Under the pieces are notes generated by a model, which was not told where the DNA came from, did no database searches, and worked only from the letters and a program-made list of their open reading frames with translations. A stretch of DNA of 53,676 nt from a virus (lineage: Duplodnaviria; Caudoviricetes). The position numbers and the translations under genes were made by a program. Within the stretch, counting starts at the first letter, position 1; the number at the start of each line of letters is the position of its first letter. This document shows positions 1-53,676 of this stretch, piece after piece. The stretch is taken from positions 1-53,676 of IMG/VR virus record IMGVR_UViG_3300030101_001806; one strand, written 5' to 3'.

Positions 1-439
1 TGCATGTGCTCGTGCTTCTTTATCTCTGTCAGGCATATACTCAAGAACTGGAATACCTGCCATGCGTAAATCTTGCAACAGAGATTGGCCAGATGCCTTT
101 TTTTCTATCATCACTGCGTCTGGCTCATAATCATAATATGCTTCTTGTGCAAGTTTACGAAGTTGAGGATATGTAACTCTGTCATACCACATCTCAAGAA
201 CAATAACATTGACTTGACCATGCAGTCTAAAAACTCCCCAAGTGGTTCTAGCAGAATATGATGTTTTCTCTTTTGTAGAAAAAGCTGTGTCATAGGACTG
301 CAACACATATTCAATGTTTGGCAGATTTGGTTCTTCCCATGGTTGCCACCATTCAGCTTTTAAGATGCCACCACCTTTTGGCATTGGTCTTTGTTGTAAC
401 TGGCCAGCACTGGCATATGTCCCAAGTGATTGCTCAAGT
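1..439. repeat. Imperfect direct terminal repeat, left copy (matches 53238-53676)
   Basis: Base-by-base comparison by eye: about 16 substitutions in 439 bp and no indels; lies inside terL. Confidence 0.95.
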
Positions 440-1281
440 ATATTTAATGTTCTCTCGTCAATGCGTTCTGGCCAAAGTAATTCGCCATCTTCCTGACGTG
501 GATCTGCAAATGCTAAAGTTGACTTGAGAGGTGTCGGATGGTCATGCTCATATCTTGCAGGCAGGCATAGGTGATCCCAGTCTTCATATTCGTTCGCAAG
601 TATGTGGCCAGTTAAGTCATTCTCATGAACTCTTTGCATAATGATTACAAATGCACCATTCTTTGGATCGTTAAGTCTTGTCTGCATAGATTGATCCCAC
701 CATTCAAGAACACCTTGTCTAACTGTATTGGATTCTGCCTCACGCACATTGTGAGGATCGTCAATAACGATAATGTCACCACCTTCACCTGTCAAAGCAC
801 CATCAACAGAAGTTGCGATGCGAATACCTGTCTTGTCATTCTCAAACCTTTGCTTTTGATTTTGGTCTGTTGTCAAATTGTATATGTCACCAAAATGACT
901 TTTATACCATGGACTGTCAACCAATCTTCTGCACTTGACAGAGTCTCTAATTGATAGTGTCAATGCATATGATGCAAATAAAAATTTTCTTGTGGGATCG
1001 ACTGTCCATGTCCATGCTGGCAGAGCCACTGCAACAGATATTGATTTCATGTGTCTCGGTGGCACATTTATAATCAACCTTTTTATATCGCCATGAACGA
1101 CAGCTTGCAAATGTTCACTGATTGCATCTATATGCCAGTTGTCATAAAAGTCTCTTGAAGGTTCAATTATTGGCCAACTATTCTTGGTGAACTCTTTTAA
1201 TGACCTCTTCATCTTCTCTGCTCTCACTTGATTCAATGACAGCATGTTCAAGGACTCTTTCAATTGTGTTGAGATCTCCAT
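1..1281 (-). CDS. terL: Terminase large subunit, N-terminal part (runs off the left end and continues at 53237; about 503 aa in total)
   Basis: Missing from the ORF track. My translation reads MEISTQLKESLNMLSLNQVRAEK...RLIINVPPRHMKS (Walker A)...GEGGDIIVIDDPH (Walker B)...IIMQRVHENDL...QLQQRP. Alternative start at 1245. Confidence 0.93.
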   Translation of the reverse strand, partial: MEISTQLKESLNMLSLNQVRAEKMKRSLKEFTKNSWPIIEPSRDFYDNWHIDAISEHLQAVVHGDIKRLIINVPPRHMKSISVAVALPAWTWTVDPTRKFLFASYALTLSIRDSVKCRRLVDSPWYKSHFGDIYNLTTDQNQKQRFENDKTGIRIATSVDGALTGEGGDIIVIDDPHNVREAESNTVRQGVLEWWDQSMQTRLNDPKNGAFVIIMQRVHENDLTGHILANEYEDWDHLCLPARYEHDHPTPLKSTLAFADPRQEDGELLWPERIDERTLNILEQSLGTYASAGQLQQRPMPKGGGILKAEWWQPWEEPNLPNIEYVLQSYDTAFSTKEKTSYSARTTWGVFRLHGQVNVIVLEMWYDRVTYPQLRKLAQEAYYDYEPDAVMIEKKASGQSLLQDLRMAGIPVLEYMPDRDKEARAHA

Positions 1282-1705
1282 CTGATAACCTCGATATATC
1301 TAATACTTTCTTTTCTTCTATTTGTGCTGTAACTTCAACAGCTTTTAAATCTGGCACGCATTTGCCAAGCAATGTTTTTGCAGCCATGACTCTAAGTTCT
1401 GGATCTGCAGAAACTTTACCAACTGTCATCATACCACCATCACCATTTTTGTAGACAGGAAATATTTCTTTCCCTTGCATGACCTGTGTCAAAAATCCGA
1501 CAGGATCTGCTTGTCCCATTATCCAGTTGATAGTTGCATTGTGATTCCACTTATAAGGTTTATCTCTCGCAGGTTTTTGATACTTCATAGGTTCAACTGA
1601 TTTAAATCTGCCATCCCATGCCTCAGTTTTTATAGGTGGACCATCTTTGACAGGTCTCTGCACCTGCATTTTTGGTGTATTTTTCTCTGATTGGTGTTTT
1701 TTCAT
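1178..1705 (-). CDS. terS: Putative terminase small subunit
   Basis: 175 aa, directly upstream of and overlapping terL; LLGKCVPDLKAVEV and DISRLSD-like C-terminus are typical of TerS. Confidence 0.65.
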   Translation of the reverse strand: MKKHQSEKNTPKMQVQRPVKDGPPIKTEAWDGRFKSVEPMKYQKPARDKPYKWNHNATINWIMGQADPVGFLTQVMQGKEIFPVYKNGDGGMMTVGKVSADPELRVMAAKTLLGKCVPDLKAVEVTAQIEEKKVLDISRLSDGDLNTIERVLEHAVIESSESREDEEVIKRVHQE

Positions 1706-1771
1706 GTCAAAATGTTAATTTTATTAATATTTTTAAAAATTAAGTGTCAGACAATTATATACTTATTTTTA

Positions 1772-1802
1772 TAAAAAAGAAAAGCCAGAAATTAATCTGG
1801 CT
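1772..1802 (-). terminator. Rho-independent terminator after ORF 1856-2437
   Basis: Stem AGCCAGA/TCTGGCT with loop AATTAA, followed by a U-rich tract on the minus strand. Confidence 0.65.
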
Positions 1803-1855
1803 CAACTTTATTACTTATTATGAGGATTACATGCGTAATAATTTATTATAACTTA

Positions 1856-2437
1856 CTAAAAATTATAATCATAAAACTTTCTTGGAGTAGATGACAGAAG
1901 ATGACGACCATTCTTTGACTTCCAAGACCCATCTTTTTGTTTTCTAATAGCAATCACATCTGCAGTTGGATCTGAAACAACAGACCACTTCTGATCAAGC
2001 TGATTAACAACATGACCACAAAAACCTCCAGGAGCAACTTTCTTTTTCCACTCTCCTTTCATGGCAATCATAGGACGAGCATAAATAGTTTTAACAGATG
2101 CTACTCTAACAATCTCATATGGATTGATGTCAGTATACATATGTAAATTCGCATACTTATAAAATACATGATGAACAACAAACTGTGGCTCAACCTTTTC
2201 AAAACCTTGTTTATTTAAAAAAGCAATATCAGTAACATCATTTGGATCTAAGTTCTCAAGGAAGTCAATGGCATCTTTTTCATTATGAAACCTTAAAGCA
2301 TCAGCATCATAAATCGCAACTGTGTACAAACCTTTTTTGTGATGTGGTCCAACAAGTTTTGCCTCATCAAACCACTTTTTAATGTCACCATTTACAGTAA
2401 CATCAACATTACATTTAATTAAATAATTTTTAAGCAT
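1856..2437 (-). CDS. Hypothetical early protein
   Basis: 193 aa with its own promoter-RBS cassette (2438-2494) and terminator. Confidence 0.8.
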   Translation of the reverse strand: MLKNYLIKCNVDVTVNGDIKKWFDEAKLVGPHHKKGLYTVAIYDADALRFHNEKDAIDFLENLDPNDVTDIAFLNKQGFEKVEPQFVVHHVFYKYANLHMYTDINPYEIVRVASVKTIYARPMIAMKGEWKKKVAPGGFCGHVVNQLDQKWSVVSDPTADVIAIRKQKDGSWKSKNGRHLLSSTPRKFYDYNF

Positions 2438-2494
2438 AAATAAATTTCCTTTCTCAGTTATATATAGTATCGCATAAGATGGCAGAAAAGTAAA
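2438..2494 (-). promoter_or_regulatory. Sigma70-like early promoter plus RBS (copy 1)
   Basis: TTTACT(2494-2489)-N17-GATACT(2471-2466)...TGAGAAAGGAAA...ATG. Confidence 0.8.
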
Positions 2495-2525
2495 GTAAAA
2501 AAATAAAAAAGATTAAAAGAGCCCA

Positions 2526-2627
2526 AAGACTGGGTAACGAAACCATTAACTTTTGACATTGGGGTCGACTTGTAACTTATTGTAATCAATAAACTTTTCT
2601 GCCCATGAACCCAGTGTTACCAGTCTT
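2526..2627. repeat. Inverted repeats in the divergent intergenic region; candidate origin or operator
   Basis: AAGACTGG(G)TAAC at 2526-2538 pairs with GTTACCAGTCTT at 2616-2627; inner palindrome TTATTG-taat-CAATAA at 2577-2592. Confidence 0.5.
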
Positions 2628-2687
2628 CTCTAAATTTTTACAAAGAAATATTTTTTCTGATTTCTCTCCTTATATATACTTTTCTTG

Positions 2688-2745
2688 TTTACTATTTTAG
2701 AATAATATAAGATACTATAAATCCATTTGAGAAAGGAAACCATTT
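2688..2745 (+). promoter_or_regulatory. Sigma70-like early promoter plus RBS (copy 2)
   Basis: TTTACT(2688)-N17-GATACT(2711)...TGAGAAAGGAAA...ATG 2746. Confidence 0.8.
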
Positions 2746-3357
2746 ATGAATACAGATATCAGATTGTTTCATGGCACAAGTAAAAAGCACCTTGATTCAA
2801 TATTAAGAAGAGGATTACAACCAAGAGGAACTAATCCATCCAACTGGGAAGACTTCCCATCAGCACCTGACAGAGTTTATCTGACAAGGTCATATGCAAT
2901 ATTCTTTGCATTAAAATCAGCTTACCTCACCAACACTGATCCTGTAATCATTGAAGTAGATGTCCAGGACAATCTAGTTGCTGACGAAGATTATCTTGCT
3001 CAATGTAAATGGAAAGATAAAGAATTAAATTTTTTACAGGATAAAAGTTTAGAAGACAAAACTTTGTATTGGAAGATAAGATCTCCAGCTTATCCTATGA
3101 TGGCTGAACACTCATTAAATAAATTAGGTAACTGTTGCCACATGGGAACAATAAAACCAAAACAAATTAAAAGCTGGATGTCATTCAGAAAAGATAATGA
3201 GATAGCACTCAGCCATGATCCAACAATAACAATTCAGAACTTCTTCTTGCTCGGTCAAGGTTACATAAACTCTTTGCAAAGATTCTTTGACAGTTATGGT
3301 AAGCAAGGCAGAATGTGGGAAGAGTTTGATAAATTAATAGAGTTAAACAATGCCTAA
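2746..3357 (+). CDS. ADP-ribosyltransferase-fold protein (KptA/Tpt1- or PARP-like)
   Basis: LFHGTS...SILRRGLQP...RVYLT...A..FA...PVIIEVDV motif order matches H-type ART folds. Confidence 0.6.
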   Translation: MNTDIRLFHGTSKKHLDSILRRGLQPRGTNPSNWEDFPSAPDRVYLTRSYAIFFALKSAYLTNTDPVIIEVDVQDNLVADEDYLAQCKWKDKELNFLQDKSLEDKTLYWKIRSPAYPMMAEHSLNKLGNCCHMGTIKPKQIKSWMSFRKDNEIALSHDPTITIQNFFLLGQGYINSLQRFFDSYGKQGRMWEEFDKLIELNNA

Positions 3358-3718
3358 AGTATTTGTAGTCAACAGACCAATAAGAAATAAATTTGGATGG
3401 ACACCTGACTTGAGTGATGCATCTCGATATGGATCAATTGAAATAGTTTTTGAACCTGATGATAATCCTCAGTTTGTTCCATCCCCAATGATAATGAAAG
3501 CAAGAAAGATTATGAAAGACTTCTCGCCAGAGGACTACATTCTCTGGCCAGGAGGAGGAGACCCAATAGCAGTGATGATAGTATGCATGATTGCTAGTGA
3601 GTTCTCTCCAGTGGTGCGTGTCCTTAGATGGGAACGCAATTTAGACAGAGGTGATAGGGATAGAAGACAAGGTTGGTACATGCCTGTTGCTTTAAATTTA
3701 AGAAAGGAAAAAGTATGA
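3350..3718 (+). CDS. Hypothetical phage protein
   Basis: 122 aa, coupled to both neighbours. Confidence 0.75.
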   Translation: MPKVFVVNRPIRNKFGWTPDLSDASRYGSIEIVFEPDDNPQFVPSPMIMKARKIMKDFSPEDYILWPGGGDPIAVMIVCMIASEFSPVVRVLRWERNLDRGDRDRRQGWYMPVALNLRKEKV

Positions 3719-4302
3719 GTGAAATAAATCTGCTTGATGATGTAGCACCTGCATCAAATGAACTAGGTGCAATTTCTGATATGGCACAACAGATGTATGA
3801 TCTCCAAGAAGAGATTGTGAAACTGGAACTGTCATTGAAACAAAAGAAGCAGGATCTCGATAAGTTGGCTACTCAAGACCTTCCAGACCTTATGCAAGAA
3901 CTTAATCTCAAAGACTTTACTCTTAACAATGGAGCAAAGGTTACAGTTGATGATGTGCTCAGTGGTTCAATACCATCAGCAAGTTCTATACTAAGAGCAA
4001 AAGGTGAGGACAAGATGGAGAAAGAGATGCGTCAAGAACAATGCTTTGATTGGCTAAGAGCCAATGGTGGTTCGGATTTAATCAAGAGCAATGTTGAGGT
4101 TCAATTCGGTCGTGATGAAGATAAGTTATGTAATGACTTCACAAAAGAGTTACAGGACAGATCTATTCATTACAGAAGAGCAGTGGGAGTTCATCCAGCT
4201 ACTCTCAATTCATTTTTAAAAGAAAAGATTGAGAATGGTTCAAATGTTCCCAGAGATACTTTCAAATTGTTTGAAGGTCGCAAAGCCAAGATAAGGAGAT
4301 AA
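3715..4302 (+). CDS. Hypothetical replication-module protein with N-terminal coiled coil
   Basis: True start MSEINLL at 3715 (AAGGA RBS, ATGA overlap); precedes the SSB-like gene. Confidence 0.8.
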   Translation: MSEINLLDDVAPASNELGAISDMAQQMYDLQEEIVKLELSLKQKKQDLDKLATQDLPDLMQELNLKDFTLNNGAKVTVDDVLSGSIPSASSILRAKGEDKMEKEMRQEQCFDWLRANGGSDLIKSNVEVQFGRDEDKLCNDFTKELQDRSIHYRRAVGVHPATLNSFLKEKIENGSNVPRDTFKLFEGRKAKIRR

Positions 4303-4304
4303 AC

Positions 4305-5093
4305 ATGGCAAATCAAATAAAGAAAAAAGAGTCAGCTGAAATCGTTGACATTAACTTACTGCTTGAGGATTCTGAAGCAGGACATAACATGTCTAATGAT
4401 GACATGATGATACCAAGACTGAGGATATTACAAGACGGATCTCCTCAAGTAAAAAAGAGAGATGGAGCATATGTTGATGGTGCTGAGCCAGGACATATCT
4501 TTGATAATGTTTCTCGAGAAGTTTATGATGGTGAGAAAGGCATCATGGTTGTTCCTGTAACTTACAGAGGAACTTACATTGAATGGAAACCAGACAGAGG
4601 TGGATTGGTCGGAGATCGTGGACCAAATTATGATATCTCAGAATGTAAAGCGAATGAAAAAGGTAAGTTGTTTCTGCCTAATGGTAATGAGGTTGTTAGA
4701 ACAAATGAATACTTTGTATTTGTAGTTGACGATGATGGAGTGTATTCGCCAGCACTTATATCAATGTCATCATCTGGTTTAAAGAAAAGTAAAAGATGGA
4801 ACTCAATGATCAATCGTTTACAAATACCTCATCCCAATGGATCTGGTACAATCAATCCAGCAATGTTCTGGACTGCTTACAAATTAACATCAGTGCCAGA
4901 GAGTAATGACGATGGCTCATGGATGAATTGGGAAGTTGAAATGTGCTTTGATGCAAAATCAGGTGGGATACTGGCCAATCTTCCGACAGGAAAAGATATC
5001 TATCTTGAGGCAAGAAACTTTAGAAATAAAGTCAAAGATGGTGATATCAAAGTGTCTGCAGATGATTCGCAAGATACCAATGATGATTTCTAA
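4305..5093 (+). CDS. Putative single-stranded DNA-binding protein
   Basis: IPRLRILQ..SPQV motif; acidic C-tail ending in Phe (DDSQDTNDDF); sits before the primase. Confidence 0.6.
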   Translation: MANQIKKKESAEIVDINLLLEDSEAGHNMSNDDMMIPRLRILQDGSPQVKKRDGAYVDGAEPGHIFDNVSREVYDGEKGIMVVPVTYRGTYIEWKPDRGGLVGDRGPNYDISECKANEKGKLFLPNGNEVVRTNEYFVFVVDDDGVYSPALISMSSSGLKKSKRWNSMINRLQIPHPNGSGTINPAMFWTAYKLTSVPESNDDGSWMNWEVEMCFDAKSGGILANLPTGKDIYLEARNFRNKVKDGDIKVSADDSQDTNDDF

Positions 5094-5139
5094 TTCTACT
5101 CCAAATAAAATTTTGCCTTAATTTTTAAAGAGTAGATGT

Positions 5140-5161
5140 TGTGGGGAGTAACTTCCCCACA
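5140..5161 (+). promoter_or_regulatory. GC-rich hairpin upstream of the primase RBS
   Basis: Stem TGTGGGGA/TCCCCACA between SSB and primase; may attenuate or stabilise the transcript. Confidence 0.45.
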
Positions 5162-5180
5162 GCTTAATTATGAGGATGAG

Positions 5181-6710
5181 ATGGCGATAGAAGAAAGATT
5201 TATGAATCTGTTTAGAGGATATGAACTTGCCCATGGGCAGTATCGTGTTCAGACAACAGAGGCAGATGGCAAGAAGTCTGGCAGAGCATTAACAGTAAGT
5301 GAGCCAGCAACAATAGAAAATTTTAAAGAACATTTAAGTGGTGGCGAATATATATTAGGTGTCATCATGTTAAAGAAAAACAACTCATGTAACTTTGGTG
5401 TCATTGATATAGATATCCGTGGCAGTGGTAAGCTGAATGAAAGTCTTGAGAGTCTTGAGAAGAAAATAAGAAACACTCCACTGATACTTTGCAGAAGTAA
5501 GTCTGGTGGTGCTCACTTATATTTATTTGCAGATCCAGAGATTGCTGCAGTTGATATGGTAAACAAGTTGAATGAGTATGCAGCACATTTAGGTTATGGT
5601 GGTGCTGAGATCTTCCCCAAGCAGATCTCTCGTGCCAATGATAGAGATAGAGGAAACTGGATTAACCTTTGTTACTGGGATGGTGACAACACTGAAAGAT
5701 ATGCAATCAGCAATGGAAAGAAATTAAGTCTGATGCAGTTTGTAAAGTTAGCTGAACAAAAAACATCCACATACGATGAGCTGATGAAGTCCAGCTTTAA
5801 ATTAGTTGATCACTTCAAAGATGGTCCACCATGTCTGCAGCACATAATGACAATGGGATTTCCTGAAGGTGGTCGCAACAGTTCATTATTTAATGTTGGT
5901 GTTTACTTTAGAAAAAAGAATCCAGACGACTGGCAAGAGGATCTGATGAAGTTTAATTATGAACATGTTGATGAACCATTGCCAGCAACAGAGATAAATG
6001 GATTGATAAAAGCAGTCTTAAAAAAAGATTATGCATACACCTGTAAACAAGCACCAATATGTAATTACTGTGAACGATCCAAATGTATTAAAAGAGACTA
6101 TGGCATTGGTGGCATTGGTGGTGGTGCAACGATAGAGATAGATGCCATCACTAAATATGAAACTGAGAACAGGTCATCAGTGAGATGGTACATTGAAGTT
6201 CAGGGAGAAAGAATAGAAGTAACAACACAACAGTTACTTGATCAAAGACAATTACAAAAGCTATGTGTTGAAAAGTTAAATAAATGTCCAAGCACAATGC
6301 CTGCAGCAAAATGGGAAACAAGAGTCAATGAACTGCTGACAACAGTTGAAGTGATACAAGATCCAGATGATGCAAGTCCACAAGGTCAGTTTGAAAAGAT
6401 CCTTGATTCATTCTTAACAGGTAAAGTCCAAGCCAGACAAAAGGATGAGATCATGAATGGTAAGCCATGGCATGACTCTGATGAGAACAAAGTTTATTTT
6501 AGATCTGAGGATCTTTTTATATTTCTTGAGTCAAGAAGATTTAGATATCCATCCCAGCATCAAGTTTGGTCTTGGCTGAGAACTTTGGAAGGTGATAGAA
6601 AAACATTCAGGATAAAATCCAAGCCAGTGAAAGTTTGGTCAGTGCCTGCACCAGAGTTTTATGATGATGAAGAACTTGATGTGCCATCAACAGTTGTGGA
6701 GGATTTTTGA
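5181..6710 (+). CDS. AEP-type primase with PriCT-1 domain
   Basis: FGVIDID, RSKSGGAHLY, EIFPKQ, GNWINL, GPPCL, EGGRNSSLF and a Cys cluster; start moved to 5181 (GAGGA RBS). Confidence 0.8.
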   Translation: MAIEERFMNLFRGYELAHGQYRVQTTEADGKKSGRALTVSEPATIENFKEHLSGGEYILGVIMLKKNNSCNFGVIDIDIRGSGKLNESLESLEKKIRNTPLILCRSKSGGAHLYLFADPEIAAVDMVNKLNEYAAHLGYGGAEIFPKQISRANDRDRGNWINLCYWDGDNTERYAISNGKKLSLMQFVKLAEQKTSTYDELMKSSFKLVDHFKDGPPCLQHIMTMGFPEGGRNSSLFNVGVYFRKKNPDDWQEDLMKFNYEHVDEPLPATEINGLIKAVLKKDYAYTCKQAPICNYCERSKCIKRDYGIGGIGGGATIEIDAITKYETENRSSVRWYIEVQGERIEVTTQQLLDQRQLQKLCVEKLNKCPSTMPAAKWETRVNELLTTVEVIQDPDDASPQGQFEKILDSFLTGKVQARQKDEIMNGKPWHDSDENKVYFRSEDLFIFLESRRFRYPSQHQVWSWLRTLEGDRKTFRIKSKPVKVWSVPAPEFYDDEELDVPSTVVEDF

Positions 6711-8167
6711 GACAGGTTGAAATAATATATGGACCACCAGGAACTGGTAAGACAACAGCACTCTTAAATATAGTTGAGACTGCTTTGGGTCGTGGTGTTA
6801 AGCCAGAGAGGATTGCATATCTTGCATTCACTCGCAAAGCTGCAAATGAAGCAATAGAAAGAGCCATGGCAAAGTTTAATCTTGATGAGGACAGGTTTCC
6901 ATATTTTAGAACATTACACTCAATGGCATTCAAGCAACTAGGAATAAGGAGAGATGAAGTCATGACAGACTCTCATTTTAAAAACCTTGGCAAGTTATTG
7001 GGAGTGCAGTTCAAAGGAATATATGATGAGGATCTAGGTTTGCATCTTGGTGATGGTCTTGGAGATAAATGTGCAAGAGTGGACTCTCTGGCCAGAATAA
7101 ACATTCGTCCAATAGCAGAACAATATGCTTTTACACCTATGAATGATTTGACGTTGCATGCAGTTAAACAGTTCAGTAATGCTTTACAACATTACAAAAA
7201 AGAGAGAGGTCTATTTGATTTCACAGATATGCTTGAGAACTGTCAGTCAGCATTAGATGTGGACATATGTATATTTGATGAGGCACAAGATCTTTCCTCA
7301 CTTCAATTTAGCATGGCAATCAAACTTTCGAAACTTGCATCAGAAGTTTACATAGCAGGTGATGATGACCAAGCAATATTTAGTTGGGCAGGAGCAGACG
7401 TTAAAAAGTTCTTGAACCTTAATGGCTCAAAGAGAGTTTTGCCAATGAGTTACAGGATACCAGCAACTGTGCACAGATTAGCCAACGACATAGCATCCAG
7501 GATAAAACATAGAGTTCCCAAGCATTGGTCACCAAGAGAAGAGAAAGGCAATGTTGAATATGTTGTTGATGAGCATCAGATAAATTACAAAGGTGCAGGA
7601 ACATGGATGCTTCTTTGCAGGTCTAAATATTTATTGAACAGGTTTAAAAAAGCTGTGAGGTTGCAAGGATATGCTTATACAATCAATGGTAAAAGTTCTC
7701 TTGAGTCAGATGCAACCAAAGCGATTGAAGACTGGGAGAAGATAAGGAAAGGCAAAGAACTCTCTCAACACAGCACATCTAACCTGTCACATTTTATATA
7801 TAAGAAAATAAAAGTCAAAAGAACTACACCATCAAAGTTTGAGGATCTAGGACTGCCAGAGGGATCTGAGAACAAAGACTGGATGGAAGTGTTAAGAGGG
7901 ATACCATCAGACGAAAGAGAATATATAAGGTCATGTCTTAGGAATGGTGAGAAGTTTTCTGACAAACCAAGAATAACAATATCAACAATCCACCAAAGCA
8001 AAGGTGGAGAAGCAGACAATGTTGTATTGATAACTGACATGGGGAGATTAAGCTGGGAAGCACTTGGCACAGATGAAGAACAAAGAGTTTGGTATGTGGC
8101 GATAACAAGAACAAGAAAGAATTTATTTATTGTAAGACCAAGAGGTCTGAGGCATTTTGCGATATGA
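6707..8167 (+). CDS. UvrD/Rep-like SF1 DNA helicase
   Basis: GPPGTGKTT, AFTRKAA, DEAQD, AGDDDQAIF, SYR, STIHQSKGGEAD, YVAITR. Confidence 0.93.
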   Translation: MRQVEIIYGPPGTGKTTALLNIVETALGRGVKPERIAYLAFTRKAANEAIERAMAKFNLDEDRFPYFRTLHSMAFKQLGIRRDEVMTDSHFKNLGKLLGVQFKGIYDEDLGLHLGDGLGDKCARVDSLARINIRPIAEQYAFTPMNDLTLHAVKQFSNALQHYKKERGLFDFTDMLENCQSALDVDICIFDEAQDLSSLQFSMAIKLSKLASEVYIAGDDDQAIFSWAGADVKKFLNLNGSKRVLPMSYRIPATVHRLANDIASRIKHRVPKHWSPREEKGNVEYVVDEHQINYKGAGTWMLLCRSKYLLNRFKKAVRLQGYAYTINGKSSLESDATKAIEDWEKIRKGKELSQHSTSNLSHFIYKKIKVKRTTPSKFEDLGLPEGSENKDWMEVLRGIPSDEREYIRSCLRNGEKFSDKPRITISTIHQSKGGEADNVVLITDMGRLSWEALGTDEEQRVWYVAITRTRKNLFIVRPRGLRHFAI

Positions 8168-8224
8168 ATAAGTCTTTGTTATCATTGAATAAAAAAATTA
8201 TTTCTTCAGAAATAAAATTTTTAC

Positions 8225-8279
8225 TTTACTTCACGACAGAAATAAAAGATACTATCAATATTGAGAAAGGAAATTTATT
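8225..8279 (+). promoter_or_regulatory. Sigma70-like early promoter plus RBS (copy 3); drives the nucleotide/DnaE operon
   Basis: TTTACT(8225)-N17-GATACT(8248)...TGAGAAAGGAAA...ATG 8280. Confidence 0.8.
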
Positions 8280-8918
8280 ATGACTATTTTTACAATCGAT
8301 CCAAAAACTTACAAAGTAAGTATGTATTCATCCAGAAAGGTTGCTCAACAATATGGCAATGGAATGATTACATTTAGCAACTCATCTGAGTTAGCATTAA
8401 ATCCTAATACGACATTGCAAGTTCTTGTAAATGTTTTTAACAATAACAGTAACACTATGACTAAAAAGTTTGCTGATAAAACAAAAGGTGCAAAGAGAGT
8501 TTTTGAAACTTTGCAAGAGAAGTTTTGTAACACTGAACCTCTTGGTCCAGTTACTGCTAAAGCATCTGTTGGTGACCAGCAAGTTTATATTCCCAAGGAA
8601 AAGAAGATCGCAGACTCCAGTGGAACAAAGCCAACGAAGTTGAGAGGGAAGTTTGCAGGCAGATATATTGTCAATCATCTTGAATCAAATCCTCGTAGAC
8701 CAAACACCAGAGGTTTTCATGCCACTGGTATTCTTGTCAATCTTGGTGTGGATCAAAATCCAATCAGTTACGAAGATTACATAGAACAACGTGGTCATCG
8801 TCAAGATCTCGCTCATGACTTGGGCAGAGGTCGTTGCAGTATTCTTGGCAAAGATAAGAATGGAAAATACTTCACTGTGTTTGGTAATACTAAAATAGCA
8901 GGGAAGTTAAACAAGTGA
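8280..8918 (+). CDS. Hypothetical protein with possible C-terminal DNA-binding domain
   Basis: 212 aa, basic; first gene after promoter copy 3. Confidence 0.75.
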   Translation: MTIFTIDPKTYKVSMYSSRKVAQQYGNGMITFSNSSELALNPNTTLQVLVNVFNNNSNTMTKKFADKTKGAKRVFETLQEKFCNTEPLGPVTAKASVGDQQVYIPKEKKIADSSGTKPTKLRGKFAGRYIVNHLESNPRRPNTRGFHATGILVNLGVDQNPISYEDYIEQRGHRQDLAHDLGRGRCSILGKDKNGKYFTVFGNTKIAGKLNK

Positions 8919-9160
8919 GGAAGTTTTTATTATTCTCAGTGATGGTCGTTATGGGAGCATGTAGTTCCCAACGATCTGATGTTAAACTTGTCAAGGAAAA
9001 AGAGATGTTTCAGTTGACTCGTCAAGAAGTTATTAATGGGCATCAAGAGTGCAAGGCAGCAGGACTAAGACCAATAACAGTCTACACAAGAATATTTGTT
9101 GATGGCAGACCTGTGCCAGTTGCGATTGATGTTACATGTGGAATAAAAGGAATGGACTAA
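8915..9160 (+). CDS. Small putative lipoprotein
   Basis: GTG start; MRKFLLFSVMVVMGAC resembles a signal peptide plus lipobox Cys. Confidence 0.55.
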   Translation: MRKFLLFSVMVVMGACSSQRSDVKLVKEKEMFQLTRQEVINGHQECKAAGLRPITVYTRIFVDGRPVPVAIDVTCGIKGMD

Positions 9161-9390
9161 TGGATATAAAATTAGCACACATGTTAATAAATAACTTGAC
9201 ATCAATCCCTGATGGTCACGACGATCTTCACTTTTATTTAAAAACTTTAAAAGGAGAGGTTCCAGAAGATCACAAGCCATCAAAGATTGAATGTCTTGAG
9301 CATCTTGAATTAAAAGTCAATGAGCAAATAAGACAATGGGAGTCCATAAGAACTCGAATAAAAAATTATCACAGTGGGATAAATAAATGA
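9160..9390 (+). CDS. Hypothetical protein
   Basis: TAATG coupling; starts MDIKLAH. Confidence 0.65.
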   Translation: MDIKLAHMLINNLTSIPDGHDDLHFYLKTLKGEVPEDHKPSKIECLEHLELKVNEQIRQWESIRTRIKNYHSGINK

Positions 9391-10313
9391 TAATTTGGGG
9401 AGCAGGACTCGCAGGTCTTCTAGCTGCAAATATGTTTAGGAAGTGGTCACCTGTAGTATATGAAAAGCAGGATTCACTTCCTAATAATCACAACGCATTA
9501 TTAAGATTTAGAACAAATCAAGTTGGCACTGCTTGTGCCATACCTTTTAAGAAAGTAAAGGTAACAAAAGCAATCAAATATGATAAGCAAATAATAACAG
9601 AACCAAATTTATTTTTTAGCAATATGTATTCTCAAAAGGTTACAGACTCTGTCCTCAGCAGATCCATAGATAATTTGGACCCAGTTGAAAGATATATATC
9701 CCCACAGAATTTAATAGAACAAATGTCTATTGGCATTGATATAGATTATAATGTTGAAGCAAACACAGAGTCATTATTTTATAGAAAAGAAAAAAGTTAT
9801 CCTGTAATATCTACATTGCCAATGCCACTAGCGATGAAGATGATTGATTGGGAGAACTTTCCTAATTTTAGAACTAACACAATCTGGTCACAAAGTTGTG
9901 AGATTGGAGATCCAGAAGTTAATATAAATCAAACTATTTATTATCCAGATCCATTGGTGCCTCAATATAGGATATCTATAGTTGGCAACATAGTAATAGC
10001 AGAATACAGATCTCAACCACCAAACACAGGTCAGATGATCCATGAGGCACTGTATGATGATTTTGGATTTAGAGTCAAAAGACTAATCAATCTGTCAACC
10101 AAAGAACAGAAGTATGGAAAGATTATGCCTATTGACGACAAGATAAGAAAAGACTTTATTTATACACTCACTGAGAAGTATAATATATATTCTGTCGGAA
10201 GATTTGCAACTTGGCGACAGTTGTTGTTAGATGATGTTGTTAATGATATCAGTGTTATTGAAAGATTAATTAATGGCAACTCTAATTATAATTTTAGAAA
10301 GGAAATGATATGA
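9387..10313 (+). CDS. FAD-dependent oxidoreductase, UDP-galactopyranose mutase/PPO-like fold
   Basis: N-terminal GAGLAG...VYEK dinucleotide-binding motif; C-terminal IYSVGRFATW..LLDDVV resembles the UGM GRxxxY/W motif. Confidence 0.7.
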   Translation: MIIWGAGLAGLLAANMFRKWSPVVYEKQDSLPNNHNALLRFRTNQVGTACAIPFKKVKVTKAIKYDKQIITEPNLFFSNMYSQKVTDSVLSRSIDNLDPVERYISPQNLIEQMSIGIDIDYNVEANTESLFYRKEKSYPVISTLPMPLAMKMIDWENFPNFRTNTIWSQSCEIGDPEVNINQTIYYPDPLVPQYRISIVGNIVIAEYRSQPPNTGQMIHEALYDDFGFRVKRLINLSTKEQKYGKIMPIDDKIRKDFIYTLTEKYNIYSVGRFATWRQLLLDDVVNDISVIERLINGNSNYNFRKEMI

Positions 10314-10969
10314 AAGTAAAATTAATTAATGCGACTAGTGATGCAGTAGATTTATTGCTGTTCACTAAGAACACCAGACTCATGAATGATGAAGGTGCTT
10401 ATGATAAAATAAAGGCATGGCCACAAGAGCAAAAAGATGAGCATCTTGATTACATGCTCAACACCATTAAATCTTCTTGGGAATTTATTGATTACACATT
10501 TGATATTAGAGATGTGTCAAGAGGATTCACTCATCAGTTTGTTAGAACCAGACAAGGATCTTATGCTCAACAATCTCAGAGAACTGTAGACATGACAGGT
10601 TTTGAATATTACACTCCAGAAAGAATTATTGCAGATGGCATGGCAAAAGAGATCTATGATGGCACAATGGAAATAATCAACCAAAGATATCAACAGTTGA
10701 TAACAGCAGGTGTTCCTGCAGAAGATGCCAGAGGAATATTGCCAACTAATATTTATACAAATATAGTTGCAAAATTTAATCTTAGAACTTTACATGAGAT
10801 GGCAAAGAGTAGATTGAGTCCAAGAGCACAAGGTGAATATCGTGAAGTGTTTACAATGATGGTTGCTGAAGTTGTAAAAGAACATCCATGGGCAAAACCA
10901 TTCTTAACACCTAAAGAGTGGGCAGCACCATCAATGGCCAGATCTCTCAATCCAGAGGTAAAGTCATGA
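10310..10969 (+). CDS. thyX: Divergent ThyX (flavin-dependent thymidylate synthase) homolog
   Basis: VSRGFTHQFVRTRQGSYAQQSQR, EDARGILP, NLRTL..SRL..AQGEYR; the RHR motif reads RTR. Confidence 0.85.
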   Translation: MKVKLINATSDAVDLLLFTKNTRLMNDEGAYDKIKAWPQEQKDEHLDYMLNTIKSSWEFIDYTFDIRDVSRGFTHQFVRTRQGSYAQQSQRTVDMTGFEYYTPERIIADGMAKEIYDGTMEIINQRYQQLITAGVPAEDARGILPTNIYTNIVAKFNLRTLHEMAKSRLSPRAQGEYREVFTMMVAEVVKEHPWAKPFLTPKEWAAPSMARSLNPEVKS

Positions 10970-11484
10970 ACATATTTTATTTAGATAGAGATCCAGGAAC
11001 TGCTGCAGCAATGCATTGTGATAAGCATGTTGTTAAAATGATATTAGAAACAGCACAAATGCTTTCCACTGCTCACAGAGTTTTAGATGGTGATGAGCCA
11101 GCAGATGAAGTTGGTCTGTATAAAAGAGCATTTGAAAATCATCCATGTTCTATATGGTTGAGGGATTGTGTGACTAATTATATGTGGGGATATAATCTTT
11201 TCACTTCACTATTAAAAGAGTACACAAGAAGATATAAAAAATTTCATGCCTCAAATAGATTATCAAATCTTTTAAGTTATGAACCAGATAACATTGCTAA
11301 GTTTAAATGGCAATGTAATATGGATGCACCAATGTCTTGGTTGGGAGTTACAGAACCACCACAATGCATGCCAGATAAATATAAATGCGAAGATCCTGTT
11401 CAAGCATACAGGAATTATTATCTTGGTGAAAAAATGTATATGGCTGTCTGGACAGAAAGAGAGGTGCCACAATGGATACAATAG
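10966..11484 (+). CDS. Pyrimidine-dimer DNA glycosylase-like protein (DenV/Pyr_excise-related)
   Basis: MNIFYLD...HCDKHVVKMILETAQMLST...NHPC..W...PPQCMPD.YK..DPVQAYRNYY; start at ATGA overlap 10966. Confidence 0.75.
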   Translation: MNIFYLDRDPGTAAAMHCDKHVVKMILETAQMLSTAHRVLDGDEPADEVGLYKRAFENHPCSIWLRDCVTNYMWGYNLFTSLLKEYTRRYKKFHASNRLSNLLSYEPDNIAKFKWQCNMDAPMSWLGVTEPPQCMPDKYKCEDPVQAYRNYYLGEKMYMAVWTEREVPQWIQ

Positions 11485-11936
11485 AAACAGATAATAATCT
11501 CTTTAGAAAGAAGATAATCATAACAGATCTAGATGGCACAATATCAGATTGCACTCATAGGTTAAAGCATTATAAAAAGAATAATTATTTTAAATTTAAT
11601 GAACTTGGTTCTGAAGATTTACCTATAACACCAATCGTCAATATTTTAAGGAACTGTAAAAGTCAAGACAATGATGTTGTTGTTATCACTGCTCGTGATG
11701 AATACCACAGACCAGCAACTCTTGACTGGCTGAAAAGATATGACATTCCTTGTGACAATTTATTGATGAGACCATCTGATGATAACAGGTATGATGATGA
11801 AGTCAAACTAGATCTCTTTGAAAGAAATTATGAAAAGGAAGATGTTTGGTTTGTTCTTGAAGATAGACAGATGGTAGTCAATATGTGGCGAAGTTTAGGT
11901 CTCACTTGTTTACAACCAGCTCCAGGAGATTTTTAA
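11472..11936 (+). CDS. HAD-family phosphatase (like the T4 Pnkp 3'-phosphatase domain)
   Basis: DLDGTI, ITAR, LLMRP..D.R.D..VK, EDRQMVVNMWRSLGLTCLQ. Confidence 0.85.
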   Translation: MDTIETDNNLFRKKIIITDLDGTISDCTHRLKHYKKNNYFKFNELGSEDLPITPIVNILRNCKSQDNDVVVITARDEYHRPATLDWLKRYDIPCDNLLMRPSDDNRYDDEVKLDLFERNYEKEDVWFVLEDRQMVVNMWRSLGLTCLQPAPGDF

Positions 11937-12118
11937 TGGGAATAAGAATAATAAATAATGACATTGAAATAGATGGCGAAAAGGTTGCTCGCATATTTGA
12001 TGTTCGACCAACTTTAAAAGATCGACTAATTCAAATTATCGAAAATGCAGATGACCATGAAGAAGAGATCCAAAAAGCATATGAGAGAGGAAAGGAGGAT
12101 GCCCAATACGATGAATAA
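11936..12118 (+). CDS. Hypothetical small protein
   Basis: TAATG coupling; 60 aa, MGIRIINN... Confidence 0.6.
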   Translation: MGIRIINNDIEIDGEKVARIFDVRPTLKDRLIQIIENADDHEEEIQKAYERGKEDAQYDE

Positions 12119-12410
12119 AAGTCCAGCGAAAATTTTAGAGGAGATGGCTGACACTTTCCGTGAGAGAAACAAGGTCTATGGAGATAACTGGAAAGTTGTT
12201 GGAGAAGTCATGACGTCATTATTTCCGAATGGTGTTGTTCTTAAAACTGAAGAAGATTATAATATATGGCATCTGTTTGAACTTCTTGTTGTTAAGATAA
12301 CAAGGTTTGCTAACAGTGAATTGAAGCATCAAGACTCAATTCATGACACTGCAGTTTATGCAGCAATGATTGAGGGAATGATTACTAAGTTAAAGAAAGG
12401 AAAAAATTAA
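12099..12410 (+). CDS. Nmad1/DUF6378-like all-alpha protein; putative nucleotide pyrophosphohydrolase
   Basis: ERNKVYGDNW...LLVVKITR...HQDSIHDTAVYAAM; alternative start at 12111. Confidence 0.6.
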   Translation: MPNTMNKSPAKILEEMADTFRERNKVYGDNWKVVGEVMTSLFPNGVVLKTEEDYNIWHLFELLVVKITRFANSELKHQDSIHDTAVYAAMIEGMITKLKKGKN

Positions 12411-13084
12411 TGAGTAATATTTTAATAACTGGCACTGGCAAAGGTCTTGGCAAAGCCATGAAAGAAGAATTAGAAAAACAAGGTCATTCAATTATAGATT
12501 ATAATTTAGAAGATGGGAATGATGTAAGAACAACCAAAGATTTAATAATGTGGGAAAACATCGATGTGTTAATAAATAATGCTGGTGTTAATCTTATAGA
12601 TTGGTTGGAGAACTTTGAAGAAGATATGTGGGACAAAGTTATGGATACAAATGCCAAAGGTATTTATATGATGACCAAAGCATGTCTGCCAAGTCTAATT
12701 AGGAGAAAAGGAACGATCCTAAATATAGTCAGCAATGCAGCCCACATGCCAATGACTTGTTCTCTTGCTTACAATGCATCCAAAGGTGCAGCCCATATAA
12801 TGACTTTGCAGTTGGCTCGTGAATTAACAAAAAAGCATGGCATAACAGTTTTTGGAATAGCACCAAACAAATTAAAAGGAACTGGAATGAGTGATGCAAT
12901 AGATGACCAAGTTGTAAAAACTCGTGGCTGGACAAAAGAATATGCTCAACAATATCAAATCAATGGATTATTGACAGGTGAAGAAACACCACCACAAAGG
13001 TTAGCAGAGTTTGTTGCATTTCTACTTCAATCAAAAGAACACCACAAATATTTAACTGGTTGTATTTTACCATATGGAGCATAA
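12410..13084 (+). CDS. Classical short-chain dehydrogenase/reductase (SDR)
   Basis: ITGTGKGLG, INNAG, catalytic Ser (IVSNA) and YNASK. Confidence 0.92.
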   Translation: MSNILITGTGKGLGKAMKEELEKQGHSIIDYNLEDGNDVRTTKDLIMWENIDVLINNAGVNLIDWLENFEEDMWDKVMDTNAKGIYMMTKACLPSLIRRKGTILNIVSNAAHMPMTCSLAYNASKGAAHIMTLQLARELTKKHGITVFGIAPNKLKGTGMSDAIDDQVVKTRGWTKEYAQQYQINGLLTGEETPPQRLAEFVAFLLQSKEHHKYLTGCILPYGA

Positions 13085-13085
13085 T

Positions 13086-13565
13086 ATGAAATTTAAAATA
13101 GAACAGATAGCGATCCGTCCAAAACATCCTATTCGTGCAAAACAATTACTTTCTGAGATAGGTGCAGTAGATTGGTCAGAAGACCATGTTGTTGCCACTG
13201 GTAAAGTTTTTGGTCATGAGGGAACTAATGAAGCAGACTTGTCTTTTAACTATGAAATATTTGATGGCAAAGAGTTTGAGATTTTAAATTATACCAAAGG
13301 AAGAAATTGGATTGATTCAACGCATCCTGAGGGAAATGTAGTCAGCCATCTTGGCATGCATTGTTCAGCAGAAGAACTTGAAAAATGGAAAGAATTTTTT
13401 CACCAGAGAGCAATTAAAATTTCTCAAGAGGTTTTTACAGACTCACACACTAATCCTGTCATAGCAGGAAAAAGGTCATATAATTATGTTATCTTTGACA
13501 CAAGATCAATACTTGGTGTGGATCTTAAATTTATTGTTAGGATTAATAAAGATGATAGTCTTTGA
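13086..13565 (+). CDS. VOC/glyoxalase-fold protein (epimerase- or isomerase-like)
   Basis: IEQIAI...EFEILNY...VSHLGMH...YVIFDTRSILGVDLKFI pattern resembles methylmalonyl-CoA-epimerase-like VOC proteins. Confidence 0.55.
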   Translation: MKFKIEQIAIRPKHPIRAKQLLSEIGAVDWSEDHVVATGKVFGHEGTNEADLSFNYEIFDGKEFEILNYTKGRNWIDSTHPEGNVVSHLGMHCSAEELEKWKEFFHQRAIKISQEVFTDSHTNPVIAGKRSYNYVIFDTRSILGVDLKFIVRINKDDSL

Positions 13566-14085
13566 TTTAGAAACAACAGGTCTTCCAAAAGCAGAAGGAT
13601 CTGATTTAGATATTCAGCCAAGAATTATAGAGTTTGGTGCTATAAAGATTGATGATGATTTTAATGAAATTGGAAGACTGCAGTTTTTGTGCAGTCCTGG
13701 ATTTGCTTTGGATCCATATATAATTAAGCTGACTAAAATTACAGATGACATGCTTGAAGACAAAAAACCTTTTTTAGGATATTACAAAGAACTCTGTGAC
13801 TTTTTTTTAGGAGAAAAATTTCTTTGTGCTCACAATCTTGCTTTTGACAGAAAGATATTAAGGTTTGAACTTGAAAGAGCAGATAAGACTTGTAAATTCC
13901 CATGGCCACCAGAACATTACTGTACCATTGAGATAGGTCAGTCAGTCTGGGGAAAGATGAGAAAGCTAACAGAACTTTATAAAGAAGTAACTGGTAAAGA
14001 CCATGTTGGTGCTCACAGATCTTTAGATGATGTTGAAGCAACGATAGAAATTTTGAAGTGGTATAAAAAAGAAGGTCACATATGA
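13552..14085 (+). CDS. DEDDh 3'-5' exonuclease (DnaQ/epsilon-like)
   Basis: FDLETTG, AHNLAFD, AHRSLDDV; ATGA-coupled to dnaE. Confidence 0.92.
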   Translation: MIVFDLETTGLPKAEGSDLDIQPRIIEFGAIKIDDDFNEIGRLQFLCSPGFALDPYIIKLTKITDDMLEDKKPFLGYYKELCDFFLGEKFLCAHNLAFDRKILRFELERADKTCKFPWPPEHYCTIEIGQSVWGKMRKLTELYKEVTGKDHVGAHRSLDDVEATIEILKWYKKEGHI

Positions 14086-16895
14086 TAAATCTTAGAACAA
14101 GGACTGAATATTCTTTTAGAACTGCATATGGTCCAATAGATAAAATAATATCTGATTGTAAGCAGGACTCTATGGGAATTTGCGATATGGGAACTTGGGG
14201 TCATGTTGCTTTTGATTCAGCTTGTAGAAAGGCAGAGAAGAAACCTATCTTTGGAGTAGAACTGGCAGTTGTCGAAGATGCAACAGACAGAAGTAAACAG
14301 CCAATAAACCTTATGGGATTTATAGCCAAGAACAATCAAGGTCTCCAAGAACTTTATCAGCTTGTTACAAAAGCAACAGACCCATCAAGATTTTATTATG
14401 TGCCAAGATTAAGTTATGAAGATTTATTTGACGTAAGCAAAAATATAATCATGCTCTCTGGAACTAATCCTATGTGGGGATCTTTACCACTAACTAACAA
14501 AGAAAATCTTTACATAGAATTAAATCCAATGACAACTAAAAAGTCTTTAAACTGGGCAGAAGAAAAAGGTTTTAGAGTCGTTGCAACAAGTGATAATTTT
14601 TTCCCAAAAGTTACAGACAGAAAAGTTTATGAAGTTTTGACAGGTCGAAACAGATATGACAGAACAAAGCCAATGCATATATTAGATGATTGGGAACTCA
14701 GGGATATGATTCCTTGGATACCAGATGAAGCATTTGAGAACACTCACAGGATTGCAGACATGTGTAATGTTGAACTGCCATCTGCTAAAATGATGAGTTA
14801 CGAATCAAAAAAGACTTTAAAACAAATGTGTGAGGAAAATGCAAAGCCAAGAGGAATAGATCTAAAAGATCCAGTTTACAAAGCAAGATTGAAAAGAGAA
14901 CTTGACATGATTGCTGAAAAACAGTTTGAAGATTATTTCTATGTAATATCTGATATGATTAATTATGCAAAAAAGCATATGTTGGTTGGACCAGCAAGAG
15001 GATCTTCTGCTGGATCTTTAGTTTGTTATTTATTAAATATTACAGATGTTGATCCATTAAAGTATGATTTATTGTTTGAAAGATTTATTGATATCACTCG
15101 CAAAGATCTTCCTGATATAGATATAGACTTTCAAGATGACAGAAGAGAAATGGTGATACAATATTTAATAGATAAATATGGAATGGAAAAAGTTGCACAT
15201 TTAGGAACTGTTTCTCGTTACAAAGCCAAAAGCACAATAACAGAAGTTGCTAAGGAACTTGGTGTGCCAGCATGGGAAGTAAATGATTTAAAAGGTGCAA
15301 TCATAGAAAGAAGTTCAGGTGATGCTCGTGCAGCAATGTGCATAATGGATACATTCAATGATTTAGAGATTGGCAGAACTGTTTTAAAAAAATATCCTCA
15401 AATGAGAATAGCTGAACATATGGAAAATCATGCTCGTCACAATGGTGTTCATGCTGCAGGAATAATTGTAACAGAAGAACCAGTCCACAAATATTGCTCT
15501 GTAAATATGCAAAATGGTGCAGCACAGATAGATAAGCACGATGCAGAAAGATTAAATCTTCTTAAAATTGATGCTTTAGGTTTGAGAACTTTATCAATAT
15601 TGCAAGATGTTTTGGATCAAGTTGGTTGGGAAAGAGAGAAATTAATTAATTGGAAACTTGACGATGATGATGCTTTCAAAGTTTTAAATGATGAAAAATA
15701 TGCAGGAATATTTCAGTTTGAAGGATATGCACTTCAGTCTCTTACAAGGCAGATGAAGATTGTAAATTTTGAAGATGTGGCATCAATTACTGCTCTTGCT
15801 CGTCCTGGACCATTGAACTCTGGTGGCACAACTCAATTTATAAAAAGAAGAGTTGGAGATGCACCAACAGAATATATGCATCCAATGACAGAAGAAATAA
15901 CAAAAGTTACTTTTGGTGTTGTTGTTTATCAAGAGCAGGTGATGAACATAGCCAGAGATGTTGGTAAGTTAAGTTGGGAAGATGTATCTCAATTAAGAAA
16001 GGCAATGTCAAAATCTTATGGTGAAGAGTTTTTTGACAGGTATTGGCAAAGATTTAAAGTTGGTGCTGAGGAAAATGGCATTGATGAAGACCAAGCACTG
16101 AAGATCTGGAAGAACATTAATACAATGGGATCTTGGGCATTTAATCGCAGTCATGCTATATCCTATGGTTTGGTCAGTTATTGGTGTTGTGTATTGAAAG
16201 CCAAGTTCCCACTTGAGTTTGCTGCAGCATGTTTAAGAAATGTTAAGGATGAAGAGCAAGGAATAAGACTATTAAGAGAAGTTGTAAATGAAGGATTAAA
16301 ATACAAACCTTTTGACAGATTTAAATCAGAAATAAATTGGTCTGTGCAAGATGGAGAACTTATTGGTGGATTGATAGGAATAAAAGGCATTGGACCAAAA
16401 ATGGCAGAAGACATAATGAACAGAAGAGAAAGCAGTCAACCTCTAACTCCAAGGCAGGATCGTCTTTTAAACGAGGGAGAAACACCATACGACGATATAT
16501 TTGAGTGTGAAAGGAGGTTTGGTCATATGAAGAAAAATCCAGAGAAACATGGCATTAAAACGAGGATTATTAATATACAGGATCTCGAAGCAGATACTCC
16601 AGGAACATATGTATTTTTTGGCAAGTTAAAAGAAAAGAACTTGAGAGATATGAATGAAACAGTTAATCTAGCAAAGAGAGGTGGTCGCAGAGTAGATACA
16701 CATAATCTCTGGTTGAACATGACTTTTGAGGATGATACTGGTCCAATCATATCAACCATCGATAGGTTTAAATATCCAAAATTAGGCATACCAATAGTTG
16801 AAGAAGGCAGGATTGGTGATTGGTATTTAGTCAAAGGAATAATAAAACAAGGATTCAGAAAGATCTATGTTGAGAGAGTTCGTAAACTTACATAA
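14082..16895 (+). CDS. dnaE: DNA polymerase III alpha subunit (family C)
   Basis: GPARGSSAGSLV, LLFERF, PDIDIDF, HAAG, KIDALGL, IFQFE, RPGPL, YQEQVM, FNRSHA. Confidence 0.97.
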   Translation: MINLRTRTEYSFRTAYGPIDKIISDCKQDSMGICDMGTWGHVAFDSACRKAEKKPIFGVELAVVEDATDRSKQPINLMGFIAKNNQGLQELYQLVTKATDPSRFYYVPRLSYEDLFDVSKNIIMLSGTNPMWGSLPLTNKENLYIELNPMTTKKSLNWAEEKGFRVVATSDNFFPKVTDRKVYEVLTGRNRYDRTKPMHILDDWELRDMIPWIPDEAFENTHRIADMCNVELPSAKMMSYESKKTLKQMCEENAKPRGIDLKDPVYKARLKRELDMIAEKQFEDYFYVISDMINYAKKHMLVGPARGSSAGSLVCYLLNITDVDPLKYDLLFERFIDITRKDLPDIDIDFQDDRREMVIQYLIDKYGMEKVAHLGTVSRYKAKSTITEVAKELGVPAWEVNDLKGAIIERSSGDARAAMCIMDTFNDLEIGRTVLKKYPQMRIAEHMENHARHNGVHAAGIIVTEEPVHKYCSVNMQNGAAQIDKHDAERLNLLKIDALGLRTLSILQDVLDQVGWEREKLINWKLDDDDAFKVLNDEKYAGIFQFEGYALQSLTRQMKIVNFEDVASITALARPGPLNSGGTTQFIKRRVGDAPTEYMHPMTEEITKVTFGVVVYQEQVMNIARDVGKLSWEDVSQLRKAMSKSYGEEFFDRYWQRFKVGAEENGIDEDQALKIWKNINTMGSWAFNRSHAISYGLVSYWCCVLKAKFPLEFAAACLRNVKDEEQGIRLLREVVNEGLKYKPFDRFKSEINWSVQDGELIGGLIGIKGIGPKMAEDIMNRRESSQPLTPRQDRLLNEGETPYDDIFECERRFGHMKKNPEKHGIKTRIINIQDLEADTPGTYVFFGKLKEKNLRDMNETVNLAKRGGRRVDTHNLWLNMTFEDDTGPIISTIDRFKYPKLGIPIVEEGRIGDWYLVKGIIKQGFRKIYVERVRKLT

Positions 16896-16937
16896 GTCAT
16901 TGATTTTATTGAATAATAAAAATAATTCTTTTTTTAC

Positions 16938-16991
16938 TTTACTTTCTGGCCAGAATAAGCGATACTATAGGTAACTGAGAAAGGAAACTAT
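16938..16991 (+). promoter_or_regulatory. Sigma70-like early promoter plus RBS (copy 4)
   Basis: TTTACT(16938)-N17-GATACT(16961)...TGAGAAAGGAAA...ATG 16992. Confidence 0.8.
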
Positions 16992-17138
16992 ATGAATAAT
17001 TATCAAATATATAAAGCTGAAAATTGGGGAAATGCTCATAAATGGGCAGTATCTCTTAATGGTAAAGTTTTGGATATATTCAGAACTAAAAAAGAAGCAC
17101 AGGTATATTTAAATAATTTTAGAAAGGAAAATATATGA
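16992..17138 (+). CDS. Small hypothetical protein (48 aa; not in ORF track)
   Basis: MNNYQIYKAENWGNAHKWAVSLNGKVLDIFRTKKEAQVYLNNFRKENI; strong RBS; ATGA-coupled to the next gene. Confidence 0.75.
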   Translation: MNNYQIYKAENWGNAHKWAVSLNGKVLDIFRTKKEAQVYLNNFRKENI

Positions 17139-17653
17139 TTAGTAAATTTACAGTAAAGCCAAGACAGATTACAGACTGGATGGGCAATATAAGAAAGACT
17201 TGGTGTGGTCCATATGCACTGGCTGTTCTTACAGGAACTCATTATGAGTTTGCTTACAGGACATTAAAAGAGATCCGAAGAAAAAGATCGACTGCAGGTG
17301 TCACAAATAAAAATATGATGTCAGCATTCAAAAATTTAAATGTCAAATATAAGCACACTAAATTAGACAAAAGAAAAAAGCTGGCAAATTATATCAACGA
17401 TGATTTGGCACCAAACAAAGTCTATTTGGTTCAGATAACAAAACATTATCTTATTATTGACACAAGAGATTGTACAACAATAGATAATCAGATTCCACAA
17501 TGGAATGACATGCACTCGACAAAACATTCTAAGAAATTAGTCTGCGAAGTTTTCGAGATCTTAAATCCAAACTTTGATCCATATCACCAAAACATGGATT
17601 TTAGGTTTGATGAGACTAATCAAGAAAAAGAAAAATTAGTCGCAAAATCTTAG
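17135..17653 (+). CDS. Putative papain-fold (C39-like) cysteine peptidase
   Basis: TWCGPYALAVLTG...HYLIID gives Cys-His-Asp order. Confidence 0.5.
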   Translation: MISKFTVKPRQITDWMGNIRKTWCGPYALAVLTGTHYEFAYRTLKEIRRKRSTAGVTNKNMMSAFKNLNVKYKHTKLDKRKKLANYINDDLAPNKVYLVQITKHYLIIDTRDCTTIDNQIPQWNDMHSTKHSKKLVCEVFEILNPNFDPYHQNMDFRFDETNQEKEKLVAKS

Positions 17654-17660
17654 GTGTAAT

Positions 17661-17692
17661 CATACATGGGAGAAATTAATCTCCCATGTATG
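17661..17692 (+). terminator. 13-bp perfect hairpin (terminator-like, no clear U tract)
   Basis: CATACATGGGAGA-AATTAA-TCTCCCATGTATG. Confidence 0.55.
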
Positions 17693-17791
17693 CCCATTAA
17701 AACACGATTATTTCTACCAATATTAAACTCCTATAACATATTAATATAATTATCTTTTTTTAAACTTTCTTTTAAATAGTTATTTTTTTAC

Positions 17792-17848
17792 TTTACTTTT
17801 GGCCAGAAATAAACGATACTATATATATCATTGAGAAAGGAAATTATT
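17792..17848 (+). promoter_or_regulatory. Sigma70-like early promoter plus RBS (copy 5)
   Basis: TTTACT(17792)-N17-GATACT(17815)...TGAGAAAGGAAA...ATG 17849. Confidence 0.8.
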
Positions 17849-18550
17849 ATGAATATAGAAACAACAATGTTTATCAGGGAAGAAAAAATCAGAAGATTCC
17901 CAAATAGTGTTATGGCTAAAAAGGACAGATTTTATAAAGAGCACAGTCAGATAATTAATGCTCTCAGAAAAATTACTAGCTGGAATGATTTTGCAGCAAG
18001 TTTAGTTAAGCAGTTTGATACCAGAGGTCAACTCTCTGAGAAGCAATTATTTTCTGCTTCTGCTATGCTTACTAAGATTGAGCAGAATAAAAAAGAAAGG
18101 GAAGAAAAGAAAAAACAACAAGATAAAAATATGGTGTCTCTTGATGTTTCTAAAATTATAGCTATCCTTGAAAAAACAGAAGGTGTTGAAAGAAGATATT
18201 CTAATGGTCGTGAATATGTTACTAAGAAAGTTCAGTTCCCAAAAGTTCGTGTTGGTGATTTAGTTTTTTCAAAGGCATCTGAGTCTTCTAAAAATGCTGG
18301 TGCTATTTATATCAAGTATCAAAAAGAATATATTGGTAAAGTTCTTGGTGGTTATTACTTACCATTCAACAATCCATCTGCTGAAGTTATCGAGCAAATC
18401 AAAGAGGTCTGTAAAAGTCCTCTTGAGTCTGCTATTGCTTATGGAAAAAGAACTGGCAACTGTGCAGTTTGCAGCAGGGATCTAACAAGGCACGATAGCA
18501 TTGATCGTGGCATTGGTCCAATATGTGCTGAAAGATTGGGGATTATATAA
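17849..18550 (+). CDS. DUF6011-like Zn-finger protein
   Basis: C-terminal CAVCSRDLT...SIDRGIGPICA; start moved to 17849 to match the RBS. Confidence 0.7.
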   Translation: MNIETTMFIREEKIRRFPNSVMAKKDRFYKEHSQIINALRKITSWNDFAASLVKQFDTRGQLSEKQLFSASAMLTKIEQNKKEREEKKKQQDKNMVSLDVSKIIAILEKTEGVERRYSNGREYVTKKVQFPKVRVGDLVFSKASESSKNAGAIYIKYQKEYIGKVLGGYYLPFNNPSAEVIEQIKEVCKSPLESAIAYGKRTGNCAVCSRDLTRHDSIDRGIGPICAERLGII

Positions 18551-20250
18551 TGATAATCTCCAAAGCACCATTTGGTAAATACTGCATAGCAAAGGTTGAT
18601 CTGGGCAACGAAAACTTTCAAAAGTTGTCTGGACTTCCTGGATTCAAAAAATGGTTAGGCAGAGAGATGATGTTCGACCCAACAGGTGCGAACATTGATT
18701 ACATATACAAGTTTTGGCCAGATGCTCAATGGTCTGATGATGTTCAAGAAATATTAACTGAATATGTTGATGCCAAAAAAGAAGCACAAAAAATAAAAGA
18801 AGAAAAAGAAAAAGATCTTCCATCATCTGATGATTTTATGTTTAAGACCAAACCTTTTGATCATCAAAAAAGAGCATTTTATTTATCAAGAGATAAAAAG
18901 AACTTTGCTTTACTTATGGAGCAAGGCACTGGCAAAACAAAAGTGATTATTGATAGTGCTGCATATTTGTATGCTAATGGTGCTATTGATTGCATGGTTG
19001 TTATTGCACCTAATGGTGTTCATAGAAACTGGCTATCAACAGAAATGCCAACTCACTTGCCAGATTGGTGTCCTAGTAAATCTATGTATTACCAATCAAG
19101 CATGTCTAAAAATAAATTAGAAAAATCTTTCAATGATGTTTACACTGCACAAGATTGTCTAAAAATATTTACATTTAATGTTGAGGCATTTGTTAGCAAG
19201 TCAGCAATATTTTATATGGAAAAAATATTGTTAGCTAATAATGTATTATTAGTTGTTGATGAAAGTTCTAGAATAAAAACTCCTGGAGCAAAAAGAACAA
19301 AGATAATTACAAAGTTTGGCAAGCAGGCAAAATACAGAAGGATCTTAACAGGAACACCTATCACAAAAGGTCCAGAAGATGTTTACAGTCAATTCAGATT
19401 TTTAGATCCTTTAATTCTTGGATATGATAGCTATTATTCATTCAGAGCCAGATATTGTGTTATGGGAGGATTTGAGAACAGACAGATTGTCTCTTATCAG
19501 AACACAGAAGAATTAACTGAAAAGGTTGAGAGCCACTCATTCAGAGTTCTTAAAAAAGATTGTTTAGATCTGCCACCAAAAGTTTATCAAAGACATATTG
19601 TTCCTATGACTAAGGCACAAGAAAAACTTTATGTTCAAATCAAGAAGAACTTCGTAACAGAACTCAGAGGTGATACACTTACTGCACCTGAGGCAATAAC
19701 AAGACTGCTAAGACTGCAACAGATAATTTGTGGTTGGTTTCCATCAGAAGATAAGCTGAATCCTATTGAAAATAGCAATGCCAGACTAGACGCATTAAAA
19801 GACGTTTTATCCGATATTAATGATAAAGTCATCATTTGGGCAAGATTTAAAGCTGATTTAAGAGCCATAGAGGGCATGTTAGGAGACCAAGCTGTTACTT
19901 ACCATGGGGATGTTTCCAATGATATGAGAGCCATTGCTGTCGATAGATTTCAGAACGATCCGTCTATAAAATACTTTATTGGACAACCTCAGTCTGGTGG
20001 TATTGGTTTAACTTTAACTGCTGCAAGTTATGCAATTTACTACTCAAATGATTTTAACTTAGAAACAAGACTTCAATCTGAAGACAGGTGTCACAGAATA
20101 GGAACAAAAAAGAGTGTTACATATATAGACTTTGAAACACCAAAAACTATTGACACCAAAATAATCAAGGCACTGCGAAGTAAAAAGAACTTAGCAGATT
20201 ACATTAACAAAGATCCAGTATCTTTATTTTTAGAAGAGGAAAGTGAATGA
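18550..20250 (+). CDS. SNF2-family (SF2) helicase
   Basis: MEQGTGKTK, VDESS, ILTGTP, GGIGLTL, QSEDRCHRIG. Confidence 0.92.
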   Translation: MIISKAPFGKYCIAKVDLGNENFQKLSGLPGFKKWLGREMMFDPTGANIDYIYKFWPDAQWSDDVQEILTEYVDAKKEAQKIKEEKEKDLPSSDDFMFKTKPFDHQKRAFYLSRDKKNFALLMEQGTGKTKVIIDSAAYLYANGAIDCMVVIAPNGVHRNWLSTEMPTHLPDWCPSKSMYYQSSMSKNKLEKSFNDVYTAQDCLKIFTFNVEAFVSKSAIFYMEKILLANNVLLVVDESSRIKTPGAKRTKIITKFGKQAKYRRILTGTPITKGPEDVYSQFRFLDPLILGYDSYYSFRARYCVMGGFENRQIVSYQNTEELTEKVESHSFRVLKKDCLDLPPKVYQRHIVPMTKAQEKLYVQIKKNFVTELRGDTLTAPEAITRLLRLQQIICGWFPSEDKLNPIENSNARLDALKDVLSDINDKVIIWARFKADLRAIEGMLGDQAVTYHGDVSNDMRAIAVDRFQNDPSIKYFIGQPQSGGIGLTLTAASYAIYYSNDFNLETRLQSEDRCHRIGTKKSVTYIDFETPKTIDTKIIKALRSKKNLADYINKDPVSLFLEEESE

Positions 20251-20654
20251 GTGAAAAAGCATTTTGGGTATTAATAAGAACATCTTTAAAATTAAAAATG
20301 TACAGAGTGGAGAACAGAGTTATGAAAGGCATGCCAGATATACATTATAACAAAAATGGGAAGACAGGTTGGATAGAACTTAAATACTTGCCAAACTGGC
20401 CAAAAACAAGAGTTACAATTGGTCTTAAGAAAAATCAAGTTTTCTGGTTAAAAGAGTATTCTGAGGAAAAAGGTAAATGTTGGGTCTTAGTAAGGATAAA
20501 CAGAGATTACATGGGACTGTATAAAGGTAAAGATGCACAAAAACTTTATTTAAGACCAAGTAAAAAAGATTTTGTTGAAATGGCACACTGGCATAAAAAA
20601 GGAAATATGAAGTCTGAGGATTGGTCAGATTTAGTTTCTGTTATTACTAGCTGA
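20247..20654 (+). CDS. PD-(D/E)XK nuclease (VRR-NUC/resolvase-like)
   Basis: MSEKAF...RVEN...GMPD...WIELK...Q..W. Confidence 0.75.
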   Translation: MSEKAFWVLIRTSLKLKMYRVENRVMKGMPDIHYNKNGKTGWIELKYLPNWPKTRVTIGLKKNQVFWLKEYSEEKGKCWVLVRINRDYMGLYKGKDAQKLYLRPSKKDFVEMAHWHKKGNMKSEDWSDLVSVITS

Positions 20655-20717
20655 AATATCCAAATAAAAAAGAATATCCCCAGACACCAAGTGTTAGATG
20701 TATGAAGTCTTCATAAT

Positions 20718-21200
20718 TCATGAGTTTCTCTCTTTGTACAAATATAAAAGTAAAAATATAAAACCAATTATTGTTAAGGTTAATATTGTGATGGCAATCC
20801 CATTCACAATTTTATGCATCTGTTCTTTTCTTTTGTAAAAATTTTCTTGTCTTTCCTTTCTTATTTTTCCTTCCATAGCAAGTAATTCATTCCATGCTTG
20901 TGGACCAAAAGACATACTTAAATATTGTTTAAGTTCATATCTTTGTTGCTCTAGTTTCTTTTTTGCTGCAAATGCTTCAAGTGCTTGCTGTTCAATAGAA
21001 CTTGCATACATTAATTTTTTAAATAATGGTGGATTTTTTGCTTCTTTTTCTGCTTGGTCAACATCAGAAACTGCAGACATCCATTTACCAATTTGAGATG
21101 CCATTTGGTCTATGTCTTGACCAATAGCAAATCCTTGTTTAATTGTATTGAATGCTTTTGTTGCAACTCCGATGGCACCAGCTATAGTTAATGGATCCAT
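20718..21200 (-). CDS. Hypothetical membrane-anchored protein
   Basis: 160 aa; coiled coil plus C-terminal TM segment. Confidence 0.75.
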   Translation of the reverse strand: MDPLTIAGAIGVATKAFNTIKQGFAIGQDIDQMASQIGKWMSAVSDVDQAEKEAKNPPLFKKLMYASSIEQQALEAFAAKKKLEQQRYELKQYLSMSFGPQAWNELLAMEGKIRKERQENFYKRKEQMHKIVNGIAITILTLTIIGFIFLLLYLYKERNS

Positions 21201-21201
21201 C

Positions 21202-21369
21202 TTACCTCACAAGCAAACCTATTAGTAACACGATTGTTGTTCCTGCAGTGCCAATCATTATATGTTCTATTCTCTTTATTCTTAATATGGTTTCTTTCCA
21301 CCTCTCTGAACAAACTGCTTCATGTGTGTCTAATTCTGCTTTTACTTCTTGTACTGATAATCTAGGCAT
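21202..21369 (-). CDS. Small single-TM protein (XhlA/holin-like)
   Basis: MPRLSVQEV...HEAVCSERW...C-terminal hydrophobic helix. Confidence 0.6.
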   Translation of the reverse strand: MPRLSVQEVKAELDTHEAVCSERWKETILRIKRIEHIMIGTAGTTIVLLIGLLVR

Positions 21370-21392
21370 ATAATATTGTATCACTCCCCACA

Positions 21393-23618
21393 CTATTGCA
21401 CTGCTTGATTTATTTTATTAAGCAATGTATCTGGAACTCTTGTAATCCCAACATCTTTTATTATTTCTTTTATATTGCTTGGTTGCTCTGAGCCTTCTGT
21501 TCTTATAGGTGCTTGAATAAGATTGGAAAACAATGGTGCTTTCTTTCTTTTCATATAACCTGATATTGCATCAACTGCAGATCTTGTTTCACCAATACCT
21601 TTATATGATTGAGGATCTAACATCTCTCCAACAAGTGGGATTTTTCCAGCATAACTTAACAAACCTTTACGAGCCAAGCTGAACATTAACATATTTGCAG
21701 TGTTAGGTGGATTCATTTTTAACTCTGCCCAAAGAGTTGGAAGAACATTATCCTTAAATTGTTCTATTCTTTTTAACTCATCTTTACTAAATAATTGATT
21801 TATTAATTGCTTGTTCCTTTTGAAAGTCTGATTGTAATTATTAATTATATTAGTTCTTGTGACACCAGACTTACCAGCACCACTGAATCCTCTTGTTAAA
21901 ATGCCATCTTTTACCAGAGCAACGACTTCTTGAAATTGGTCTTTAGGAATATTTTGTCGGATCTTTTTTAAAACAAGATTCATGACTGCTGCAGGTTGAA
22001 ATCTTGCATGCCCAAAAAAAGTGTTGACAACAGAATCTGCGTCAAGTCCTGGATTTGTAAGTTTTTTCAGTATATTATTTGCTGCTTTTTCAGAGCCATC
22101 TTTGCCAACATCTTTACCTGTCAAACCTATGTATGATCTGTAATCTTTATTTGCTTTTAACAGGTTTTCAATAATTGATTCATCACCAACTATAAAAGCA
22201 TTATCAACACCTTTAGTTATATAATTATCTAGTGTAGATTTTATTGCCCTCATGCCTAAAAGTTCTGGGGATCCAGGAGCTTTGCTCTCAACACCTCTAA
22301 TTAATCTGTTAATAGTTTTTTGATAATCTCTCATAACAGAAAAAGGTTTTTGTTTAAAATTAGGATTGGCTGAAAGTTTATTTAATTTTTTTAAGATCTC
22401 AACAGACTTTTTAAGAGTGGGATACATTCCCATTTCAGTTGCACCAATATTTAATTCTTTAACAGAATTAAGAGCATCTTCAGAAAATTTATTTATGCCT
22501 TGTGGTGTTAAAATTAACTCATTTAAATTAGCATTTTCATATAAGTTTTGCGCACTTTTTTTATAACCTTGTGCTGCTTTTGTTACTATATTTTTAATTC
22601 CTGCAGCACTTTCCAGTGGGACAAGATCTTTTTCTAATCCAGCAGTTTGGCCAGATCCCATGGTCTCTGTTAATGTGTCAGCATCTTTCCTTATCATTTC
22701 AAGTTGTTCTTTATCAAAACCTGTAATGATTTCTCCACCATCATCTTTAGAAAACCTTAATCGATCTTCTTCCATTATTTGCTTAGATGCTTGTGCTTGA
22801 GCATCCCCTTGACCTTTTTCAAAAGGTTTGGTGGTTGCTTGACCTTTTGTAAGAGGATATTTAGATTTTGTTATTGTTTCATAAACATCTTTAGTTATTG
22901 TTGGCAGAGAAGATACAAATTTTTTAGGTGTGACTGCTCTCAGACCTGCTCCCACTGCTTTACCAATTTGTGGTGCAACTAAATCAGCACCAACACCTAT
23001 CGCTGTGCTAACTCCAACCTCACTGACTCTATCTCCCACAGTTTTAGATTCAGAAGTGTCTGGAGATACAAGTTCCTCGCCTGCAATATTTGCTGCTTCT
23101 GTTGTCCCATAACCTATTGTGCCTTTGCCTGCTGTTCCCATTTTTGTTTTTGCTGTTGATGCAAACTTTGCTGCAGGATAAAATTTGAGAATCTCACTTA
23201 CAAGATTGCTAAAATCTGTTTCTGTGGCTCCTGGTTTATTTATATAGTATGGTTTGTTTTCCCATAATATTAATGGATTATTAAATTTATCTACAAATGC
23301 ACCACCAAATCTATCGTCTGCTTCATAAGTATCTTTTATTATTTCTGCTTTTCCAGTGTCAGTTCTTGATACCATCATTTTGAGCATTGGTGCTAACTGC
23401 TCGAAAAAACCAATATCTATGTCTGTTATTTCACCAGCATTTTCAAATTCTATTTCTTTATCTTCACCAGTAAATGCTTTTTTGGCTCCGACAGCAGTAT
23501 CCACAACAGTGTCAACAACTTTATCTAAACCAAATGGAAGATCCACTGATTGCTTGTCGTCATCTTGTTCTATTAAATTAAGTATTTCATCAACAGATTT
23601 ATCTCTTAATTCTGACAT
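21393..23618 (-). CDS. Putative internal virion/ejection protein
   Basis: 741 aa, helical, last in the late operon; position typical of podovirus ejection proteins. Confidence 0.6.
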   Translation of the reverse strand: MSELRDKSVDEILNLIEQDDDKQSVDLPFGLDKVVDTVVDTAVGAKKAFTGEDKEIEFENAGEITDIDIGFFEQLAPMLKMMVSRTDTGKAEIIKDTYEADDRFGGAFVDKFNNPLILWENKPYYINKPGATETDFSNLVSEILKFYPAAKFASTAKTKMGTAGKGTIGYGTTEAANIAGEELVSPDTSESKTVGDRVSEVGVSTAIGVGADLVAPQIGKAVGAGLRAVTPKKFVSSLPTITKDVYETITKSKYPLTKGQATTKPFEKGQGDAQAQASKQIMEEDRLRFSKDDGGEIITGFDKEQLEMIRKDADTLTETMGSGQTAGLEKDLVPLESAAGIKNIVTKAAQGYKKSAQNLYENANLNELILTPQGINKFSEDALNSVKELNIGATEMGMYPTLKKSVEILKKLNKLSANPNFKQKPFSVMRDYQKTINRLIRGVESKAPGSPELLGMRAIKSTLDNYITKGVDNAFIVGDESIIENLLKANKDYRSYIGLTGKDVGKDGSEKAANNILKKLTNPGLDADSVVNTFFGHARFQPAAVMNLVLKKIRQNIPKDQFQEVVALVKDGILTRGFSGAGKSGVTRTNIINNYNQTFKRNKQLINQLFSKDELKRIEQFKDNVLPTLWAELKMNPPNTANMLMFSLARKGLLSYAGKIPLVGEMLDPQSYKGIGETRSAVDAISGYMKRKKAPLFSNLIQAPIRTEGSEQPSNIKEIIKDVGITRVPDTLLNKINQAVQ

Positions 23619-24910
23619 TAATTAGATCCTATTGTTGTATCAAATATTGGTTTTATAAATTTTAATGCATCAACAGACTTGCCTTCATCATTTGTAAAGA
23701 AATATTTATTTTTTACTTGATTTCTTATCGTATCTAAATCTGCACCTTGATCTCTTAATTTTTCAACAAATTGCTTTTTATCATCTACTAAAAATTGATA
23801 AATATTTCTTTGATCTTTAACAAGTTCATCCTGCCACTTAGTTTGCAGTTTCTGTGCTAATTTTATATTCTCTTTTGAATTACTGCCCATGCTATTCCAT
23901 GTTGCGTCTGGATCTATATTATTTTCTTCTTTAAAATCTTTGAAAAACTGATTCCATGCTAAGTTTTTCTTTATACCTCTTTCAGCAGAGAGCAATATTA
24001 AATAATTTCCTGCTTTTGTATTTCCAAGACTTACTTGCATACTGCTTAAAAATGCTAATTCTTTATCTGACAATGCACCTTTCATTTGAGATACACTTTG
24101 CAATACCATGCCACTGCTCAATGATTCTAAATTCTCACCAATACCTATGGCATTTGAATCAAAATCAAAACCAAACCTATTCAATAATTTTTTACCTGTA
24201 TTTATTGTTGATTGACCAAAACCAGTTTGTGTCTTATCCATTAGACTTTTTATTTGATTTAACAAACCTAAATCTTGACTTGCTTTTAATGATTTGTCTA
24301 TTACTCCTGGCTGTTTATTCTGACCAGTTCCTTGACCATCGAAAAATGAAAATAAACCTGTTACAGTTCTTTTTCCAAATTCTTCATCCATCTTTTTGCC
24401 ACTGTCGATATTTACTGTTGTGCCACTTGTTTTTGGTGCTTCATAACTGGATTCCACATTGCCATCAGGTGTATAAACATTAAATTTAAAGAGAAGACCT
24501 CCTTGAGCATCCGTTTTTTGCTTTCCCCCATCATCCATTGCTGGTCCCATATTAACTACTCTTGGAGCACCAGTCTTTGGTTTCAGAGATCCTGCCAGTG
24601 ATGCAGTCAATGTTGCTCTTGTTTTATCAGCATCTGCTTGTGCTTGTCTATCTTTTAATAAATATGCTGCAGGTGTTACTGCTGCACTGCTTGCTGCACC
24701 AAGTGCTGTGGCTCCTGGCTGAGATGCTTGCTTGCCTAATTCAGAAAAATATAAAAGACTCAATAAAGCTGGATCTATAGGTTTTCTTGCAGGTGTTAAA
24801 GCAGTTGCCAATAAAGATGCTTGCTGTAAATTTGATGGCAAATTACTTAATGCACCTTGATTTAAATTATTCATATTTGTATTTGATGTTCCAAATAATC
24901 TTGGTGCCAT
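23618..24910 (-). CDS. Putative ejection protein
   Basis: Ala/Gln-rich N-terminus; MKGALSDKELAFL motif. Confidence 0.6.
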   Translation of the reverse strand: MAPRLFGTSNTNMNNLNQGALSNLPSNLQQASLLATALTPARKPIDPALLSLLYFSELGKQASQPGATALGAASSAAVTPAAYLLKDRQAQADADKTRATLTASLAGSLKPKTGAPRVVNMGPAMDDGGKQKTDAQGGLLFKFNVYTPDGNVESSYEAPKTSGTTVNIDSGKKMDEEFGKRTVTGLFSFFDGQGTGQNKQPGVIDKSLKASQDLGLLNQIKSLMDKTQTGFGQSTINTGKKLLNRFGFDFDSNAIGIGENLESLSSGMVLQSVSQMKGALSDKELAFLSSMQVSLGNTKAGNYLILLSAERGIKKNLAWNQFFKDFKEENNIDPDATWNSMGSNSKENIKLAQKLQTKWQDELVKDQRNIYQFLVDDKKQFVEKLRDQGADLDTIRNQVKNKYFFTNDEGKSVDALKFIKPIFDTTIGSN

Positions 24911-25920
24911 TATGCTCTCCTACCCATAGCATATAAACTTCCAGCAGTTCCTAGAGCACCTATTGTCTGACCATATATACTTGGCTGTTGTAAGAATTGT
25001 TGTCCTTCCTCTAAGGATATTGTTCTTTGGTCATATGGAACACCTTGTAATGCACCAAGTGCAAAATTTAACATTTGGAAAGGTCTTTCTCTTTGCTCAA
25101 CAAAATCAGCATATCCCAAATCAAGTGCTGCTTGGTCTAATCTTCTTCTTGCCTCACCAGCAGTTATAAGACCAAGTGCTTGTTGTTCATCTAATGCTTG
25201 AGTCAATGGTGCTAAATCTGCTTGTGCTTGTGCTGCCCTTATTCTTGATGCTTCATCTGTTTCATAGCCAACTCTTAATGCATCTTCTGCACCAAATCTT
25301 GCTGCCCTGTCAGCATCGAATCTGCCTGCACCGAATTCAAGTGCTTCTCTGCCTGCTTGTCTTCTTATATCTGCTCCTGCTCTTGATATCTCTGCATCTG
25401 TTAATGCTTCTCTTACACCTAATCTTGAACCACCAAATGCTCCTGCACGAACAGCATCTGCCCTATTGCCAATTTGTCTATTCTGCCTGTCTCTTTCTAA
25501 TTGTTCAAGTGCTGGATCGACTGCTGTTTGAAAGACATCTTGAAACCTGCCTGCCATCTCTGCATCAAAACTTGGACCAAGCAATTCTTCTCTTGTTGCA
25601 GCATCATATCCTTGACCAAGAGTATCAGTTATATTTGCAGCTTTATCTACAAATTGTTGTGTTCGATCTCGACTGCCTCTTAAAATGTCCATCCCTGCTC
25701 TTTCATCCTCAGTCAATCTTATTGGATTGCCTTGATCGTCTGTTCCATATTCTGCAATCCTTGCAGCAGGAAATGGTGCTGGTTCAGACTGTGCTAATTC
25801 CGATGCTTGCTCGAATATTTGTTTTCCTGCTGCAGAAACCCATTCAGGAATCTGTGTGCCTTGAACGACCTTTGATGAGTCTGGCAAAACGATTGGTTGA
25901 TTTGTGCAAAGTGAACCCAT
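24910..25920 (-). CDS. Putative DNA pilot/ejection protein
   Basis: AGAFGGSR motif; Ala/Gln-rich; Gly-rich hydrophobic C-terminus. Confidence 0.65.
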   Translation of the reverse strand: MGSLCTNQPIVLPDSSKVVQGTQIPEWVSAAGKQIFEQASELAQSEPAPFPAARIAEYGTDDQGNPIRLTEDERAGMDILRGSRDRTQQFVDKAANITDTLGQGYDAATREELLGPSFDAEMAGRFQDVFQTAVDPALEQLERDRQNRQIGNRADAVRAGAFGGSRLGVREALTDAEISRAGADIRRQAGREALEFGAGRFDADRAARFGAEDALRVGYETDEASRIRAAQAQADLAPLTQALDEQQALGLITAGEARRRLDQAALDLGYADFVEQRERPFQMLNFALGALQGVPYDQRTISLEEGQQFLQQPSIYGQTIGALGTAGSLYAMGRRA

Positions 25921-26358
25921 TTATCCCTCTATATATATAGAACCAATTCTCAAGAAACCTTGTCTTTCGTAAAATTTATCTTTACGGATGACATCTCCTG
26001 AGAAAACATGTCCTAATCTTAGTTGTAGTTTAACTTCTTTAACAATTTTTACAAAATGATTTAATATTTTTTTAGCAATGTCACTTTTTCTATAATCTTT
26101 CATAACATAATACCAAAGATCTCCAATGTAGTCCTCATCAGACCACCAATCTTTGTTTTTCTGGCCAGATATTGAACCTATTATTTTTTCACTATCTACA
26201 GCGACAAGTATTATTCCTGTGTGCAACAATTCATTTATTTTGTGAACAAGTTTTCCAGTATTTATTTTTGGAATATCAACCACAGTTTCCTCGTGCATCA
26301 TTTGTAACAGAAATATTATTCCTGATATATCGCCAACATTGGCTCTTCTTATTATCAT
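25921..26358 (-). CDS. GNAT-family acetyltransferase in the tail module
   Basis: IRRANVGD...YVMKDYRKS.IA...FYERQGF. Confidence 0.8.
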   Translation of the reverse strand: MIIRRANVGDISGIIFLLQMMHEETVVDIPKINTGKLVHKINELLHTGIILVAVDSEKIIGSISGQKNKDWWSDEDYIGDLWYYVMKDYRKSDIAKKILNHFVKIVKEVKLQLRLGHVFSGDVIRKDKFYERQGFLRIGSIYIEG

Positions 26359-26654
26359 TACATTGCACCTAAAGCACCCATTTCTTTTGGCATGTCTTCT
26401 TCCATTTTTTCATCTGGCATTTCTTCATCACCACCTTCTTTCTGAACAGCATTTATTAACATTTCAAGTTCTGGTAATAATTTCATTAAAACTTTTGCCA
26501 CTTGAGGTGTAATCGCAGAATCTAACATTACCAACTCTTCTTTTGTCATTTCAGCAAGTCTTGACATCAAAACTATTTGAATTGACTCAGATGGATTTTT
26601 TAAATTCTCTTTTGCTTCTTCTGGGACATTTATTCCCATCTCTTCTAAAGCCAT
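26358..26654 (-). CDS. Hypothetical acidic protein
   Basis: 98 aa; ends MGALGAM. Confidence 0.7.
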   Translation of the reverse strand: MALEEMGINVPEEAKENLKNPSESIQIVLMSRLAEMTKEELVMLDSAITPQVAKVLMKLLPELEMLINAVQKEGGDEEMPDEKMEEDMPKEMGALGAM

Positions 26655-28031
26655 TTATATCTCCTTTTTTTTATATAAAACAGACCAATCTGTTGTTTTG
26701 CAAAATAAACCTATCACATAACAAGTTGGCTCTAATATTTTACGATATATTTTTCCAAGATAATCTGGTTTATTTCTTTTCTTGTAAATATAAGATATTT
26801 CATTAGCACGATGACCAGCAACATGTTTCCAAAATTTAACAAATCTGCCTTTTCTCATTTGCTTTACCATCCAAACTGCCCAGCAGTGATAACCATTTAC
26901 ATGAGTTGGTGTTAAATAATCTCTGGTAAATTTATAATCTAATACAACTTGATGTCTTGTCATTAACTTTTGTCTAGATAGTTCATTACAAATAACTCTT
27001 CCTCCAGCTGCAGCACCTATCGTTCCACCTATAACACCACCAAATCCTGGAAGTAAAGCATTGCCTATATATGTGCCAACAGTCGCACCAACTGCTTTTT
27101 TTGCAGATTTTTCAGGATCTTTACCTTTTGTAAATAATAAGTCTGTAAAGAATACACCAACACCAGCACCAACAGAACCACCAACATTTTGCTTACTGGT
27201 TAATCTATCGCCAACTCTGTCAAAATATCCTGGAGGTGTTGCTTTGTTAGATCCTGCAAAATCACTATAATCAAGAGTATCAGATCTACTAGCAGTTAGC
27301 TTACCACCTGCAGTTTCATTTCTATATGCATATTGAGGATTGTCTGCAGTTCCTATATTTCTCCTGTTATTTACATTAACATCTTTAGCAATAGTCTCAG
27401 TGCCAGTCTTTACAATTTGTTTTCCATCGACAACTCTATTTAATCTATTAAAATCATCTACTCTGCCTGATGCTTTTGCTGCATTCAAATTAGCTAACTC
27501 TGGATCGTAAAATAAATTCTCATTTTTTATAACATTAAATTGTTTATCAGAAATATTAAAATTTTTACTTATAGTCTCTGATGGAAGTTCACCAAAACCA
27601 AGACCAGACTTTGCTCCCTCAAATAATTTTTCAGAGAACTTTGCTCCTGTATCTGCTAAATATGGATCTGTAAATGCTCTACCAACACCTGTTGCTGCAC
27701 CTATAACAGCAGATTGTGTTATGTCTCGACCAACCTCTTTGGCTATCTCTCCTGGAGTTTTAAATCCTGAAGGGATCTGTCCTGAATTATACAGATCTTC
27801 ATATTCATCAAAAAGTTGACCTTCTGTTGCAGGATCGTATGTTCTTTCTCCTGTTTGGATTTTAGAGATCCACTGAAAAACTGGCATCTGAGAAGATCCA
27901 TATAAACTTTGCAACTGTTGTTGAGAAAGGTTTGGTTGATTAGTTTGTGTTTGGTAAACAGGAAAGCGATAAACACCATCTGCACCAATATCACTTATGT
28001 TTGTTAATGCTCCTAATTCCTCAACAGCCAT
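26655..28031 (-). CDS. Putative virion protein with glycine zipper and C-terminal IC..E..RQ/GYH domain
   Basis: 458 aa; C-terminal domain is paralogous to that of 49542-50609. Confidence 0.7.
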   Translation of the reverse strand: MAVEELGALTNISDIGADGVYRFPVYQTQTNQPNLSQQQLQSLYGSSQMPVFQWISKIQTGERTYDPATEGQLFDEYEDLYNSGQIPSGFKTPGEIAKEVGRDITQSAVIGAATGVGRAFTDPYLADTGAKFSEKLFEGAKSGLGFGELPSETISKNFNISDKQFNVIKNENLFYDPELANLNAAKASGRVDDFNRLNRVVDGKQIVKTGTETIAKDVNVNNRRNIGTADNPQYAYRNETAGGKLTASRSDTLDYSDFAGSNKATPPGYFDRVGDRLTSKQNVGGSVGAGVGVFFTDLLFTKGKDPEKSAKKAVGATVGTYIGNALLPGFGGVIGGTIGAAAGGRVICNELSRQKLMTRHQVVLDYKFTRDYLTPTHVNGYHCWAVWMVKQMRKGRFVKFWKHVAGHRANEISYIYKKRNKPDYLGKIYRKILEPTCYVIGLFCKTTDWSVLYKKKEI

Positions 28032-28352
28032 CTATGTTACCTCTAAAAAACTTACAACAACATGCAATCTGTCTGAATTTGCTGCTTGCACTTTTAATAT
28101 CTCACTTTCCTGTATTATAACTGGTTGTGTTAATAATTCAACAGTATTGTTTCCTGTAATAGATTTGGTTTTGAACAATGAAAAAACGTCTGATCCAGCT
28201 GTCAAAGTAACATCTATCGTTGAGCCACTACCACTGTCATCGTTCACAAGTATGCTTTTAACTATTGTTTGAGTCGCAGTTGGACAAGTATAAACAGTTG
28301 TATTGTTAGTTGTTGTTAAATCTACTTTTGCATTTTTGTAATTATTAGGCAA
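28032..28352 (-). CDS. Putative virion structural protein
   Basis: Beta-rich (TVYTCP..TQTIVKSILV); likely TTG start at 28352 after AAGGA. Confidence 0.65.
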   Translation of the reverse strand: MPNNYKNAKVDLTTTNNTTVYTCPTATQTIVKSILVNDDSGSGSTIDVTLTAGSDVFSLFKTKSITGNNTVELLTQPVIIQESEILKVQAANSDRLHVVVSFLEVT

Positions 28353-28560
28353 AGAAAAATCCTTTTGCTGTTGCTTCATCTTCTGCTTTAGAATTAGAAG
28401 TCTGAGTCATATTCGTTGTTTCTATATCAATCTGCTCAAGTGCTGCAATCAGTGCTTGATTAAATAATAACATTTCTGTAAATTTATTAAAAAAAGCTAA
28501 CTCTGACGCAGGCAATGATGCTATTAATGTTGGTGCTGTTGGCAATCTTATTGTGCTCAC
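28345..28560 (-). CDS. Hypothetical small tail protein
   Basis: 71 aa, coupled to both neighbours. Confidence 0.6.
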   Translation of the reverse strand: MSTIRLPTAPTLIASLPASELAFFNKFTEMLLFNQALIAALEQIDIETTNMTQTSNSKAEDEATAKGFFFA

Positions 28561-30443
28561 CTTGAACTATCCTCTCTTGCATTGACTCTAAAATCTCCCA
28601 AAGACCAATCATCAGCAGTTCCAGTGCTTGAATATTTAATTGCTATCTGCCTGCCTTTGGCTCTGGTGCTAACTTTTCTTGTTGATGATGTAACTGTGAA
28701 TGGACCTTTTGTAATCTCTGTAGCTTGTGGATATTTTCTTGATTTTAATTCAACAAATAAATTAGTGTCAGAGGTCATAGATGTATCTGGCACGATTTTA
28801 TCAATCATAAACAATCTACTTCCTGTTTCATCTATTTCTACTTCTGATGTTTCAATGTGGCAATTCATAGCTGAACCATCATCACTTGTTCCTGTTTCAT
28901 GATTATAAAGTTTAGCATCTTTATCAAAAGCAAAAGGAACTGTTCTAAAGCCAGTTGCGTCAGACCAAACATTTCTTTGAAGAGATCCAATAGACCAAAC
29001 ATTTTCAGAATAATTAAATGTTACATAGCTGTCTGGTTCTGGATTACTAACTGCAGTATTTGCTGTGCTTACATAAAACCATGTAACCTCATTAAATTTT
29101 TTATTATGCCCAACATGAATTTTATCTTGATATCTTAATTGCATTCTATCAAATACAAAGTGTTGAACAGAACAAGGAAGTTCTTGAATATTGCCATTAT
29201 AAACAAAGAAATTACTTTTACCAATCCAATAGATAGTGCCATCAACACTAATAGTTCCATTGATAGCAACAGCACCACAATTAACACCTAACAATCTAAA
29301 TGAAAATGTAAATGGTGGTCCAGTAAAAGTCATTGCATATGCTGCTTCATCTGTTTGTATAAAAGTCTCGTTTTTAGTTGGTGTTATTGCTACAATTTTA
29401 TTGCCAACTTCTAATCTCTGATCACCTGCAGTATTAGATGCTGTCACTGTAAAATTAGTAAAATCCTCTTGGTCTGAAAATCTAACTAACATTGGATCAA
29501 AAACACCATCAGAAAGATTGTTTGTTCCAGCAACGACTAAATGTCTATCTGGGAAAGATATGCTCAACATCCTATTTTGCGTTGGAACACCAGATGCACC
29601 TCCAAGACTTGAAACAAGGACTGCTCTTTGATTTTCGCCACCAGATGTATCCCAATAATATATTTGACCTAACCTATTATTGGCTAATAAATCGTCTCCC
29701 CAGATCTGCAAAGACCATTGTGTTGCTTCAAGAGAAACGTCTGATGTTGATGTTGTTCTTGCAGTTCCCCAAGTGCTGTCTCCCCAAGCACCAACTCCCC
29801 AACCAAGTGCGGGATCTGAACTTTGAATTCCGACACTTTCAGCATTACCAATAAGATATTTTATATTTAATGTCCCACCACCAGAAGAAACTGTGCTCGA
29901 TGCTGTGTCTGGAGACTCAAAAGAATAGCTGTTATCTGTGATTTTAGTTATCTCATAACCTTCAACTCTATTTAATGTATCAGCAGAGATACCACCTACA
30001 GCAGATGCACTATCTAAAACGACATAATCGCCTGTGGTCGCACCATGAGAAGTATCAGTAACAGTCACTGTTGTCGAGCCACTTGTTGTCGCAAGTGGAT
30101 TACTTAATGATGATGATGTTTTTCTAAGTGGTGTTATATCATACAAAACATCTGCTTTCAATATGTATAAATGTGAGTGTGTTCCTAGAGCAATTCTATC
30201 TGCACCATCATTTGTGCTTCTCCAAAAAATTATTTTTTTAGGTGTTCCTTGAGCTGTGGTCGTTGTGCTTGTTGCTGTTGTTCTAAAATAATCTTCTTGT
30301 TGCCAACCACCTATTTTTTCTGGATATCCATTTACAAATCTTACAAGATTGCCATCTACATAAAATGGTCCATTTTTACCTGCAGCATATTCTGTTATAT
30401 CTTTTACAATACCTGATTTAAATTTTAATAATCTTAATGTCAA
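28557..30443 (-). CDS. Tail nozzle/stabilisation protein (P22 gp10/tubular B-like)
   Basis: NLVRF..GYPEKIGGW, DPMLVRFSDQE, AGDQRL; beta-propeller-like with inserted TVTVTDTSHG domain. Confidence 0.75.
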   Translation of the reverse strand: MTLRLLKFKSGIVKDITEYAAGKNGPFYVDGNLVRFVNGYPEKIGGWQQEDYFRTTATSTTTTAQGTPKKIIFWRSTNDGADRIALGTHSHLYILKADVLYDITPLRKTSSSLSNPLATTSGSTTVTVTDTSHGATTGDYVVLDSASAVGGISADTLNRVEGYEITKITDNSYSFESPDTASSTVSSGGGTLNIKYLIGNAESVGIQSSDPALGWGVGAWGDSTWGTARTTSTSDVSLEATQWSLQIWGDDLLANNRLGQIYYWDTSGGENQRAVLVSSLGGASGVPTQNRMLSISFPDRHLVVAGTNNLSDGVFDPMLVRFSDQEDFTNFTVTASNTAGDQRLEVGNKIVAITPTKNETFIQTDEAAYAMTFTGPPFTFSFRLLGVNCGAVAINGTISVDGTIYWIGKSNFFVYNGNIQELPCSVQHFVFDRMQLRYQDKIHVGHNKKFNEVTWFYVSTANTAVSNPEPDSYVTFNYSENVWSIGSLQRNVWSDATGFRTVPFAFDKDAKLYNHETGTSDDGSAMNCHIETSEVEIDETGSRLFMIDKIVPDTSMTSDTNLFVELKSRKYPQATEITKGPFTVTSSTRKVSTRAKGRQIAIKYSSTGTADDWSLGDFRVNAREDSSR

Positions 30444-30445
30444 TT

Positions 30446-30886
30446 TTAAACATTCCTCATTCTTTCACAAAGTCTTTCTGCTCTATTTGTAACTTGTTTA
30501 TACCACCTTGAATCTTTCATCTGGACTGATGCTTCTTGCCAATCACGATTATCAACTGCTTGTTTCATTTTATGAAATCTAGACAATCTTGGTCTGCCCA
30601 TATTAAACATCATGTTAGCTATAATGTGCTGTGCTTCTTTTGGTAAATCATCAAAATCATTATAAATAAGTTTACACTCATCAACAGTTATTTTTAGATC
30701 CTCCTCAAATAATTCATTAACTCTTTCCTCTGGTATCTCAGCACCAATAGGAAGTCCATGTTCTGGATCTGTATCTTTTATTAAATGACCTATTCCACAA
30801 GTTGGTAGTCCTAAATGATCGAGATAAATTTCATATTTTACACCTTCATCTATTTTTAATTCTTCTCTTAATTGTTCAATATTCAT
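30446..30886 (-). CDS. Endolysin, T4-type lysozyme (GH24)
   Basis: DEGVKYEIYLDHLGLPTCGIGH (E-D-T triad), NMMFNMG, DSRWYKQV..RA. Confidence 0.92.
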   Translation of the reverse strand: MNIEQLREELKIDEGVKYEIYLDHLGLPTCGIGHLIKDTDPEHGLPIGAEIPEERVNELFEEDLKITVDECKLIYNDFDDLPKEAQHIIANMMFNMGRPRLSRFHKMKQAVDNRDWQEASVQMKDSRWYKQVTNRAERLCERMRNV

Positions 30887-30987
30887 TTTTTCAACCTATC
30901 ATTATCTATAACACCACAAATAGGACATTTGTAAACACCTTTTATTTCTGTTTCACTCATATTAACTTTGCATCTTTCGCAAATCAT
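30883..30987 (-). CDS. Small Zn-ribbon protein (34 aa; not in ORF track)
   Basis: MICERCKVNMSETEIKGVYKCPICGVIDNDRLKK; ATGA overlaps at both ends. Confidence 0.6.
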   Translation of the reverse strand: MICERCKVNMSETEIKGVYKCPICGVIDNDRLKK

Positions 30988-31382
30988 TTTGTTATTCCTT
31001 TAAATTTTTCAAATGTCCTTAAACCACCCAAACCTAGCATGCCCATAAGAACAGTCAACAAAGATTCCATGTCAAATGTTGGCAACTTTGGTAATTCAAC
31101 ACCAAAATATGCTGAGAAAAACATTATAAATGGTGCTAAAACAAAATGCCAAGCCAATGCAACACCACAAGTCCATCCAACAAAAGGTCTCCAGCCAGCA
31201 ACGAATATACTTCTGTGTTGTGCTTCTGTTTTATTTATTTCTAATTGACCTTTTGCAAGTTCTTGAGCGTGTTTTTCTGCCATCGTTGCAATCTCATGTG
31301 CTAATTTATTCTTAACATCTTTATCTTCAATAAATTTACCTAATAATTTTGTGGCTGGTCCAATAAGTGCTTGTAACATCAA
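30984..31382 (-). CDS. Holin (3TM, GTA-holin-like)
   Basis: FVAGWRPFVGW...GMLGLGGLRTFEK; next to the lysozyme. Confidence 0.8.
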   Translation of the reverse strand: MMLQALIGPATKLLGKFIEDKDVKNKLAHEIATMAEKHAQELAKGQLEINKTEAQHRSIFVAGWRPFVGWTCGVALAWHFVLAPFIMFFSAYFGVELPKLPTFDMESLLTVLMGMLGLGGLRTFEKFKGITK

Positions 31383-31573
31383 TATAACCTCATGTTTTCA
31401 TTAACTTTAACTAATTTACAGTAACAATTATAGTTTTTTATTTCTTCCCCAATTTTAATTGTTTGATTGTCTAAAAATTTTTTAAAATAATCACAATTAT
31501 TAACATTCGCAAAATGAAGCATCCCTGCAGGATTCCCTGCTAAATAACACAATAACACAAATGCAGGTTTCAC
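31379..31573 (-). CDS. Hypothetical small Cys-containing protein
   Basis: 64 aa; ATGA-coupled. Confidence 0.6.
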   Translation of the reverse strand: MKPAFVLLCYLAGNPAGMLHFANVNNCDYFKKFLDNQTIKIGEEIKNYNCYCKLVKVNENMRLY

Positions 31574-31890
31574 TTTCCATTCCTATTCATCCAAGCTGTT
31601 GTTCCCATATAAGCACCAACGATACCAGCACCAGAAATATAAAATAAATTGCTAATATCAGAGAGTGCATTAACTCTTTCGATGGGCACAAAAAACATAG
31701 CAACTGTAAAAGCACCCATAGAAATTAAAGTATATCTCGCCATCCTTAATTGTGCTAAATTTTTTCTTAACTGAGTTTCAGTTTGCTTTATTTCTTTTAT
31801 ATGACTTAATTCCTCATCAGAAACTATACCATCACCATCCTCATCATAATCAGCATATACAGATTCTTTTTGCAATCTCTTTTGAGTCAT
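31570..31890 (-). CDS. Hypothetical 2-TM membrane protein with EF-hand-like loop
   Basis: DEDGDGIVSDEE followed by two hydrophobic helices. Confidence 0.65.
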   Translation of the reverse strand: MTQKRLQKESVYADYDEDGDGIVSDEELSHIKEIKQTETQLRKNLAQLRMARYTLISMGAFTVAMFFVPIERVNALSDISNLFYISGAGIVGAYMGTTAWMNRNGK

Positions 31891-31892
31891 TA

Positions 31893-32465
31893 TTAGATCT
31901 CATCTGGAAAATCATTTATTGGTGCAGGATCTCCAGTTGGTTTATTATCGCTATCAACAGGTGCATCAAACAATGCCATAAATTGAGTTAGATTAGAACA
32001 ATTATTTATAGCTGTTTCAATAGAAGCACATTTTGTTCTAACAGCATCTCTGTATGTTGTAACATCAGAAGGTATTGTTGTTGACTTTTCAACATTTCTA
32101 ACAACCATCCAATCGTGCTTGTTTAATTTATCTTGTGCTGTTTTTTTAGTTTGAGCAACCCAAATAGATTTTAAACCAGGAGTTACTATTTGATTCCCAT
32201 CTGGGTCTAAGACAGCCTTACCATCTCCGTCAACTTCTTTTACATCTGTAAGACTGCGTTCAATTAAACTGCCATCTTCTTTTCTCCCCAAATAAAAATT
32301 TGTATTAAAAGGTGCTTCAGATGCTGGAGGATCTTCCCAAGTTAAACCTTTAGCTTTTTTATCATCATCTGACCATCTTGTCCATTGTGCAGGATGTTGA
32401 GTGCCATCATCTGCCACCCATGCTTTTCCTACTTTTATTTCTCTACCATTATGTTTCCAAGGCAT
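31893..32465 (-). CDS. Tail fibre assembly/chaperone-like protein
   Basis: DWMVVR.VE...IPSDVTTYRDAVR; follows the fibre gene. Confidence 0.6.
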   Translation of the reverse strand: MPWKHNGREIKVGKAWVADDGTQHPAQWTRWSDDDKKAKGLTWEDPPASEAPFNTNFYLGRKEDGSLIERSLTDVKEVDGDGKAVLDPDGNQIVTPGLKSIWVAQTKKTAQDKLNKHDWMVVRNVEKSTTIPSDVTTYRDAVRTKCASIETAINNCSNLTQFMALFDAPVDSDNKPTGDPAPINDFPDEI

Positions 32466-32473
32466 ATTATCTC

Positions 32474-35002
32474 CTATCTTGCATTACTAAATTTAAATGG
32501 TTGCTCGGCAAATGCCATGTATACATATGTTCCACCTGATGCGTTCCAATATCCTTGATTCATGTCACTTCTCATTTTAAAACCATTACTCAGAAAATCA
32601 ACAATAGCATACGTTGATAAACTGCTCTCCGCATACGATTGATTTGCAGCCAACTGACCTACTCCACCTCCACCAACTACATTCACTGGTGACCTTTTGT
32701 TATCTAAAATAAACCAATCACTTGCAACATCTGCTCGTTTCGCCATCAGCCAAGCAGGTCTAAAACCTAGATAAACATATGGTCCATCTAATAAATTATT
32801 GCCTACAAACGAGCCAAACTTAGAATAGCCCTCAATTTCAGCGAATACATAAGCAACGTAATCATTGCCATTAACATTATTATATGTTGTAACAGCAGGT
32901 TCAAATAATGCAGTTGTATTGTCATCAGAAGAACCAAAACCTTGAGAATTTGCTAAATTATTTAAATTTAAAAATAAATTATCTGCACTAGCACGACTTG
33001 TGCCACCTCTATCAGGCATTGCTTGATGATAAACCATAAAATATCCAGCACCATTTGAATCTCTGTCTTTGACTAAATACCAAGCAGGTTTTTTACCAAG
33101 TCCATGAGCTACTAAATTACTGCTATCATCTCCATTTCCAGTAAAAGTCACAATAGAAAATCCTGCTGTTGTATTTGCTTGAAATGTGCTTGCGATGTCT
33201 GCTCCATTAGACCCTGCGTTATTAGTTGTTGTAGTTCCACCATTTGCTTTCCAAAGCCAAGCAACCATAGTATCTGATTGATAATTTACCCAAGCATAAG
33301 GATCTGTTCCTAATGTAAATCCATCTGCACCAACAGCAGTAACTAAATTTGCATTGTCAAATTCAGCATCAACAACAGGAAGTCTAAATGGTTTATCAAT
33401 ACCTCTTGAAGTATCAAATAGTGAATGAGAATCTGCTCTACTTCTTTGTTTAAACCACAACCAATCTGCTTGCATACCAACACCAGTTATAGTTTGTGCT
33501 GTTTGACTGTTAGCTGTATAAAGAACTGAGGTATGATGGTCATCTGCTTGTGTGTCACTGTCTGGACCTATCGTAACGTCTGGTAGGTTTGATGAACATA
33601 ATGCTAGATAGCCACTTGGTGGTGCATAATAAAAATCGCCTATGCCATTACCATCTGTATTGCCTTGTGCAGTTTCTTCTCCTGCAAAAGAACTATCTTG
33701 TCCAAAATTCATTGTTGCAGAACCAGTAGCATAAACTCCTGCCATTGGGCAATTTGCAAGACCAGTTATGCCAGTAATTACTGCATTTCCAGAATTTTGA
33801 GCAGTGTTATTTAAATAAAAATGTACTGTGCCATTATCCAAATCCATAGCAAACCCTAAAATATCACCTGCTGATGGATTACTCACACTTGTTACTGCTC
33901 TTGACCCAGTTCCAATTAGCTTAACATCTCCATCAGCTTCCCAAGACCAACCATCAACGCCAGAAGCAATACTTGGAATATTACTATTATTATTTTTATG
34001 AATTTCATTATCAAAATCAACTGCACAACCTATAAATGGATAAACATTTGTCCCTGCAACTCTTTCTACATTAATTCTTGCTTCCCAATACCACTTGCCA
34101 GAAGTGACAGTAAAACTTGAGCCTACTGCACCTGAATAAGAAGTTGTTGAGCCAGTATTTTTTAAATTTCCCTCTGATAATGTTACTGAAGTAGTTTCTG
34201 CAGGGTCTAAGGGATTACTTGTGCAGAAATTATTCTCTGGACTATCTAGTACAACATCTGTAGATGCTAATCCACTAGATGTAAAATCATTGCCATTACC
34301 ACTTGTGTCATCACCTAAAGAACTACTATCTGCAAAAGTTAATCTAAATCCATTTGTACCATATGAACCAGTATATTTTTTAGCAATCCATACACCATTC
34401 TTGGTTTCGCCAAAAGATTCAGGACCAAGTGCTTCTCCATCTCTTAAATTTATTTCAGCCAAATAACCATCAAATCTTTGTATAGGGGTTGGTGTTGAAT
34501 TATCTGTTCTTGCACCTATTAAATGTTTATTAGTAGTATTCCATTCTAAATCTAAATTTTGAGTTGGATAAGTTGAAGTTGCAAGACTTGTTTGTAATGT
34601 TCCATTTATATATATTTTTATTCTTTCTGAAGCAGTAGATTGCGTGGTATCAACTCTAATGAGTACATGAAAAAAATTACTTGTATCTCTAAAAACTCTA
34701 TTTGTTTGAATATCATACTCACCACTAAAATTAGTGAATTGTAACTGATTAGAAGTAAATCTTAAAAGACCTTGATTATTTGGTGAAGCTGATACAAATA
34801 CATTTATTAAGACAGATGTAATATCTATATTTGCCCTTTTAACCCACATACTAATAGTAAAGGTTTTACTATTCCCTGCACTTGATGGTGTTCTAAGTAG
34901 ATAAGAACTATCCCCATCTTCAAAACGTAAAGATTGATCTATAACACCATTGTAAAAACCTGTGCTTACATCACCAACACCAGATGCAGGAAGTATACTC
35001 AT
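32474..35002 (-). CDS. Receptor-binding fibre with LamG/ConA-like and SPRY domains
   Basis: SLRFEDG, FTISMWVKR, SGKWYWE, GDILGFAMDLDNG, PSGYLALC, DWLWFKQR, DFLSNGFK. Confidence 0.8.
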   Translation of the reverse strand: MSILPASGVGDVSTGFYNGVIDQSLRFEDGDSSYLLRTPSSAGNSKTFTISMWVKRANIDITSVLINVFVSASPNNQGLLRFTSNQLQFTNFSGEYDIQTNRVFRDTSNFFHVLIRVDTTQSTASERIKIYINGTLQTSLATSTYPTQNLDLEWNTTNKHLIGARTDNSTPTPIQRFDGYLAEINLRDGEALGPESFGETKNGVWIAKKYTGSYGTNGFRLTFADSSSLGDDTSGNGNDFTSSGLASTDVVLDSPENNFCTSNPLDPAETTSVTLSEGNLKNTGSTTSYSGAVGSSFTVTSGKWYWEARINVERVAGTNVYPFIGCAVDFDNEIHKNNNSNIPSIASGVDGWSWEADGDVKLIGTGSRAVTSVSNPSAGDILGFAMDLDNGTVHFYLNNTAQNSGNAVITGITGLANCPMAGVYATGSATMNFGQDSSFAGEETAQGNTDGNGIGDFYYAPPSGYLALCSSNLPDVTIGPDSDTQADDHHTSVLYTANSQTAQTITGVGMQADWLWFKQRSRADSHSLFDTSRGIDKPFRLPVVDAEFDNANLVTAVGADGFTLGTDPYAWVNYQSDTMVAWLWKANGGTTTTNNAGSNGADIASTFQANTTAGFSIVTFTGNGDDSSNLVAHGLGKKPAWYLVKDRDSNGAGYFMVYHQAMPDRGGTSRASADNLFLNLNNLANSQGFGSSDDNTTALFEPAVTTYNNVNGNDYVAYVFAEIEGYSKFGSFVGNNLLDGPYVYLGFRPAWLMAKRADVASDWFILDNKRSPVNVVGGGGVGQLAANQSYAESSLSTYAIVDFLSNGFKMRSDMNQGYWNASGGTYVYMAFAEQPFKFSNAR

Positions 35003-35003
35003 T

Positions 35004-36266
35004 TTATGTTAATGCCCCAGTTGCACCTACCAATATTGTGTTATCACCACTTGCAGCAGAGCAATAATAATTAATCATATAAGTTCCTGCAGTTGTCAAT
35101 GCTGTCAATATATCTGCGTTTATTGCCACACTGGCATGTGCTGATATAGTATGACCACCAGTATTAACTAACATAACTGTTCCAGATTGTCCTTCTGCAG
35201 GATTGCTAAATGTTAATGTAATGTTACCAGATGGTGTGCATTTGAAAAAGTTGGCAGTTGATAAATCAAAATCACCATCATTATCTGTTTCTTGATTACC
35301 TGTACCTCTGCCTGCCACTGTCACGTCATTATTGATAGCTAAAGAAACATTATCTTCCACTGTCATAACTGCAGTGCCATCATATTGTTGAAATATAATA
35401 TCCTTTGCATCAGTAAGTGGTTTTATTACAACATCACTTGATGAATTAGCAATATTTAATTTATTACCAACTAATCCAAGACTTGCATTGTCTTCAACTC
35501 TAATTACTTCTGTGCCATCATATTGTTGAATAACTAAATCATCTGAATCAACCATTGGTTTCATTATAACTTCACCAGCAGTGCCATCTAAATCAAAAGC
35601 AAGTTGATCAGTTCCACCATCTTGTAATTTAATATCACCAGTTGTTGAATTAAGGTGAAGTTCACCAGTTGAGTCAATAGATATAGGTGTTGCTGCAATA
35701 GTTAATCCTGTTGTGCCATCATGTGTAAATGTTACATCGTTGCCAGCACCCATGTTAATTACAGAACTATCTGAATTAAGAGTCAAATCATCTGCAACGA
35801 TTAAATCATCCTCAACAGTTAGATCTGGAACTGCAAGATGAGCAAATGCTTCTTGCACTGTTGCACTGCCACTGCCACCATCCAAGTAAATAACTTTAGC
35901 TGTTCCTGGAGCAATAGTTACCATATCACCACCACCACTCGATGCTTGCTTAATTATTATATTTTGAGATCCACTTGTGGCATTTTCAATAATATGAACT
36001 CTTTTCATATTGTTTGGTGTTATAGTAATAGTACAAGCTGAATCTAATGTACCAGTATATTTGAGATACATAGCTCTACCAGCATCAGAACTTCCATCTG
36101 CTATGGTAGTGGCATGTGCATCAGCATTAGTTGTTATAGCTTCTGTGCCAAACCCTAATGCCTCACCAATTAATTCAAGGTTAGTGTTTGTTGATGTACC
36201 CCACGTTCCTGATTCATCACCAGTTGTTATCTCTTTAAGTCTTAAATTATTTACATAGGTCGCCAT
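35004..36266 (-). CDS. Tail fibre/structural protein
   Basis: ITTGDESGTWGTSTNTNL N-terminus; repeated QQYDGT..VEDN beta repeats. Confidence 0.75.
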   Translation of the reverse strand: MATYVNNLRLKEITTGDESGTWGTSTNTNLELIGEALGFGTEAITTNADAHATTIADGSSDAGRAMYLKYTGTLDSACTITITPNNMKRVHIIENATSGSQNIIIKQASSGGGDMVTIAPGTAKVIYLDGGSGSATVQEAFAHLAVPDLTVEDDLIVADDLTLNSDSSVINMGAGNDVTFTHDGTTGLTIAATPISIDSTGELHLNSTTGDIKLQDGGTDQLAFDLDGTAGEVIMKPMVDSDDLVIQQYDGTEVIRVEDNASLGLVGNKLNIANSSSDVVIKPLTDAKDIIFQQYDGTAVMTVEDNVSLAINNDVTVAGRGTGNQETDNDGDFDLSTANFFKCTPSGNITLTFSNPAEGQSGTVMLVNTGGHTISAHASVAINADILTALTTAGTYMINYYCSAASGDNTILVGATGALT

Positions 36267-36682
36267 TAGTCAATCCTTATAATTGCACTTGTTCCTGCTG
36301 CTGGAAAAACTATTTTAAAAGTTCCTGATGACACTGTAAAATCACCACCAAAATCTAAAACTGCTATAGCTTTATCACTATTAGATGAATTATATATTAA
36401 TGCTCCTCTAGCAGTAAATGATGCACTTGTAAATTCTGGATCTGCTGCATCAAAAAAAGCTGTGGTTCCTGATGTTGAAACAGTTGTACTTGTAAGAGTA
36501 ACACCACCTGCTGTATAACCAGTTCCAGAGACTTCGTTACTGGTTGAATAAGCTGTGGTTCCTGCTCCTAGACTTGCACTGCTTGTAAACAATGCTAATT
36601 TTATTGTGTCAGTTGCTAGCTGATGACCTTCTTGTAAAATCTCAGATTTGAAACTGGTGCACATTGCTTGTGTAATTGCCAT
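36266..36682 (-). CDS. Tail structural protein
   Basis: MAITQAMCTSFK...GTGYTAGG...ARGALIYN...VLDFG. Confidence 0.75.
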   Translation of the reverse strand: MAITQAMCTSFKSEILQEGHQLATDTIKLALFTSSASLGAGTTAYSTSNEVSGTGYTAGGVTLTSTTVSTSGTTAFFDAADPEFTSASFTARGALIYNSSNSDKAIAVLDFGGDFTVSSGTFKIVFPAAGTSAIIRID

Positions 36683-37308
36683 TAAATGCCTCCTTCGTAT
36701 TCACTCGCATAGTTTCTTTGCATTTCTTGTTGAAACAATGCTATTGCTTCATCAAATTGCTGTTTATACAAGTTTACTGTATCTGGTGCTTTAAGAAAAG
36801 TAGAAGTTTCATATAAAGCAGCAGACAACAGAACTTGTTCTGCGTTATCACCTATCCAGCTGTTTGCATTGCTGTCAGATAATCCTGTTTCTAAACCTAT
36901 AAAATCAATCTCATATGCCAAAGTTGCAGATGGCACAGGACTTACCAACACTTGTATTCCAGAGGTTGTAGCTTTTTTTGTTGCATAAAACTCTGGTTGT
37001 CCTTGTGTTGTAACATCAGGTCTAAAATCTTTTATATAACTGTCTGTTCTATGTTTTAAATAAACAACATTACTTGATGATGTGGTTATTTGTACCTGCC
37101 TAACCATTCTTGCATTACCAACATTTATTGTAGCAGTGCCTATAGAAAAATTACCAGTATTTGTTTGTCTATAACATGGCAGATTAGGTAATCTTGCAAA
37201 TATCATACTTTCTGATTGCTTGATTATTTCTGGTATAGATGTATCAAGTTCAGTTGAGTCGTCTTCTATAAAATTTTGTATATTAGTTTTTAATTGTGTA
37301 AAGTTCAT
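36682..37308 (-). CDS. Head-tail adaptor/tubular protein A-like
   Basis: Start MNFTQLK at 37308; G.PEFYA, LLSAALYE motifs. Confidence 0.65.
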   Translation of the reverse strand: MNFTQLKTNIQNFIEDDSTELDTSIPEIIKQSESMIFARLPNLPCYRQTNTGNFSIGTATINVGNARMVRQVQITTSSSNVVYLKHRTDSYIKDFRPDVTTQGQPEFYATKKATTSGIQVLVSPVPSATLAYEIDFIGLETGLSDSNANSWIGDNAEQVLLSAALYETSTFLKAPDTVNLYKQQFDEAIALFQQEMQRNYASEYEGGI

Positions 37309-37309
37309 T

Positions 37310-39187
37310 TTAATTTCCCCATGTTCCATCACCCCAAGTGCCACTTCCCCACTCTTGGTTTACAGTGATACTTTCAGTTCCTGTTGCTCCTGTGCCTGCA
37401 ACTCCTGTTTCTATAACTTGTGAAGATGATACTTCATTTCCAACATCTCCTGTTCCTGAGACGCCAGAAGTTCCAGTTACATTAATTTGTACATTGCCAT
37501 CACCAGATAATCCAAATCCTTCAACTGCACCTGTGCCTGCAACTCCTGTTTCAACTGCATTAAGTTCGAGTGATTCTGTGCCTACTGCTCCTGTTCCTGC
37601 TACTCCTGTCTCGGTTATAGATGCCTGTGGAACTTCTGTACCTATTGCACCTGTGCCTGCAACTCCTGTTTCTGTTATTGTACAATCAACAATTATACTT
37701 TCTGAACCAATAGCACCTGTGCCTGCAACTCCTGTTTCTGTTATAGATGCGAATGGCACTTCTGTACCTATTGCACCTGTGCCTGCAACTCCTGTTTCTG
37801 TTATAGATGCTTCTGGTATCTCTGTTCCTATTGCTCCTGTGCCTGCAATACCTGTAACACCTACATCAGTTCCAGAGAATGTATTATAATTACCAATAGC
37901 ACCTGTTCCTGCAACTCCTGTTTCTGTTATAGTAACATCTGCTTCAATGCTTTCTGTTCCTGTCGCTCCTGTTCCTGCAACACCAACCTCTGTGATAGAT
38001 GCTTCAATACTTTCGTTTCCTGTTGTTCCTGTTCCAGCAACTCCTGTTTCATCTATGGATGCAAATGGTGTTCCTGTTCCTATTGCTCCTGTTCCAGAAA
38101 CTCCTGTTTCATCAAAAACAAAATCAGATTCAACAATTTCTACACCTGTTGTTCCTGTTCCAGCAACACCTGTTGCTACAACTTGTGAGGATGGTATCTC
38201 TGCACCAGCAACACCTGTGCCAGCAACACCAGAAGTTCCAGTTACATTGATTTGGACGTTACCATTGCCTGATACACCAAATGGCTCGACTGCACCTGTT
38301 CCAGCAACACCAACTTCTGTGATACTTGCTTCTAATGTTACAGATGGTGTAAATGATACATTGATAGCACCACCCATTCCCGAATGATATTGGCAATAAT
38401 AATATAAATTATCTGGTGCATCACCACTCACAACGATAGTTGTTTTATATCCACTATCGTCTTTTGTAACACCTGTGGTGTATTCTGAACCAACACCATG
38501 AGTGCCATCAGAAGTTGTTGAAAATCTTACTGGATGACTTGTTGCACCAGACCAATCAAAGACATATGTATTACCTCTAATTAATGATAATGTTGGTTGT
38601 TGTGTTCCATCAATAACATATTTATTACCACTGTCTGTTGATACAACTGTAACTGTATATGTTGTTGGTGATGATGATGTTGTTCCTACTGCACCTGTTC
38701 CTGCTACTCCTGTTCCTGTTATATCAGCACCAAACTCAATACTTTCGTTTCCTACTGCACCTGTGCCTGCTACTCCTGTTTCATCAATTTGTGCTTGAAT
38801 TTCAAATGTGCCTAGAGCACCTGTTCCTGCATTTGAAGAAGCATTTGGTGTTGAACTTTGCACTACTTCTGGTGTAAAAACACCAATTCTTGCATGTCCA
38901 GGAATGCCAATAGAATTTTGACTTTTTTCTATTTTAGATGCAAAAATATTTTGTGTAAATCCCAATAAAATAGTTATATTTTCTGGATCATTATCTGGTC
39001 TTGGATTAAATAATGCAGTTGCGTCTATTACATTTTTTGCAGGTGTAAGTTGAGGATGCTTAGGATCAAACTCTTCTGGCTCAACTCGTAAATTATCATA
39101 AGTTGTTTTTAATTTTGGATAAGGAACTTCAAAGCCAGAAATATCACTTATAGCTTTTGATTTAGATCCTCTTGCATACTTAGCCAT
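37310..39187 (-). CDS. Repeat-rich virion protein with cupredoxin-like insert
   Basis: About 17 G[VI][AS]GTG repeats; HPVRF...YYCQYHSGMGG insert; WG-rich C-terminus. Confidence 0.75.
   Translation of the reverse strand: MAKYARGSKSKAISDISGFEVPYPKLKTTYDNLRVEPEEFDPKHPQLTPAKNVIDATALFNPRPDNDPENITILLGFTQNIFASKIEKSQNSIGIPGHARIGVFTPEVVQSSTPNASSNAGTGALGTFEIQAQIDETGVAGTGAVGNESIEFGADITGTGVAGTGAVGTTSSSPTTYTVTVVSTDSGNKYVIDGTQQPTLSLIRGNTYVFDWSGATSHPVRFSTTSDGTHGVGSEYTTGVTKDDSGYKTTIVVSGDAPDNLYYYCQYHSGMGGAINVSFTPSVTLEASITEVGVAGTGAVEPFGVSGNGNVQINVTGTSGVAGTGVAGAEIPSSQVVATGVAGTGTTGVEIVESDFVFDETGVSGTGAIGTGTPFASIDETGVAGTGTTGNESIEASITEVGVAGTGATGTESIEADVTITETGVAGTGAIGNYNTFSGTDVGVTGIAGTGAIGTEIPEASITETGVAGTGAIGTEVPFASITETGVAGTGAIGSESIIVDCTITETGVAGTGAIGTEVPQASITETGVAGTGAVGTESLELNAVETGVAGTGAVEGFGLSGDGNVQINVTGTSGVSGTGDVGNEVSSSQVIETGVAGTGATGTESITVNQEWGSGTWGDGTWGN
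37370..38830 (-). repeat. Degenerate coding tandem repeats (about 60-66 bp unit)
   Basis: Recurrent GCACCTGTGCCTGCAACTCCTGTTTC on the + strand; interrupted at about 38350-38670. Confidence 0.85.
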
Positions 39188-39885
39188 TATCTCAAATTAA
39201 GTCCTGTTGGTTGTAATTTTAAACTGACACCATCATTATCATTTGTTGATGCATACTCAAATGCTTCTTTATACAAATTATTTAATAATGGAAATTTATC
39301 TGGTGCAAATTTTACAGATAATTTAGATGCTAATCCTGCACAAATACATTCTGACCATGTATAAGGAATATCTGTATCTTCATTTGACGCAGTTATATCT
39401 TCCAGTTGATTCATAGACCAATAATTTAATCTGTATGTGTTCCTGTCTGGTGTTTGCCATAAAAAAAGTTTATAAATGTTATTGGATCCAGATTGCCTGC
39501 CTTTATCCAACATATATTGATTTGGTTTGCCTGTATCTGATTTATTTGGTATTTGATTATATTCAGAGATTGTAACTCTATTTATAATAGTATCTGTTCT
39601 TGTTGCGTCTGCACTATCATAAATAACAACATCCAATAAATCTAAAACACCTGCAGGCAGATCATACGAAGATGTATCTGTTGCCAAAGTTAAAGTTCTT
39701 TGTTGTACTGTCCAATAATTAATTCCACGATTAGCCCATTCAGAAAATAATAAATTTAAACTTCTTCTTGCAGAGACTGCTTGATATCCAGTTCTAGTTT
39801 GGATATCAAGACCACATCTCTCGTATGCTTCATTTATTATTTCCTCAACATTAGGTCTAAAAGTAACTGTTCCTGATGTTGCCAT
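39187..39885 (-). CDS. Head completion/adaptor protein (P22 gp4-like)
   Basis: EAYERCG...ARRSLNLLFSEWANRGINYW...IPNK..GKP. Confidence 0.7.
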   Translation of the reverse strand: MATSGTVTFRPNVEEIINEAYERCGLDIQTRTGYQAVSARRSLNLLFSEWANRGINYWTVQQRTLTLATDTSSYDLPAGVLDLLDVVIYDSADATRTDTIINRVTISEYNQIPNKSDTGKPNQYMLDKGRQSGSNNIYKLFLWQTPDRNTYRLNYWSMNQLEDITASNEDTDIPYTWSECICAGLASKLSVKFAPDKFPLLNNLYKEAFEYASTNDNDGVSLKLQPTGLNLR

Positions 39886-39893
39886 AGTTCACC

Positions 39894-40307
39894 TTATCCA
39901 TATTTCTTTTTCATCGTTAAAACAATTTGATAAGAATCACCTGAACCTGCACCTGTTGTAGTAAATTTTATGTCACCAGTTGGACTTGTTCCTGTCTGTT
40001 TTGTATTAGGCAGACCACCAACTTCTTTATAATCTACTTCACCAGATTGACCTTCATCAAGATTAAGCATAATTATATTTGTGCTGGCACCTGCTAAAAC
40101 TTGCACAGTCATGCCTTTAACAACCCATGTACACTTTAATATTTTTACACCTGTGCATGCATCACCATTAGCATTTGCTTGTAATGTTGAAACATCGACT
40201 TTAGTTACTGCAGATTCATTCCCAGTATCAACATATTGATATTGGAATGCCATTACGATTTCGCTAGTGTTTTCAGAAAGAATAGTGCTTGATGTAATAT
40301 CAGCCAT
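39894..40307 (-). CDS. Putative structural protein
   Basis: GNESAVTKVDVSTL...TGDIKFTT. Confidence 0.65.
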   Translation of the reverse strand: MADITSSTILSENTSEIVMAFQYQYVDTGNESAVTKVDVSTLQANANGDACTGVKILKCTWVVKGMTVQVLAGASTNIIMLNLDEGQSGEVDYKEVGGLPNTKQTGTSPTGDIKFTTTGAGSGDSYQIVLTMKKKYG

Positions 40308-40319
40308 TATATCCTCCTA

Positions 40320-40790
40320 TTAACTGTCAGCAAATGGTGTAGCCAATGAGCCAGAACCTATTAAAACACCTTGTACCATATATTCTGCAGTTGCTAATGC
40401 TGTAATCTCAAGATAAGAAAATTTATCTCCACCTTGTGTGCCACCATTTAATGATATAACGTCATTCGTTGATGCAGGTATAAAAGTTTTTTCTGCATCA
40501 TCTGTTATTGCAACTGTTAATGAACCAACGAATTTGTCAGTGCCATCTGTTTTAATATCTAAATCAGTTGCATCTGTGCCTATAAAAAAAGTATATTTAG
40601 CACCTAACTCTCCAGACTTTATTGATGGTAGTGTTACTGCACCATCTGCGTCATTGACTTCGATGATACGACCTGCGTGGTCATTAAATGTTAATGTTGT
40701 TTCTGCTGTAATATCTACAATATTATTAGATCCAGCTTGTATAAATCCATTGTTTGATACAACTGGACCAGAAAAAGTTGATTTAGCCAT
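40320..40790 (-). CDS. Putative capsid decoration/fibre protein
   Basis: MAKSTFSGPVVSNNGF N-terminus; directly downstream of the MCP. Confidence 0.65.
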   Translation of the reverse strand: MAKSTFSGPVVSNNGFIQAGSNNIVDITAETTLTFNDHAGRIIEVNDADGAVTLPSIKSGELGAKYTFFIGTDATDLDIKTDGTDKFVGSLTVAITDDAEKTFIPASTNDVISLNGGTQGGDKFSYLEITALATAEYMVQGVLIGSGSLATPFADS

Positions 40791-40836
40791 TTTTATTCTC
40801 CTTGTCTTGGCAAATGTCAGCTTTCGCTGTCAAGGT

Positions 40837-40871
40837 TAAAATTTGGAGGGAGAGCCCATCTTCTCCCTCCA
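40837..40871 (-). terminator. Hairpin terminator after the major capsid gene
   Basis: Stem TGGAGGGAGA/TCTCCCTCCA (10 bp) with a short U tract on the minus strand. Confidence 0.6.
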
Positions 40872-40883
40872 CTGGAGGAACTG

Positions 40884-41795
40884 TTATGCAGCACCTTCTG
40901 TTCCAAAGATTCCTCTCCAGTCAGTAAAACCAAAAGAGTATCTTTCACGAACTTTGTAACGAACATTACCAGTCTCAAAGTCTCCCTCTACACCTTTTTT
41001 AAGTGGGGATCTTTGAAACATTTTAAGTCCATCAGGCACATCAGTCTTGATGAAAAACTGATCACTGTCAGTCAATCTTCTCATAATGTGATAACCTTGT
41101 GGCAAGTAACCACCAGATCTGATAGCATTAATGTCGTTATCTGCTGTTCCAGTTCTTAACTGAGTTTCCAAAAGTCTCTCTGCTGTGAAAGTATATGCTG
41201 TTGGAATAATAAGCATTGTGCCTTGGGCAGCAATTCTTAATCCTCTTTCATCTTTCATATCAGCAATTTGGATTAAAAGAGACTCTAATGAGGTCTCAGA
41301 TAAGTCTGCAGCAGTTGCCAAAGTGTTACTTTGATTTCCACTTTGAGTTGGATGTGATGTGCTTAATAATGCCACACCATCTCCACCTGCGTAAACACCT
41401 GCAGTTGTCGCATTATTTAAAATGGTTGCTGCTTTAATTTCTTTAGTTGCAGCCATAGATCTTGCTAATGCCTTTGTGTATCTTGAGGCAATAGATCCAT
41501 ATAATCCATCTTCTTCTGCTTCCTCAGTTATTGAAAAAGCCAATGCGATAGTTTCGTGTTGGTATCTAGCTGTCCACTGTTGACTTGCAGTATCATATGA
41601 TATTGCAGCACCTTCATCTTTTGTTGGTGCATTGCCAAAACCTGTTAACAATACATCTTCTTCAAATGCTTTTTGAGAAGTGTTCTGATCAAATACAGGT
41701 GTATATTCTGGTGGATAGCTGTCATACTCGAGACCAAAGAGAGTATTCAATCCTGGTTCGAGCATTTTTGCAAATTGTGCTCTATTCATAGACAT
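40884..41795 (-). CDS. Major capsid protein
   Basis: NRAQFAKMLEPGLNTLFGLEY...RYQHETIALAFSITEEA...GDFETGNVRYKVRERYSFG. Confidence 0.9.
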   Translation of the reverse strand: MSMNRAQFAKMLEPGLNTLFGLEYDSYPPEYTPVFDQNTSQKAFEEDVLLTGFGNAPTKDEGAAISYDTASQQWTARYQHETIALAFSITEEAEEDGLYGSIASRYTKALARSMAATKEIKAATILNNATTAGVYAGGDGVALLSTSHPTQSGNQSNTLATAADLSETSLESLLIQIADMKDERGLRIAAQGTMLIIPTAYTFTAERLLETQLRTGTADNDINAIRSGGYLPQGYHIMRRLTDSDQFFIKTDVPDGLKMFQRSPLKKGVEGDFETGNVRYKVRERYSFGFTDWRGIFGTEGAA

Positions 41796-41807
41796 AAATT
41801 ACTCTCC

Positions 41808-42359
41808 TTATATTCCTGCTGTAGCTTTTAATAAGTGCTCATTAATGAGAACTTCAAGCTGTGCATATTGAGCAAAACTATTGGATGGATCTTCCCATAG
41901 ACCAAGAATTTTGCAAGTTGCTGTTCCATTAGACATAGTTCCATTTAATGTGAAACCAGACTGACCTGTTGTTGTTGAGCCTGAACCTGCGACTACGTCA
42001 GCACATTCCCCAACACTTGTCTGAGCAGGTGTACCTGCTGACTGAATTCTAAACACAGTATATGGATCATCATAGACATAAGCAACAATGTCGGTTGCTA
42101 CTGTTCCTGATGGCCAATATTGTGAATAGACATAACTTCCGTCTGACGCAGTGTAAGACACTCCTGCGAAAACACCTATATTATTTGTCTCTGTTGCAGT
42201 ATGAGGTGTTATAACACCATCCGCTGTAAGAATAACTAGATCGCCAGTAAAAATATTCTCTGCTAATCCAGATGTGATAGTATATTTGTTTGCACGAGGA
42301 CTGTTTCCACTCATATGACGGACTGGTATTAAACCATAAGCTGCATTTGGATTTGCCAT
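41808..42359 (-). CDS. Putative minor head/decoration protein
   Basis: MAN..AAYGLIPV...IFTGD.V...GVFAGV...VYDDP; directly upstream of the MCP. Confidence 0.65.
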   Translation of the reverse strand: MANPNAAYGLIPVRHMSGNSPRANKYTITSGLAENIFTGDLVILTADGVITPHTATETNNIGVFAGVSYTASDGSYVYSQYWPSGTVATDIVAYVYDDPYTVFRIQSAGTPAQTSVGECADVVAGSGSTTTGQSGFTLNGTMSNGTATCKILGLWEDPSNSFAQYAQLEVLINEHLLKATAGI

Positions 42360-42384
42360 AATGCTATCTCCTTATATTAAAGTG

Positions 42385-42870
42385 TTAATCATCCATAGCA
42401 GAAACTTCTTTTCTGCCACCCATAACAGAACTCTTCCTCTCTTGATAGATTGGTTGTCCTGCTCTACGTCCTAAAGCATCCAAATCGCCTGCCAAAGATT
42501 CGTTTTGCTGAGTGCTTTTTTCACTATAATATGCCTTCATAGATTTATATTTATCTTTAGGCATCTCACACAGCAACATTCCCTCTATGCCAATACAACC
42601 TGCCCACTGACCATGATTAATCGTCGGAAACAACTGACCTTTCACAGTTTCTGCTTTACGTGGTTCCCATCCTTCACGCATACGTTTGTATACGTTGTCT
42701 GGAGTGTCCTTACCCTGAATCGAGGTTGCGACCCATCGTTGAACCATTCCAGGACGTACTTCTGGAGCATCCAACAATGCTGGTGGTTGCCAATTTGTTT
42801 GAGGTCTACTTTCCTCATCTCTGATTGACATCCTTAAATCGTTTGAACGAACATTTCTTTTTTCAGTCAT
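42385..42870 (-). CDS. Conserved head-module protein
   Basis: WQPPALLDAP...RWV...REGWEP. Confidence 0.7.
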   Translation of the reverse strand: MTEKRNVRSNDLRMSIRDEESRPQTNWQPPALLDAPEVRPGMVQRWVATSIQGKDTPDNVYKRMREGWEPRKAETVKGQLFPTINHGQWAGCIGIEGMLLCEMPKDKYKSMKAYYSEKSTQQNESLAGDLDALGRRAGQPIYQERKSSVMGGRKEVSAMDD

Positions 42871-42872
42871 TA

Positions 42873-43805
42873 CTAACTCCTTGTTTTAGTTTTTTGAATT
42901 TCATTTGCATATTTTTTTAATGCCTTTTCATCCGTTATACCAAGTTCCCTAGCAATAGCAAGTTCGTCTCTTGTTACTTTGACTCTGTTGCCTTTATAAG
43001 CTGAGCCACCTGCAGTTGGTGCGACTGGATCTCTGCTTTTTGCTCTTGGCTTAGTCTGGCCAACTTCGTCGTCCTTTCCTGATATTAACTCGGGATACAG
43101 CTTTCGTAAACGATTATTTAAAGTTTTATAATAATCAGGTGAATTTTTGTCATATCCTTCAGCATCAAGTTGAACATCGATAGATCTAGCAACTGCTGAC
43201 TCTCTCTCAAAACCTTTGGCATTGAACCAAGTATTTTCTTCCCACCATCTCATTGCTAGTGGTGGTGCAGGATTTGATACTTCTTGTTCTGCTTTTCCTA
43301 CTGTTGGTGATGCTGATTGATTTTGCCTTGCTTGCTCTTGCATTTGCTGAATCCTAAAAGCAGATCTCATATCAGCCATTTGTTCTGTAAAATTAAGCTG
43401 TGCTTCTGTGTCACCTTCCTCGATAGCTTTGGCAAGTGCTGTCTTAGTTTGATTATATCTTTCTTGAAAATTAGTTTCAGCTTGTTTTACACTGCCCTCT
43501 TCAAGTCGATTTAATCTATTTTGCAAATCATCAAGTTGAGATTTATATAACTTTGCTTCTTCTTCAGCTTTCTTTTTATCAGCTAATACATTTTTTATTC
43601 GTTTTTGAACTTTGCGACCATATTCAGAATCTTCCTCAGCTTTTTCTTGCTTTGGTTTTTCCTCTGGTTTTTGTTCTGGTTGCTGTTCTTCAACCTTTAC
43701 TTCTTGCTTTGGTGGTTCGTTTTCAACCACTTCTATTTCAAGTTCTTTCTTCTTGTCGTCAATTTCACCTTGAATTTCTTGCATTACATCGTTGACTTCT
43801 GCCAT
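42873..43805 (-). CDS. Putative scaffolding protein
   Basis: Acidic N-terminus, long coiled coil, basic C-terminal helix (IARELGI...YA). Confidence 0.7.
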   Translation of the reverse strand: MAEVNDVMQEIQGEIDDKKKELEIEVVENEPPKQEVKVEEQQPEQKPEEKPKQEKAEEDSEYGRKVQKRIKNVLADKKKAEEEAKLYKSQLDDLQNRLNRLEEGSVKQAETNFQERYNQTKTALAKAIEEGDTEAQLNFTEQMADMRSAFRIQQMQEQARQNQSASPTVGKAEQEVSNPAPPLAMRWWEENTWFNAKGFERESAVARSIDVQLDAEGYDKNSPDYYKTLNNRLRKLYPELISGKDDEVGQTKPRAKSRDPVAPTAGGSAYKGNRVKVTRDELAIARELGITDEKALKKYANEIQKTKTRS

Positions 43806-43817
43806 GATAAACCTCCT

Positions 43818-44216
43818 TTAAATGTATGCAGTTACTTCTACTCCCTCAGGCAAGATTGCTGTAATCTCGTCATCATTCAGAAGTAAAAATCTAACATTTT
43901 GAACAACTATCTTTTGACCAGCATATTTTCCATATGTAACTTGGTCACCAATTTTTGGTAATCTAGTCATTCTCCATGACTGACCTGTATCTCTATCTCG
44001 ATATGCCAGTTCACCTATTGCACAAACTGTTCCATGTGCAGTAAGTATTTGCTCATTTTCTTTGACTTTATCAGGCAAAAGGATGCCACCTTTTGTCTTT
44101 GCTTTTATCTCATTTGGTTGAATTAAAATTTTCCAGTTCATTGGTATTGGTAACTGGTGTGAACCAACAGTTGCTTTGCTCAGACTGTCGGTGTATATTG
44201 CATGCTGATGAGACAT
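43818..44216 (-). CDS. groES: GroES-like co-chaperonin
   Basis: PMNWKILI...KTKGGILLPD...GDQVTYGKYAG...LLNDDEITAI. Confidence 0.88.
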   Translation of the reverse strand: MSHQHAIYTDSLSKATVGSHQLPIPMNWKILIQPNEIKAKTKGGILLPDKVKENEQILTAHGTVCAIGELAYRDRDTGQSWRMTRLPKIGDQVTYGKYAGQKIVVQNVRFLLLNDDEITAILPEGVEVTAYI

Positions 44217-44218
44217 GT

Positions 44219-44416
44219 TTAATCATCCTCTCTATTTATTTCTTTTAATGTTTCATCGATAATCGCACAAGCATCTTCTATCCCTTGTGCGATACCAACG
44301 TCTTTTATATATGATTGATAATCGGACTCCCCACCATCAATCATCTTCTCTGCTATCGCAGATCTTTTCGTCCTCAGATTCTTTTTTATTATCTGAAGAA
44401 GTTCTGTTGTGTTCAT
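44219..44416 (-). CDS. Hypothetical protein
   Basis: 65 aa, helical; directly upstream of groES. Confidence 0.65.
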   Translation of the reverse strand: MNTTELLQIIKKNLRTKRSAIAEKMIDGGESDYQSYIKDVGIAQGIEDACAIIDETLKEINREDD

Positions 44417-44483
44417 TTATGTCTGCCTCTCCAGACATGGAAACACCTGTAACATTAATTGTTACATCTTTTTTATTTTCCAT
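44337..44483 (-). CDS. Possible small acidic protein (48 aa)
   Basis: MENKKDVTINVTGVSMSGEAD...; overlaps the next gene by 80 nt. Confidence 0.3.
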   Translation of the reverse strand: MENKKDVTINVTGVSMSGEADINEHNRTSSDNKKESEDEKICDSREDD

Positions 44484-44619
44484 ATCCCTTCATCTTTTTC
44501 TTTTTCATTGGCTTCTTTTTCATTACCATTTTCTTTTTCTTCATGCCTTTTTTCTTTTTGCCATGATCCATGATTTTGCCTCCTTTTAGCAGTTTTGAAA
44601 ATTTAGTCCTATTTAACAT
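44473..44619 (-). CDS. Lys/Met-rich micro-protein (not in ORF track)
   Basis: MLNRTKFSKLLKGGKIMDHGKKKKGMKKKKMVMKKKPMKKKKMKGYGK; AAGGAGG precedes the internal Met. Confidence 0.55.
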   Translation of the reverse strand: MLNRTKFSKLLKGGKIMDHGKKKKGMKKKKMVMKKKPMKKKKMKGYGK

Positions 44620-44642
44620 TGTAATCGTTTCTGTTCAATAAA

Positions 44643-45389
44643 TCAAGTTGTGTCGTCTGGTAAATTACTTAATGCACCTTTTACAGCAACTCCACCAAAA
44701 CCTAAAATTTTTAAAATATCTCCTAACTTACCAACATATCTTCCACCATCTTGTTGCATTGTGCTTAACTCATCATAAATAGGTGTGTCTGGTGGTAAGT
44801 TTTTAATATCTGCATCTCCAAATAATTGTACCAGTGCTTCATCAGACCCAAGATCTTTTAATGCTCTCATGCGATGACGACCTTCATGCATATCTATTTG
44901 TATTATTGGTTTATCATCAGCACCTTTTAATACTTTATATCCCAACTGTGGAACACCAGAAGTATATTCTGGACCACCTAATGGTATTTTTTCTGATATT
45001 GTGTCTTTAATTGATGCGACATTTTCATTGGTTTGGCTCATCATGTCTTTAGATATAGGATCAAACATGTAATCATCAGGAAGTTTATCGTCTGTCAGCC
45101 TTGCAGCAAGTTTCCTATAATCATCTGGATCTATAAGACCAACAGAATAAAAATCTCTAAACTGAGTACCACCACCACTTTGTGCTGATCTTGCAACACT
45201 ATCAAGATCTTGTTTATCAAAGAGTTCAAAAGACTCTGGTGAGAACATATCAATCTTTTTTAATTTTTCACCACCTTGAGTCACAATCCTCCTTGCTTCA
45301 ACTGTTGGGTCTTTTGATTTCATAGCAAGAGAATTAATCCAACTTTTTAATTCTGGAGATATGGATCTTAGATACTTGCTTATATTCAT
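44643..45389 (-). CDS. Hypothetical protein with ParB/Srx-like motif
   Basis: HEGRHRMRAL; ends GALSNLPDDTT. Confidence 0.6.
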   Translation of the reverse strand: MNISKYLRSISPELKSWINSLAMKSKDPTVEARRIVTQGGEKLKKIDMFSPESFELFDKQDLDSVARSAQSGGGTQFRDFYSVGLIDPDDYRKLAARLTDDKLPDDYMFDPISKDMMSQTNENVASIKDTISEKIPLGGPEYTSGVPQLGYKVLKGADDKPIIQIDMHEGRHRMRALKDLGSDEALVQLFGDADIKNLPPDTPIYDELSTMQQDGGRYVGKLGDILKILGFGGVAVKGALSNLPDDTT

Positions 45390-46210
45390 TCTGTAAGATC
45401 CTTTTTGAGAATATTAACAACATTCTCCTCAAAATAAGTTTCTCTGCTTTCTCCTGGAAAGTCATCTGGATATGCATCATAAAAATCTAGATTTCCATCC
45501 AACTGCTCTATCATTAAATCATTAGCTTTTTCAATATTGCCATCTGCTTCTTCTAAAAAATCATCAGCACTTTTCGTAAAAAGATTGTCTGCATTGCCTT
45601 TGTTAAACCATGCAAAAAGTGTTTTTGGATTTGGTATAAGTTTTTTAAGTGAACCAGCATCTGCAGAATCCATTACCTCATCAATCTTTTTTACAGTTGT
45701 AAATGGTATCTCTTTGGCGACTTTTGCCTTTGGCACATTACCTAAAGCACCAATTAATGGCTCTGCTGCAACAGTCGCCAATGCACCTTTGCCCATAGTT
45801 TTCAATGTTCCTCTCTTTTGCTCATCTACTATCTCATCTGCTATACTTTTATTCTTAGATTTTAAACTTCTTAAAAATTTAATTGTTTGCTGTGTAAATG
45901 GGAATGCTTTGGCTACTGATTCACCAAGAGTAACTGCACCAATCGTGCCTTCAATAGCATAATCAAGTGGTGTTTGTGCTGTTTTTAATCCTCGGACAGA
46001 TTCATCTAAACCAAAAGCAAGTCCGACAGGTGTAAATTCTAAAACACCAGATGCTTCTGCCATGTTAAGATCTGGTCTTGTTGATCCTGTAAAACCTCGA
46101 GCAGTCTTTTGTGCCATATAATTATCCATGCCAAGATTAGTTAAAGCACCAGCAATATATTGCTTTGTTCTTTCTCTAAGTGTTGGATTGTATGGTCTTA
46201 GTTCAGCCAT
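45386..46210 (-). CDS. Hypothetical protein (possible internal virion protein)
   Basis: 274 aa; contains GALGNVP. Confidence 0.7.
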   Translation of the reverse strand: MAELRPYNPTLRERTKQYIAGALTNLGMDNYMAQKTARGFTGSTRPDLNMAEASGVLEFTPVGLAFGLDESVRGLKTAQTPLDYAIEGTIGAVTLGESVAKAFPFTQQTIKFLRSLKSKNKSIADEIVDEQKRGTLKTMGKGALATVAAEPLIGALGNVPKAKVAKEIPFTTVKKIDEVMDSADAGSLKKLIPNPKTLFAWFNKGNADNLFTKSADDFLEEADGNIEKANDLMIEQLDGNLDFYDAYPDDFPGESRETYFEENVVNILKKDLTE

Positions 46211-46392
46211 TACACTTGACCACTACTGAGTTCTCTGGCCAGTATCTGTAATGTTTCCTTAAATCCTTTGTCTAATGTTTTTGCTAACTTCGCAAACTTC
46301 TTTGGACTTAATTCGTCTGTAGATATTTTTTTAGATTTTAAAAATTTTTTTGCTGCTCTTATCTCTGCATTCGCAACTTTTTTAACTGACAT
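46210..46392 (-). CDS. Small basic protein
   Basis: 60 aa, Lys-rich. Confidence 0.65.
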   Translation of the reverse strand: MSVKKVANAEIRAAKKFLKSKKISTDELSPKKFAKLAKTLDKGFKETLQILARELSSGQV

Positions 46393-47047
46393 TATTTTGC
46401 TCCGAAGTTAAACTTATATTTGCTGAAAAAGATCTTCTTTCACCTTCACCAAAGAAAGGATAAACAGTATGAAACAAATGTGATGGAAATATAAAAAGAT
46501 CTCCAACGACAGGCATGCAACATAAATTTCCTGGAGTGACAATAGAACTAGAGCCATAAATAAAATCAATGTAACCTTCTGTTGCGTATTTTTCTTTGGT
46601 GTTTCTTGTGTTCTTTTCACTTATTCCCTCTGGCACTTTTAAATATGCAACACAAGAAAATGTACCATTGGTGTGAATGTGAGTTGGATTGTAATCTGCC
46701 TCAAAAGATCTTACAAACCAAGAACTGTGAATGATTATCTGCTGTGGTATTGCATCATTTCCTCTTGTTCCTTTTTCTTTCATGAACTCATCATGCAAAC
46801 CTCTTGTAAGATTGCCAAGAAATTTTCCAAAAGGATTCATCTCTGGTGCGTTCATATCACATCTTAGTTCTTCTGCAACATGACCAACCAACTCTGCTGA
46901 TTCATCTAGTTCTTTTCTTTTATTATCATCTTGCAATATTTTATCACATTGCTCATTTAAAGAATTTACAAAATCCATTGGCATTTTTGCACGAAGTATT
47001 CGTGGTCCAAATGGTCTTAATATATCAACTTGAAGTTCTTGATTCAT
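46382..47047 (-). CDS. 2OG-Fe(II) oxygenase-like protein (TIGR02466-type)
   Basis: YNPTHIH...SCVAYLKVP...GDLFIFPS.L.HTVYPF...ERRSFSAN; start MNQELQ at 47047. Confidence 0.8.
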   Translation of the reverse strand: MNQELQVDILRPFGPRILRAKMPMDFVNSLNEQCDKILQDDNKRKELDESAELVGHVAEELRCDMNAPEMNPFGKFLGNLTRGLHDEFMKEKGTRGNDAIPQQIIIHSSWFVRSFEADYNPTHIHTNGTFSCVAYLKVPEGISEKNTRNTKEKYATEGYIDFIYGSSSIVTPGNLCCMPVVGDLFIFPSHLFHTVYPFFGEGERRSFSANISLTSEQNNVS

Positions 47048-47048
47048 A

Positions 47049-47306
47049 CTACCATGCCTTACAAGACCAATATCTTGCTTTTGTTTTTGGTCCAGGATTA
47101 TCACAGTTGTGCCTTGATCTAAAATTGCTCCTGCGTTTTGGCTGATTCTTTTTTATTTTCATGTTAGGATCTCCGAATGTAACTTTTTTTACTTTACCAC
47201 CATCCATAACATAAACGACAGACTTCTTTTTACCATAAGATGGTTCGCCTTTACCAATGCGTCTTGGCTTGTTAAGTGTAACCTTTCTGCCACGATATTC
47301 AGCCAT
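47049..47306 (-). CDS. Small basic protein
   Basis: KVTFGDPNM...RSNFRSRHNC...ARYWSCKAW. Confidence 0.75.
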   Translation of the reverse strand: MAEYRGRKVTLNKPRRIGKGEPSYGKKKSVVYVMDGGKVKKVTFGDPNMKIKKNQPKRRSNFRSRHNCDNPGPKTKARYWSCKAW

Positions 47307-47464
47307 TATTTGCCTTTGTGGACTTTTTGAATCTCAAATGATGCTTTTAAACTTGAACCTTTATGTGCTTTATAACCACCTGCAGGATTTTTCATAAGTT
47401 TAAAACCTTTGCCAGACTTCATCCAGTGAAAACCTTTTGGTGCTTCAACTGACTTCTTTGCCAT
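47306..47464 (-). CDS. Small basic protein (52 aa; not in ORF track)
   Basis: MAKKSVEAPKGFHWMKSGKGFKLMKNPAGGYKAHKGSSLKASFEIQKVHKGK. Confidence 0.7.
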   Translation of the reverse strand: MAKKSVEAPKGFHWMKSGKGFKLMKNPAGGYKAHKGSSLKASFEIQKVHKGK

Positions 47465-47466
47465 AA

Positions 47467-47742
47467 TTAACCTTTCTTTTTTGTTTTCTTCTTTTTACCT
47501 AAAAGATCTGAATCTGCTTTTCTGGCACCACCTTTACCACTGACAAAACTTTTTACACGACCCATTGCCCAAGAGTGTTGTGAAGTTTTTGGTCTTGAAC
47601 CAGAACTAAAGAATGCACCTTGACCTCTTTTGTAAACTTTGTCTAGTGTTGACTTGCTGAACCTACTCGCTCCTGGAATCGAGGAATATCGACCCATGTC
47701 TTTTTTAGACTTGCTCTTTTTCTTCTTAGTTGTTGCTGCCAT
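47467..47742 (-). CDS. Small basic protein
   Basis: LDKVYKRGQGAFFSSGSRP...WAMGRVKSF with poly-Lys ends. Confidence 0.75.
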   Translation of the reverse strand: MAATTKKKKSKSKKDMGRYSSIPGASRFSKSTLDKVYKRGQGAFFSSGSRPKTSQHSWAMGRVKSFVSGKGGARKADSDLLGKKKKTKKKG

Positions 47743-47930
47743 TAACCTTTGCTCCTTTGCTTACTAATTTTTTGCATCATTGCTTTTGTTAACTTGCCTT
47801 CTTTATATAGCTTGGCAGTCCTTTTTATCTCTCGTTCTCTTGCTTTTGGATTCTTAGCACCTGCCACATACTTCTTTGGCACGCCTTTTTTGGTCTTTGG
47901 AACTTTTTTAAACTTTCTTTTTCCTGGCAC
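47742..47930 (-). CDS. Small basic protein
   Basis: 62 aa; GTG start after AGGAGG. Confidence 0.65.
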   Translation of the reverse strand: MPGKRKFKKVPKTKKGVPKKYVAGAKNPKAREREIKRTAKLYKEGKLTKAMMQKISKQRSKG

Positions 47931-48066
47931 TTTTTTCTGCCCTCCTAAAATCTTTCTTTGATGGTGATCCTTTTGTTCCTCTTTTTCTCATCTTCTCTTT
48001 GGATCCAGCTTTTATTCGTTTTCTTTTTGCATGAATGTTAGCATACAATCCACGACGATTAGTCAT
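47908..48066 (-). CDS. Small basic protein (52 aa; not in ORF track)
   Basis: MTNRRGLYANIHAKRKRIKAGSKEKMRKKGTKGSPSKKDFRRAEKSARKKKV. Confidence 0.7.
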   Translation of the reverse strand: MTNRRGLYANIHAKRKRIKAGSKEKMRKRGTKGSPSKKDFRRAEKSARKKKV

Positions 48067-48601
48067 TAGGAAGATTCCTCAATGCACCCATTGATGGACC
48101 ATCAAAATTTCCCTCCAGCATTCCTGTCATCAACTCTCCCATGATTCGCTGATTAGGAACATCGCTCTTTTGATAAACTTGTGCAAGATCTTTTACTTCA
48201 TCAATACTTAATTGAAATGCACCATCTTTGTCAGTAAGTTTAGTGATTATTGAATCAGCAACTTCGTCTGCACCTGCAATATCAATGATGTCTTCTAAAT
48301 CAATTTCATCACCTGATTGTGCCATTGCTCTAAAAACAGCACTTGGACCATCAGCACCTTGTCTCATAAGATTATTAGCAATAGTCTGAGTTGTGTTTGG
48401 CAACATTTTAAATTGCTCATCAACATCCATCCCTAGATCTTTTCTACCTAAATTTTCTATGCCAGATCTTAAAACAGTATCTGCATCTTTATCAAAAAGT
48501 TTTTTAGAATCGACCTCAGCACCTCTGCCTGCTTTTTTTGTTGGCATGGGTCTATTGATAGCACCCAGAGCAGTTCTTAATCCTCTGCCAAACATACTCA
48601 T
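48059..48601 (-). CDS. Hypothetical protein
   Basis: 180 aa; ends GALRNLPND. Confidence 0.7.
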   Translation of the reverse strand: MSMFGRGLRTALGAINRPMPTKKAGRGAEVDSKKLFDKDADTVLRSGIENLGRKDLGMDVDEQFKMLPNTTQTIANNLMRQGADGPSAVFRAMAQSGDEIDLEDIIDIAGADEVADSIITKLTDKDGAFQLSIDEVKDLAQVYQKSDVPNQRIMGELMTGMLEGNFDGPSMGALRNLPND

Positions 48602-49053
48602 TTTCCTGCCTCAAATGTACCTAAAGCACCCATCATATTTTGATCTAATGTGTCTGTCATTCCTGGAGTCATTTCATCTAATCCCTCTGTTAAGAGTCTG
48701 TCTGTTTTATAACTTTCCTCTCTCATCTCTGGTGGAGGTGGTTGTTGATTTAAAAGTTCTTGTAACTCTGGTGGAATGATGTAGTTGTTTACTTCTGTGT
48801 CTGACATCATAGAATCATCGATTCCTAAAAATGCAAGATCTGCTCTTTTTCTTGCGACACCTGCTTTCATAAGCATTTCCAGTTCTTGTTGTAATCCTGG
48901 ATTCATTTTAAAAATTTCTGCTTGAGATGTGGTCGGCATAGGATTAAAAGCATTCGTTTGCATTTGTGTTCCTTGCATTGGACCCATTTCCATTGCTGGT
49001 TTTAGAGTGTCTTCTCTATCAGACATTGCTCCTTTATCTTTATGTCCTGGCAT
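48598..49053 (-). CDS. Hypothetical Met/Pro-rich acidic protein
   Basis: Likely start MPGHKDK at 49053; ends MMGALGTFEAGK. Confidence 0.65.
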   Translation of the reverse strand: MPGHKDKGAMSDREDTLKPAMEMGPMQGTQMQTNAFNPMPTTSQAEIFKMNPGLQQELEMLMKAGVARKRADLAFLGIDDSMMSDTEVNNYIIPPELQELLNQQPPPPEMREESYKTDRLLTEGLDEMTPGMTDTLDQNMMGALGTFEAGK

Positions 49054-49177
49054 TTTTCTTTCTCCCTTTTTTCTTTTTCTTCGCCAATGCTCGTAAGTCA
49101 GCACCAGTTATTTTGTTTCTTGGCTTTGCGACTCTTGCCAACTTTTTCTGCTTTGGTGAGTATTTACTAAAAGGCAT
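49040..49177 (-). CDS. Small basic protein (45 aa; not in ORF track)
   Basis: MPFSKYSPKQKKLARVAKPRNKITGADLRALAKKKKKGRKKNART; TAATG-coupled. Confidence 0.65.
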   Translation of the reverse strand: MPFSKYSPKQKKLARVAKPRNKITGADLRALAKKKKKGRKKNART

Positions 49178-49452
49178 TACATCACCTTTGGCGAACCATG
49201 ACCAAGTATCTCGTCCATCATACCTCTCATGTCACCACTGTCAACTTTCATAATTTTAACTTTTACATCGCCATCCATTTCTTCTTCCTGCTCTTCTTCC
49301 TCAGGCATAATCATTTCTTGCATGCAAAGTAAAAGAAAATTTGTTAATTGTTCCTCTGTTAACTCTAATCCTTCAGAGTCATGAGGAAAGCCCATCTTCT
49401 CTTCAAAGAGTTTTGCGTTTTCTTCGAAGTTTCCTATTTTTACTTCTGCCAT
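49177..49452 (-). CDS. Hypothetical acidic protein
   Basis: 91 aa; AAGGAG RBS. Confidence 0.7.
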   Translation of the reverse strand: MAEVKIGNFEENAKLFEEKMGFPHDSEGLELTEEQLTNFLLLCMQEMIMPEEEEQEEEMDGDVKVKIMKVDSGDMRGMMDEILGHGSPKVM

Positions 49453-49541
49453 TCTTGTCTCCTTTGAACTTTGATTTAATATAATCTCTGATAAAAATTA
49501 TTTTATCAACAAATTCTTTCATATACTTTATTATAAAATCT

Positions 49542-50609
49542 TTAATCATTCAAGTATCTCCTGATTTTACCAACGACATAAACTAATGGTTCTGCTATTT
49601 TCATATAAATCATGCCAAGATAATCTGGTTTCTTTTTAAATAAAATGTGTTTAATGTGATTGGTTCTTCTTCTTGCTAGATGGTTGCCAATCGCTGTTAT
49701 AATTTTACTTTTCTTCATGCCATTAACGAAAGGTCTAAATAAAAAGTGATAACCTTCTTGATGCAGTGGTGTTAAATATTTTTTCTGATAAATGTACCAG
49801 ATTTTCATAGCTTTTGACCAATCATCCAAACCTGTCTGACGATACATCTCTGTGCAAATTATTGATTTGTCATCTCCTGGATCTGGATCTGACTTCTCAC
49901 CTCTGTTCTCAAGTGTAACTGCACGACTAAATGCTGGATCAAATGCTTGGTTGCCAGTCTTTGGATCTATACTATCTCTAATATTAGATTGATATATATT
50001 ATCTGAGGCAAACTCACCTGTGGTTTTTATATCATCATCAAATTGACCTCCTAATATAGCATCTTCGTAAGTCATAATATTCCCTGCTCCTCCTGTAAAT
50101 GGTGCAAGGTCTTGATAATTACCTGTAAAACCAGATGATTTATAACCAGATCTTGTTGAGAATGGTTGAGTCTTTCCACCTATACTTGATGGTGCCACAT
50201 CTAAAGATGCATATTTAGGACTGTTTGCGAAGAAATCTGTTAATGATGTTTTACTTATAAACTCAGGATTTTCAACACCTTTACTTTTTTGATAGTCAAC
50301 AACCTCTTGACGCAGATTACCTAAAGCACCTGTTCCTGTGCCTGCTCTTTTCATTGATTCCATAAGTCCTAATTTTTCATTGCCTTGTAACTTATTTGCT
50401 ATATTTTCTGCTTGAGTTCTTCCGACCATAGTTCCAAATAAAAGAGCATCACCAACTCCAGGAAGAAGTGATAAAGGTGCTGCAGAGGGAATATTTATTT
50501 TTGTATCTGTAAATGGCAAACCAACAGAACCAGTATTTAAATCTAAAAGGTTAGATGTTAATTGATTAAACTGTTGTTGTGAGATTGGTCCTCTTTGTCT
50601 TGGTGCCAT
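49542..50609 (-). CDS. Putative virion protein with C-terminal ICTE..RQ/GYH domain
   Basis: 355 aa, coupled to the portal gene; C-terminal domain is paralogous to that of 26655-28031. Confidence 0.7.
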   Translation of the reverse strand: MAPRQRGPISQQQFNQLTSNLLDLNTGSVGLPFTDTKINIPSAAPLSLLPGVGDALLFGTMVGRTQAENIANKLQGNEKLGLMESMKRAGTGTGALGNLRQEVVDYQKSKGVENPEFISKTSLTDFFANSPKYASLDVAPSSIGGKTQPFSTRSGYKSSGFTGNYQDLAPFTGGAGNIMTYEDAILGGQFDDDIKTTGEFASDNIYQSNIRDSIDPKTGNQAFDPAFSRAVTLENRGEKSDPDPGDDKSIICTEMYRQTGLDDWSKAMKIWYIYQKKYLTPLHQEGYHFLFRPFVNGMKKSKIITAIGNHLARRRTNHIKHILFKKKPDYLGMIYMKIAEPLVYVVGKIRRYLND

Positions 50610-53014
50610 TATAACATGCCTTTTTCTATATTCTTCTTTCTTTCTATTGCAAGATCAAGTTCTAATTTTTTTATCTTGCCTTCAAGGTCTTGTTGTATCT
50701 TTGCTTGGTCTGCAGCAAGTTTCTGCCTTGCTTGAGCATCTTTTATCTGTAAATCTTGTGCTGCTTTTGCTTGGTCAGTTTGTATCTGTGCTGCAGTTCT
50801 TGCTTTGAGTGCATCTGCTTCAAGTTGTGCAAGCTGTTGTGCATACTGTAAAGGATTCGGTTGTTGTTGTGGCAATCCTCTTATTTGTTGCATGACAGGT
50901 GCTTGCTGTACGACTTGTGCTGCCCTCTGACTTATCATGGCATCTGTTCTTGGATCCACATCATTAAATTTAAATTTAGGATCTTTGAAATCTGGCAACT
51001 CTGGCATCGGCATACCAATAGCTGATTCCATCCTTGTTCTATATAATAGAGCAATATGCTCTGCAACGTGTGCTATCATTATTGGTTGCAAACCTCTTGC
51101 TGAAGGATTGCCACCAAGCGATGGATCTTGTAAAAACTGCATGTGGACAGCGATGTGGCTGTCATGGTCTTGTTCTGGAAATGCTCTGATTGGCTTACCA
51201 TACATCACTGACATGTTCTCATCTATTGGATCCATGCGTGGTGCCTCAGCAGGTTTTTCTAATATCTCATCAATGTTAGGTATTCTGATTGCCTCATACA
51301 TTCTTCTGTATGCCTCATAAACATCATGCAGTTGAGGTGCTGAAGTTGCCATTTGTAATATTGCTTGTGCTTGAGCGATCCTTTGTGCTGTGCTAAAAAT
51401 GTTTGGATCACTGACAGGTATAACATCAATCCTGCCATCAAAGTCTTTTGCCATAATTACAGAACTGACACCTGACATAGCAAAATCCAATTGTTCTGGT
51501 AAATACTTTGCATTCAGCTTGGCTAATAATTTAAACTCTTGTCCTTGAGCATTGTGCAGTCTTTTGTGTATCGCTGAAAATGATTTACTGCCTTGTTCTA
51601 TTAATGCAATAGTTGATCCGACAGGTGCATTAGGATTAACGTCGCCAACATTTAAATCTGCAGTTGCTGCAAATCTTTGTCCAGCTTGTACAATGGCATT
51701 CATTAAATTAAATAATGTGCCAGATGGTTCTTTAAATGGCAGTGGCATTATTGCCTTGTTTACATCATCAACTGTTGCGTCTAGATCTGCAAACTCTCCT
51801 GGATTGATTTGCATCTCACCACCAGTTACTCTGCCTTTTAATTTAAAACCACCTTGCATATTTGCGAATGCAGCAGAGTCTAATAATGCTCTCAAAGCAC
51901 CTGTTGCAGCCTTACCAAGTCCACCAATGAGATGATAAAGACCAAAACCATAAAATCCAGTTCCAGGAAGAAACCTATATGAAACAAACCAATCTCTTCG
52001 CTTTTTGTCTTCATCCTCTTCTTCCCAGTTTCTTCTGATGGAAACAATCGCTTGAGAATCATAATCTATTGTAACAACATATGGTAACATGACTTGGTTC
52101 TCTTCATCACTTGTCATTCCATCAATGCCATCAAAGATATCATAAACATGCATCTCTAAAAGAGTGACCATGGGATTGGATTCTGAATCCTCATAAGAGT
52201 CAACACCTTCAATCTGCTGTCCTATGTCACTGGCAGGATCATCACCAGACCCAACGTATTTAACTGGTAAATAAAAACCACTCTCAACATATCTGTTAAA
52301 ATCGTTTCTTGGTATTCTGATTATATGAGTATATCTTGGTGATGTATAAAGATCCTTGCTCTCTGGTGCGACAATAAAATCTTCTGCTTTTACAAACTGT
52401 GCGCACTGCCTATTTAAATTTGAATCCCACCAAACCTTTTTAAATGCATGACCAATTAGAGGTAGTTGGAAAAGCATTGAGTCAAGATCATCATAATACT
52501 CTGGCATCTGTTGTGTGATCTGGTAATTCATAAAATCACGAACTCTTCGTGCTTGGTCTTCTGTTTCTTCGTCTGGCTCACCTACAACAATTGTTTTTAC
52601 TGGACCACCAGATGGATAAAGTTCTGCAATCGCTCTTGCATTGAATTGTGTTGCTGCCTCAGCAATCATAGGATGAACGACTGTGGACAAACCTCTTGTG
52701 GCTCTCTGTTCTTCTTCCTCGAGCATACCACCATCTGGCTCAAGTGTTTCTAATCCTTGCTTATATCTTTCTTCCCAGTCAGATCTTGACTCTTTGTCAG
52801 AATCAAAATAGCCAATAAGATCTTGTGCTTTTTTATTTAGATCATTTTCATCTATCTCTTCAGCAATATTGTTATCAAAGGTTTCGTCTCTTTCTGACAT
52901 AGCATCAAGTGCAGGATCTCCGACCAACACCTCATCATTGCCTATATCTTCGACTTCTAAATTATCTGCTGGTTTGCCATCTGCGAATGGAACCACATTT
53001 GGTTGTCTAGCCAT
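50609..53014 (-). CDS. Portal protein
   Basis: 801 aa after terL; HPMIAEAATQF, GHAFKKVWWD, PLPFKEPSGTL, SAIHKRLH; Gln/Ala-rich C-terminal barrel. Confidence 0.9.
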   Translation of the reverse strand: MARQPNVVPFADGKPADNLEVEDIGNDEVLVGDPALDAMSERDETFDNNIAEEIDENDLNKKAQDLIGYFDSDKESRSDWEERYKQGLETLEPDGGMLEEEEQRATRGLSTVVHPMIAEAATQFNARAIAELYPSGGPVKTIVVGEPDEETEDQARRVRDFMNYQITQQMPEYYDDLDSMLFQLPLIGHAFKKVWWDSNLNRQCAQFVKAEDFIVAPESKDLYTSPRYTHIIRIPRNDFNRYVESGFYLPVKYVGSGDDPASDIGQQIEGVDSYEDSESNPMVTLLEMHVYDIFDGIDGMTSDEENQVMLPYVVTIDYDSQAIVSIRRNWEEEDEDKKRRDWFVSYRFLPGTGFYGFGLYHLIGGLGKAATGALRALLDSAAFANMQGGFKLKGRVTGGEMQINPGEFADLDATVDDVNKAIMPLPFKEPSGTLFNLMNAIVQAGQRFAATADLNVGDVNPNAPVGSTIALIEQGSKSFSAIHKRLHNAQGQEFKLLAKLNAKYLPEQLDFAMSGVSSVIMAKDFDGRIDVIPVSDPNIFSTAQRIAQAQAILQMATSAPQLHDVYEAYRRMYEAIRIPNIDEILEKPAEAPRMDPIDENMSVMYGKPIRAFPEQDHDSHIAVHMQFLQDPSLGGNPSARGLQPIMIAHVAEHIALLYRTRMESAIGMPMPELPDFKDPKFKFNDVDPRTDAMISQRAAQVVQQAPVMQQIRGLPQQQPNPLQYAQQLAQLEADALKARTAAQIQTDQAKAAQDLQIKDAQARQKLAADQAKIQQDLEGKIKKLELDLAIERKKNIEKGML

Positions 53015-53675
53015 AAATAGTTATTCTCCTCTGTTTTGGATCATCATCCTCCTCATCATAATCAGACGTGTGAGTGATAAACCAACCTTTGCGCAGTCTC
53101 AACCATGCTTGTGTGCATGTATCAACTATGTCATCATTTTCACCAGCAGGGAAAGTTGCACATATGTCTATTAAATTTTTACTCCATTTTTTGTCTGCAG
53201 GAAAGTAAATTCTTCCATCTTCCAATAATGCACTGCTTGCATGTGCTCGTGCTTCTTTATCTCTGTCAGGCATATACTCAAGAACTGGAATACCTGCCAT
53301 GCGTAAATCTTGCAGCAGAGATTGGCCAGATGCCTTCTTTTCTATCATCACTGCGTCTGGTTCATAATCATAATATGCTTCTTGTGCAAGTTTGCGAAGT
53401 TGGGGATATGTAACTCTGTCATACCACATCTCAAGAACAATAACATTAACTTGACCATGCAGTCTAAAAACTCCCCAAGTGGTTCTGGCAGAATATGATG
53501 TTTTCTCTTTTGTAGAAAAAGCTGTGTCATAGGACTGCAGCACATATTCAATATTCGGCATGGTTGGTTCTTCCCATGGTTGCCACCATTCAGCTTTTAG
53601 GATGCCACCACCTTTTGGCATTGGTCTTTGTTGTAACTGGCCAGCACTGGCATATGACCCAAGTGATTTCTCAAG
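53007..53675 (-). CDS. terL: Terminase large subunit, C-terminal nuclease part (5' end runs off the window and joins 1-1281)
   Basis: QSYDTAF, IEKKASGQSL, DKEARA, FPAGENDDIVDT (RNase H-like nuclease motifs). Confidence 0.93.
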   Translation of the reverse strand, partial: LEKSLGSYASAGQLQQRPMPKGGGILKAEWWQPWEEPTMPNIEYVLQSYDTAFSTKEKTSYSARTTWGVFRLHGQVNVIVLEMWYDRVTYPQLRKLAQEAYYDYEPDAVMIEKKASGQSLLQDLRMAGIPVLEYMPDRDKEARAHASSALLEDGRIYFPADKKWSKNLIDICATFPAGENDDIVDTCTQAWLRLRKGWFITHTSDYDEEDDDPKQRRITIYG

Positions 53676-53676
53676 T
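53238..53676. repeat. Imperfect direct terminal repeat, right copy
   Basis: Same sequence as 1-439 at about 96% identity; implies a circular or permuted genome of about 53,237 bp. Confidence 0.95.

Follow-up and report, generated by a model that had tools for sequence, protein, structure and literature searches.

INTRODUCTION

The flavin-dependent thymidylate synthase ThyX (FDTS) is a textbook enzyme and a drug target, and its active-site motif is written as RHR-x7-S. In the T. maritima enzyme, H53 is described as stacking on the folate or the flavin and as forming hydrogen bonds with Y91 and N85, mutation of Y91 as slowing flavin oxidation 1000-fold, and S88 and Y91 as strictly conserved in ThyX (PMC11940539). 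ThyX is also described as using formaldehyde directly via an N5 carbinolamine (PMC8316439). The known thymidine hypermodifications derived from 5-hmdU have a different entry enzyme, a dUMP hydroxymethylase of the ThyA family, according to an account that draws an analogy with MnmE/MnmG, which make cmnm5U on tRNA with flavin and folate (PMC8989533).

Thymidine derivatives of 362 and 390 Da, located at TG and making up about a quarter of T, have been reported for the virion DNA of Pbunavirus F8 and 14-1 in a 2025 preprint, the cited sections of which name no biosynthetic genes for them (PMC12191111). Wifcevirus has been reported to be insensitive to nearly all restriction systems tested, with no protection known. 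The window analyzed here, which is the whole 53,676-nt stretch of marine phage DNA from IMG/VR record IMGVR_UViG_3300030101_001806, carries a ThyX-like gene that may make the precursor of the modified thymines found in related phages.

RESULTS

A ThyX homolog with an altered active site

The ORF at the center of this study had been called a ThyX homolog in an earlier note made from the DNA alone, and its profile matches bear out that name. The product matched Pfam Thy1 (PF02511; E 2.3e-40, residues 5 to 194) and scored 104.1 bits against NCBIfam TIGR02170 thyX, for which the cut-off is 87.9. Its AlphaFold2 model (pLDDT 90.8) was aligned by Foldseek with the ThyX chains of T. maritima, M. tuberculosis, and Thermus thermophilus at TMq values of 0.68 to 0.76, reaching up to 0.76 against T. 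maritima FDTS, so the protein has both the Thy1 domain and the ThyX fold. The gene and the two segments that are altered in it are as follows.

10310..10969, + strand: putative ThyX-like flavin-dependent dUMP C5 carbon transferase, 219 aa, of a phage-only subfamily without H53 and Y91
10463..10486, + strand: TIKSSWEF segment, residues 52 to 59, replacing the canonical G-H53-x-[ST]-P-x-E58-H59 (translation and phmmer alignment)
10532..10588, + strand: HQFVRTRQGSYAQQSQRTV segment, residues 75 to 93, with R79, R81, S89, and R91 kept and with H79 replaced by T80, N85 by A86, and Y91 by T92

We compared residues through a phmmer alignment to T. maritima ThyX chains, using the chain index minus 12; this offset and the native T. 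maritima residue numbers are presumably those of the tagged construct. T. maritima H51-G-H53-E-T-P-F-E58-H59 was aligned with N51-T-I53-K-S-S-W-E58-F59 of the window protein, R78-H79-R80 with R79-T80-R81, and S88, R90, and Y91 with S89, R91, and T92. Translation and alignment thus confirmed the changes that the earlier note had read, namely His to Thr and Tyr to Thr in the motif and TIKSSWEF in the N-terminal segment. The elements that it had listed as intact are indeed present: the motif Ser (S89), the following Arg (R91), EDARGILP (residues 138 to 145), and the SRL..AQ.E element, which reads SRLSPRAQGE (residues 167 to 176). Instead of RHR-x7-S, the window protein has R79-T80-R81-x7-S89, in which both Arg residues and the Ser are found and the His has become Thr. 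H53 and its hydrogen-bond partners Y91 and N85 correspond to I53, T92, and A86, respectively; the replacement of N85 had been overlooked in the earlier note. All residues of the T. maritima dUMP set (Q75, R78, R80, R90, R147, and R174) have their counterparts in the window protein, and so do E58, S83, N163, and R165, which we take to be FAD contacts (E58, S84, N157, and R159 in the window protein, conserved in both groups compared below). A further difference, E86Q, was rejected as a meaningful change; M. tuberculosis ThyX chains read SQLSQRY there.

The altered residues are not noise: I53 and T92 were found in 120 of 120 close homologs (at least 73% identical) and T80 in 116 of them, the other 4 having Asn at that position. 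Close homologs of the window gene are abundant, with Tara and other metagenomes supplying many of the 1845 matches. None of the 14 ThyX-like representatives of at least 300 aa was a fusion with the flavoprotein described below or another module protein; in a Pfam scan of 13 of them, 10 had the Thy1 domain only, two carried inteins, and one had a weak, sub-threshold Pam3_gp59 match. We found no published assay of any member of the clade in the literature searched.

A virus-only clade with its own conservation pattern

In the phylogeny, the window protein fell within a monophyletic clade on one side of a branch (SH-aLRT 95, single state change), whose members are 33 to 82% identical to it. The records in which the clade was seen were all phage records or phage-like MAG contigs, and no member turned up as an enzyme of the cell itself in the prokaryote genomes searched. 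A scan of 185,579 species genomes with the patterns FTHQ[FL]VRTR and LPTN.., taken from a 10-sequence alignment, gave 11 loci, of which 10 were of the clade type, all on MAG contigs, and one was canonical; the patterns catch RTR-type members only and may miss differently spelled clade members in cellular genomes.

We scored conservation over 76 clade rows of the tree and 31 canonical rows, which were picked by their His53 and comprise 30 ORFs from prokaryote genomes and the metagenomic representatives P0261 and P0263. At least 80% conserved in both groups were R23, Y127, and, in common with canonical ThyX (T. maritima TM0449 and M. tuberculosis Rv2754c), with which the fold is also shared, E58, Q76, R79, R81, S84, R91, R141, N157, R159, R168, Q174, and E176. 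Each of Q76, R79, R81, R91, R141, and R168 was present in 92 to 99% of the clade rows. Conserved in the canonical group only were Tyr at position 26 (94%), H59 (74%), Tyr at position 92 (94%, 29 of 31 rows), and His at position 163 (94%), besides His53, which stands at 100% by that group's definition. No clade row retained H53, Y91, the folate-loop aromatic residue, or His163, and N85 and H59 are likewise missing from the clade. The clade-specific I53 (63 of 76 rows), W57, F59 (73 of 76 rows), and A86 are themselves conserved. The S88 position was relaxed, with Ser in 69, Thr in 28, and Ala in 21 of 120 clade representatives. Phe was observed at the Y91 position in a Gordonia ThyX and in the C. 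glutamicum chains.

The phylogeny that the earlier note had called for shows that RTR-type proteins are not scattered among canonical enzymes: the RHR His was found in 31 of 31 canonical rows sampled, and none of these His53 rows had Thr at position 80. RTR is not, however, the signature of the clade. Among 74 clade rows, position 80 was Thr in 49, His in 11, Asn in 7, Ser in 4, and another residue in three; the tree requires 13 changes at this position and places the RHR forms at the base of the clade, and RTR was therefore rejected as a marker of a functional class. The defining losses are those of H53, Y91, H59, the folate-loop aromatic residue, and His163.

By this conservation pattern, all FAD and dUMP contacts are kept, the changed residues are those of the folate/NADPH face, and the substitution is a clade-wide trait under selection. 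The earlier note had raised two possibilities, another carbon donor or another pyrimidine. A changed second half-reaction is a fair inference, since the changes on the folate/NADPH face are clade-wide and not scattered among canonical enzymes, but a different pyrimidine substrate seems unlikely because the uracil-reading R91 is conserved, as are the Arg and Gln residues that bind phosphate. A profile of the clade matched M. tuberculosis, C. glutamicum, and T. maritima ThyX at E values of 1e-25 to 1e-20, and chain 4p5a (table name "Thymidylate synthase ThyX"), which we take to be the UMP/dUMP methylase PolB, at 4.5e-14.

A constant flavoprotein partner and a variable module

The clade also differs from canonical ThyX in that its genes always adjoin a gene for a flavoprotein resembling UDP-galactopyranose mutase (UGM) and renalase. 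The module runs from this gene through the ThyX-like gene, usually to genes for an HAD phosphatase and DUF6378, and often to genes for a short-chain dehydrogenase/reductase (SDR) and a VOC-like protein. The neighbors of the ThyX-like gene in the window are as follows.

9387..10313, + strand: FAD-type Rossmann flavoprotein, 308 aa, GxGxxG at residues 5 to 10; constant partner gene
10966..11484, + strand: pyrimidine-dimer-glycosylase-like or DNA-binding protein, 172 aa from the ATG at 10966; variable neighbor
11472..11936, + strand: HAD phosphatase of the PNKP-phosphatase type, 154 aa; Pfam HAD_PNKP E 6.8e-30
12045..12410, + strand: DUF6378 domain protein, 121 aa as called; Pfam DUF6378 E 0.0017, below cut-off, and PHROG 4889 E 2.3e-32
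12410..13084, + strand: SDR, FabG-like, 224 aa; Pfam adh_short E 5.3e-34; optional sub-module
13074..13565, + strand: VOC-like protein, 163 aa, related to phage proteins annotated as glyoxalase/dioxygenase

The stop codon of the flavoprotein gene overlaps the start of the ThyX-like gene by 4 nt. The flavoprotein had no Pfam (E up to 0.01) or NCBIfam match and belongs to PHROG 4828 (E 7e-68), the function of which is unknown; in the ESM Atlas, the relatives near it fall in unnamed viral clusters. With its AlphaFold2 model (pLDDT 84.8), the best Foldseek matches were UGM and renalase (E about 1e-10, TMq 0.56 to 0.67), with renalase and amine-oxidase-type folds scoring equally with UGM. The protein resembles these enzymes in its two-domain FAD fold, and its size is near that of bacterial renalase, but it is only 10 to 14% identical to them and, at 308 aa, shorter than UGM chains (359 to 510 aa). 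In UGM, N5 of the reduced flavin is the nucleophile that attacks C1 of the sugar.

All 85 loci with 1100 nt or more of DNA before the ThyX-like gene had a homolog of the flavoprotein gene upstream of it, as did 21 of 22 clusters formed at 70% ThyX identity. The link holds in a T4-like Rhizobium phage, in whose 10-kb locus we found no DnaE or exonuclease homolog and in which the ThyX-like gene lies near genes for dUTPase and ribonucleotide reductase. In the phage collection, the flavoprotein was present in 292 Pseudomonas and 27 Escherichia records, counts equal to those of the ThyX-like gene, and its ten commonest host genera do not include the listed hosts of other Thy1-carrying phages (Gordonia, Mycobacterium, and others).

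Downstream genes were counted in the 67 loci with enough downstream DNA. The product of the gene at 10966 matched PHROG 624 (E 1.7e-55) and, just below the 23-bit cut-off, Pfam Pyr_excise (E 1.2e-4, 22.8 bits), and it was present in 28 loci. The HAD phosphatase was found in 54 loci by tblastn and the DUF6378 protein in 59. The latter is 64% identical to the Wifcevirus and Myosmarvirus copies, and its true start may be the ATG at 12099, as the ESM Atlas has it from residue 19 on, in viral clusters only and without a function; a profile of 18 DUF6378 sequences gave only chance-level matches to PDB sequences (best E 0.029, POU domains). HAD-type and DUF6378 parts occur in one protein in Pbunavirus, Wifcevirus, Burkholderia phage WTB, and the Rhizobium phage, the HAD-type match being marginal in the last (Hydrolase_6 E 0.0027, 18.2 bits versus a cut-off of 27).

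The SDR was present in 29 of the 67 loci and the VOC-like gene in 27. The SDR accompanied the VOC-like gene in 35 loci and stood alone in 3, and the VOC-like gene stood alone in none. The VOC-like protein had no PHROG match; it shares 52% identity (E 8e-61) with Wifcevirus Bas101_0046, itself a weak match to Glyoxalase_4 (E 0.0043). An exonuclease ORF of the window runs long upstream, over the VOC-like gene.

Other thymidylate and modification genes

No ThyA gene (PF00303) was found in 10 module-bearing phage genomes, namely the window and nine others, and each of six genomes searched had a single Thy1 gene; the ThyX-like gene is thus the only Thy-family gene found in the module-bearing phages searched. 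Tet_JBP (PF12851, E up to 1) was found in none of Pbunavirus F8, Wifcevirus Bas101, the window, Myosmarvirus Hera, and Rhizobium phage RHph_TM2_3B, and the ThyA and Tet_JBP searches yielded no other candidate for C5 chemistry in Pbunavirus. None of 57 window ORFs compared with PHROGs was recognized as a 5-hmU DNA kinase or glycosyltransferase. The window has a 2OG-Fe(II) oxygenase at 46382-47104, which belongs to PF13759 and not to Tet_JBP.

Cultured phages and TG palindromes

The module occurs in two cultured genera, Pbunavirus and Wifcevirus. Pbunaviruses rank among the P. aeruginosa phages that therapy uses most. In F8, gp059 is the ThyX-like ortholog, gp065 the flavoprotein, and gp057 HAD-DUF6378; the ThyX-like ortholog of Wifcevirus is Bas101_0049, and Vibrio phage PVA7 is another bearer of the module. 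F8 and 14-1 carry different modifications. Identity between the two is 79.7% for HAD-DUF6378 and 78 to 82% for gp058, gp060, and gp061, versus 96 to 99% for the flanking polymerase, exonuclease, and Dda helicase.

The observed/expected (O/E) ratio of 6-mer palindromes containing TG was 0.87 to 1.01 in all nine module genomes and 0.40 to 0.72 in five control phages without the module, and the ratio of TG to non-TG palindromes was at least 1.22 in seven of the nine and in one of the five; the controls are few and were chosen by us, and the module genomes are partly related to each other. The control phage phiKMV had a TG ratio of 1.37. Relief of TG palindromes was not detectable in the window (ratio 1.03) or the Rhizobium phage (1.00), and in both F8 and the window the two 4-mer TG palindromes ran contrary to the 6-mer pattern. 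The test works on F8 as a positive control, and we regard the escape of TG palindromes from avoidance as no more than suggestive.

DISCUSSION

We tentatively favor a reading in which the ThyX-like protein is a flavin-N5 carbon transferase that acts on C5 of dUMP and feeds thymidine hypermodification; a plain, divergent thymidylate synthase is nearly as likely. The residues replaced throughout the clade are those that lie, in canonical ThyX, on the si-face of the flavin, the side that binds CH2-THF and NADPH and on which methylene transfer is promoted by S88 and Y91. In the favored reading, N5 of the reduced FAD would still deliver a carbon unit to dUMP C5, and the donor, the fate of the exocyclic-methylene intermediate, or both would be altered. 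The product, instead of or besides dTMP, would be a C5-functionalized dUMP, possibly 5-hydroxymethyl-dUMP formed by water capture or a nucleotide with a sugar-bearing C5 substituent. The enzyme would then perform the first, nucleotide-level step of a thymidine hypermodification pathway leading to products such as those that chemical analysis detected in Pbunavirus DNA, and the flavoprotein, phosphatase, and redox enzymes may process the sugar or polyol moiety or maintain the flavin in its reduced state.

Such a role would be like that of the dUMP hydroxymethylases in that a thymidylate-synthase-type enzyme functionalizes C5 of dUMP before replication, and the ThyX-like gene lies in phages with relatives that carry hypermodified T. 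The two differ in that the ThyX-like protein has an unrelated fold and a flavin N5 relay, whereas ThyA uses a Cys nucleophile and folate; moreover, a ThyA-family gene was not found in the 10 genomes, nor a 5-hmU DNA kinase recognized among the 57 window ORFs. MnmE/MnmG can serve as a precedent, their flavin-N5-methylene intermediate being trapped by a nucleophile and not reduced to methyl, but they have another fold, act on RNA, and show no homology to the ThyX-like protein, so the analogy is mechanistic only.

Several observations count for the hypermodification reading: the remodeled folate face in a phage-only clade that keeps its FAD and dUMP contacts, the strict linkage to the flavoprotein, the TG-site thymidine derivatives reported for Pbunavirus F8 and 14-1, and the position of the ThyX-like gene as the sole Thy-family gene, with neither ThyA nor Tet_JBP in the genomes searched. 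The HAD phosphatase, SDR, and VOC-like proteins in the module also speak for it, as a plain thymidylate synthase needs none of them. The divergence of HAD-DUF6378, gp058, gp060, and gp061 between F8 and 14-1 and the O/E ratios of TG palindromes point in the same direction, but the window's TG ratio and the opposing 4-mers count against it, as does the lack of a 5-hmU DNA kinase or glycosyltransferase among the window ORFs scanned. Adjacency alone is weak evidence because gene order in phage replication modules is conservative.

The close competitor is an ordinary, if divergent, flavin-dependent thymidylate synthase that converts dUMP to dTMP and boosts phage DNA synthesis. The loss of H53 and Y91 could be compensated by I53, W57, and F59, or the flavoprotein could reduce the flavin in a two-component synthase, and the other neighbors would be unrelated replication-module genes or a separate modification pathway. 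The Pfam score and the TIGR02170 score, which passes an equivalog cut-off, suit such an enzyme and count against hypermodification, and so do the position near dUTPase and ribonucleotide reductase genes in the Rhizobium phage and the natural Phe at the Y91 position in actinobacterial ThyX, which suggests that the site tolerates some change. The conserved dUMP and FAD contacts and the RHR of basal clade members are in keeping with it, and its being the sole homolog is expected of a plain synthase as well. The modification described for Pbunavirus is TG-specific and leaves three quarters of T canonical; this points to a post-replicative step on DNA, probably carried out by other enzymes, that a dUMP-level enzyme alone does not explain. 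However, an ordinary synthase would have lost H53, Y91, the folate-loop aromatic residue, and His163 together and would have Ala at the S88 position in 21 of 120 representatives, although such residues are described as mattering up to 1000-fold in T. maritima (PMC11940539). The absence of the clade among the cellular enzymes searched means that there is no sign of its sustaining dTMP supply, the other Thy1-carrying phages listed lack its linkage to the flavoprotein and HAD phosphatase, and the Pbunavirus searches offered no other C5-chemistry candidate.

A more specific form of the hypermodification reading, which we consider possible but doubtful, is that the flavoprotein, the ThyX-like protein, and HAD-DUF6378 make up the missing route by which Pbunavirus produces its sugar-bearing thymidines, a route that Wifcevirus, Myosmarvirus, and many uncultured marine phages probably use too. 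The ThyX variant would couple a non-folate carbonyl carbon to dUMP C5 via the reduced-flavin N5; the carbonyl could be that of formaldehyde, with water capture then giving 5-hm-dUMP, or even C1 of an aldose. By our own mass arithmetic, dU joined to an aldopentose with reduction comes to 362 Da and dU C-linked to a hexose to 390 Da, and O-linked 5-hmdU derivatives have the same masses of 362 and 390 Da.

It is improbable that the protein is a flavin-dependent methylase of another nucleotide, such as UMP (as for PolB, a nucleoside-antibiotic enzyme), dCMP, or a uracil in a polynucleotide. The match of the clade profile to 4p5a and the fact that the active-site loop bearing S88 and Y91 is the most altered part would agree with such an enzyme, but the matches to ThyX of the three bacteria are far stronger, the nearly invariant R91, R79, R81, and R141 fit a uracil mononucleotide, and the genomic context is DNA replication. 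Least probable of all is a catalytically crippled relic retained in the replication module to bind dUMP or FAD or to play a regulatory or structural role, since it would account for the loss of Y91 and H53, both reported as critical for catalysis, but not for fourteen ligand-contact positions at least 80% conserved at such low overall identities or for the conserved new residues, a pattern suggestive of a working, remodeled site.

If the more specific form of the hypermodification reading is true, the ThyX-like protein would be the first flavin-dependent enzyme to hydroxymethylate or alkylate C5 of a DNA precursor, and thymidine hypermodification would have a second, independent origin. The module offers a small set of candidate genes for the hypermodified thymidine of Pbunavirus and also bears on the restriction resistance of Wifcevirus, and the same chemistry may be common in the uncultured marine phages in which close homologs abound. 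H53, S88, and Y91 are generally regarded as strictly conserved mechanistic parts of ThyX; if this large and widespread viral branch works without them, either the mechanism would be more plastic than thought or the fold would have been recruited for a new C5 chemistry.

The ThyX-like protein and its gene context

The window was estimated by CheckV to be a complete virus record of 53.7 kb, and its genes include those for a portal, terminase, primase, and helicases, as well as a DnaE-type polymerase whose exonuclease is encoded separately. The features considered here are as follows:

Immediately upstream of the ThyX-like gene, with a 4-nt overlap: 308-aa flavoprotein carrying a GxGxxG motif, unmatched in Pfam and NCBIfam
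10310-10969, + strand: ThyX-like protein, 219 aa (Pfam Thy1, E 2.3e-40; NCBIfam thyX, 104.1 bits versus a cut-off of 87.9)
10966-11484, + strand: Pyr_excise-like protein, similar to pyrimidine-dimer DNA glycosylase (Pfam Pyr_excise, 22.8 bits versus a cut-off of 23; PHROG 624)
13074-13565, + strand: VOC-like protein, 163 aa, between the SDR and exonuclease genes, 52% identical to Wifcevirus Bas101_0046
25921-26358, − strand: GNAT acetyltransferase amid the tail genes
43818-44216, − strand: GroES-like co-chaperonin
46382-47104, − strand: 2OG-Fe(II) oxygenase (PF13759, not Tet_JBP)

An AlphaFold2 model of the ThyX-like protein (pLDDT 90.8) superposed on Thermotoga maritima FDTS structures with a TMq of up to 0.76. 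Translation of the window confirmed both altered segments from which the earlier note had read a ThyX homolog with changed signature and folate-site residues. In a phmmer alignment with T. maritima ThyX, whose native residue number we take to be the chain index minus 12 (the offset of the tagged construct), H53, H59, H79, N85, and Y91 were replaced by I53, F59, T80, A86, and T92, respectively, and E58, Q75, R78, R80, S83, S88, R90, R147, R165, and R174 (T. maritima numbers) were identical.

A clade marked by the loss of H53 and Y91

A search of 1.84 billion cluster representatives returned 4,185 homologs at E up to 1e-3, of which 106 had E values of 1e-30 or lower. Among the matches listed, 120 representatives of at least 190 aa carried T (78), H (25), N (7), S (7), or another residue (three) at position 80; V (55), T (20), I (15), A (12), or, in just 3, Tyr at position 92; and S (69), T (28), or A (21) at the S88 position. 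A comparison set of 30 prokaryote-genome ThyX ORFs, sampled from Actinomycetota, Pseudomonadota, and Cyanobacteriota (by seed MAG titles) and from the seed Gordonia MAG, had His at 53 and RHR throughout, with Tyr in 29 and Phe in 1 at the Y91 position.

A maximum-likelihood tree was built from 107 rows, i.e., the query, 47 locus-derived ORFs, and 59 metagenomic representatives. Three locus ORFs (L103, L121, and L123) were excluded, one being a two-domain ThyX and the others matching poorly, and the representatives were thinned by roughly half: alternate sequences of 205 to 300 aa were retained, and 12 more were restored by hand. A single branch (SH-aLRT 95) set apart all 74 rows lacking both H53 and Y91, together with two further rows lacking H53 but having Phe at 92. 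The mark of this clade is the H53/Y91 loss, a single state change on the tree, and not the RTR spelling of residues 79 to 81 that the earlier note had singled out: position 80 changed 13 times within the clade, and RHR forms branched first. From this branching order, loss of the H53/Y91 pair preceded relaxation of the RHR His.

Two clade members from the cluster-representative search contain inteins (P0187, 428 aa; P0207, 637 aa; Intein_splicing, E ~1e-12) inserted near query residue 75, just ahead of the HQxVR motif, where the nucleotide site is best conserved. Separately, many genomes sampled around Gordonia, Dehalococcoidia, and Gastranaerophilales MAGs (G004, G011, G015, G019, and others) have a tandem pair of Thy1 matches in an open frame of ~510 to 610 aa, which score far below single-domain ThyX.

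A pattern scan of one genome per species across 185,579 prokaryote species found 11 loci, 10 of which were of the clade type, a lower bound since the patterns were RTR specific. Every one of these lay on a MAG contig, with phage synteny in all nine that had enough flanking DNA; the remaining locus was a canonical Gordonia gene. The closest relatives in the phage collection (39 to 50% identity) were from a Vibrio phage, Wifcevirus, a Serratia phage, and Pbunavirus, and marine metagenome sources were rich in close homologs.

Retained and lost active-site residues

According to the sections of PMC11940539 consulted, H53 of T. maritima ThyX stacks on the folate pterin when the complex is oxidized and on the flavin when the enzyme is reduced, and it is held via hydrogen bonds from Y91 and N85; mutating Y91 slows flavin oxidation ~1,000-fold, and S88 and Y91 are termed strictly conserved. 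Excerpts of PMC8316439 describe formaldehyde as directly usable by ThyX via a carbinolamine at flavin N5, for which S88 and Y91 are the proposed helpers.

When 76 clade rows were compared with 31 rows having His at 53, 14 positions, known FAD and dUMP contacts among them, were at least 80% conserved in both. Conserved only in the canonical rows were position 26 (Tyr, 94%; in the folate loop by alignment), L45, H53, H59, Y92, His163, L167, and I177, and only in the clade K20, T22, T52, I53, W57, F59, A86, and G142. This pattern, taken with the T. maritima residue roles, indicates that the nucleotide side of the pocket has been retained in the clade, whereas the side serving the carbon donor, the reductant, and the transfer step has been remodeled.

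A conserved module around the ThyX-like gene

The flavoprotein model (pLDDT 84.8) matched UDP-galactopyranose mutases, renalase, and amine-oxidase-type flavoproteins (Foldseek E ~1e-10, TMq 0.5 to 0.67). Across IMG/VR loci, MAG contigs, and cultured phages, its homolog preceded the ThyX-like gene in every one of the 85 loci that had 1,100 nt or more of upstream DNA. On the downstream side, 67 loci extended for 3.5 kb or more; of these, 65 encoded the exonuclease, 59 DUF6378, 54 an HAD phosphatase, 29 an SDR, and 27 a VOC-like protein. The loci include many close relatives; after they were collapsed to 22 clusters at 70% ThyX identity, the flavoprotein was present in 21, the other one having no upstream DNA. 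The SDR and VOC-like genes occurred jointly in 35 loci; three others had the SDR without the VOC-like gene, and no locus had the reverse. Flavoprotein, ThyX-like protein, and HAD-DUF6378 recur as a set, interrupted by small genes and a homing endonuclease, in the 206-kb T4-like Rhizobium phage RHph_TM2_3B, whose 10-kb locus has no DnaE or exonuclease homolog, which argues for a linkage beyond inherited gene order.

The flavoprotein matched 362 records of the phage collection, including 292 from Pseudomonas and 27 from Escherichia, counts equal to those of the ThyX-like gene; its ten commonest genera included none of the hosts listed for the other Thy1 phages, among them Gordonia, Mycobacterium, Microbacterium, and Halorubrum. 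ThyA was found in none of 10 module-bearing phage genomes, and each of the six searched for Thy1 had one copy. A plain thymidylate synthase is a strong rival reading, put only slightly below that of a hypermodification enzyme: the family scores exceed the cut-offs, the nucleotide site is intact, and the gene is the sole such homolog in the module-bearing phages searched.

The 163-aa VOC-like ORF was masked in the longest-ORF call by the exonuclease frame, which is open from 13486 with its conserved part from ~13552; Bas101_0046 has a weak Glyoxalase_4 match. The Pyr_excise-like gene adjoins the ThyX-like gene on its 3′ side, as in 28 of 67 related loci, and has 75 to 80% DNA-level similarity to genes of Pseudoalteromonas phage XG4 and Caulobacter phage Cr30; a DNA-glycosylase-like protein next to a nucleotide-modifying module might act in base exchange or base recognition. 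In Serratia phage Hera and Burkholderia phage WTB, the HAD-DUF6378 protein reaches 474 and 577 aa, respectively, with a middle region lacking assignment, and WTB has an extra 167-aa gene 3′ of the ThyX-like gene.

A possible link between the module and modified thymidine

The module is carried by Pbunavirus and Wifcevirus. In the excerpted text of a 2025 bioRxiv preprint (PMC12191111), DNA of Pbunavirus F8 resisted five enzymes with TG in their sites, and new nucleosides of 362 and 390 Da replaced about a quarter of the thymidines in F8 and 14-1, read by the authors as a tetrose sugar-alcohol derivative and a cyclized aldopentose derivative; the same text cites Pbunavirus as a family without genes previously implicated in modification. 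Our literature search found no paper tying ThyX or thymidylate synthase to Pbunavirus or to hypermodification, and none assaying a clade member. By our arithmetic, 362 Da equals 5-hmdU plus tetritol minus water or dU reductively alkylated by an aldopentose, and 390 Da equals 5-hmdU plus pentose minus water or dU C-linked to a hexose; mass by itself does not discriminate among these chemistries.

Between F8 and 14-1, whose modifications differ, the ThyX-like protein is 93.8%, the flavoprotein 97.3%, and the flanking replication proteins 96 to 99% identical, whereas HAD-DUF6378 is just 79.7% and the small neighbors gp058, gp060, and gp061 are 78 to 82% identical. Outside the ThyX neighborhood, gp070 (PHROG 5310) is 56.5% identical (398 versus 434 aa); gp066 (PHROG 4765) is alignable only over its C-terminal 121 residues.

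If TG is protected, TG-containing palindromic restriction sites should be spared the usual avoidance. We computed observed/expected ratios (O/E) for the 64 six-base palindromes (16 with TG, 48 others) from a maximal-order Markov expectation.

O/E of six-base palindromes in module-bearing genomes
Genome: with TG; others
F8 (positive control): 0.96; 0.73
Bas101 (Wifcevirus): 0.98; 0.74
Hera: 0.87; 0.70
WTB: 0.88; 0.72
PVA7 (Vibrio phage): 1.01; 0.80
G266 (IMG/VR relative): 0.90; 0.67
G267 (IMG/VR relative): 0.95; 0.76

In all seven genomes, TG ranked first to third of the ten dinucleotide classes. TG/others values for five phages lacking the module were 0.59/0.43, 0.61/0.70, 0.60/0.58, 0.72/0.61, and 0.40/0.72. 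Several results run counter to TG protection: one phage lacking the module, phiKMV, attained a TG/other ratio of 1.37; the two classes were alike in the window (0.91 versus 0.89); palindromes were not avoided in the Rhizobium phage (0.97 versus 0.97); and the two four-base TG palindromes were avoided more than the rest in F8 and the window. With few controls, chosen by the analyst, and partly interrelated module genomes, the test is suggestive only. The window's six-base palindromes with AC/GT were strongly depleted (O/E 0.46 versus 0.93 for the rest, P = 0.009), other classes being near expectation, a possible sign of selection by host restriction against GTAC- or ACGT-type sites.

Proposed role of the module

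The module may well be a thymidine-hypermodification route with the ThyX-like enzyme as its entry step, a reading we put a little short of even. Its main difficulty is TG specificity, which needs some DNA-level step. Phage T-dioxygenases offer a post-replicative route, as described in excerpts of PMC13229309; a search of the window, the Rhizobium phage, F8, Bas101, and Hera turned up no Tet_JBP domain. The most economical account is that the ThyX-like enzyme would still pass carbon from flavin N5 to C5 of dUMP, with an altered second half-reaction, and would act within a small biosynthetic module.
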